From Bacteroidales bacterium (lineage in GTDB: Bacteria; Bacteroidota; Bacteroidia; Bacteroidales; UBA6680): DNA of 39,527 nucleotides. Numbering within the stretch: the first letter of the stretch is position 1; each line of letters starts with the position of its first letter. The stretch covers positions 1-39,527 of the forward strand of contig JAFGOQ010000094.1 of NCBI GenBank assembly GCA_016926405.1, written 5' to 3'. Below the pieces are notes generated by a model. The model did no database searches, was not told where the DNA came from, and saw only the letters and a program-made list of their open reading frames with translations. This document shows positions 1-39,527 of this stretch, piece after piece. The position numbers were made by a program, and so were the translations under genes.

Positions 1-1
1 T

Positions 2-568
2 TTAAATAGCATAAACCTTATTGTGAACGAAATTTATAAGGAAGAGCAAACTTCTTATCACAAGGATATTAGAATATTTAATTTAATAAATAGAGACGTT
101 TCAACTTTTACTGAGCAGACAATAGATTCCATATATCTTTATTTAGCCGATGTTAAGAACTATTATGTTGCAATGTTTGGAAAATCTATTATTATGAAGG
201 ATGAGGTTATCAGAGAGATTGTTGATCGAGACTCTACCTCAAATTCATATATCAGCTGGATGAATAAGTACTATAACGAAAACTTAAAAAAGTTTGTTCG
301 TAACAGCGACGATAAGTATCGTATTCTTGAGTACAAGAATGAGTTGCATCAAAAGATAGATCCTATTTATTTTGACCCTGAAAGTAAAATTATAAAAGCA
401 CATTTTTTTGCCCCAGTAAAAAATATTTTCGGGATAAAGGTCTCTACTTTATGGGTTAACGTTATGGTAATTTGGTTGTTTTCGTTATTGTCGTATGGAG
501 TTTTGTATTGTAGGGTGGTGTATCGGATTATCGATTTTTTTAATAGTAAGGCTAAGGTTAAGAAATAA
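2..568 (+). CDS. C-terminal part of a large membrane protein, probably an ABC transporter (5' end outside window)
   Basis: The frame is open back to base 2. The C-terminal AHFFAPVK..FG..VSTLWVNVMVIW plus TM helix resembles the tail of large Bacteroidota ABC/ABC-2 fusion proteins (recognition only). Confidence 0.55.
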   Translation, partial: LNSINLIVNEIYKEEQTSYHKDIRIFNLINRDVSTFTEQTIDSIYLYLADVKNYYVAMFGKSIIMKDEVIREIVDRDSTSNSYISWMNKYYNENLKKFVRNSDDKYRILEYKNELHQKIDPIYFDPESKIIKAHFFAPVKNIFGIKVSTLWVNVMVIWLFSLLSYGVLYCRVVYRIIDFFNSKAKVKK

Positions 569-760
569 TTTGTAGAGACCTATGCTAGCAGATGTTTTCT
601 GTAGTGAGATTAGGGAGTATTTTACCTATCATTATTAGCTTTTAAGATTATAGTTTTTTTTATCTCTGATTATATAAACATTTACAAAAATCATATCTTT
701 TTGTTTTTTAATCTATAAATTAGAGACCGAAAAATAATCCCTAACAATTATACAATTACC

Positions 761-1615
761 ATGAGTAGTTCTGATATAAACAACAAAATTATACTAGTTA
801 AAAAAGCCTCTGGCGAGGTAGAACCCTTCTCTGTTGATAAGTTAAAACTGTCGCTGCAAAATGCTGGAGCACGTGAAGCTACAATTCAGCATATTATTTC
901 TGATATTGAGAATTGGATTATATCTGGTATTACAACAAAGAAAATATATAGACGTGCCTTCTCGCTTCTTCGTCGTGAAAAGACATTATCGTCGCTGCGA
1001 TATAGATTAAAGCAGGCTATATTGGAGTTGGGACCTACGGGTTATCCTTTTGAAGTGTTAATTGGTGAATTATTTAAACAAAAGGGATATAGTGTTGAGG
1101 TTGGTGTTGTTGTTGATGGACGATGTATTACACACGAAATGGATGTTATAGCAACAAATGGTAGAGATCAGCAGCTTGTTGAGTGTAAATACCATAAAGA
1201 TCAGGGTACTCAAGTTAGTGTGCAGGTGCCTCTTTATGTTCGCTCTCGTGTTGATGATATTATCTATCACAGACAAACAATGTCGGAATATAAAGGTTTT
1301 AAGTTCGATGGATGGGTTGTTACTAATACTCGATTTTCGTTTGATTCTACTAATTATGGAGAATGTGCAGGATTAAATCTTTTGGCTTGGGACTATCCTG
1401 TTGGTCATGGGTTGAAAGAACAAATTGAAAAATATAATTTATACCCAATAACTGTTTTGCAAAACCTTACTAAAGACGAAAAACAGAAACTTTTAAATAA
1501 GGGTGTTGTAACTTGTCTTCAGCTATCTGCTAATTCAGATGTTTTAAACGATTTTGATTTTGTAAAAAATAGATTTAATCTATTAATGGCAGAGTTAGCA
1601 GATGTTTGTAATTAA
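761..1615 (+). CDS. ATP-cone domain + Mrr-like PD-(D/E)XK restriction endonuclease domain protein
   Basis: N-terminal VKKASGEVEPFSVDKL ATP-cone motif; GYPFE...HEMDVIA...LVECKYH nuclease motif; WVVTNTRFS. Confidence 0.8.
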   Translation: MSSSDINNKIILVKKASGEVEPFSVDKLKLSLQNAGAREATIQHIISDIENWIISGITTKKIYRRAFSLLRREKTLSSLRYRLKQAILELGPTGYPFEVLIGELFKQKGYSVEVGVVVDGRCITHEMDVIATNGRDQQLVECKYHKDQGTQVSVQVPLYVRSRVDDIIYHRQTMSEYKGFKFDGWVVTNTRFSFDSTNYGECAGLNLLAWDYPVGHGLKEQIEKYNLYPITVLQNLTKDEKQKLLNKGVVTCLQLSANSDVLNDFDFVKNRFNLLMAELADVCN

Positions 1616-1643
1616 CATGCTCTACGCTGTTTTCTTTATATAT

Positions 1644-1684
1644 ATAACATAAAAGGCTATCATTACGATAGCCTTTTATGTTAT
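1644..1684. terminator. Bidirectional intrinsic terminator
   Basis: Perfect 18-bp inverted repeat ATAACATAAAAGGCTATC/GATAGCCTTTTATGTTAT between convergent genes. Confidence 0.85.
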
Positions 1685-1696
1685 TATTATTGGTAA

Positions 1697-2077
1697 TTAA
1701 TCTATTACTTCAATCATTTTGAAAGGTATTTTGATTATTGACTCATAATCTTCACCTGCTTCAAGCATATCTTCGTCGTCTTCGTCGTAGTACCAGTTAA
1801 TAGATACTTCGTTACCAGCTTTTTTAATTTTTTCAAGTTTTTTGAAAATATCAAGAATACATTTCGACGAACTAGTGTTGAAATATTCCAAATGCATTTT
1901 AACCGATGTTGTTGATTTTGGTTTTTTTGAATATTCGTTAATCCAGTCAAAAACAGGTTTGTAAAATTCAGTTGAGTTTTCTGGTATCGAACGACCTTTG
2001 AATTCAAGCATGCCTTTTTCTGCGTTAAGCAAAATTTCGGGAGTCTTGAGTGTTCCGTTAATTGTTAAGGTTTCCAT
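1697..2077 (-). CDS. siaC: SiaC-family (DUF1987) regulatory phosphoprotein
   Basis: TPEI...GRSIPEN..EFY.P...LEYFNTSSSK...WYY..DDEDMLEAGEDY signature; adjacent to a SiaB-like kinase. Confidence 0.85.
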   Translation of the reverse strand: METLTINGTLKTPEILLNAEKGMLEFKGRSIPENSTEFYKPVFDWINEYSKKPKSTTSVKMHLEYFNTSSSKCILDIFKKLEKIKKAGNEVSINWYYDEDDEDMLEAGEDYESIIKIPFKMIEVID

Positions 2078-2082
2078 ATTAA

Positions 2083-2679
2083 TCAGTTTATTTCTTTATT
2101 TATATTAATGTTTAAACGATAAAAATAACAATTGTCGTTTATCGCAGAAAATTTATAGTCTAATTTGTTTCCTGTTTTTCGTGCAATATCCATAAGTCCT
2201 AGTCCGCCACCGCCTTTATCCGAAAAAGTATCGTTGTTTAGAGTTGTTTTGTATAAATCTCGAAGTTGATCTTTACTTAATGAATTAATTTTTGATATCC
2301 TCTCTTCAAGATACTCTTTCTGTTTTTTTTGAATTAGGTTTGCTGTAGATATTCTAAACTTATCATCAAGTAAAGATAAAATAAAACAGCCAAATTTTTC
2401 GTTTTCGTTAATTCCTTCGATGTCTGTTGGGGTGTCAGAATGGTGATACAGATTTTGCAAACTTTCAACAAGAAGATGATAAACCCGTTTTTTAACAGCT
2501 GCCTTAACATTAATACATTCTAGTTTGCTTTCAACAATGTTTAATGTGTTAGATAGAATCTCAGGAGTTATGTCACCTTTAAAAGCTAACAAAACGTCTC
2601 CATTTATCATTTCTGTATAAAGATTTTCCAACTCTTTTTTTTTGTTGTTCAATTTATTAAAAGTATTGGTAGTACACAA
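2083..2679 (-). CDS. siaB: SiaB-family (DUF6272) protein kinase; start uncertain
   Basis: VESLQNLYHH and KGGGGLGLMDIARKTG motifs; directly upstream of siaC. Confidence 0.8.
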   Translation of the reverse strand: MCTTNTFNKLNNKKKELENLYTEMINGDVLLAFKGDITPEILSNTLNIVESKLECINVKAAVKKRVYHLLVESLQNLYHHSDTPTDIEGINENEKFGCFILSLLDDKFRISTANLIQKKQKEYLEERISKINSLSKDQLRDLYKTTLNNDTFSDKGGGGLGLMDIARKTGNKLDYKFSAINDNCYFYRLNININKEIN

Positions 2680-2700
2680 ATAAGTTATTTATAAATAATG

Positions 2701-4293
2701 TTAATTAGGGTATAAAAGTTGTGAGTACCTATTGTTATTTAGAATTTCTAAGGCTTTGTTAAATTCATGATTAGTAGTGTTTAATATTTTAAAGTATGCC
2801 GAAGTGTCCCAAATATCGCGCGCAATAAGGGCTTTGAGTAATACTTTAAGCTCTTTGTTCGATGTATTATAATCGCTTTCTGTACATTTAATATTATGTT
2901 TTATTGCGTATTCAACAAATTTATCAAAAAAGATGTCGGTAATAATATAATTGTCAATATAGTTACTGCTGTTTTTATATTTATTTAGGATATTATCACG
3001 GTTGTTATCTACAAACTCTATTACATAATCGTTAATAATTCCTTTATTGAGTGCTTCTCGGTAGAAGTTTGAGTATGAAGAAGTGTCAAGAGGGATGAAA
3101 ATATCGGGCAGTATTCCGCCGCCGCCATATACCAATCGTTTCGATTCTAATGTTTTATATTCTTTTGTTGAGTCTATTTGGAAATTATGTATATCGGATA
3201 ACTCACCCGATTTATACCTGTTATTTACGTCGTCGCTATACTTTGCCTTTATCCCTTTGTATGGTTTTTGAATTAGTCGCCCCGATGGAGTGTAGTATTT
3301 TGATGTGGTTAATCGAATAACCGATCCGTCGGGTAGGAGATATGCGTTTTGAACCAATCCTTTTCCAAATGAGCGGCGTCCAATAATTACTGCTCTATCC
3401 CAATCTTGTAGTGCACCCGAAACTATTTCGCTGGCTGATGCTGTTCCTTCGTCTATAAGAACTACAATTTTCGATTTTAACAATTTGCCATCGTCTGCTT
3501 CAACTCGGTATTCTTTCTTTTTTGAATGAAGTCCTTCGGTATACACTAATAGTTTTCCCTCTGTGAGCATCTCGCTAAGAATCTTTGTAGCAATCTCAAG
3601 ATAACCCCCTACATTTCCTCGTAGGTCGATAATTATGTTTTCTGCTTCACCTAGTTCGTCTATCTTTTGAATAAATTCGTCGTACGTTGTTTTCGAAAAT
3701 CTATTAATTCTCATGAAGCATGTTTTCTCGTCTACTCTATATGCAGCATCAATGCTTGTAATAGGTATAATATCGCGTGTAATTCTAAAATCAAGTAAAT
3801 TGTTCTTACGCTTAATTTTAAGATTTACTTTGCTGTTTTTTTCACCTTTTAAACGCGATGTTACGCCTATATCTGTAAGTTCTATGTTAGTAATGTTTTC
3901 GCCGTTTACCGATAGTATTCTGTCGCCAGCTCTAAGGCCTGCTTTATCTGAGGGGCCGCCAGGTATTGTTCCTACTATTAATAAGGTGTCTTTATATATT
4001 GAATATTGTATACCAATTCCTTCAAATTCGCCGTCTAATTGTTCTGTAATTGCCTGAACATCTTTAGCCGATATGTAACTTGAATGAGGGTCGAGGTATT
4101 CTAACATTTTTTTTATTCCTACTTCTACTGTGGCTTCTGTATTTATTGAGTCAACATAAAGTTGGTCAATATAAAATAGTACTCGGTTTATTTTTAGTGC
4201 TTGAATATTAAAACTATTTTCGTCGGTTTGAGCGAAAACGGAACTTGAAAGGGTTGTTAATATGCACGTTAATAGAATTAATATTCTGCTCAT
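2701..4293 (-). CDS. S41 C-terminal processing peptidase (PDZ)
   Basis: Signal peptide; LDPHSSY, FEGIGI PDZ, IDLRGNVGG, TASASEIVSGALQDWDR, SFGKGLVQ. Confidence 0.93.
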   Translation of the reverse strand: MSRILILLTCILTTLSSSVFAQTDENSFNIQALKINRVLFYIDQLYVDSINTEATVEVGIKKMLEYLDPHSSYISAKDVQAITEQLDGEFEGIGIQYSIYKDTLLIVGTIPGGPSDKAGLRAGDRILSVNGENITNIELTDIGVTSRLKGEKNSKVNLKIKRKNNLLDFRITRDIIPITSIDAAYRVDEKTCFMRINRFSKTTYDEFIQKIDELGEAENIIIDLRGNVGGYLEIATKILSEMLTEGKLLVYTEGLHSKKKEYRVEADDGKLLKSKIVVLIDEGTASASEIVSGALQDWDRAVIIGRRSFGKGLVQNAYLLPDGSVIRLTTSKYYTPSGRLIQKPYKGIKAKYSDDVNNRYKSGELSDIHNFQIDSTKEYKTLESKRLVYGGGGILPDIFIPLDTSSYSNFYREALNKGIINDYVIEFVDNNRDNILNKYKNSSNYIDNYIITDIFFDKFVEYAIKHNIKCTESDYNTSNKELKVLLKALIARDIWDTSAYFKILNTTNHEFNKALEILNNNRYSQLLYPN

Positions 4294-4396
4294 AGCTTCT
4301 GTGTTTAATGGTTATAACTAATAAATAATAAAACGCAACGGAGAATTATTATGAATGCTAATACGTGTATACAATTGTTTAAGTTTCAATAAGCAC

Positions 4397-4432
4397 AAAA
4401 AAAAAGGTCAACAAATTAATGTCGACCTTTTT
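4397..4432 (-). terminator. guaA terminator
   Basis: AAAAAGGTCAACA/TGTCGACCTTTTT stem with an A-run giving a minus-strand U tract. Confidence 0.7.
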
Positions 4433-4449
4433 AATATATCTGCTTTAAA

Positions 4450-5979
4450 CTATTCCCACTCGATTGTTGCAGGTGGTTTAGAGCTTATGTCGTAAACTAC
4501 GCGGTTAATTCCTTTAACCTGATTAATTATTTTATTCGATATTTTTGCAAGAAACTCGTAAGGAAGATGAACCCAGTCGGCAGTCATTCCATCGGTACTA
4601 GCAACGGCTCTTAAAGCAACACAGTTTTCGTATGTTCTTTCGTCGCCCATAACACCAACCGATTGAACAGGAAGAAGAATTACTCCTGCTTGCCATACTG
4701 TGTCGTATAAATTATCTTCTTTAAGACCATTAATAAAGATAGAGTCGGCCTCCTGAAGAATTGTTATTTTCTCTTGAGTAATATCGCCCAAAATTCTAAT
4801 TGCTAAACCTGGTCCTGGGAAAGGATGGCGGCCTAGTAATGAGTCTTTAATACCTAAAGCGCGACCAACACGACGTACCTCGTCTTTAAAAAGAAGGTTT
4901 AAAGGTTCAACCACTTTAAGATTCATTTTAGCAGGTAATCCTCCAACATTGTGGTGCGATTTAATAGTTACCGATGGTCCGTTTACCGATACCGATTCAA
5001 TAATATCTGGATAAATTGTTCCTTGACCAAGCCACTTAACATCTTTTATTTTTTTAGCTTCAATATCGAAAACATCGATAAATGTTTTACCTATTGCTTT
5101 GCGCTTAAGTTCAGGATCAGAAAGACCTGCTAAAGCATCAAGGAAAAGTTTTTTAGCATCGACACCAATTACATTAAGACCCATATTTTCGTACGAATCT
5201 AATACTTGTTGAAATTCGTCTTTGCGTAAAAGGCCATTGTCTACAAAAATACAAGTAAGGTTTTTACCAATAGCTTTGTTAAGAAGAATGGCAGCAACTG
5301 TAGAGTCAACACCGCCCGAAAGACCAAGAACAACCTTATCGTTGCCTAATTTAGTTTTTAATTCGGCAATTGTAGTCTCTGCAAATGAGTCGGGAGTCCA
5401 GTTTTGCGAGCATTTACAAACGCCAACTAAAAAGTTCGATAAAATATCTTTACCCTCTAACGAGTGATAAACCTCTGGGTGAAACTGAAGAGCATATGTT
5501 TGTTCGCCTTCAATTCGGTATGCTGCAACTTTAACATCGGCTGTACTTGCAGTTATTGTATAGTTAGCAGGAAGTTTTGCAATAGTATCGCCATGCGACA
5601 TCCATACTTGCGAATGGCTAGATATACCTTTGAAAAGAGCATCTTCTTTGTCAACAAACTCAAGGTTGGCTCTACCATATTCTCTTTTGTTTGAAGGAAG
5701 AACCTCGCCACCAAAACAGTGGGCAAGATGCTGAGCTCCGTAACAAACTCCAAGCAATGGTAATTTTCCTTTAATATTATCAAGATTTGGAACTGGCGCA
5801 CCTTCTTCTCTAACAGATGATGGACTACCCGAAAGAATTACTCCTTTAATAGACTCATCGATAGTTATCTCTTTGTTAAAAGGGTGTATTTCGCAGTAAA
5901 CATTTAGTTCGCGAACGCGTCGGGCAATTAACTGTGTGTATTGAGACCCAAAATCAAGAATTATAATCTTTTCCAACAT
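4450..5979 (-). CDS. guaA: GMP synthase (glutamine-hydrolysing)
   Basis: [50 protein letters not shown]. Confidence 0.99.
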
Positions 5980-6007
5980 AGTTTGCTGTATTAGTTATTT
6001 TGGGATT

Positions 6008-6037
6008 CAAAATTAGGGAAATTATTTAACTTTTCAA
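6008..6037 (-). promoter_or_regulatory. Bacteroidota sigmaA promoter of guaA
   Basis: Minus strand TTG-N19-TAATTTTG, matching the -33/-7 consensus. Confidence 0.65.
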
Positions 6038-6216
6038 TAATTATGACAGAACAAAAACCAACTTTGTTTCTGTTGTATATGTCTCATGTAGTAAAGTTAG
6101 TAGGCTACTCTGTTTACAGTAAACATTGTGATTACCTCTTAATTTGTATCTATAGTGCCAGTAAGCACAACCAACTTCCATCTTCTAACTTTCAACTAAT
6201 TATTGTTTTTTACTTC

Positions 6217-6294
6217 TACTTCGTCGATTTCCGCTTTGCTCCAATTCAAATGCGGAGCATTCACGAACACCTTAATATAATATAGTGAGTGAGT
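6217..6294. repeat. Intra-repeat insert, copy 1
   Basis: Near-identical to 6371-6448 and at the same position inside the CRISPR repeat. Confidence 0.9.
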
Positions 6295-6370
6295 AATTTG
6301 TATCTTTAGTGCCAGTAAGCACAACATCCAACATTACGATTTTATGAAATGTAGTGTTGTGATTTGCTTT

Positions 6371-6448
6371 GACTTCGTCGATTTCCGCTTCGCTCCAATT
6401 CAAATGCGGAGCATTCACGAACACCTTAATATAATATGATGAGTGAGT
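6371..6448. repeat. Intra-repeat insert, copy 2
   Basis: 78 nt replacing the single C between GTTGTGATTTGCTTT and AATTTGTATC. Confidence 0.9.
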
Positions 6449-7557
6449 AATTTGTATCTTTGGTGCCAGTAAGCACAACTTTAGGTTCTACGGATACAGG
6501 CAGTATACAGTTGTGATTTGCTTTCAATTTGTATCTTTGGTGCCAGTAAGCACAACTATACATAAAGAATCTCGGTATACCAAGGTGTTGTGATTTGCTT
6601 TCAATTTGTATCTTTGGTGCCAGTAAGCACAACAATAGCCAACCTTTTAAATCAAGCCATTTAGTTGTGATTTGCTTTCAATTTGTATCTTTGGTGCCAG
6701 TAAGCACAACATACCGAGCTTTGTATCGCCCAACGTTATCGTTGTGATTTGCTTTCAATTTGTATCTTTGGTGCCAGTAAGCACAACACAGGAGGGGCAC
6801 TTTGATAACTCTAATTGGTTGTGATTTGCTTTCAATTTGTATCTTTGGTGCCAGTAAGCACAACAGCGTCACGTCCGTACTTATCGAGTAAAGTGTTGTG
6901 ATTTGCTTTCAATTTGTATCTTTGGTGCCAGTAAGCACAACTGTATAGTGATTTCGGTGATTACAACACTAGTTGTGATTTGCTTTCAATTTGTATCTTT
7001 GGTGCCAGTAAGCACAACTTTTATAAAATTTTGAACTCATGCATACTTGTTGTGATTTGCTTTCAATTTGTATCTTTGGTGCCAGTAAGCACAACAGCTT
7101 CGTTTTGTGATAAATTAGAGTTAACGTTGTGATTTGCTTTCAATTTGTATCTTTGGTGCCAGTAAGCACAACAAAGAAAATTCAAGTGCACTGGGTGCGG
7201 TGGTTGTGATTTGCTTTCAATTTGTATCTTTGGTGCCAGTAAGCACAACATCCCAAACTAGGACCAGTAACAGTGATTCGTTGTGATTTGCTTTCAATTT
7301 GTATCTTTGGTGCCAGTAAGCACAACGTTAACATTATCAAACAAAGTTCATAAAGTGTTGTGATTTGCTTTCAATTTGTATCTTTGGTGCCAGTAAGCAC
7401 AACCTACTGTTGCAACTAATCCAGTTCCAACAAGTTGTGATTTGCTTTCAATTTGTATCTTTGGTGCCAGTAAGCACAACTGGTATGATGTCGACGAAGG
7501 TGCTTATGTAGTTGTGATTTGCTTTCAATTTGTATCTTTGGTGCCAGTAAGCACAAC

Positions 7558-7673
7558 CTGCTGGCGCTAAAGATTTATTGTTCAGTGTAGTACGGGTGGG
7601 TTTACGATTGCTAAAACTATACACAAACTGCCGAATAGTACAAATAAGGAGAGTTTTTTTTTATCCTAATTAA
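7558..7673. promoter_or_regulatory. Probable acquisition-side leader of the array
   Basis: Non-coding stretch between cas2 and the perfect-repeat end; degenerate repeats are at the opposite end. Confidence 0.55.
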
Positions 7674-8012
7674 TTAAAATAGCTCTAATTGTTGTACCAT
7701 TTGTGGTTTATCTTTTGTTTTTTGTGCCTGAAAAAGTTCCATCGCACCAAATTGTTTGTCGGTTATTTTTATTATTCCTACATGACCATATTCGGGCAAC
7801 GACTGTTTTACACGTTTTATATGCACATCGCCATTATCGCGCGACAAACAGTGACGCAAATAAATTGAGAACTGAAACATACTAAAGCCATCGTTAAGTA
7901 GTTCTTTACGGAATTTTGATGCCACTTTACGTTGCTTTTTTGTTTCGGTTGGCAAGTCGAAAAATACCATTATCCACATAACTTTATAACTATTTAGTGC
8001 TTGTTGGCTCAT
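7674..8012 (-). CDS. cas2: CRISPR-associated Cas2 (112 aa; start reassigned to ATG 8012)
   Basis: [31 protein letters not shown], typical of type II Cas2; overlaps the cas1 end. Confidence 0.95.
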
Positions 8013-8901
8013 AAAATGTTGGATAAATAATTTTACGTCTTGTTCCCTGATAGCATTCAAATAACGAGTTTGTGGTTCGGCTAACAGCAACCATTAGTGG
8101 GCTTCTTTTTCCATCAATTTCAACATCGGTAGTAAGTAATTGTAGAATATCGCGTTTAATAGCTGGTGTTAAATTGTCGTCAATAATATTTTCGTTAAAT
8201 AGCTTATAAACTAATTGGTCGGCAAAAGGTCGGTATGGTTCCATTATATCGTCGGCAAGGCAATACATATTATATTTGTTTGAATGGAACAATCCAAACG
8301 TGGGGTGCATTCCCGAACTTACTAAAGCTCGTGCAACAATGGCTCTTATTATAGCATAAGCATAATTTAATAGCCTATTAGGATTACCTCCGTCGGGGTT
8401 GCGCAAAAAATCATCGTCAAACAACTCTTTCCAATAGTATGCCGCTGCTCGTCCTTCGGTGTTTTTCGGATCGCCTGGGTCTACATTATCTTTTAACCAA
8501 TTAATGCGCGATGCCTCTTTGTTTAGTTTTGTTAATAATGTAGCCTGATTGTTGAGCTTACACTCTACAGTTTGTTTCCAAAGTTGCTTTTTTAATGGTA
8601 ACGAAACTTCTATTTGTGTCCGTATGCGCTCGGTCATTACATGGTTTCCGTTAAATGGCAACATTAACGATGCTGGCAAATGGCTTTGGTTACAGCTTAC
8701 TATAGCTGTTAAATTGTCTTGTAACGACTGTATTAATTGGTGTGTAATTGTTATCTGGGGGTTGTCTAAAACAATAATACCAATATCTTCTACAGGTATT
8801 GTTGCCCGACCATCTTTTTGGTCGGGCTTATCAATAACTAACTGTTTGTTTTTAAAGCTTAAATAGGCTGGGTTACCAAAATATAAAGTTCGTTTTATCA
8901 T
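7990..8901 (-). CDS. cas1: CRISPR-associated Cas1 (type II)
   Basis: [47 protein letters not shown]. Confidence 0.98.
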
Positions 8902-8913
8902 AGTTGTTAATTT

Positions 8914-11900
8914 TTAATACTCACCTACATGTACTACTCTTCCAAGATGGTTTATTCTTACTTTAATGATATCTTTCAGAGAATCTGTATTTCTAATCCT
9001 TTTATAACTAATGTCTTTTAATTCTTTTTTATCTTCTACTGTAGTCTCTAAATGGAATCTAAATACATAATCTTTTGATGTTATTTTTTGTACCCTATAA
9101 AGATTTTTAGCAATTACCTGCATATTATCTGTCGACAAAAGATCATACTCTTTAGGGTCGAAACCATCGGAAGGAAACAGAAACATTTCGTTGCTTTTTA
9201 GTGTGAACATAAATTTCCAACCTAAATTACTATTGTGTTCTTTATCAATAATTGGTAAACCAGCGTTAACTCGCGATACAGCTTCGAAAAACGAAACCAC
9301 TTTCTCTTGTAGCTTACCTTTTTCGTCTTCGTAAATAGCTATATGGTGGTTGTTACCTGTACTAACAAAATCAACGGGTTGTGATTTTCCGTTACTATCT
9401 AATAGTAGTTCGCCACGGTTATTGCGCTTATCGTGCAGGGCAACAGTGTTTTTAACTCCCGATATTCGAACTCTTTTTAGCGAAACACCTTTCTCTTTGT
9501 TTATCCAAATTGGGTTTTTATCGAGATTAGAAAAAGCTAGTTTACTATTGCCGTTAAACTCTTTTAATCTGTTATAAAGTAGTTTCTGAATACCTAAGTC
9601 AATAACTTTCTCAATTTTAAGCTCGGGGCTTATCTCTTTTCTTATAGTATAGTCAACCTCGTATAACTTAACTTTTACCTTTTCGGGTAGAGTTAAAGTT
9701 TTATCGGCATCCAGATAAATAGGATTTTTTGCTAAGCTGTTTTTTGCAGTAAAAGCTTTCTTAGGGTCGCCACCAAACTCGTTTAATCGTTTTAGTAAAG
9801 CCTCTTTATAAATAGGCTTGGTTACATTATTAATATACTCAGCGGTAAATTGCAAGCCAATTTTCTCCTCTTTTACAACAGCTTGTTTCATGCTGCCGTA
9901 AATAGTCTCTTTGTGTAGCTGCCCTCTGGGTGTTAGCTGTACTTTTGTTAAAGACAACTTGTTGCCACCTTGCTTAGTTTTATTAATATTTTTTGTTACT
10001 ACCTTGTTTTTTGCTTTAAACGAAATTAATATCGACTCTAAATGAGTTTTTGCAGAACCTCTAAAATTATCGAAAGGTTTTTTAAACAGTAGTTTTCCCT
10101 TATCGTTTCTGTAAAGTTCTTTCTGCTCAATACCACTTGCATCGCTTGTTTTTATGCTTCTGGCATTTAAATTATTTAGGTATTGAATAAAGCTATGTTT
10201 GGTAAATGCTATAGTAAGCGCATCCATTGCGTGGTGGCGATGATCGTTACGTTTGCTCCAATCTTTAATTCGTTCTTTTGATTCTCCATTTTTGCCTTCA
10301 ATGGTTTCTATAAGACCTAACTCTTTATATTTTCCGAAATTAAGCTCTTTCATAGTATCAACAAGCCCCCAATCTTCGCGTAATCTGCTAGTAACACTTC
10401 CGGTTGTTGTATAAACCTTACGTATAACTTCGTTCAACATTTGAGTAGCCATTTTTGCTATGTACTGACTATTTCGCAAGTCTCTATCGATAAAGTCAGA
10501 CGGTATATCCTTTTCGGCCATTAATAGTTTCAGGTATTTTCCTTTCGATAAACCATCGGTTTTGGCTTTGTACAGTCGCTCAATTCTACCTTTGTACTCT
10601 TCAACAAACTCTTTATCATATTTTTCTGATATAAAATCGATAGCTGTTTTATCGCCTTTTTCAAGATTTATGTTGCGATATTCTAATGTTTTGTTCGAGA
10701 ACGAATCGTCGAATAGTTTAGCTTTTGGTATAATGTGTTCAATATCTATCTCTTTCGAAAATAACTTTTCGCGAGGAATATAAGTATTTGAATAGAGTGT
10801 TTTAAAGCCGTTGCTCTCTAGTTCGCAGTATAGCTTATATCTAATAATATCGTTGCGTGTTGGGTTCTTAATACCAAACTCTTTGCTTAGTAGATCTCTA
10901 ATTTTTTCGTGATTAATTTTAGCCTTGTTAATATTTAATGTGTCGTTTTCTCTCTCTTTAGCACTCTTTTTTAATTCGCGAGCCAACTCAACTCTAACTT
11001 CATCGGGCTTGCCTAAGTCTGGATCGTCTATAATGGCATTAACCACATTAACCATTTGATTTAGAATTTTCTCTACAACAGGGTTTCTTAAACTGTTCTT
11101 TTTTAGAATGTTTAATTTGTCGGATAAAATACGTGTCTCTATTTCCTCTTTTGTTAGGTACGAAGAGTGATTGTATTTTGCATAGTCGCAAGCTACATCG
11201 TATTGGTTTCCCTCTTTTAAGAAGGGTATAATTTTGCTAATTGCTCGTGCACTTAAGCTACCATAGTCCGATTGTAATCTGATATTTGATAATAAACGAG
11301 CATAATTCTCTTTAAAACCAAAATGCTTCTGCAGAGCTTTTATTACCTCTTTGTCGCTCTCAATAGAGTAGAGTATATGCCATAGTTGGTAGCTAGGCTG
11401 CTTGTCGAACTCGTTACCCGAAAGGTTTGTGTTAAAGTTTAGTATATCTGCGTTTATACCTATTTCTTTAAAAATAGTAGTAGTGGTTTCAATAATTTCT
11501 TCGACACTTATTTTTTCGAAATCTATATCGTACCCCTCTTGGTGTAGTATTGTTTTGTAAATATCGAAAAGAGCCTTGTTTGTATTATTTCCTTCTACCT
11601 CTTTATAATTTATAGACCACTCTTTGGGTTTTTTAAATAGCAATTCAAGAACTTGGGTATCTTTTAATTTGCCACGTATGTTTAATTCGGCAAAAAGTTG
11701 TTTTTTCTGTTCAATGTCTAGATTGTATTTGGTTTTAGTCGACTTCTGGGTTACCTCAATATTATTTATTACTTGCCACACTTTAAATTCTTGAAATAGT
11801 GGGCTCGACTTAGGAATAGCTTTGTGGTATTTCTCGAACTCGCAGTTTGAAATAAGATGCTTCTGCGATTTTAAAGGACGTTGGTAAAAAATTGTTATAT

Positions 11901-12975
11901 CGCGTATTTCGTGCTTAATATTGTTTGTTAATTCTGGATAATATTTTGCTTGCGTTTCCCATATTATTTCAAATTCGTCCATGTAATCTTGTCTGTAGAA
12001 TACCTGATTTTTGAAAGAGTAATTAGGGTTTTCGCTAAGCTTTGCGTGCATAAATTCGCCAACAGTTTGTTTGTTGAAGTATAGTTCTTTACTGCGGTCG
12101 CTAATTGCACCAAGATATCCGCTAGAGCTGTTTAAGTTGTTGTTTACCTCGGCTAATACATAGGCTAGTGAATCTAACGATAGTTTTTCGGTAATAGCTT
12201 TAGAGCGTAATTCAAATGTTTTTAGTTTTTTCTCGTCTCTGCTGCCTTTAATGTCGGCTGTATAAATATTGTGTTCTTTAAGTAAAATTTTTGATGTTGC
12301 CATTTTGCCTACATCCTGCAATTGGTTGTAAGTTTTGGTATTAAGTACTTCGGGGTAGTGGTTTGCATGGTTATTCCATATAGCATCGAATTCGTTTTTA
12401 AGATCGGAGCGATAGAAATCGGGAATAAATTTACCTCCATCTTTCAATAAATTAAAGACAAGTTGTCCGGGGGTACATTTTGTCTGGTACAGTTGTTTTG
12501 CAATTTCCATACCATCAATAAGAGTTCCCTCTTCTTCGTTTTTTGCCTTTCGGCTACTTTTATAGCCTCTTTTTTTATTAATAGACAATAGTACGCGGGC
12601 AAATTCATCTTTTTCAATTTTTTCTTTCGCGGCTTTAGCTCTTAAAAGCAAAGTGTTGTGTGTACTGTTTTCTCCTGTTTCTGTTAAAACAGTATTATCA
12701 TCAATAAACCCAATACTTTTAAGTGTATTAATAAGATTAGCTCGTCGTTGTTTAAAACGTTGTATTCCTCTACGTGCCCCTCGCTTTGAAGTTCTGTCGG
12801 CATTTACAGTTATTGATTTACCCTTTTCAAAATCTGTTTGTTCATCGGTAGAAAGAGGGTTAACTCTAACACCTAAGCGTACTATTTCCGATTTCTCGGA
12901 ACTGTTTTCTGCCTCTTTTACATAAGCCCATCCAATAGATGTGGTTCCTAAGTCGAGTCCTAAAATCTTTTTCAT
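8914..12975 (-). CDS. cas9: Type II-C Cas9 (1353 aa)
   Basis: RuvC-I LGLDLGTTSIGWA, Arg-rich bridge helix, RuvC-II VELARE, HNH DIEHIIP..DDSFSNK, RuvC-III HRHHAMDA; no csn2 or cas4 in the operon. Confidence 0.99.
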   Translation of the reverse strand: MKKILGLDLGTTSIGWAYVKEAENSSEKSEIVRLGVRVNPLSTDEQTDFEKGKSITVNADRTSKRGARRGIQRFKQRRANLINTLKSIGFIDDNTVLTETGENSTHNTLLLRAKAAKEKIEKDEFARVLLSINKKRGYKSSRKAKNEEEGTLIDGMEIAKQLYQTKCTPGQLVFNLLKDGGKFIPDFYRSDLKNEFDAIWNNHANHYPEVLNTKTYNQLQDVGKMATSKILLKEHNIYTADIKGSRDEKKLKTFELRSKAITEKLSLDSLAYVLAEVNNNLNSSSGYLGAISDRSKELYFNKQTVGEFMHAKLSENPNYSFKNQVFYRQDYMDEFEIIWETQAKYYPELTNNIKHEIRDITIFYQRPLKSQKHLISNCEFEKYHKAIPKSSPLFQEFKVWQVINNIEVTQKSTKTKYNLDIEQKKQLFAELNIRGKLKDTQVLELLFKKPKEWSINYKEVEGNNTNKALFDIYKTILHQEGYDIDFEKISVEEIIETTTTIFKEIGINADILNFNTNLSGNEFDKQPSYQLWHILYSIESDKEVIKALQKHFGFKENYARLLSNIRLQSDYGSLSARAISKIIPFLKEGNQYDVACDYAKYNHSSYLTKEEIETRILSDKLNILKKNSLRNPVVEKILNQMVNVVNAIIDDPDLGKPDEVRVELARELKKSAKERENDTLNINKAKINHEKIRDLLSKEFGIKNPTRNDIIRYKLYCELESNGFKTLYSNTYIPREKLFSKEIDIEHIIPKAKLFDDSFSNKTLEYRNINLEKGDKTAIDFISEKYDKEFVEEYKGRIERLYKAKTDGLSKGKYLKLLMAEKDIPSDFIDRDLRNSQYIAKMATQMLNEVIRKVYTTTGSVTSRLREDWGLVDTMKELNFGKYKELGLIETIEGKNGESKERIKDWSKRNDHRHHAMDALTIAFTKHSFIQYLNNLNARSIKTSDASGIEQKELYRNDKGKLLFKKPFDNFRGSAKTHLESILISFKAKNKVVTKNINKTKQGGNKLSLTKVQLTPRGQLHKETIYGSMKQAVVKEEKIGLQFTAEYINNVTKPIYKEALLKRLNEFGGDPKKAFTAKNSLAKNPIYLDADKTLTLPEKVKVKLYEVDYTIRKEISPELKIEKVIDLGIQKLLYNRLKEFNGNSKLAFSNLDKNPIWINKEKGVSLKRVRISGVKNTVALHDKRNNRGELLLDSNGKSQPVDFVSTGNNHHIAIYEDEKGKLQEKVVSFFEAVSRVNAGLPIIDKEHNSNLGWKFMFTLKSNEMFLFPSDGFDPKEYDLLSTDNMQVIAKNLYRVQKITSKDYVFRFHLETTVEDKKELKDISYKRIRNTDSLKDIIKVRINHLGRVVHVGEY

Positions 12976-12983
12976 ATATATGT

Positions 12984-13013
12984 TTTGTATTTAATAATTA
13001 TCGTCTATATTTG
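12984..13013 (+). promoter_or_regulatory. tracrRNA promoter
   Basis: TTTG-N18-TATATTTG directly before the anti-repeat. Confidence 0.7.
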
Positions 13014-13017
13014 TCGT

Positions 13018-13101
13018 ACAAATTGAAAGTAATCACAATAAGGATTATTCCGTTGTGAAAACATTTAAAGCGGCTTTTCTTCTGGAGTGTCGCTTTTTTT
13101 T
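13018..13101 (+). ncRNA. tracrRNA
   Basis: ACAAATTGAAAGTAATCACAAT is complementary to the repeat 5' half. It is followed by AAGGATTATTCC (nexus-like), a TGT-GAAA-ACA hairpin, and an AAAGCGGC...GTCGCTTT terminator with U-run. Confidence 0.9.
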
Positions 13102-13300
13102 GCTTAAATGTTTCATGTACACCAAAATTTTATAGTAGGTGAATATACATTAAAGCGGTTAGGTTGTTTTCTGTAGCCCTTTTTTATGACCGTTAAATAT
13201 AGCCATTATTGATTTATTGTAGGTTTGTTTGTAGAGTGTTTTTTGTTGTAAAATAGTAGTTGTTTTTATACTGTTTTTATTTGCTGCTGTAGGGTTGAAA

Positions 13301-13670
13301 AAAACGTAACGTGGTTTCACCCAAAACCTAACATGGTCTTACCCAAAACCTAACGTGGTCTTACCCAAAACCTAACGTGGTTTTACCCAAAACGTAACGT
13401 GGTTTCACCTAAAACCTAACGTGGTTTTACCCAAAACCTAACGTGGTTTTACCCAAAACCTAACGTGGTTTCACCTAAAACCTAACGTGGTTTCACCCAA
13501 AACGTAACGTGGTTTTACCCAAAACCTAACGTGGTTTCACCTAAAACGTAACGTGGTTTTACCCAAAACCTAACGTGGTTTCACCCAAAACCTAACGTGG
13601 TTTCACCCAAAACCTAACGTGGTTTTACTCAAAACCTAACGTGGTTTCACCCAAAACCTAACGTGGTTTT
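13301..13670. repeat. 22-bp tandem repeat array, 16 full + 1 partial units
   Basis: Consensus AAAAC(C/G)TAACGTGGTTT(T/C)ACC(C/T); units start exactly every 22 bp from 13301 to 13653. Confidence 0.97.
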
Positions 13671-13724
13671 TTATCCTTAGTGTGGTGTGTGATTCTCGAG
13701 AAGGGTATTACTATTGTATGAAGC

Positions 13725-13755
13725 AAAAAAAAAGGTCTTTAAAAAAGACCTTTTT
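13725..13755 (-). terminator. Terminator of HU-like gene
   Basis: AAAAAGGTCTTT/AAAGACCTTTTT stem with an A9 run. Confidence 0.75.
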
Positions 13756-13763
13756 CATAGTTT

Positions 13764-14147
13764 TTAGTTTTTCTGGTAGGTAAGATTATTAAGAATAAAT
13801 TTTAAATCTTTACCCGGAGTGAAGAGAGCTTTTGCACCTTTAATGCTGCGCGATGTAACCTTGTCGGCACTATCTTCGCCATTACTGCTAATGCTAACTC
13901 TTAGGCTACCTAATTTACCTAGGCGAACAATTTTGCCATCGGCCAACGAAGCTTGCATAAAGTCAACCAAACCGTATATTACCGCACTAATATCGGCACC
14001 GCTAACAGTACTAATTTTCTCTACTCCTTTAATTAAGTCTTCTAAACTTAACTCTCCAGATGTTACAGCGTTGGCGTAAAACTTTTTTTCGCCGCCACCA
14101 ACAACTCCCGGCTTACCTTTTTCAATAATATTATACTTTATAGACAT
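13764..14147 (-). CDS. Bacteroidota HU-like (histone-like, TIGR01201-type) DNA-binding protein
   Basis: KKFYA...TVSGADISAVI..L...LADGKIVRLGKLGSLRVSISS.G...IKGAKALFTPG pattern. Confidence 0.88.
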   Translation of the reverse strand: MSIKYNIIEKGKPGVVGGGEKKFYANAVTSGELSLEDLIKGVEKISTVSGADISAVIYGLVDFMQASLADGKIVRLGKLGSLRVSISSNGEDSADKVTSRSIKGAKALFTPGKDLKFILNNLTYQKN

Positions 14148-14576
14148 CTATAAAAATTTAGGTTAATAAAATGCCCTAATGGGCGTTAACTACAATTTTG
14201 TGTATTTATGATATTCTTAATGTAAATTTAAAATCTGTTGAACTAACACTATTTGTCGAAAACAAATCTTTTATATCACTGTGTGTTTTAAATTTACGTC
14301 TGTTAAAGTAATAATTATTTTTTAAAACTCTATACGACGGTTATGAAAAAAATAAAAAAAATAACAAAATGCATTAATTTTTTTCTGAAACCATTGTATT
14401 TACTGATGTTTTAGTAATCAGTGTGTTTTAATCTTTTTAAGAAAAATTTATCTTGATATAGTTTTTTTGTCTTCATCTGATTTGGTGAAGACCTTTTTGG
14501 AATAAAAACAAATGCCTGCGAAGGGTTTTGTTTTTTGTAATATTGTTGGAGTGATTGTAATTAGTGAAGAAAATAG

Positions 14577-14650
14577 TCGGGATGACAGGATTTGAACCTG
14601 CGACCCCTGGTCCCCCAGACCAGTACGCTACCGGACTGCGCCACATCCCG
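14577..14650 (-). tRNA. tRNA-Pro(GGG), CCA not encoded
   Basis: Minus strand CGGGATG acceptor stem, CTGGT-CTGGGGG-ACCAG anticodon arm, GGTTCAAATCC T-loop. Confidence 0.95.
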
Positions 14651-14752
14651 AACTAGAGTGCAAATAGAGTAAATATTATTGAATATTTCAATATGTTTTT
14701 TGTTTTTTCTTTTGCTTAATTATTCTAATAGATCTTGAAGAGGAGAGTTTGT

Positions 14753-14808
14753 TAGTGAAATAGTGATATAGTGAAATAGTGAAATAGTGATATAGTGAAA
14801 TAGTGATA
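14753..14808. repeat. Octamer tandem repeat (TAGTGAWA)x7
   Basis: Seven consecutive TAGTGAAA/TAGTGATA units. Confidence 0.9.
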
Positions 14809-14908
14809 TGGTAGTACAGTAATATTGTGTTTTAGGCATTCACACTTACCAACTAGTAACTATATAACTATTAACTTTTTTATATTTGTCGCAAATTTAT
14901 TCGCAATT

Positions 14909-16078
14909 ATGATAAGTAACATTTACAAGTTATATATAATAAAGCTGGCTAAGTGGTTTATGCTGGTTATGCCAATAGTTGTATTGTTTTACGAGAGCAA
15001 CGGACTATCGGTAAGGCATGTTTTTATTTTACAGGCAATTTACTCGGTTTCGGTTGTTGTTTTAGAGATCCCTTCGGGTTATATGGCCGATGTTTTAGGT
15101 CGAAAACTAACTCTTATTAGTGGTGCGGTTCTTGGATTTTTAGGTTTTCTTATCTATTCGTGCTCGTATGGCTTTTGGGGTTTTTTAGTTGCCGAGGTAG
15201 TTTTAGGTATAGGACAGAGTTTTATTTCGGGAGCCGACTCGGCTATGTTGTACGACTCGTTAAAGCAAGATAATCGCGAACACGAGTATGCCAAATACGA
15301 GGGCTTTACAATGTCGATAGGAAATTTTGCCGAGGCAATAGCTGGTGTGGCAGGAGGTTTTTTGGCAACAATATCGTTACGAACACCATATATAATTCAA
15401 ACAGTAATTGCTTTTTTTGCTATTCCAGCAGCAATAGCCCTTGTTGAGCCAAAAAAAGTAACCGACTCGGCAATGCCAGGCTTAAAAGCAATTCTTCGGG
15501 TAGTAAGGTATTCGTTAGTTGAAAACAGAGAGTTGCGCTATAATATAATTGTATCGTCGGTTATTGGTTGTGGTACGCTTACAATGGCTTGGTTTGTGCA
15601 GCCATTTTTTATTCAGATTAATTTACCTGTTAAGTGGTATGGTGTTTTGTGGACTATGCTGAATATTTTGGTTGGTATAACTGCAATATTTGCTTTTAGA
15701 TTTGATAAGCGCTATGGTCAGATAAAACTTGTTACAGCTATAGTAATTGTTATTTCAGTATGCTTTGCTTTGGTTGGATTAATTGCTTCGTACTGGGCTT
15801 TGGCGGTTCTTATTCTCTTTTATTTATTGCGAGGTGTTGCCACGCCAGTGCTGAAAGATTATATAAATAGATTGTGCGACTCTAATATTAGAGCAACGGT
15901 GCTCTCTGTTCGTAATTTTGTAATTAGAATTATGTTCTCGATAATTGCTCCTATAGTAGGATGGATGTGCGATGCTTATAGTCTGTCAATAGCCTTGTAT
16001 TTAGTTGCTATTGTCGTAATAATTGTTGGTGGGGTCTCTTTGGTGTTGCTAAAACAAGTGTTAAATAGTAATAACTAA
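14909..16078 (+). CDS. MFS transporter (start reassigned to ATG 14909)
   Basis: EIPSGYMADVLGRK motif A, SGADSAMLYDSL, many TM helices; TATATTTG promoter box at 14881-14888. Confidence 0.88.
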   Translation: MISNIYKLYIIKLAKWFMLVMPIVVLFYESNGLSVRHVFILQAIYSVSVVVLEIPSGYMADVLGRKLTLISGAVLGFLGFLIYSCSYGFWGFLVAEVVLGIGQSFISGADSAMLYDSLKQDNREHEYAKYEGFTMSIGNFAEAIAGVAGGFLATISLRTPYIIQTVIAFFAIPAAIALVEPKKVTDSAMPGLKAILRVVRYSLVENRELRYNIIVSSVIGCGTLTMAWFVQPFFIQINLPVKWYGVLWTMLNILVGITAIFAFRFDKRYGQIKLVTAIVIVISVCFALVGLIASYWALAVLILFYLLRGVATPVLKDYINRLCDSNIRATVLSVRNFVIRIMFSIIAPIVGWMCDAYSLSIALYLVAIVVIIVGGVSLVLLKQVLNSNN

Positions 16079-16822
16079 ACCATCGAACCCCATAATTACG
16101 TTAGGAGGCAAGTTCTCTTGCACTTCGTCGTTTTTGCCAATTTGATGCGAAATGTGGGTGAGATATGCTTTTTCGGGTTTTATCTTTTTAATAACCTCAA
16201 GCGTTTCGTCTAAGCAATAGTGCGATATGTGTTTCTCTATTCGCAGGGCGTTTATAACTAAATGTTTTACCCCTTTAAGTTTTTTTATCTCTTTCTCCGA
16301 AATAAAATTAAAGTCGGTTAGGTAAGCAAAATCGCCAATTTTGTAACCCAAAACAGGTAGCTTAAAGTGTAATCCTCGGATTGGAGTTATTTCGGTATTT
16401 TCTATTTTAAAAGGTTTATTATCAATTGTTTTTAGGTTGATATCGGGCGATCCGGGATATTTTTTTTCGGCAAAAGCGTATGCGAAAGTCTCTTTCAGAT
16501 AATCAATAACTCTGGCTTCGGCATAAAGGTCTACAGCTTTGTTATGAATGTAGTTTATCGATCTAATATCGTCTAATCCACCAATATGATCGCGATGCTC
16601 GTGTGTAATAAGTATAGCGTTAATGTCGGTTGTTCCCGACAATAGCATTTGCTGACGAAAATCGGGTCCTACATCAATAAGAATATTTTTGTTGTCAACC
16701 GAAACTAAAGCCGAGGTACGTAACCTTGCATCTTTACTGTTTGTTGATTCACAAACTTCGCATTTGCATCCTATAACGGGCACTCCTTGAGAGGTACCAG
16801 TTCCTAAAAGAGTTATTTTCAA
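16061..16822 (-). CDS. MBL-fold metallo-hydrolase, PhnP-like
   Basis: LGTGTSQGVP.IGC.C.VC, THEHRDHIGGLDD, LTHISH. Confidence 0.92.
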   Translation of the reverse strand: MKITLLGTGTSQGVPVIGCKCEVCESTNSKDARLRTSALVSVDNKNILIDVGPDFRQQMLLSGTTDINAILITHEHRDHIGGLDDIRSINYIHNKAVDLYAEARVIDYLKETFAYAFAEKKYPGSPDINLKTIDNKPFKIENTEITPIRGLHFKLPVLGYKIGDFAYLTDFNFISEKEIKKLKGVKHLVINALRIEKHISHYCLDETLEVIKKIKPEKAYLTHISHQIGKNDEVQENLPPNVIMGFDGLVITI

Positions 16823-17736
16823 TGTCGTTGAGTTCTTTCTTCAATAAAGATGAAATATAGCAAATAAAGCAATACAATCACAGCTAAAACAGCCGAAGGT
16901 ACTGCAGCTTTTTTTCCGAAAAGTTGAAAAGCTGTAACAACCGAAAAACCAGAGCTTTTTATGGTAAGCAATAGTGTTTGAGGGTGTCTAATGCTATCGG
17001 GGATTTTAAAAAGTTTGGCAATTTTTTTGAATAACCAGCCTATTCCAAAGGTAGAAATTACCAATACAGCCGATACTTTTAGTACAGTTTCTATGTCTGA
17101 AAAGAAGACGTTTCTATTTAATCCAACAGCTGTAAATATTATTAAAGCAAAGCCATAGTCTACAATTCTACCTCTAATTTTTTCGACAGTAGTTACTGTT
17201 TTAGCCATTAAAAGTAATCGGGATAATAGTAGCGGAACAATAATTACTTTAAACATGAGAATAAATATGTCTAATGCTTTAACCGAATCGTTACCCGAGA
17301 AGGTTTTTATTATAATAGGAGCAAGAAACACTGCTGCTAAAAAAGCACCGAAAACACCCAGAATAGAGTACTTAATATTGCCTTTTACTATGTGCGAAAA
17401 AGGGATTATGGCAACGCCAGGAGGCGAAGCAACAATAACAACAAAACCAATAAAGATATCTTTGTCGGGTATTAAAAAGTATGCCGATGTTATTACCGAT
17501 ATGCCAAAAACAAGGTAGTTTAAAATTGTTCCTGTTATTATTGGATTAATAACTTCTTTAAGAGGGAAGAAGTCTTTAGTATGCAATCCGGTAAGCGAAA
17601 AAGTCATTACTAAGCCTAAAATAAAAATTGTATAGGGTTGTAATAATTTGGCGTAGTCGCCAAGTGAAAAGCCTAAAAGCAAGGCTACTACTAATATTGT
17701 GTTTCTGTTGTTTAGCTTTTTTAGTATGATATTCAT
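16819..17736 (-). CDS. Bile acid:sodium symporter-like membrane protein
   Basis: Polytopic membrane protein; GFVVIVASPPG...VKGN motif. Confidence 0.65.
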   Translation of the reverse strand: MNIILKKLNNRNTILVVALLLGFSLGDYAKLLQPYTIFILGLVMTFSLTGLHTKDFFPLKEVINPIITGTILNYLVFGISVITSAYFLIPDKDIFIGFVVIVASPPGVAIIPFSHIVKGNIKYSILGVFGAFLAAVFLAPIIIKTFSGNDSVKALDIFILMFKVIIVPLLLSRLLLMAKTVTTVEKIRGRIVDYGFALIIFTAVGLNRNVFFSDIETVLKVSAVLVISTFGIGWLFKKIAKLFKIPDSIRHPQTLLLTIKSSGFSVVTAFQLFGKKAAVPSAVLAVIVLLYLLYFIFIEERTQRH

Positions 17737-17774
17737 TCTGTATTAACTATTAATTAGATGTTTTTGTTTAGACC

Positions 17775-17811
17775 CAAAATTAACTATTGGATAATTATTA
17801 TTGTACTTTTG
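17775..17811. promoter_or_regulatory. Back-to-back divergent -7 boxes
   Basis: TAATTTTG on minus (17775-17782) and TACTTTTG on plus (17804-17811). Confidence 0.55.
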
Positions 17812-17828
17812 TTGAAAATAAAATAATT

Positions 17829-18545
17829 ATGAGTGAAAAAGGAGTTTTATACCTAGTGCCTTGCGATTTGGGTGGCGATAATGTGAAGAAAATAATGCCA
17901 GAGCAGGTACTTGATGTACTTAATGTTACTAAGTATTATATTGTTGAAAATATTAGGACTGCGCGAAGATATATAAGCAAAATGAAGATAGAACAGAAAA
18001 TTGATGATTTAGATTTTTCTGTATTGAATAAACACACACAACCCGAAGAGTTAGCAGGTTTTCTTGCTCCAGCACTGCAAGGAGAGAATATTGGACTTAT
18101 TTCGGAGGCAGGTGTACCTGGAGTTGCCGATCCTGGTGCCGATGTTGTTGCTATTGCACACTCAATGGGAATAAGGGTTGTTCCTTTAGTTGGTCCGTCG
18201 TCTATATTATTATCGCTTATGGCTTCGGGTTTGAATGGCCAGAACTTTGCTTTTTTGGGTTATATACCAGCAAAAAATCCCGATCGCTCGAAGCAGCTTA
18301 AGCAAATGGAGCAACGTTCGGAGAGCCTAAATCAGACGCAGATATTTATTGAAACACCTTTCAGAAATATGCATCTTTTTGATGATGTTTTAAAAAGTTG
18401 CTCCGACTCTACAATGTTTTGTGTTGCCCGAGGTATTACTACCGACCAAGAATTTATAAAAACATTGAGTATTAAAGATTGGAAAAAGCAAAAGGATATA
18501 GATTTAAATAAAATTCCAACAATATTTCTTATTAAAAAGGGATAA
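17829..18545 (+). CDS. RsmI-like SAM-dependent methyltransferase (start reassigned to ATG 17829)
   Basis: ISEAGVPGVADPGA, VVPLVGPSSI, SGLNGQNFAFLGY, FIETPFRN. Confidence 0.88.
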   Translation: MSEKGVLYLVPCDLGGDNVKKIMPEQVLDVLNVTKYYIVENIRTARRYISKMKIEQKIDDLDFSVLNKHTQPEELAGFLAPALQGENIGLISEAGVPGVADPGADVVAIAHSMGIRVVPLVGPSSILLSLMASGLNGQNFAFLGYIPAKNPDRSKQLKQMEQRSESLNQTQIFIETPFRNMHLFDDVLKSCSDSTMFCVARGITTDQEFIKTLSIKDWKKQKDIDLNKIPTIFLIKKG

Positions 18546-18546
18546 A

Positions 18547-18582
18547 AAAAAGCTCGAAACTATTAGTGGTTTCGAGCTTTTT
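18547..18582. terminator. Bidirectional terminator
   Basis: AAAAAGCTCGAAAC/GTTTCGAGCTTTTT between convergent genes. Confidence 0.85.
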
Positions 18583-18596
18583 GTGTGTGCCTATTT

Positions 18597-19484
18597 TTAA
18601 TTAGGCATCTCTAATTCAAATATCAGAGTTTCGTATCCTTTAATAGGACTTTTGCCTTTTGTTCCGTAACCCATTTTAAACGGAATTATTACGGTTGCTT
18701 TACTACCTGGTTTTAGTTCTTTAACGGCTGCTTCAAATCCTGGTATAACCTGATTTTGGCCAAGCGTTAATTCAAAAGTTGATTTTGCATTAAAAACTTT
18801 TCCGTCTAGGTATTTTCCTAGACATGTTAATGAAATGATTGCACCGTTTTTATATTTTTCGCCTTCACCATCTTTTGTGATAGCTAAGTAAACACCCGAT
18901 TGAGTAAGATTGAATTCAAGTGGGCTCTCTTCAATATGTTTAAGAATAATATTGCTTTCGTAATCATCAATGTTATCGATAACCTTTATCAATTCTATTT
19001 CTACAATTAATGTCGAGTAAGCTGGTAAGTATCCTATTTCTTTATCTCCGTATGCTAGATTAGATGGTAAGATATATTTAGCTTTACCTCCCTCTTTCAT
19101 TTTGTTTAAGGCTAACTTAATTCCTTTAATCATTTCATTAGCTTTCCATATTGTAGGGGTGTAGTGAATTTGCTCGCTATAAAGTCTATTATCTCTAGCT
19201 GTTGTTTCGTTATTTGTGTCGAAAACATTTTTGCTTAATGGTCCCGATATTCTAGATACTGTATAATTAACCAATACGTAACTTTCAGGAAGAGGTGATA
19301 TACCAGTACCCTCGGTCGCTTCAATAGTATAAATTCCATCGTTATCGGCTGTTGCTTTTGGGTAGTTAATTTGTAGGTATTCGTCTAGAGTTTTTTGTTC
19401 AAGAGCTGCATAATCTACTTCGTCTTTTTTACAGCTCGAAAAAATTGCTGCAATTGCAAATCCAATAATTAGTGCTTTTTTCAT
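18597..19484 (-). CDS. Two-domain FKBP PPIase lipoprotein (start reassigned to ATG 19484)
   Basis: Lipobox FSSC; ILPSNLAYG...PAYSTL and VIPGF...IIPFKMGYG motifs. Confidence 0.88.
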   Translation of the reverse strand: MKKALIIGFAIAAIFSSCKKDEVDYAALEQKTLDEYLQINYPKATADNDGIYTIEATEGTGISPLPESYVLVNYTVSRISGPLSKNVFDTNNETTARDNRLYSEQIHYTPTIWKANEMIKGIKLALNKMKEGGKAKYILPSNLAYGDKEIGYLPAYSTLIVEIELIKVIDNIDDYESNIILKHIEESPLEFNLTQSGVYLAITKDGEGEKYKNGAIISLTCLGKYLDGKVFNAKSTFELTLGQNQVIPGFEAAVKELKPGSKATVIIPFKMGYGTKGKSPIKGYETLIFELEMPN

Positions 19485-19539
19485 AATAGTAACATTTTTT
19501 TGAATGATTTTAGAAATATGCAATTTTAATGCCAAATAA

Positions 19540-20043
19540 TTAGTGTATTCCTATTTTATAGAAAAGTGTCGAGTAGGGTGGTACATGTCCGTTTTGAACA
19601 GATCCGTATCCTAAATCAAAAGGTATTACAACGTGTAAGCTATCACCTTTTGAAGCCGATTTAATGGCATATTCTAATCCTTGTACAAGAGTGAAATCTT
19701 TTAATTTAATCTCTTTAATAACTAGATCCGTTTTAGGAATGTCTATACCATTTGATTCAGCTAACGAAGCAATATTTGTTGTAAAAAGGTATCCCGATAA
19801 TATTTCACCCGAAAACCATATTTTAATAGTGTCGGTAGATGTTATTAATGGTTTTGCAATTTCCTCGGCCTGGTCTGCCTCTTTTATTACTTTGTAGTAC
19901 ACTCCCGATTCGTGTCTTGTATATTCTTTGTCTTTAACAAAGGCTTCAATACTTGAGGTTTCTTTATCGCGATTGTTTTTTGTGTTCTCGCTGCACGAAA
20001 CAAGGAGTAGTGTTGATAGAATTATTATTGCAATTTTTCTCAT
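19540..20043 (-). CDS. FKBP-type PPIase lipoprotein
   Basis: Lipobox LVSC; VIPFDLGYG...VPPYSTLFY. Confidence 0.8.
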   Translation of the reverse strand: MRKIAIIILSTLLLVSCSENTKNNRDKETSSIEAFVKDKEYTRHESGVYYKVIKEADQAEEIAKPLITSTDTIKIWFSGEILSGYLFTTNIASLAESNGIDIPKTDLVIKEIKLKDFTLVQGLEYAIKSASKGDSLHVVIPFDLGYGSVQNGHVPPYSTLFYKIGIH

Positions 20044-20921
20044 TAATTAATTTTTTTTATTTCAATTTCATACACCACTGATGTGTATGGAGGAATAATA
20101 CCTGTAGCCGATCCTAATTCACCGAAAGCTAACCACGATGGAATGATAACCAAAGCTTTTTCGTTTTCGCTCATTAGTTTAACAGCTTCTTCAAGTCCTT
20201 TTATAATCTGCATTTGAGAGCCGTAATTATACGAAAAAAGTTGTTTTCTTTCTTTGGTTGAATCAAAAACTTTTCCGTTAAGTGTTTTTCCCTCAAATTG
20301 AAGTTGAACAGTTTCTCCCATTTTAGGTTTTCTTCCGTTTCCGTTTTGTTTTGAGAAGAAGAAAATACCTGATTTTGTTTGTCTAATTTTTAAATTATTG
20401 TTCTTTATGTAATCTAGTATTTGATATTTTTCATATTCTTTGGGATTGTCAACCCATTCGTAAAAAGTTGACATGTATGAGTTGTATTCCTCTTTACTCA
20501 TCGACGAAAGAATATTGAAATTTACTTTAATGAAGTCTTTATTGTTAAAGTCTTCAGGTTTTGGTTGCTTAAGGTAATTTTCGAAAAAATCTTTGGCGTT
20601 AATTAAAACAGAAACGCTGTCGCCTACATTTAATTTTTTTAGAATAAAGCTAATGTGTAAATTTTCTTCCGATTCTTGTATCTCAATATCAGAGGTGTTT
20701 TCGAAGAAAGGAGAGTCGTTATTATCTATGTATTTAATATTAACTCTAGCATAATCACCTACTAATATAGGTGTGCCAGAATCGTTTTTTTTAAGGTGTT
20801 TTAAATATGCATTATTTTCAATTTTGGTGTAACCTTTGGTTAATTGATTCTCTTTTGTTACGAAGTAGATTAATGCAGCTAAAACAACTACAGAAGTAAT
20901 AATAAATATTTTTTTTTGCAT
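20043..20921 (-). CDS. FKBP-type PPIase with N-terminal anchor
   Basis: GKVFDST, IIKGLEEAV, IIPSWLAFG, IPPYTSVVYEI. Confidence 0.88.
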   Translation of the reverse strand: MQKKIFIITSVVVLAALIYFVTKENQLTKGYTKIENNAYLKHLKKNDSGTPILVGDYARVNIKYIDNNDSPFFENTSDIEIQESEENLHISFILKKLNVGDSVSVLINAKDFFENYLKQPKPEDFNNKDFIKVNFNILSSMSKEEYNSYMSTFYEWVDNPKEYEKYQILDYIKNNNLKIRQTKSGIFFFSKQNGNGRKPKMGETVQLQFEGKTLNGKVFDSTKERKQLFSYNYGSQMQIIKGLEEAVKLMSENEKALVIIPSWLAFGELGSATGIIPPYTSVVYEIEIKKIN

Positions 20922-20994
20922 AGTGTGGGTTTTTGTTTTGTATAGAGTTTAATGAATAATTGGGTGAATATAATAACGATTAATAAAATAGATG

Positions 20995-21519
20995 CTATTC
21001 AACAGTTAATATTTTTATTCGATAATATAAAATTGCTCTTGGAGGTATTGTTTTCTGATCGCCAAGGAGTCCGTATCCAAGATGTGAAGGGATTATTATT
21101 TTGGCCTCCTCTTCTAATCTAAGTTGTTGAAATGCGTAATCGAGTCCTCTTATAATTTTCCCACTGCCAATAATTACAGTTTCGGGTTTGTTTTCATCTG
21201 ATGAGGATAGCTTTGTTCCGTCTAATAGTTCAAGAGAATATGAATAAGTTACTTTGTTGCCTTTGTTTATGATTTTGTTATTTGTTGAGGATGTTTTCTC
21301 AATCCAAATGCCAATGTCACATTTTGTCATGTTCCAATGTCTACGATTGATGAAGCTTTCAATAAGTTCGGTCTCTTTCTCTGCTAGAATTTTATTTGCT
21401 TCAACCCAATCTTGTTTAGTTGCTTTTTTGTATTTGGGTATAGTTTTATCGCTACTTTGTGTGCACGAAAGAAGCGATAAAACAGTCCAAACACATATCG
21501 ATTTAATAAATAATCTCAT
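20995..21519 (-). CDS. FKBP-type PPIase lipoprotein, GldI-like
   Basis: Lipobox LLSC; IIPSHLGYGLLGD..IPP; follows a DHH gene, as gldI does in Flavobacterium. Confidence 0.8.
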   Translation of the reverse strand: MRLFIKSICVWTVLSLLSCTQSSDKTIPKYKKATKQDWVEANKILAEKETELIESFINRRHWNMTKCDIGIWIEKTSSTNNKIINKGNKVTYSYSLELLDGTKLSSSDENKPETVIIGSGKIIRGLDYAFQQLRLEEEAKIIIPSHLGYGLLGDQKTIPPRAILYYRIKILTVE

Positions 21520-22525
21520 CCTTATGAATGTTTACTTTTTCGATAAAACTCTTAATTGTTTCTGAAAGAGATAGAGAAGATCGACCTCCAGCCGCATTTT
21601 TGTGTCCTCCACCATTAAAGTATTTAGAGCTAAAGTTATTTGTAGCAAACTGACCTCTCGATCGGAAAGATATTTTTACATGATCGTCGAACTCTATAAA
21701 TATTGCAGAGAAGTATATTCCTTCAATTGAGAGAGGTATATTAACAAACCCTTCCGAATCACCTTTAACGTAATTAAAGCGCTCTCGTGTTTCTTTAGTA
21801 ATAGTTATGTAAGCAGTATTGCACTCTTCAATTATAGATAGTCCGTCGTTAATGCAGAACCCCATAAGTGATAGGCGATCTTTCTTGTAACTTTCGAAAA
21901 TTTGAGCAGTTATTTCATCTTTATTGATGCCCGATCGAAGTAGGTTTGCTACTGTTTCAAAAGTGCGAGGATTGCTGCAGTTATGTCTGAAGTTTCCTGT
22001 GTCGGTCATTAGCCCTAAATAAAGAGATGTGGCTGTGTTTTTTGAAACAATAGGATTGTTCGAAAGAGCTGCACATATTTCGTAAACTAATTCACAAGTA
22101 GAGCTTACAGAGATGTCTGAAATTGTTACTGTAGCATCAATTTTTGGTTCTGGGTGGTGGTCTATTACAATAATATTTCCTTCGAAATTATTTAATGAAT
22201 CGGCCATATCTTCGGTTCGCGAAAAATCGTTATAGTCTAGTACTATAAGTAAATCAGATGATTTTATGATGTTTTCGCAGCGAGTCTTATTATTACAAAA
22301 GATAGAAACCTCACTATCGCCAGGTAAAAAGTGAAGGTCTTTAGGATAACTATTAGGAACAATTACATTAACCAGTTTTCCTTGTTCTAAAAGATAATTG
22401 TATAATCCTAAAGATGATCCAAGAGCATCGCCATCGGGATTGCGATGAGTTGTAATTGCAATGTTTTCTGATGAATTAAGAATCTCCTTGAGAGCCTCAA
22501 TATTGTTATTTACTGTTTTATTCAA
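21503..22525 (-). CDS. DHH/DHHA1 phosphoesterase (NrnA-like)
   Basis: HRNPDGDALGS, IDHH, TDTGNF, SFRS, GGGHKNAAG. Confidence 0.93.
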   Translation of the reverse strand: MNKTVNNNIEALKEILNSSENIAITTHRNPDGDALGSSLGLYNYLLEQGKLVNVIVPNSYPKDLHFLPGDSEVSIFCNNKTRCENIIKSSDLLIVLDYNDFSRTEDMADSLNNFEGNIIVIDHHPEPKIDATVTISDISVSSTCELVYEICAALSNNPIVSKNTATSLYLGLMTDTGNFRHNCSNPRTFETVANLLRSGINKDEITAQIFESYKKDRLSLMGFCINDGLSIIEECNTAYITITKETRERFNYVKGDSEGFVNIPLSIEGIYFSAIFIEFDDHVKISFRSRGQFATNNFSSKYFNGGGHKNAAGGRSSLSLSETIKSFIEKVNIHKDEIIY

Positions 22526-22608
22526 ATTATTTTATTTTAATCACAAATATAAAAATCAAAAATCATTATCTTTTGCTATTAATAATAAAGATTAAAACAT
22601 TGATATAT

Positions 22609-23010
22609 ATGATTAGTCAGACACTTGCTATTATTAAGCCCGACGCAGTTGAGAATAAGTTTATTGGTAAAATAATTACTTTAATCGAGTTTCATGGATT
22701 TGCAATTTCAAAAATGCGAATGTTGCGATTGAAAAAAGAAGAGGCTCAGAAATTCTATTCTATTCACAGAGGTAAGCCGTTTTTTGATCCATTGGTTGAT
22801 TTTATGATCTCGGGTGATATTGTAGCTATTTGTTTAGAGTCGGAAAATGCTGTTGATAAGTGGCGCGAGGTAATTGGTGCCACCGATCCAGAAATGGCTA
22901 AAGAGGGGACAATTAGAAAAATATTTGCTTCCAGTAAACAGTGTAATGCTGTGCATGGTTCCGATAGTAATGAAAATGCTAAAATAGAATTAGACTTTTT
23001 CTTTAATTAA
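22609..23010 (+). CDS. ndk: Nucleoside diphosphate kinase (start reassigned to ATG 22609)
   Basis: TLAIIKPDAV, HRGKPFF, GATDP, NAVHGSDS. Confidence 0.96.
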   Translation: MISQTLAIIKPDAVENKFIGKIITLIEFHGFAISKMRMLRLKKEEAQKFYSIHRGKPFFDPLVDFMISGDIVAICLESENAVDKWREVIGATDPEMAKEGTIRKIFASSKQCNAVHGSDSNENAKIELDFFFN

Positions 23011-23049
23011 ATTCTACTTTTGTGTCACTTAATAGAATTACTTTTTTTT

Positions 23050-23808
23050 ATGACTAGATATTTTATTCAATTATCATATAACGGAACTAGATTTCATGGT
23101 TGGCAGGTGCAACCAAATGCTAAAACGGTACAAGAGGAAATAACAAAAGCTTTATCAACTATTTTGCGTGAAGATATTTCTATTTTGGGTTGTGGACGTA
23201 CCGATACAGGTGTACATGCTTCGTATTTTATTGCCCATTTCGATTCGGAAAATAGCTCTTTGGGGTTGAATAATAATTTTGTTTATAAGCTAAATAGATT
23301 TCTGCCAAAGGATATTGCTATTCAGAAAATTATGGAGGTGAATCCAGAGGCTCATGCTCGTTTCGATGCTGTTTCTAGAACATATAAATATTTTGTTTCG
23401 TTACAAAAAGATCCTTTTACACAGGAGGTTTTTACTCCTGAAACTAGGGATTTAGATGTGCGAAAGATGAATCAGGCAGCCGAAATACTTTTTAATTATA
23501 TCGATTTTACAAGCTTTAGTAAGCTGCATACTGACGTAAAAACCAATAATTGTAAAATAATGGAGGCGCGATGGATTCAAAGTAAATCGAAGTTGATATT
23601 TACAATTAAGGCCGATCGTTTTTTGCGTAATATGGTTCGTGCAATTGTTGGAACTATGTTTGAAGTAGGGCTTGGTAAAATGTCGTTAGATGAATTTGCT
23701 AAGGTTATTGAGGATAAAGATCGAGCAAAAGCGGGTGTTTCAGCCCCTCCACAAGGATTGTTTTTGTACGATATTGAATATCCACCCTCTGTTTATTCGA
23801 AAAGATAA
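23050..23808 (+). CDS. truA: tRNA pseudouridine(38-40) synthase (start reassigned to ATG 23050)
   Basis: YNGTRFHGWQ.QP, GCGRTDTGVHA, FLRNMVR. Confidence 0.96.
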   Translation: MTRYFIQLSYNGTRFHGWQVQPNAKTVQEEITKALSTILREDISILGCGRTDTGVHASYFIAHFDSENSSLGLNNNFVYKLNRFLPKDIAIQKIMEVNPEAHARFDAVSRTYKYFVSLQKDPFTQEVFTPETRDLDVRKMNQAAEILFNYIDFTSFSKLHTDVKTNNCKIMEARWIQSKSKLIFTIKADRFLRNMVRAIVGTMFEVGLGKMSLDEFAKVIEDKDRAKAGVSAPPQGLFLYDIEYPPSVYSKR

Positions 23809-23838
23809 TTATTTGCATAATTCTTTTAAAGTATATTG

Positions 23839-23874
23839 AATAGCCTGACTTGTAGAAGTTAGGCTATTTTTTTT
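23839..23874 (+). terminator. truA terminator
   Basis: AATAGCCTGACT/AGTTAGGCTATT stem followed by a T-run. Confidence 0.8.
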
Positions 23875-23918
23875 GTAGAAAATTTTAATAAAAAGTTGTA
23901 TTGTCAAAACAGAAGTAA

Positions 23919-23945
23919 TATGTTTGTGATATCAAAATGATATCA
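23919..23945 (+). promoter_or_regulatory. -7 box followed by tandem palindromic operator
   Basis: TATGTTTG (23919-26) then TGATATCA-AAA-TGATATCA (23927-45). Confidence 0.7.
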
Positions 23946-23961
23946 AACTAAATTTAATATT

Positions 23962-24810
23962 ATGAAAAAAGAAAAAGAAATTGTTGGATCAAATGGCTAT
24001 TTAGCTCTTTTTTTTATTTTGCTTGTGTTAGCAGTTGTGGTGTATTTTGGCTTTTTTATTAAGCCTCTGTTTTTTGTTGCTCCTATAGTTCTGTTATCGC
24101 TTGTAGGTTTAATGACAATTAATCCAAATGAGTCGGTTGTTCTTGTTCTGTTTGGAAAGTACTGCGGAACAATTAAGGCTAATGGTTTTTTCTGGGTTAA
24201 CCCTTTTTATTCTAGAAAAAGAATATCTCTAAGAGCACGCAATTTCGATAGCGAGCCAATTAAGGTTAACGACAAGATTGGTAATCCAATTATGATTGGA
24301 ATTGTACTTGTATGGAAAGTACAGGAGACTTTTAAAGCTGCTTTTGAAGTTGATGAGTACGAGCATTTTGTTCGTGTACAGAGCGAGGCTGCTTTGCGTA
24401 AACTAGCTGGTCATTATCCTTATGATAATTGGGAGGATGAAGAGGCTCATATTACATTACGTGCTGGTGGCGAAGTGATTAATACAAAGCTTGAAGAAGA
24501 GTTGAAAGAGCGTTTAGATATTGCTGGTATTCATGTTATTGAAGCTCGTATAAATTATATTGCTTATGCTTCGGAAATTGCAAGTGCAATGCTTAAGCGT
24601 CAGCAGGCTACAGCTATTGTTGCTGCTCGCGAAAAAATTGTTGAAGGTGCTGTAGGTATGGTTCAGATGGCTTTGAATAAACTTAAAGAGCGTGAAATTA
24701 TTGATATGGACGAGGAGAAAAAAGCTGCCATGATTAGTAATTTAATGGTTGTTCTTTGTAGCGAAGAATCAGCTAAGCCTATTGTTAATGCAGGAACCCT
24801 TCATCACTAA
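23962..24810 (+). CDS. SPFH/band 7 domain protein
   Basis: N-terminal TM helices; KVNDKIGNPI, QSEAALR, YASEIASAMLKRQQA..IVAAR.KIVEGAVGMV. Confidence 0.93.
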   Translation: MKKEKEIVGSNGYLALFFILLVLAVVVYFGFFIKPLFFVAPIVLLSLVGLMTINPNESVVLVLFGKYCGTIKANGFFWVNPFYSRKRISLRARNFDSEPIKVNDKIGNPIMIGIVLVWKVQETFKAAFEVDEYEHFVRVQSEAALRKLAGHYPYDNWEDEEAHITLRAGGEVINTKLEEELKERLDIAGIHVIEARINYIAYASEIASAMLKRQQATAIVAAREKIVEGAVGMVQMALNKLKEREIIDMDEEKKAAMISNLMVVLCSEESAKPIVNAGTLHH

Positions 24811-24816
24811 AATATA

Positions 24817-25413
24817 ATGGAAAACGAACCGACATATTTTGAACTTTTAACACAGTATTGTAAAGATAGAGGTTACAATTATTTTTCTACTGCCGAGCGT
24901 AATCGATTTGTGACAACACCTGGCGATCCTATGAAAAATAAAAAAGTAATTTATTTTGAAATAAGAGGCGTTTATTTTGTTGCTTTCGATACTTTTTCGG
25001 CAAATATGGGGTCTACTAATATGTATTGTGGATTATTTACTGATATTAGAACCTCCGATAATAATTTATTTTCGGCTATTAAAAGAGGCTTTCTGACTAA
25101 TTTTCTAACATACAGAAATATAAAAACAGGAAATAGTTATGTAGACAAAAAGCTTACAGTTTCGGTGGAGAAACGAAACGGAAAGCCTTCTGTTTTGACC
25201 GAGTCGGATGTAGATAGGTTTTTGGCTATTTGCAATAAATTTGAAGGCCTTAGGTTTGGTATTTCTGACGAAAGAGTTAACGAGGTGCATAATCTTTCGA
25301 AAAAGAGAATTCTAGGTTTAGAATTTAATTATTGGGAGGTTGATAATGAAAAACTTGACTTTTTTATCGATAAAGGGGTAGAGTTATTAGAGCGTATAAA
25401 AACCCGATTGTAA
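24817..25413 (+). CDS. Hypothetical protein (paralog family member 1)
   Basis: 198-aa ORF in operon context; IKTGNSYVDKK motif. Confidence 0.65.
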   Translation: MENEPTYFELLTQYCKDRGYNYFSTAERNRFVTTPGDPMKNKKVIYFEIRGVYFVAFDTFSANMGSTNMYCGLFTDIRTSDNNLFSAIKRGFLTNFLTYRNIKTGNSYVDKKLTVSVEKRNGKPSVLTESDVDRFLAICNKFEGLRFGISDERVNEVHNLSKKRILGLEFNYWEVDNEKLDFFIDKGVELLERIKTRL

Positions 25414-25430
25414 AAAGAGGAGGTGTTTTA

Positions 25431-25604
25431 ATGTCCAAGAAAAAACAATTTGTTCTTAGAATTGATCCCGATAAATACGAAGATCTGGAGAAATGGGCTG
25501 CCGATGAGTTTCGTAGTATTAACGGACAGTTGGAGTGGATTATCGACAGAGCTTTGAAGCAAGCAGGACGATCGAAGAATAAGAAAACTGAGGATGATAG
25601 TTAA
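25431..25604 (+). CDS. Arc/ribbon-helix-helix DNA-binding protein (57 aa, not in ORF track)
   Basis: Hand translation MSKKKQFVLRIDPDKYEDLEKWAADEFRSINGQLEWIIDRALKQAGRSKNKKTEDDS; F.LRI beta strand and RS.N motif; AGGAGG upstream. Confidence 0.9.
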   Translation: MSKKKQFVLRIDPDKYEDLEKWAADEFRSINGQLEWIIDRALKQAGRSKNKKTEDDS

Positions 25605-25655
25605 TTTTTTTTTAGTTAATAAATAGCCCAATTTTTAGTGTAGTTGGGCGGATTT

Positions 25656-25681
25656 TAGAGCCGCATTTGCGGCTCTATTTT
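25656..25681 (+). terminator. GC-rich hairpin, probable terminator
   Basis: TAGAGCCGC-ATTT-GCGGCTCTA followed by TTTT. Confidence 0.55.
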
Positions 25682-25701
25682 AACCCGTAAACAAACAAAC
25701 A

Positions 25702-26199
25702 ATGTATAATGAATTGCATGAGTCGTTGGGTAGTGAGCCAACAAAAAATCTTTTTTACTATTTTAAAAACGATGGTTTAATATCTTTCGAAAAGAAACTA
25801 GTTGCAGGCATAATTCTTCATAAAAGAAGATATGATAGTGATGTTCTGCGGAGCGAAAAAGAGAAAATTATTAAGCAAATTCAGGAAAGAATTAAGGAGA
25901 GTGTCCCATCGTCGGAACGCGAAGATAAACACAAGCGAGAAGAGAAAAAGGAGATAATATTTGCGGCTATAGGCTCGCTTGCTATTCCTTTTTTTTATGT
26001 TTTAGTGGATGTGTTTAATAGTCGTCCAATTAATTTTACCGATAGTCAACTCATAGGGTGCTTTGTTGTAATGCTTCTATTTGTTGTTAAAGTTATGTTC
26101 TATCGTGTGAAATTAAATATGCGAAGTAGAGAAGATGCAGAGTCGTTGCGAATAAATAAAGAGAAGTTGGCTTTGATAGAGAAGGAGTGGAGGTTTTAA
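25702..26199 (+). CDS. Hypothetical membrane protein (2 TM)
   Basis: 165-aa ORF with two hydrophobic helices and charged helical flanks. Confidence 0.65.
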   Translation: MYNELHESLGSEPTKNLFYYFKNDGLISFEKKLVAGIILHKRRYDSDVLRSEKEKIIKQIQERIKESVPSSEREDKHKREEKKEIIFAAIGSLAIPFFYVLVDVFNSRPINFTDSQLIGCFVVMLLFVVKVMFYRVKLNMRSREDAESLRINKEKLALIEKEWRF

Positions 26200-26213
26200 A
26201 ATACATTTCAATT

Positions 26214-26813
26214 ATGGAAAATAAAAATAATGACAGTTTATTAAAACAAACTTTTGTAACTCAAACTCATGGATACAACGATGTATCTAAAAAAAGAGAA
26301 ATGTGGCGACAAATAGCCGTAGAGCAGAATGGTGAATTTAGTATTAGTCGCACTTCAGGAAATGTACTTGAAATACTTAAGCTTTATATTCTTTATAAGG
26401 GTTGCGAAATAAAAATAACCGAATCGGATACCCGTCCATTGAAGGTTGAAATAGAATTTGATAGCTTATCAGACTATAATATGACAATTGGTTGGGAAGG
26501 TTCTCTTGACAGGTTGCTAAAGCGATTAGGCTTAAAAGAGATTGAAACGGGAAACGAAAAATTCGATAAAAACTACCTTATTAAGAGTAAAGATTCTGGT
26601 AAAACAATTAATTTCTTTACTCACCAAATTATGGCAAGTCTGCTAAAGCACAATGTTTACTCTGTTTCGTATCAAACAAATAGTAAAAACCGAAAGGGTA
26701 ATTTATTATCTACTATAACCAGAACAAATAACGATAAAAACGCAATTATAGAATTAATAGAGTTGCATAAAAATATGATTGATAGGCTAAAGGTTTTGCG
26801 AATTGTAGAGTGA
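26214..26813 (+). CDS. Hypothetical protein (paralog family member 2; start reassigned to ATG 26214)
   Basis: IETGNEKFDKNYLI motif. Confidence 0.65.
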   Translation: MENKNNDSLLKQTFVTQTHGYNDVSKKREMWRQIAVEQNGEFSISRTSGNVLEILKLYILYKGCEIKITESDTRPLKVEIEFDSLSDYNMTIGWEGSLDRLLKRLGLKEIETGNEKFDKNYLIKSKDSGKTINFFTHQIMASLLKHNVYSVSYQTNSKNRKGNLLSTITRTNNDKNAIIELIELHKNMIDRLKVLRIVE

Positions 26814-26839
26814 ACGATTTAGTTGTTAAAAAACTAATT

Positions 26840-27451
26840 ATGGAAAAAGCAAACATCGAAATTTTACAAGAGTTTGCCGAAAGAAGTAACCGAAAACTCT
26901 ACTTCCAAGAGGGGTAATATCCGCTTTTAACATACAGGCAAATACCTAGGTTTAAAAGAACCGCTTATATCCCAAATAATACCAACGAAACTTGTTATTT
27001 TGTGTTGTCGGGCGATCCATATAATTCGGTAGATAAATTAAATACATTCTGTGGGGTGTACTTTCCTTTGGAGATTCCTTTGTCGACAAAAATAAACTTA
27101 CGAGAGAAGAATATACTTGATAAAATTAACCCTTTTTCATCGTCAAAAGTTTTAAAAACAGGATATGCAAATTTCGACTCGCGAGTAGTTACTACAGGTA
27201 ACAGCATTCATTTAGTTAAAAAGTATTTGCAAGATATTAGATTTAACGATGTTGTTGTAGATACTCTTAGTAAGAGTCCAGAATTAAATTTTTCGATAAA
27301 CGAATCTAATGTCGACTTTGTTCCGGCTCTTAAAGGTAAATCGCATTTTGCTATTATTAATCCACAAAAGTGGGTGCTCGATAGTTCTGTAATAGAGCAG
27401 TGGTTTAAAATAATAGATATCATTAGACAATCGATAATTAAAATTGAGTAG
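26840..27451 (+). pseudogene. Hypothetical protein (paralog family member 3) with internal TAA
   Basis: ATG 26840 is in frame with ORF 27002-27451; single TAA at 26915-26917. Confidence 0.7.
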
Positions 27452-27530
27452 AGAGAGATTCTGTTGAAGCCGCAAAGTATAGCATTGTTTGGTGACCTTG
27501 AATAACCAAGTATCCACTGTATATAAAAAT

Positions 27531-27566
27531 AAAACGAGCCGATTAAATTAATAATCGGCTCGTTTT
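27531..27566. terminator. Terminator downstream of pheT (bidirectional)
   Basis: AAAACGAGCCGATTA/TAATCGGCTCGTTTT perfect inverted repeat. Confidence 0.85.
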
Positions 27567-27585
27567 TATATTATAGGTGTTATTT

Positions 27586-30027
27586 CTATCTCAATTTAGC
27601 ATCAAACTCTCTTTCGAAAGTGTTCTGAATTTTCGACATGATTTTGTCAATTTGTTTGTCGGTAAGAGTCTTGTTTTCGTCTTGAATTATAAAACTCATT
27701 GCATACGATTTTTTACCCTCTTCAATACCTTTTCCTTGGTAAATGTCAAACAGATCAACCTTTTTAAGAAGGCTTTTTTCCATTTTATGGGCAGCCTTTT
27801 TAAGATCGGCGAATTTAACTTTTTCGTCAATTAGTAGCGCTAAATCGCGTTTTACCTCAGGGAATTTAGGAAGCTCTTTAAACGAAACCTTGTTTTTCTT
27901 AGCAGCTTTTAAAATTGCGTCCCAATTAAAATCGGCAAAGAAACACTCTTGTTTAATATCGAATTTCTTAACCATTTTACGGCTTAAGATACCAAGCTCA
28001 AGTATAACTTTTCCATTTAAAATGTATTTTAAACCTTCCGAGAATACATCGCAGTTAAAATACTCGCTGTTTATGCTATCTATATCGAAACCTAAACGCT
28101 CCAAAATATTCTCGGCATAGCTCTTAATCATATAGAACGAAGCATCAACAGCCTGAGTGTTCCAGTTGGCAGATTCTCTTTTGCCTGTTGCAAATAATGC
28201 AAGATGCACCTCTTCTGAATATTTTTTAAGACCCTCTTTTGAGCTATCGAATTGGTAATGTTTACCAAATTCAAAAAGCTTAAGGTCGCCGTTACGTCGG
28301 TTTATATTGTAAATAGCCGATTCTAAAACACCAAAAATAAGACTCTGGCGCATTGCATTTAGGTCCTGACTAAGAGGGTTTAGAATTTTTACCGATTTTT
28401 CTACGTCAAACGAATTAGAATTTTCGCAGTACGAATGTTTAGTTAACGAGTTACACATAATCTCGTTAAATCCGTTGCTGCTAAGGTAATCGGCAACTAA
28501 GTTATTTACTGCTTCAACGTCGGGTTTTACTGAGTTTTGCAATGTTGAGTGAACAGTTGCAGGAATACCAATATTGTTATATCCGTATATTCTAAGAATC
28601 TCTTCAATAACATCGGCCTCGCGCTGAACATCAACTCTGTATGCCGGAACAGTAAGAGTTAAGCAGTTCTCGTCTTCGTTGGTAATGTTAATTTCTAAAC
28701 CTTTAAGAATGTTCTTAATTGTCTCTTTGTTTATCTCTTCGCCAATTAAGCGTGTAATGTTTGAGTATTTTACTTCAACAACAAAGTCTTCTATTGGGTT
28801 AGGATAAATATCGATAATGTCAGACGAAATTTCGCCACCAGCAATCTCTTTAATAAGTAATGCAGCACGCTTAAGGGCGTAAATAGTATTGTTTGGATCG
28901 ATACCTCTTTCGAAACGGAACGATGAATCGGTATTTAAACCATGACGCTTGGCTGTTTTACGAACAGAAACAGGATTGAAATAAGCACTCTCTAAGAAAA
29001 TATTAGTTGTAGTGTTTGATACTCCCGATTCTAAACCTCCAAAAACACCAGCCATACACATAGGTTCTTGTGCGTTGCAAATCATTAAGTCGGCATCGGA
29101 AAGTTCTCTTTCGGCTTCGTCAAGAGTTGTAAATTTTGTTTTGTCGGCAATAGTTGTAACAACAATTTTGTTACCAGCAATTTTAGCTGCGTCGAAAGCA
29201 TGAAGAGGTTGACCTGTTTCGTGAAGAACGTAGTTTGTTATGTCTACAATATTATTAATTGGCGAAAGACCAATAGCTTTTAGTCTGTTCTTCATCCAAT
29301 CTGGCGAATCTTTAATTTCAATATTCGAAATTGTAACACCAGCATAGCGAGGACACAAATCATTGTCTTTAACCTCAACTTCAATTTTAAGATTATCGTT
29401 ATCTTTTTTATACTCTTTAACCGATATTTTTTCGGCTTTAATATCTTGTGTTTGCTGAATGTAAGCAGCAAGATCGCGTGCTACGCCAAAGTGCGACGAA
29501 GCGTCAACGCGGTTAGGAGTAAGTCCTATTTCGAAAACTAAATCGTTATCAATTTTAAAATAATCGGCTGCAGGAGTTCCTGTAGGGATTTCTTCGATAA
29601 TAACCATAATACCGTCGTGCGAATTACCCATTCCTATTTCGTCTTCGGCACAAATCATACCCATAGACTCTTCGCCTCTAATCTTCGATTTTTTAATAGT
29701 AAAGCTATCGTCGCCTGAATATAGTATTGTTCCAACAGTAGCAACAACAACAGTTTGTCCTGCGGCAACATTAGGTGCGCCACAAACAATTGGTAGTATA
29801 GTGTTGTTTCCTACGTCAACAGTAGTTTTGCTAAGTTTGTCGGCGTCGGGGTGTTTTTCGCAAGTAAGAACTTTTCCAATAACAAGGCCTTTTAATCCAC
29901 CTTTTACCGATTCAAACTTCTCAATTCCTTCAACTTCTAAACCTATATCAGTTAAAATAATGCTGATTTCGTTTGGTGTTAACTCTGTTTTTAAATACTC
30001 TTTTAACCAGTTGTACGATATTTTCAT
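27586..30027 (-). CDS. pheT: Phenylalanine--tRNA ligase beta subunit
   Basis: MKISYNWLKEY, KHPDADKL, CGAPNV, LTPNR.D, RFERG, FPEVKRDLA. Confidence 0.98.
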   Translation of the reverse strand: MKISYNWLKEYLKTELTPNEISIILTDIGLEVEGIEKFESVKGGLKGLVIGKVLTCEKHPDADKLSKTTVDVGNNTILPIVCGAPNVAAGQTVVVATVGTILYSGDDSFTIKKSKIRGEESMGMICAEDEIGMGNSHDGIMVIIEEIPTGTPAADYFKIDNDLVFEIGLTPNRVDASSHFGVARDLAAYIQQTQDIKAEKISVKEYKKDNDNLKIEVEVKDNDLCPRYAGVTISNIEIKDSPDWMKNRLKAIGLSPINNIVDITNYVLHETGQPLHAFDAAKIAGNKIVVTTIADKTKFTTLDEAERELSDADLMICNAQEPMCMAGVFGGLESGVSNTTTNIFLESAYFNPVSVRKTAKRHGLNTDSSFRFERGIDPNNTIYALKRAALLIKEIAGGEISSDIIDIYPNPIEDFVVEVKYSNITRLIGEEINKETIKNILKGLEINITNEDENCLTLTVPAYRVDVQREADVIEEILRIYGYNNIGIPATVHSTLQNSVKPDVEAVNNLVADYLSSNGFNEIMCNSLTKHSYCENSNSFDVEKSVKILNPLSQDLNAMRQSLIFGVLESAIYNINRRNGDLKLFEFGKHYQFDSSKEGLKKYSEEVHLALFATGKRESANWNTQAVDASFYMIKSYAENILERLGFDIDSINSEYFNCDVFSEGLKYILNGKVILELGILSRKMVKKFDIKQECFFADFNWDAILKAAKKNKVSFKELPKFPEVKRDLALLIDEKVKFADLKKAAHKMEKSLLKKVDLFDIYQGKGIEEGKKSYAMSFIIQDENKTLTDKQIDKIMSKIQNTFEREFDAKLR

Positions 30028-30249
30028 TTTGTATATTTATTTCGTTTTCAATATAATACCTAGTCTCTTTAAGTAAAGAAATGTTGGTTTTTTTTATTAT
30101 GAAACAACAAAAATAGTTAAAAAAGAAGATATTGTTCTTTCTGAAAGGGTTAAAATTAAAGAGTTTTGTTAATATTATTATTGTTGAGTTTGTTGGTACT
30201 TAAATAGCATTGAATATATTTGTGTGTTATAAATGAAAAATCACAAAAA

Positions 30250-31041
30250 TTGGAAAAAGAAAATAAACGCCCATTAATACTTGTTACTAATGACGACGGC
30301 TATTATGCTGGAGGTTTTAAGGCTTTAATTGAAATAGCAAAATCATTTGGCGATGTTGTTGCCGTTGCTCCCGAAGTGGGAAATTCGGGCATGTCGCATG
30401 CAATAACCATTAAAGTACCTATTCGTTTACGATTGCTTGATAAGACAGAGGGTTTGGCTCTTTATGCGTGCAGTGGTACTCCTGCCGATTGTATTAAATT
30501 GGCTATTAATCAGGTGTTAGATAGAAAACCCGATTTAGTTCTTTCGGGTGTTAACCACGGATCAAATTCATCTATTAGTTTAATATATAGCGGTACAATG
30601 GCCGGTGCTATTGAGGGTTGTTTAAACGGAATTGACTCGGTTGGTTTATCGCTTTTAGATTTTGCTCGCGATGCTAATTTTCAGGCATCGGTAGTTTATG
30701 GTAAGCGTATTGTTTCAGAGGTATTACGTAATGGTCTTCCTAAGGGAACATGCTTGAACGTGAATATTCCCGAGGGAAATGTTGATGAGATTAAGGGTGT
30801 TAAGGTTTGTAGACAAAACAAAGGCCGTTGGGTTGAGGAGTTCGAAAAAAGAACCGATCCGCGTGGTAGCAATTACTTTTGGCTTACTGGCTACTATTGC
30901 AACGACGAGCCAGAGAGTACCGATACCGATGAGGCTGCCCTGAATAATAAATATGTTTCGATTGTTCCTGTTAAGGTCGATTTATCGGATTATGTTATGA
31001 TTAACACTTTAAATGGTTGGAATCTGAATGAAAGTAATTGA
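30250..31041 (+). CDS. surE: 5'/3'-nucleotidase SurE (probable TTG start 30250)
   Basis: ILVTNDDG, SGTPADC, SGVNHGSN, YSGT; TTG-N19-TATATTTG promoter ending at 30222. Confidence 0.95.
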   Translation: MEKENKRPLILVTNDDGYYAGGFKALIEIAKSFGDVVAVAPEVGNSGMSHAITIKVPIRLRLLDKTEGLALYACSGTPADCIKLAINQVLDRKPDLVLSGVNHGSNSSISLIYSGTMAGAIEGCLNGIDSVGLSLLDFARDANFQASVVYGKRIVSEVLRNGLPKGTCLNVNIPEGNVDEIKGVKVCRQNKGRWVEEFEKRTDPRGSNYFWLTGYYCNDEPESTDTDEAALNNKYVSIVPVKVDLSDYVMINTLNGWNLNESN

Positions 31042-31336
31042 TAGATTATTACCCGATAATTTTTTTGTTGGTCTAATTCAAGGGGTTATTGTCCCTTGTT
31101 TGGTGGTTTTGTTATTGCTTAGTTTTGGAACTGTAGAGTGGACAACAAATATGTTTGCTAGCAAAGCCTTTGTGAATTTGTTTGTTAAGATGATAAGCTT
31201 GTCGGTACTACCTAATTTGGGGCTGTTTTATCTTTATATAAATAGAAATTATTACCGAGGAGGAAAAGGTGTTATTGTAGGTACGTTAATAATCGCTTTC
31301 TTTGTTTTTATAGTGAAATTCATCTTAAGTGTATAA
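31028..31336 (+). CDS. Small membrane protein
   Basis: Three hydrophobic segments; overlaps both neighbouring genes. Confidence 0.7.
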   Translation: MKVIDRLLPDNFFVGLIQGVIVPCLVVLLLLSFGTVEWTTNMFASKAFVNLFVKMISLSVLPNLGLFYLYINRNYYRGGKGVIVGTLIIAFFVFIVKFILSV

Positions 31337-32517
31337 TGAAATATATTCTAATTATACTGATTGCCTTTGTTTGTATTCCCCTTATGTCGGCCGAAGTTGA
31401 TTCTGTTGATGTATGCGTGTTTCATAATAAGAATATTAGTTCGGTGGTATTTACACCTGTAAATTCGTGTTATTTGGTTTCGGCAAATGGCGATAAGGAG
31501 TATAAGTTAGAAGAGAATACGCTTTTATATATTTCGTGCTTTAACCATCAGATATTGGTTAGCACGCTAAATAATGTAGTGGGTGTTTTCGATACTATAA
31601 GAATAAATAGTGTCGATAGCACAGGCTATTTTAGATTAAAACCTATAAAGCCTTCATTGGAGTCTAGAAGTTACGACGATAATATTGTTGTAACTAACAA
31701 CTTTGGTAGTTTAAAATTTATTAATAGGGTTGATGTAAATAAATATTTGGCGGGGGTTGTTTTAGCTGAAGCTGGTCCAAATATTATTCAAGAGTTTTAT
31801 AAAACTCAGGCTTTAATAAGCAGAACGTATCTGCTTGGTCATATCGATAGGCATTCGTCTGAGGGCTTTAATGTGTGCGACGATGTTCATTGTCAGGCTT
31901 ATCATGGACGAAATAATATTAATCATAGGATTTTCGAGTCGGTTGTCTCAACCGATCATCTAATAATTGTTGATTCGGTGAACGATATTATTACCGCCGC
32001 TTTTCATTCCAATTCTGGTGGTCTTACATCCAATTCAGAAGTAGAATGGAGTTCTCCGTTGCCATATCTGCGATCTGTTGTTGATCCATATTCTATTAAT
32101 CAAAGAAATTATAAGTGGACAAAAAAAGTTCCTATTAATGAGTGGAGGAATTTTCTAATGGAAAACGAATTCTCGGGTAAATCTATACGAAGGAAAAAGT
32201 TAATGCTGTCGGTAAAAAACAGAAGTAAATTTTTGATAATAGGAGAAGACTCTATAAGAACACGCGAGATTCGTAAGTATTTCAATTTGCGATCGTCGTT
32301 CTTTTCTATTGATGTAGAAGGTAGATATGTTGTTTTTAATGGACTTGGCTATGGACACGGTGTTGGGCTGAGCCAGATAGGGGCTATGAAGATGGCTCAT
32401 TTAGGTTTTAATTACGAGCAGATTATAAAATTCTATTATAGTAATGTTCAGCTTGTTTCGTACGATAAATATTTAGAAGAAAAGAGAAATAGAGAAACTG
32501 CTATTATTATTGAGTAA
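31336..32517 (+). CDS. SpoIID/LytB domain protein
   Basis: YLAGVV.AE, KTQALISRTY, CDDVHCQAY, FHSNSGG.T, GYGHGVGLSQ.GA. Confidence 0.93.
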   Translation: MKYILIILIAFVCIPLMSAEVDSVDVCVFHNKNISSVVFTPVNSCYLVSANGDKEYKLEENTLLYISCFNHQILVSTLNNVVGVFDTIRINSVDSTGYFRLKPIKPSLESRSYDDNIVVTNNFGSLKFINRVDVNKYLAGVVLAEAGPNIIQEFYKTQALISRTYLLGHIDRHSSEGFNVCDDVHCQAYHGRNNINHRIFESVVSTDHLIIVDSVNDIITAAFHSNSGGLTSNSEVEWSSPLPYLRSVVDPYSINQRNYKWTKKVPINEWRNFLMENEFSGKSIRRKKLMLSVKNRSKFLIIGEDSIRTREIRKYFNLRSSFFSIDVEGRYVVFNGLGYGHGVGLSQIGAMKMAHLGFNYEQIIKFYYSNVQLVSYDKYLEEKRNRETAIIIE

Positions 32518-32612
32518 TTAAAGTAGCTTTTCTCTATTTGTTATATAAAATAGTATTCTTTATTAAATAATAAATATGAAATGTTTTTGCATTTCGTTGA
32601 AAATAGTAGGAT

Positions 32613-33338
32613 ATGGTTTCGTTGTATTTAAAAGAAGTCAGAGGTTTTTTTAGTGGTTTGACAGGGTATTTGGTTATTGTAATATTCCTTTTGTTAAACG
32701 GTATGTTTTTGTGGATTATACCTGGCGAGACAAATATTTTAGATATGGGATTGGCAAATCTTAATGCCCTTTTTCAGCTCGCTCCTTGGGTGTTTCTTTT
32801 TTTAGTACCTGCAATTACAATGCGTATGTTTGCCGAAGAGCGACGAACAGGAACAATGGAGATGTTGCTTACCCGTCCAATAACCGAAAGCAAAATTGTT
32901 ATATCTAAATATTTAGCTGCATACTCGTTGGTTATTTTGGCTATTGTACCAACCTTAGTCTATTTCTATTCGGTTTGGCAACTTGGCACTAATGTAGGGA
33001 ATCTTGATTTAGGTGCTACTTTGGGTTCGTATTTAGGGTTGTTGTTTTTGGCTGCAATATATACTGCTATTGGTATTTTTACTTCGTCGGTTACCGAAAA
33101 TCAGATTGTTGCATTCCTTTTTGGAATGAGTATTTGCTTTCTGTTTTTTATTGGTTTCGATTATATCTCATCGATACCTGTGTTTAGTTCTATAGAGTTG
33201 GTTATTATGAATATTGGTATTAACGAGCACTATAATTCTATTAGTCGCGGAGTGATTGATTTGGGCGATTTAATTTATTTTGTTGGTGTTGTTGCTATTT
33301 TTATTCTAGCTACTACTGTGGTTGTAAAACGACGATAA
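32613..33338 (+). CDS. gldF: Gliding motility ABC transporter permease GldF
   Basis: APWVFLFLVPAITMR.FAEE...GT.E.LLTRP, NQIVAF, HY.SISRGVID. Confidence 0.9.
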   Translation: MVSLYLKEVRGFFSGLTGYLVIVIFLLLNGMFLWIIPGETNILDMGLANLNALFQLAPWVFLFLVPAITMRMFAEERRTGTMEMLLTRPITESKIVISKYLAAYSLVILAIVPTLVYFYSVWQLGTNVGNLDLGATLGSYLGLLFLAAIYTAIGIFTSSVTENQIVAFLFGMSICFLFFIGFDYISSIPVFSSIELVIMNIGINEHYNSISRGVIDLGDLIYFVGVVAIFILATTVVVKRR

Positions 33339-33458
33339 GTTTATTAAACTCTTACTAGGCTTGCTTTAAGCAGAAAAGAGGCGAGGTTAGTATTTAGTAG
33401 AGAATAGTTATTGCTGCAAGGTATAAGTTGAAAAACAAATGTTTAACCTAATTGTGTT

Positions 33459-35159
33459 TTGATGAATTTTAAGCATAAAGATTATTTTATCAGTTTTGTA
33501 TATATAGTTGTAATTATTCTGATAATTATAGCCTCTTCGTGGTCTAGCGTTAGGGTCGATCTTACTCAAGATAAACGATATACTCTGTCGGAAACAACAA
33601 AAGAATATTTAGAGAATCTCGATAAAAGAGTTGTTTTAAAGGTTTATCTCGATGGAGATATGCCTGTTGGTTTAAAGCGTTTGAATAAAGCTCTCGATCA
33701 TAAATTACAAGAGTTTAGACGTATTGGAGGAAGCGATTTTCAATATAAATTTATTGATCCATCGGCAGCTAAAGACTCTAAACGTCGCGAAAAGGTGTAC
33801 CAGCAGCTTATCGATAAAGGTGTAAAGCCCGTTAATTTTCAGCAGCGCGATACTAAAGGTGGTGTTGTTACCCAAGTGGTTTTTCCTGGGCTAGAAATGC
33901 GTTATGGTAACAAGAGTGTTGCTGTTAATCTGTTAAAAAATAATCCTATCTACGATGGCGATCAAAACCTTAATCTTTCGATTGAAAATTTAGAGTACGA
34001 ATTGCTTAATGCAATGAAAACTCTATTGGTTGAGAAAAAGGTTGCTGTTGGTTTTGTTCAAGGTCATAACGAGGCGCAAGAGGCAGGGCTTGCCGACATA
34101 AAAAATGAGCTTAAACTGCAGGCTGATGTTAGTAATGTTATTCTGTCGTCATTAGATGTGGCTTTGCGTTATAAGTGTCTTGTTTTTGCCGATCCTAAAT
34201 CTAGTTTTAGCGAAGACGAAAAATATATTATCGATCAGTATTTACTTCAGGGTGGAAATGTGCTTTGGTTTGTAGATATGGTTGGTGTTAATGCCGATTC
34301 ATTATCGCGTCATGGGCAAACTATTTCTGTAGTCCGTAATTTGAATATAGAGGATATGTTTTTTGATTATGGTGTTCGTGTAAATCCTGTTATTGTTCAG
34401 GATTTTCAATGTTTGCAGCTTCCTATAAATATTGCTCCTGCTGGTCAAAATGCTCAGTTTAGACCTGCCTCGTGGATGTATATGCCTTTGGCTACTCCAA
34501 CAAGTAATGCCTTAACTAGAGGTTTGAATTTTATAAAAACAGCCTATCCTAGTTCTATTGATTTTGTTAATAGTAGCGATGTTGTTAATTCAACGGTGTT
34601 GCTCCAAACCTCTGGTTATAATCGAACAAAGAGCGTTCCTAATACAATCTCGTTATACGAAATAAACGATAAGCCTGCTAAGCTTAGTTTAAAGCACCAT
34701 CCTTTTAATATTGCGGTAATGTTAGAGGGCGAGTTTAACTCAATTTTCACCAATAGAATTGTTAAGGGTTTTGAAGCCAAAAACAATTCTCAAACAATTT
34801 ATAAATCGGAAAAGCCGGGAAAACTGATTGTTGTTGCCGATGCCGATATTATTAAGAACGAAGTTGTTAATTTGGCTAGTGGCCCTAGAATTATGCGTTT
34901 GGGTTACGATAGATATTCGAAACAGATGTTTGATAATCTTCTGTTTGTTAAGAATGTTGTAAGCTATTCTTCGGGTGGTGAAGAGGTGATGAGTCTGCGT
35001 ACTAATCAGTTTAAGATGCGATTGCTCGACAAAAACAAAACCTCTTTTAATCGTTTTTACTGGCAGTTGTTTAATGTAATAATGCCTATTATAATTGTTC
35101 TTTTAGCGGGTGTGTTATTGTGGTTTTTGCGTTGGTATAAATATTCAAAGAGAAGGTAA
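33459..35159 (+). CDS. gldG: Gliding motility ABC transporter substrate-binding GldG
   Basis: DLTQDKRYTLS, GHNE, YIIDQYLLQGG, C-terminal TM helix; follows gldF. Confidence 0.9.
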   Translation: MMNFKHKDYFISFVYIVVIILIIIASSWSSVRVDLTQDKRYTLSETTKEYLENLDKRVVLKVYLDGDMPVGLKRLNKALDHKLQEFRRIGGSDFQYKFIDPSAAKDSKRREKVYQQLIDKGVKPVNFQQRDTKGGVVTQVVFPGLEMRYGNKSVAVNLLKNNPIYDGDQNLNLSIENLEYELLNAMKTLLVEKKVAVGFVQGHNEAQEAGLADIKNELKLQADVSNVILSSLDVALRYKCLVFADPKSSFSEDEKYIIDQYLLQGGNVLWFVDMVGVNADSLSRHGQTISVVRNLNIEDMFFDYGVRVNPVIVQDFQCLQLPINIAPAGQNAQFRPASWMYMPLATPTSNALTRGLNFIKTAYPSSIDFVNSSDVVNSTVLLQTSGYNRTKSVPNTISLYEINDKPAKLSLKHHPFNIAVMLEGEFNSIFTNRIVKGFEAKNNSQTIYKSEKPGKLIVVADADIIKNEVVNLASGPRIMRLGYDRYSKQMFDNLLFVKNVVSYSSGGEEVMSLRTNQFKMRLLDKNKTSFNRFYWQLFNVIMPIIIVLLAGVLLWFLRWYKYSKRR

Positions 35160-36115
35160 TGATAAAGAAGTGGTTAAAATACTTTGTGCCTATAGCTTTG
35201 CTAATTGCAGCTATCTGCACGGTGATTTGGATGTCGGCCGAGAATATTGAATATAGCGAAGATATGTTTGCCATTAGCAACTCGCACTTAATTGATAGAA
35301 TTGTTATATCAGATGGTAGTAATAAAGAGGTTGTTCTCGAAAAAAATGGTGATAATTGGATTGTTAATGGAGCTGACATTGCACGACAATCGCAGGTGTC
35401 AATTATTGTAAATATGTTACCTATGCTTTTGGTTGATGTTCCGGCCGAGAAAGCTGTTAATAATGCTATTAACAAAGGTGTTGTGAAGTTGCAAAAGCAG
35501 GTGCGCTTTTTTATCGACAAAAAAGAGATTCTTTATTCGTTTTATAATGTCGAAACAAGAGTTGTGGCAACAATAAATAATAGTAGTCAAGCTTATTATT
35601 TAACTACTCCTGGGTATGCGTTGGAATTTTCTTCAGCCCTCTCGTTGAATGATAGTTATTGGAAATCGAAAGCCATGTATTCGTGGAATTCGTTGCAAAT
35701 TGATAAGTTGTCGGTAGAATATTCCGATGCAAAAACAGAGTCGTTTGTTATTGAAAAGCACAATGATATGTATGTTGTATCGTCTTTAAATAATAACAAA
35801 ACGATTAGCTCCAACGAAACAGAAAAGATATTTTCGTACTTGTCGTTTGCTTCGTCGCTTGAGTTCGACGATTTTTTAACAGACAATCAGGTTGAGGTTT
35901 ATAATGGCTTAAAAGGTAATGCTGATGTCGTTATTAGTGTTGTGGTAGAAGGTGAATTGCATAAGTTAAATGTGTTTTATAAACCCGATTCTAATTCCGA
36001 AACAGGATTTGACCTGTATAAGGTATTTGTTCAAATGGATAACAGCGAGCCCGTTGTTGTGTCGTTTCTTAAAATGGATAATTTGCTGAAAGACTATCGT
36101 TACTTCAACAAGTAA
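35159..36115 (+). CDS. Hypothetical protein, DUF4340-like
   Basis: N-terminal anchor; repeated ID.I.I...K..D.W/Y.V modules; position after gldG. Confidence 0.55.
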   Translation: MIKKWLKYFVPIALLIAAICTVIWMSAENIEYSEDMFAISNSHLIDRIVISDGSNKEVVLEKNGDNWIVNGADIARQSQVSIIVNMLPMLLVDVPAEKAVNNAINKGVVKLQKQVRFFIDKKEILYSFYNVETRVVATINNSSQAYYLTTPGYALEFSSALSLNDSYWKSKAMYSWNSLQIDKLSVEYSDAKTESFVIEKHNDMYVVSSLNNNKTISSNETEKIFSYLSFASSLEFDDFLTDNQVEVYNGLKGNADVVISVVVEGELHKLNVFYKPDSNSETGFDLYKVFVQMDNSEPVVVSFLKMDNLLKDYRYFNK

Positions 36116-36268
36116 AACGGTAGAATGTAAGTGTTAGTAAATTGTTAATTTATATTTGGTTGTAAAATTGGGTAAGTACCTATTTTTTTACTATTATTGA
36201 TACTTAAATCGCGAAATGTATTATTTGCGATATTTTATTGATTTGTAAACTATTAATATTATATACCA

Positions 36269-37399
36269 ATGAAGTTTGTTGTATCAAGTATCGAGCTATT
36301 GAGCCATTTGCAAACTGTAAATAGGGTTATTAGTAACAAAAACACTTTGCCTATTTTAGATAATTTTCTTTTCTCGCTTAAAGGAAACGATCTTACAATA
36401 ACTGCCTCCGACTTGGAGACTACCCTAATTACTAGTATTTCATTAGATGTTGTATCGCAAGAAGGAGATATTGCTGTTCCTGCAAAAATCCTTATCGATA
36501 CACTTAAAAATACACCTGAACAGCCTCTTACTTTCGAGGTCGATCCGTCGAACAGACAAATTACTATTCAAAGTGAGAATGGTAAATATACTATAGTAGG
36601 TCAGAATGGTGAAGATTTTCCTTCGATGCCGAAAATTAAAGAGGAATCGAAAAATAGTCTTAACATTGAATCAGACGCTTTCCTTACTGGAATCGAAAAA
36701 ACAATTTTTGCTACTGCCGACGATGAGCTTCGTCCTGTAATGAATGGTGTTTTGTTTGAGCAAGGCGAAGATGGTGTTACTTTTGTAGCTTCTGATGCTC
36801 ATAAGCTGGTAAGATATCGTAGAAACGATATTACTGCTGCTGCTAAATCGTCGTTTATTCTGCCTAAAAAGCCTTCGTCGCTACTGCGCACAATACTTCC
36901 AAAAGACGATCAGCCTGTTAATGTTGAGTTCGACTCTCAGAATGTATTTTTTGTTCTTCCTAACTACAGAATGGTTTGTCGTTTGGTTGAAGGAAATTAC
37001 CCTGCATACAACTCGGTTATTCCAACAAACAATCAGAATAAAATAACTATCGATAGGTTGGCTCTATTATCGGCTTTAAAGCGTGTTTCGGTTTATTCGA
37101 ATCAGGCCAGCAATCTTATTAAGCTTTCTATTGATTCCGACCAGATGACTGTTTCGGCTCAGGATTTAGATTTTTCTATTGCTGCTAAGGAGCACCTTTC
37201 GTGTCAGTACGATGGAGCTGCTATGGAGATAGGATTTAAGTCGCTTTTCCTTATCGAAATTCTTACAAATTTATCTTCTTCGGATGTGGTTTTAGAGCTT
37301 TCTGATCCTACACGCGCAGGACTTATTTTACCTGCCGAAAAAGAGAATCCAAACGAGGATATTCTTATGCTATTAATGCCAATGATGGTAAATAGCTAA
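36269..37399 (+). CDS. dnaN: DNA polymerase III beta clamp
   Basis: LPILDN, ASDLE, DELRPVMNG, ASDAHKL, YPAY.SVIP, LLMPM. Confidence 0.98.
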   Translation: MKFVVSSIELLSHLQTVNRVISNKNTLPILDNFLFSLKGNDLTITASDLETTLITSISLDVVSQEGDIAVPAKILIDTLKNTPEQPLTFEVDPSNRQITIQSENGKYTIVGQNGEDFPSMPKIKEESKNSLNIESDAFLTGIEKTIFATADDELRPVMNGVLFEQGEDGVTFVASDAHKLVRYRRNDITAAAKSSFILPKKPSSLLRTILPKDDQPVNVEFDSQNVFFVLPNYRMVCRLVEGNYPAYNSVIPTNNQNKITIDRLALLSALKRVSVYSNQASNLIKLSIDSDQMTVSAQDLDFSIAAKEHLSCQYDGAAMEIGFKSLFLIEILTNLSSSDVVLELSDPTRAGLILPAEKENPNEDILMLLMPMMVNS

Positions 37400-37419
37400 A
37401 ATGATACTGTTTTAATATA

Positions 37420-37464
37420 CAAAGGTTGCTTCTCTGTTTTCAGAGGTGCAACCTTTGGTTTTTT
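37420..37464 (+). terminator. dnaN terminator
   Basis: CAAAGGTTGC...GCAACCTTTG long stem followed by a T-run. Confidence 0.8.
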
Positions 37465-37686
37465 ATATGGCTCATATATTGCCGTTATAATATTAATAGA
37501 TTAAAGAATTATTAAATTTGGGCGGTCTATTGGTAGATAAAAATCAGGTGAACTTATGAAACCTTAGCAAGCAAAAGCTCGCATACGAAAGTAAATACAA
37601 CACAAGGGTTTCATTAATAAGTTGAGAGTAAATGGTTGCTTGTGTTGTAAAAAGATTGAATACTATTACCTAACATAAATTATATT

Positions 37687-38505
37687 TTGATGAAATTAAA
37701 TTTAAGAAACCCCCTTGCTTTTATTGATCTTGAGACAACAGGCATTGACGTGGCTAAAGATAGAATTGTAGAGATTTGTATAATTAAGGTTAATGTTGAT
37801 AATAGCGAAGAGGTAAAAACTATTCGTGTTAATCCTACTGTGCCAATTCCTTTGGAGACATCGTTAATTCATGGTATTTACGACGAAGATATTAAAGATG
37901 CTCCTACATTTAAAGATATTGCTAAAGAGCTTGCTCAGTTTCTTGAAGGAGCCGATTTTGCTGGATTTAACTCTAATCGTTTCGATTTTCCATTACTGGC
38001 CGAGGAGTTTCTTCGTGCCGACTGCGACTTCGATTTTAAGAAACGTAAGTTTGTCGATGTTCAGACAATATTCCACAAAATGGAACAGCGTACGTTGGTT
38101 GCTGCATATAAGTTTTACTGCAACGCTGAACTAGAGAATGCTCATAGTGCTTTAGCCGATACTCGTGCTACATACGAGGTTCTTAAAGCTCAGGTTGACC
38201 GATACGAAAATGCCGAGTTTAAAGATAAAGACGGAAAGGTTTCTACTCCGGTTAAAAACGATATAAATAGCTTGGCCGAATTCTCGGCTCATAATAATAA
38301 TGTCGATTTTGCTGGCCGTATTGTTTATAACGAAAAGGGTGAGGAGACTTTTAACTTTGGTAAATATAAAGGACAAACTGTAGAGTCGGTTTTTGCTAAA
38401 GACCAAGGCTATTATGGTTGGATGATTAATAACGATTTCCCTCTGTACACCAAAAAAGTACTAACAAATATTAAGCTTCGTGCTCTGAATAATAAGTTGT
38501 TTTAA
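37687..38505 (+). CDS. DEDDh 3'-5' exonuclease (DnaQ-like)
   Basis: DLETTG, IHGI, FNSNRFD, AHSALAD; C-terminal FNFGKYKG. Confidence 0.92.
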   Translation: MMKLNLRNPLAFIDLETTGIDVAKDRIVEICIIKVNVDNSEEVKTIRVNPTVPIPLETSLIHGIYDEDIKDAPTFKDIAKELAQFLEGADFAGFNSNRFDFPLLAEEFLRADCDFDFKKRKFVDVQTIFHKMEQRTLVAAYKFYCNAELENAHSALADTRATYEVLKAQVDRYENAEFKDKDGKVSTPVKNDINSLAEFSAHNNNVDFAGRIVYNEKGEETFNFGKYKGQTVESVFAKDQGYYGWMINNDFPLYTKKVLTNIKLRALNNKLF

Positions 38506-38520
38506 TAAATCCAGACTGTT

Positions 38521-39132
38521 ATGAAGATTATCTGTATTGGATATAATTACCGCCCTCATATTGAGGAGTTAAAGGCGCAAATACCTACTGTGCCAGTGTT
38601 TTTTACTAAACCCGACTCGGCATTTCTTAAAAAGGGGCAGCCTTTTTACTATCCCGATTTTACTAAAGAGTTGCATTACGAGGCCGAGGTGGTGGTTAAG
38701 ATTAATAAGGTTGGTAAGAATATTAGTAAAAAGTTTGCCAACAGATACTACAACGAAATAGGTTTTGGTATCGATTTTACTGCGCGCGATTTGCAAAATC
38801 AATGTATTGCCGAGGGTAAACCGTGGGAAATTGCCAAAGCTTTTGATGGGGCTGCTCCTGTGGGCGATTTTTACAATGTGTCGGAGTTAGGAAACGTTGA
38901 GGATATTACTATTAAGCTCGAGAAGAATGGCGAAGTAGTACAGCACGACTCCCTAAAAAGCCTAATATTCTCAATTGACGATATTATTGCTTATGTATCG
39001 CAATTTATGACTCTTAAAATTGGCGATTTAATTTATACCGGAACACCATGCGGAGTGGGCGAGGTTAAAATAGGCGATAAGCTTACAGGCTATATTAACG
39101 ACAAGCAAGCTTTAGAGCTTTTAGTTCGATAA
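38521..39132 (+). CDS. Fumarylacetoacetate hydrolase family protein
   Basis: CIGYNY..H, FTKP, HYEAE, DFTARDLQ, GDLIYTGTP.GVG. Confidence 0.95.
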   Translation: MKIICIGYNYRPHIEELKAQIPTVPVFFTKPDSAFLKKGQPFYYPDFTKELHYEAEVVVKINKVGKNISKKFANRYYNEIGFGIDFTARDLQNQCIAEGKPWEIAKAFDGAAPVGDFYNVSELGNVEDITIKLEKNGEVVQHDSLKSLIFSIDDIIAYVSQFMTLKIGDLIYTGTPCGVGEVKIGDKLTGYINDKQALELLVR

Positions 39133-39292
39133 TTCTGGAATTGAGATTAAAAAGTATCTATGTTATTTTAAGCTACCAGCTTTAATCTTCAATTTATGGT
39201 TAACAGCCAACCTGAATAGAATTAAACGTTTTGCTTTTTAAGATTATGGTTTCTATAACCAACAACAAACTATAAAGTAGTATCTACTTAAT

Positions 39293-39430
39293 TATATTAG
39301 AGGGTGTCCAAAAACAATTAATAAAAAATTAAAATGTCACGTTGAGCGGAGTCGAAACGTTGTGTTTTCAATGAAACAATCCTTCGACTACGCCCAGGAT
39401 GACAGTTTAATTTAGTTTTTGGACATCCTC
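39293..39430. mobile_element. REP/MITE-like long palindromic element
   Basis: Outer IR GAGGGTGTCCAAAAAC/GTTTTTGGACATCCTC; inner IR TGTCACGTTGAGCGGAGTCGAA/TTCGACTACGCCCAGGATGACA. Confidence 0.7.
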
Positions 39431-39505
39431 AAAACTCCCCTCCAAAAAAATAACGCCACAGATGTTGTGCAAAAAGCACCCTGTACTGGTAAATGGTCAA
39501 TTAAC

Positions 39506-39527
39506 TATATTAGAGGGTGTCCAAAAA
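39506..39527. repeat. Start of a second copy of the palindromic element (cut by window end)
   Basis: 22 bp identical to 39293-39314. Confidence 0.75.

Follow-up and report, generated by a model that had tools for sequence, protein, structure and literature searches.

Split 124-nt repeats at the old end of a Bacteroidales type II-C CRISPR array and their probable origin from tiny mobile elements

Interrupted and altered repeats in described systems

CRISPR repeats that are interrupted by other sequence have been described in type VI-B (Cas13b) systems, where, in the available text of Smargon et al. (10.1101/092577), a distal repeat of the array is split by an intervening sequence. In type II-C systems the oldest and first-transcribed repeat, which has no spacer of its own, is called the "extra" repeat by Feussner et al. 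(2025, PMC12080349), whose accessible text reports that 60% of arrays carry mutations in it, mainly within the first 15 nt, and that changes to it can leave spacer acquisition unharmed. The routes given there against extraneous crRNA are substitutions, upstream terminators and guide-sequestering hairpins; the main text mentions neither insertions into repeats nor Bacteroidota, and its sole "insertion" concerns a mutagenesis kit. Our literature searches found no published description of split type II-C repeats. Among very small mobile sequences, the REP/REPIN elements are small hairpin repeats, found alone or in inverted doublets, that RAYT transposases mobilise (Di Nocera et al. 2013, PMC3733652, in the portion available), and Tn7-like transposons, a different kind of element from those described below, target CRISPR repeats in cyanobacteria (PMC11837452, likewise in part).

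The array and its two long repeats

The DNA analysed here (the window) is a 39,527-nt stretch of a contig from a Bacteroidales bacterium. Its cas2 (7674-8009; Pfam CRISPR_Cas2, E = 1.8e-17), cas1 (7990-8901; Pfam Cas_Cas1, E = 4.2e-30) and 1353-aa cas9 (8914-12975; Pfam RuvC_III, E = 6.2e-56, and HNH_4, E = 2.7e-15) genes are all on the minus strand and abut between 7674 and 12975, and the list of open reading frames holds no further frame of at least 90 aa between these genes or before the array, so that at this size limit there is no fourth adaptation gene. A candidate tracrRNA is encoded on the plus strand at 13017-13101; it consists of a 23-nt anti-repeat (13017-13039) followed by a hairpin and eight T. 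In a cofold the anti-repeat pairs with nucleotides 1-26 of the repeat and the 3' hairpin forms, and this hairpin goes uncalled by a simple terminator scan. An Rfam scan of 5900-14900 returned just a tRNA and sub-threshold CRISPR-DR49 matches. Since the cas2-cas1-cas9 genes are on the minus strand beyond 7674, the leader should be on the 7557 side of the array (by position, the presumed leader is 7558-7673 on the minus strand, between cas2 and the newest repeat), and since the anti-repeat is on the plus strand, that strand should be the crRNA sense and the array should be read from its old end towards the cas genes, oldest repeat first. The three adaptation and effector genes, the anti-repeat and this probable direction of transcription are those of type II-C.

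A script check of the window places the array at 6125-7557 on the plus strand, with 17 repeats and 16 spacers, and all 16 spacers are exactly 30 nt long. Fourteen of the 17 repeats match the 47-nt consensus exactly (the copy at 6510-6556 and onwards), and these identical repeats with their 30-nt spacers make up the younger part of the array (6480-7557). The remaining three are at the other end: the terminal, "extra" repeat (6125-6171) is 47 nt long, degenerate and without insert, with seven substitutions relative to the consensus (positions 1, 10, 11, 14, 16, 28 and 30), five of which are in nucleotides 1-16; it is followed by spacer 1, the oldest (6172-6201), long repeat 1 (6202-6325), spacer 2 (6326-6355) and long repeat 2 (6356-6479). 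The long repeats are thus the second and third from the old end. They differ from each other at 10 of their 124 positions, six in the first 16 nt, three in the insert and one in the 3' repeat part. An earlier note on this DNA had described two adjacent old-end repeats of exactly 124 bp, each broken after base 15 and flanked by spacers of exactly 30 bp, and an outermost repeat with no insert; all of this is borne out, and the position of the cas genes, opposite to the long repeats, agrees with its placement of them at the old end. The near-identical inserts that it reported are present in both repeats, but their length is 77 nt and not about 78. A search of the viral contig collection gave no exact match to spacer 2. 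Contigs from public sequencing runs cover this region at 6080-6285 and 6361-6417 only, and one of them, 170 nt long, bridges 6080-6249, running through the terminal repeat and spacer 1 and across the junction at which the insert starts; it may derive from the source sample. None of the public-run contigs compared spans the second long repeat.

Closer inspection of the insert resolves it into two small elements, which we call A and B, that lie 3 nt apart in the centre of the repeat. In long repeat 2 an intact repeat nt 1-15 (6356-6370) is followed by A (28 nt in reverse orientation, 6371-6398), a duplicated TT (6399-6400), the CAA of the repeat itself (6401-6403), B (45 nt in forward orientation, 6404-6448), a duplicated AA (6449-6450) and the remainder of the repeat (6451-6479). 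The order is the same in long repeat 1, where the 15 leading nucleotides are degenerate (6202-6216) and are followed by A (6217-6244), TT (6245-6246), CAA (6247-6249), B (6250-6294), AA (6295-6296) and the repeat remainder (6297-6325). When A+TT and B+AA are deleted from long repeat 2 the 47-nt consensus is restored letter for letter, whereas a single insertion of 77 nt would require one additional substitution. What had been taken for the same structured insert is therefore the same composite in both repeats, but it is two elements and not one unit. A and B share a build, a short G+C mini-hairpin and then a second small hairpin, and they may belong to one superfamily. Their target, the repeat centre, is nearly palindromic (TTT-C-AA), and because the two elements are opposed within it, each would follow TT(G/C)AA on its own strand. 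Both show the 2-nt TT/AA duplication, although an element that merely ends in AA would look identical. Neither A, B nor any other insert class described below has terminal inverted repeats, and we found no parent (autonomous) element or transposase for A or B.

Does the insert have an unusual structure? The pairings named in the earlier note do occur in the minimum-energy folds, but the folds themselves are unexceptional: the 80-nt insert folds as RNA at -15.8 kcal/mol (z = -1.26; 21 of 200 shuffles fold at least equally well), and as DNA it gives z = 0.08. Covariation, which the note had suggested examining, turned out to be weak. In an alignment of the B hairpin whose sequences were preselected for at least 5/6 pairs, 94.1% of cells pair versus 93.0% after shuffling, and two-sided change is seen in just four cells, a value reached by 13 of 500 shuffles. 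Support for an insert structure from folding energy and covariation is thus weak. A simple promoter and terminator scan found no plus-strand site in the inserts.

The likeness to type VI-B long direct repeats that the earlier note had pointed out is apt. In both cases (for VI-B, as far as the available text of Smargon et al. goes) the array is from a Bacteroidota, the 5' and 3' parts of the repeat are separated by an intervening sequence, the long repeat has a distal position and the spacers keep their normal length of 30 nt. The two differ in effector, which here is Cas9 with a tracrRNA, encoded adjoining the array, and not Cas13b, and in that a function of the long form has been reported for Cas13b in that text while any role here would be a candidate by analogy. 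We also searched a phylum sample of 401 genomes for VI-B-like geometry (36-nt repeats and 30-nt spacers); the pattern matched five genomes, three of which have arrays. The two whose repeats resemble those of VI-B held no long repeat, and the third is irregularly spaced in part.

A and B in other arrays and at other sites

The occurrence of the insert elsewhere was examined with an 87-nt query in 401 genomes of the same order (E <= 0.01). Matches are present in 37 of the 401, this genome included, and among the matches listed each foreign one covers the first or the second half of the query and never both; a 30-nt exact pattern across the A-B junction is absent from the genome collection. The genome under study, which is 92% complete, has no A or B besides the two array copies, so that the case for mobility is entirely a comparative one. 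The comparison is as follows: A alone splits type II-C repeats at the same site in the genomes G027 (three copies), G286 (where the long repeat is terminal in the array) and G117 and at the locus L088, a longer, 52-nt relative that has the conserved 19-nt core of A splits a solitary repeat at the locus L148, and in the genome G288 a II-C repeat is split by B alone. B is in addition intergenic in several genomes, and in G070 two copies of a group II intron contain it within their domain V. The suggestion of a repeat-targeting mini-element is well supported by this independent occurrence of A and B, each alone at the same II-C site and each also at non-CRISPR loci.

The 19-nt core of A is present at no fewer than 119 loci in the species-level genome collection, where about 17 would be expected by chance. 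Among the matches listed it often provides the loop of a hairpin whose stem varies, and this is seen in several phyla; only 3 of the 119 loci listed are CRISPR repeats. Eight loci with the 19-mer gave nothing at gathering score in Rfam. One public sediment run has eight contigs with A only, whose flanks differ, and one RNA-library contig has A only, in a different sequence context (possibly carried-over DNA, which tells nothing about this array). Viral contigs seldom contain the element cores, with B in one contig and A in seven. The findings point to a very small and widespread class of mobile DNA.

To which described class might such elements belong? Like REP/REPIN sequences they are very small, non-coding and hairpin-forming, are found singly or as an inverted doublet and are scattered intergenically, and some of the A-core hairpin loci carry a GTAG or CGTC tag. 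They differ in that A and B are poor palindromes and have no GTAG/CGTC tag with a 20-40-bp palindrome (A contains the letters CGTC with no palindrome after them), in their number, which is just the two array copies in this genome, and in that they do not cluster with RAYT genes; the two Y1_Tnp matches of this genome lie on contigs other than this one, and the hairpins on their flanks are different. With MITEs and hairpin-ended relatives of IS200/IS605 they share their short non-coding nature, a short flanking duplication or fixed end, a strand-specific target after TT(G/C)AA and hairpins near the ends, and, as for MITEs, a short non-coding unit is found at unrelated sites and is polymorphic for presence and absence. 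Unlike MITEs they lack terminal inverted repeats and a parent element that could be found, and at 24-52 nt they are far below the usual MITE size.

How common are split repeats? In the order sample, 139 of the 401 genomes have a II-C-type Cas1, and at least six of these 139 have long repeats (G027, G286, G307, G288, G117 and the genome under study), a count that is a lower bound, the search patterns being strict. We then scanned metagenomes for type II-C repeats with any insert of 25-55 nt, which yielded 107 matches on 73 contigs. The search for further split repeats in Bacteroidota II-C arrays that the earlier note had called for thus shows that the insert is not unique and that the site is the same throughout. 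Eighty-one of the long repeats are in arrays that also contain normal repeats, and 68 of these 81 show an exact insertion behind base 15 together with a duplicated TT; substitutions further downstream are all that sets the remaining 13 apart. There are 24 distinct inserted sequences, one of which is a fragment of the repeat, leaving about 23 insert variants. They fall into few families, namely A-like, B-like in reverse orientation, a 24-25-nt element and others. Roughly two dozen different tiny elements have entered the long II-C repeat of Bacteroidota at the same base, which makes the repeat centre a hot spot.

The position of the long repeats within these arrays is strongly biased. With arrays oriented in the crRNA sense, the leftmost (first-transcribed) repeat is long in 28 of the 33 arrays with five or more repeats, where 2.3 are expected by chance, and none of 20,000 permutations reaches 28. 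These metagenome contigs are partly from related strains, and about 13 insert classes are represented among the arrays with a long leftmost repeat. Exclusion of two false "longs" changes the count to 27 of 31 arrays, and of the 23 arrays whose left flank is 110 nt or longer, 19 have a long leftmost repeat. Wherever a long-repeat array has cas1 on the same contig it is beyond the opposite end (10 of 10). Nearly all such inserts survive only at the old end, where transcription of the array begins, and the window is a single instance of something that recurs there in related II-C arrays. Often there is a single long repeat followed by 20-60 normal ones; some arrays have runs of up to seven long repeats, and others intersperse long and normal repeats.

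Origin and effect of the long repeats

We think it probable that the two 124-nt repeats are ordinary II-C repeats that received two tiny non-coding mobile elements, and that the enlarged repeat was copied once. A and B would have been inserted independently, in opposite orientations and 3 nt apart, into the centre of one repeat, each after TT(G/C)AA on its own strand and each leaving a 2-nt duplication. The enlarged repeat would then have been copied together with a new 30-nt spacer, most probably by the adaptation machinery at a time when that repeat was leader-adjacent, and the two copies would have diverged since. Copying by Cas1-Cas2, one of the suggestions of the earlier note, appears to be the simplest route to two composites that enclose a spacer of the normal 30 nt; this step could instead have been gene conversion or ectopic integration. 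One feature of the array speaks against this account as it stands: normal repeats resume after the two long ones, so an extra event is required, which may have been the loss of A and B together, a recombination or an ectopic integration.

What would such insertions do to the guides? When duplexes with the anti-repeat are predicted, the consensus repeat reaches -28.2 kcal/mol, the terminal repeat -22.3 kcal/mol, long repeat 2 -17.9 kcal/mol and long repeat 1 -13.3 kcal/mol. From this predicted loss, the crRNAs of the two oldest spacers are expected to pair poorly with the tracrRNA and to be largely retired, and the other 14 units of the array should be untouched. The comparison with the II-C extra repeat (in the accessible text of PMC12080349) holds in that the place and the logic of orientation are the same and the changes here are predicted to weaken pairing with the tracrRNA; it differs in that here the change would be insertion of a mobile element after base 15, and in that it affects repeats 2 and 3.

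The persistence of the elements could be explained by the same considerations. Damage to the tracrRNA-pairing half of a repeat would be cheap at the oldest, first-transcribed end, and an internal repeat hit in this way should leave the guide upstream of it crippled. If insertion is costless in the extra repeat and costly internally, tolerance alone can give the observed pattern, especially as an insert in the terminal repeat is out of reach of deletions between repeats. Long repeats would then be a natural record of which part of the Cas9 repeat tolerates breakage without cost. The window fits this argument less neatly than do most of the arrays in the scan, because its long repeats are the second and third and its extra repeat has substitutions only.

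The terminal enrichment could instead reflect positive selection. In its fullest form this idea, which we regard as possible but unlikely, is that the insertions are kept as useful: a hairpin in the first-transcribed repeat or repeats would cap the array by splitting the repeat:anti-repeat duplex after base 15, and would thereby suppress useless "extraneous" crRNA or retire obsolete guides that compete for Cas9, a possible fourth route for II-C systems beside the published ones. The very sharp enrichment given above and the predicted weakening of tracrRNA pairing are what it would lead one to expect, and the clustering of mutations in the extra repeat has the look of selection in the available text of Feussner et al. 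Purifying selection against internal insertions would, however, yield equal enrichment, and so, by itself, would the inability of deletions to remove a terminal insert. Moreover, the extra repeat of the window is without an insert, the first 15 nt, which according to the accessible text of PMC12080349 are the part that contacts Cas9, are intact in long repeat 2, and long repeats were seen in only 6 of the 139 order-sample genomes with II-C Cas1, a lower bound. The inserting enzyme might be a REP-transposase-like protein encoded between cas9 and cas1, where a RAYT-like open reading frame is present in 6 of the 14 loci (which are not independent of one another) in which both genes are visible. 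It matches NCBIfam NF047646 at E about 1e-11, short of the curated cut-off, and Pfam Y1_Tnp only faintly; the palindromes beside these genes are unlike the array inserts, and the cas locus of the window has no RAYT-like gene. We consider it doubtful that Bacteroidota II-C systems have domesticated 24-52-nt hairpin elements as array caps, possibly installed or removed by a REP-transposase-like enzyme, and that the long repeats of Cas13b arrays are the same phenomenon. The findings do nonetheless suggest that those long repeats could have a common origin with the ones described here.

By analogy with Cas13b, which according to the accessible text of Smargon et al. processes long-repeat crRNAs and uses them with similar efficiency, the long repeats might specify a distinct working class of Cas9 guide in which the insert is an exposed hairpin in the repeat:anti-repeat stem, as the earlier note had also suggested. 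Repeat nt 1-15 are spared by the insertion and the spacers beside the long repeats stay exactly 30 nt long, but we judge this reading improbable. The roughly 23 variants from several families at one site argue that the inserts, many of them unrelated, have a target in common and not a function as RNA, and the same elements are also found at sites that are not CRISPR repeats. The predicted loss of tracrRNA pairing and the weak evidence for structure (unexceptional folds and little covariation of the B hairpin) slightly disfavour it, and in long repeat 1, the weaker partner in the predicted duplexes, the 5' part is itself degenerate.

It is very unlikely that the 77-nt composite is one mobile head-to-head doublet of REPIN type that entered two adjacent repeats in separate events, without any copying by the adaptation machinery. 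A and B are indeed head to head and can pair with each other (TCCGC with GCGGA), comparable inverted REP doublets are described in the available part of Di Nocera et al. (2013), and the metagenome arrays in which long and normal repeats are interspersed, of which there are several, need insertion in place. The 5 nt between A and B, however, are the repeat's own letters and a duplication; TT + CAA is expected there after two separate insertions and would be a coincidence in a pre-formed unit. The composite is also absent from the rest of its own genome, and among the matches listed from the 401 genomes none outside it covers both halves.

A chimeric join in the repetitive array of a metagenome-assembled genome, for which the 233 contigs of the assembly and the unspanned second long repeat leave some room, is extremely unlikely in view of the 170-nt contig that bridges into the insert, the 10 differences between the copies (as is to be expected of diverged real copies) and the same architecture in 73 other contigs and several genomes, including the terminal long repeat of G286. 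Support at the level of reads is limited. We conclude that the split-repeat feature is real. Software that finds repeats of fixed length will mis-call arrays that contain such split repeats.

Inserts at a second site in the long repeats

Long repeats, the type II-C repeats that are split by small inserts, are usually interrupted after base 15, and those in terminal position have a second insertion hot spot in their 3' half, after CTTTGAA (inserts at L179:4-67, L198:1455-1518, L202:1440-1503 and L220:76-136). These inserts belong to the same superfamily as A (28 nt) and B (45 nt), the two small putative mobile elements that make up the window's insert, so that some terminal repeats carry two inserts at different positions.

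Elements A and B outside CRISPR arrays

The 19-nt core of A is present at 119 loci or more (L030-L148 among the matches listed), where it recurs as the loop of hairpins with very different stems. Among the hosts in these listed matches are Alphaproteobacteria, Streptomyces, cyanobacteria, candidate-phyla bacteria and archaea, and a GTAG or CGTC tag accompanies some of the copies. The core is a loop motif that is conserved across phyla. The Rfam Intron_gpII match in genome G070 (locus L029) contains a 40-nt insertion in a loop region; the group II intron is present there in two copies, and the domain V hairpin of each holds a B-type element (L029:1500-1545 and L029:2551-2590).

A REP-transposase-like ORF between cas9 and cas1

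Six of the 14 related II-C loci have a REP-transposase-like ORF of ~200 aa between cas9 and cas1 (L152:7154-7783 on the minus strand, L190:4879-5538, L193:1558-2166, L222:11497-11979, L234:5134-5457 and L186:8215-8388). It matches NCBIfam NF047646 with E ~1e-11, which is under the curated cut-off, and is flanked by perfect palindromes of its own. The ORF is missing from the II-C locus of the window.

Old array ends and the tracrRNA region

Two rearranged array old ends were found. At L011:1277-1493 (genome G027) two long repeats are held apart by 217 nt of non-spacer DNA, and at L154:1-533 (genome G117) a single normal repeat adjoins cas2 and the contig ends, 434 nt past that repeat, in an inverted long-repeat fragment. 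The 8-kb locus L148 holds a lone long II-C repeat, split by 52 nt of insert, on the reverse strand ~700 nt into the stretch read; this locus has neither cas genes nor further repeats next to it.

In the window, nucleotides 1-11 of the terminal repeat (6125-6135) are perfectly complementary to anti-repeat positions 13029-13039, and the consensus repeat fails to pair with the anti-repeat at its positions 1, 10 and 11. An ancestral state common to the oldest repeat and the tracrRNA may survive in that repeat. Just past the candidate tracrRNA and upstream of cas9 is a 22-nt tandem repeat (13301-13669; 16.8 copies, 91% matches).
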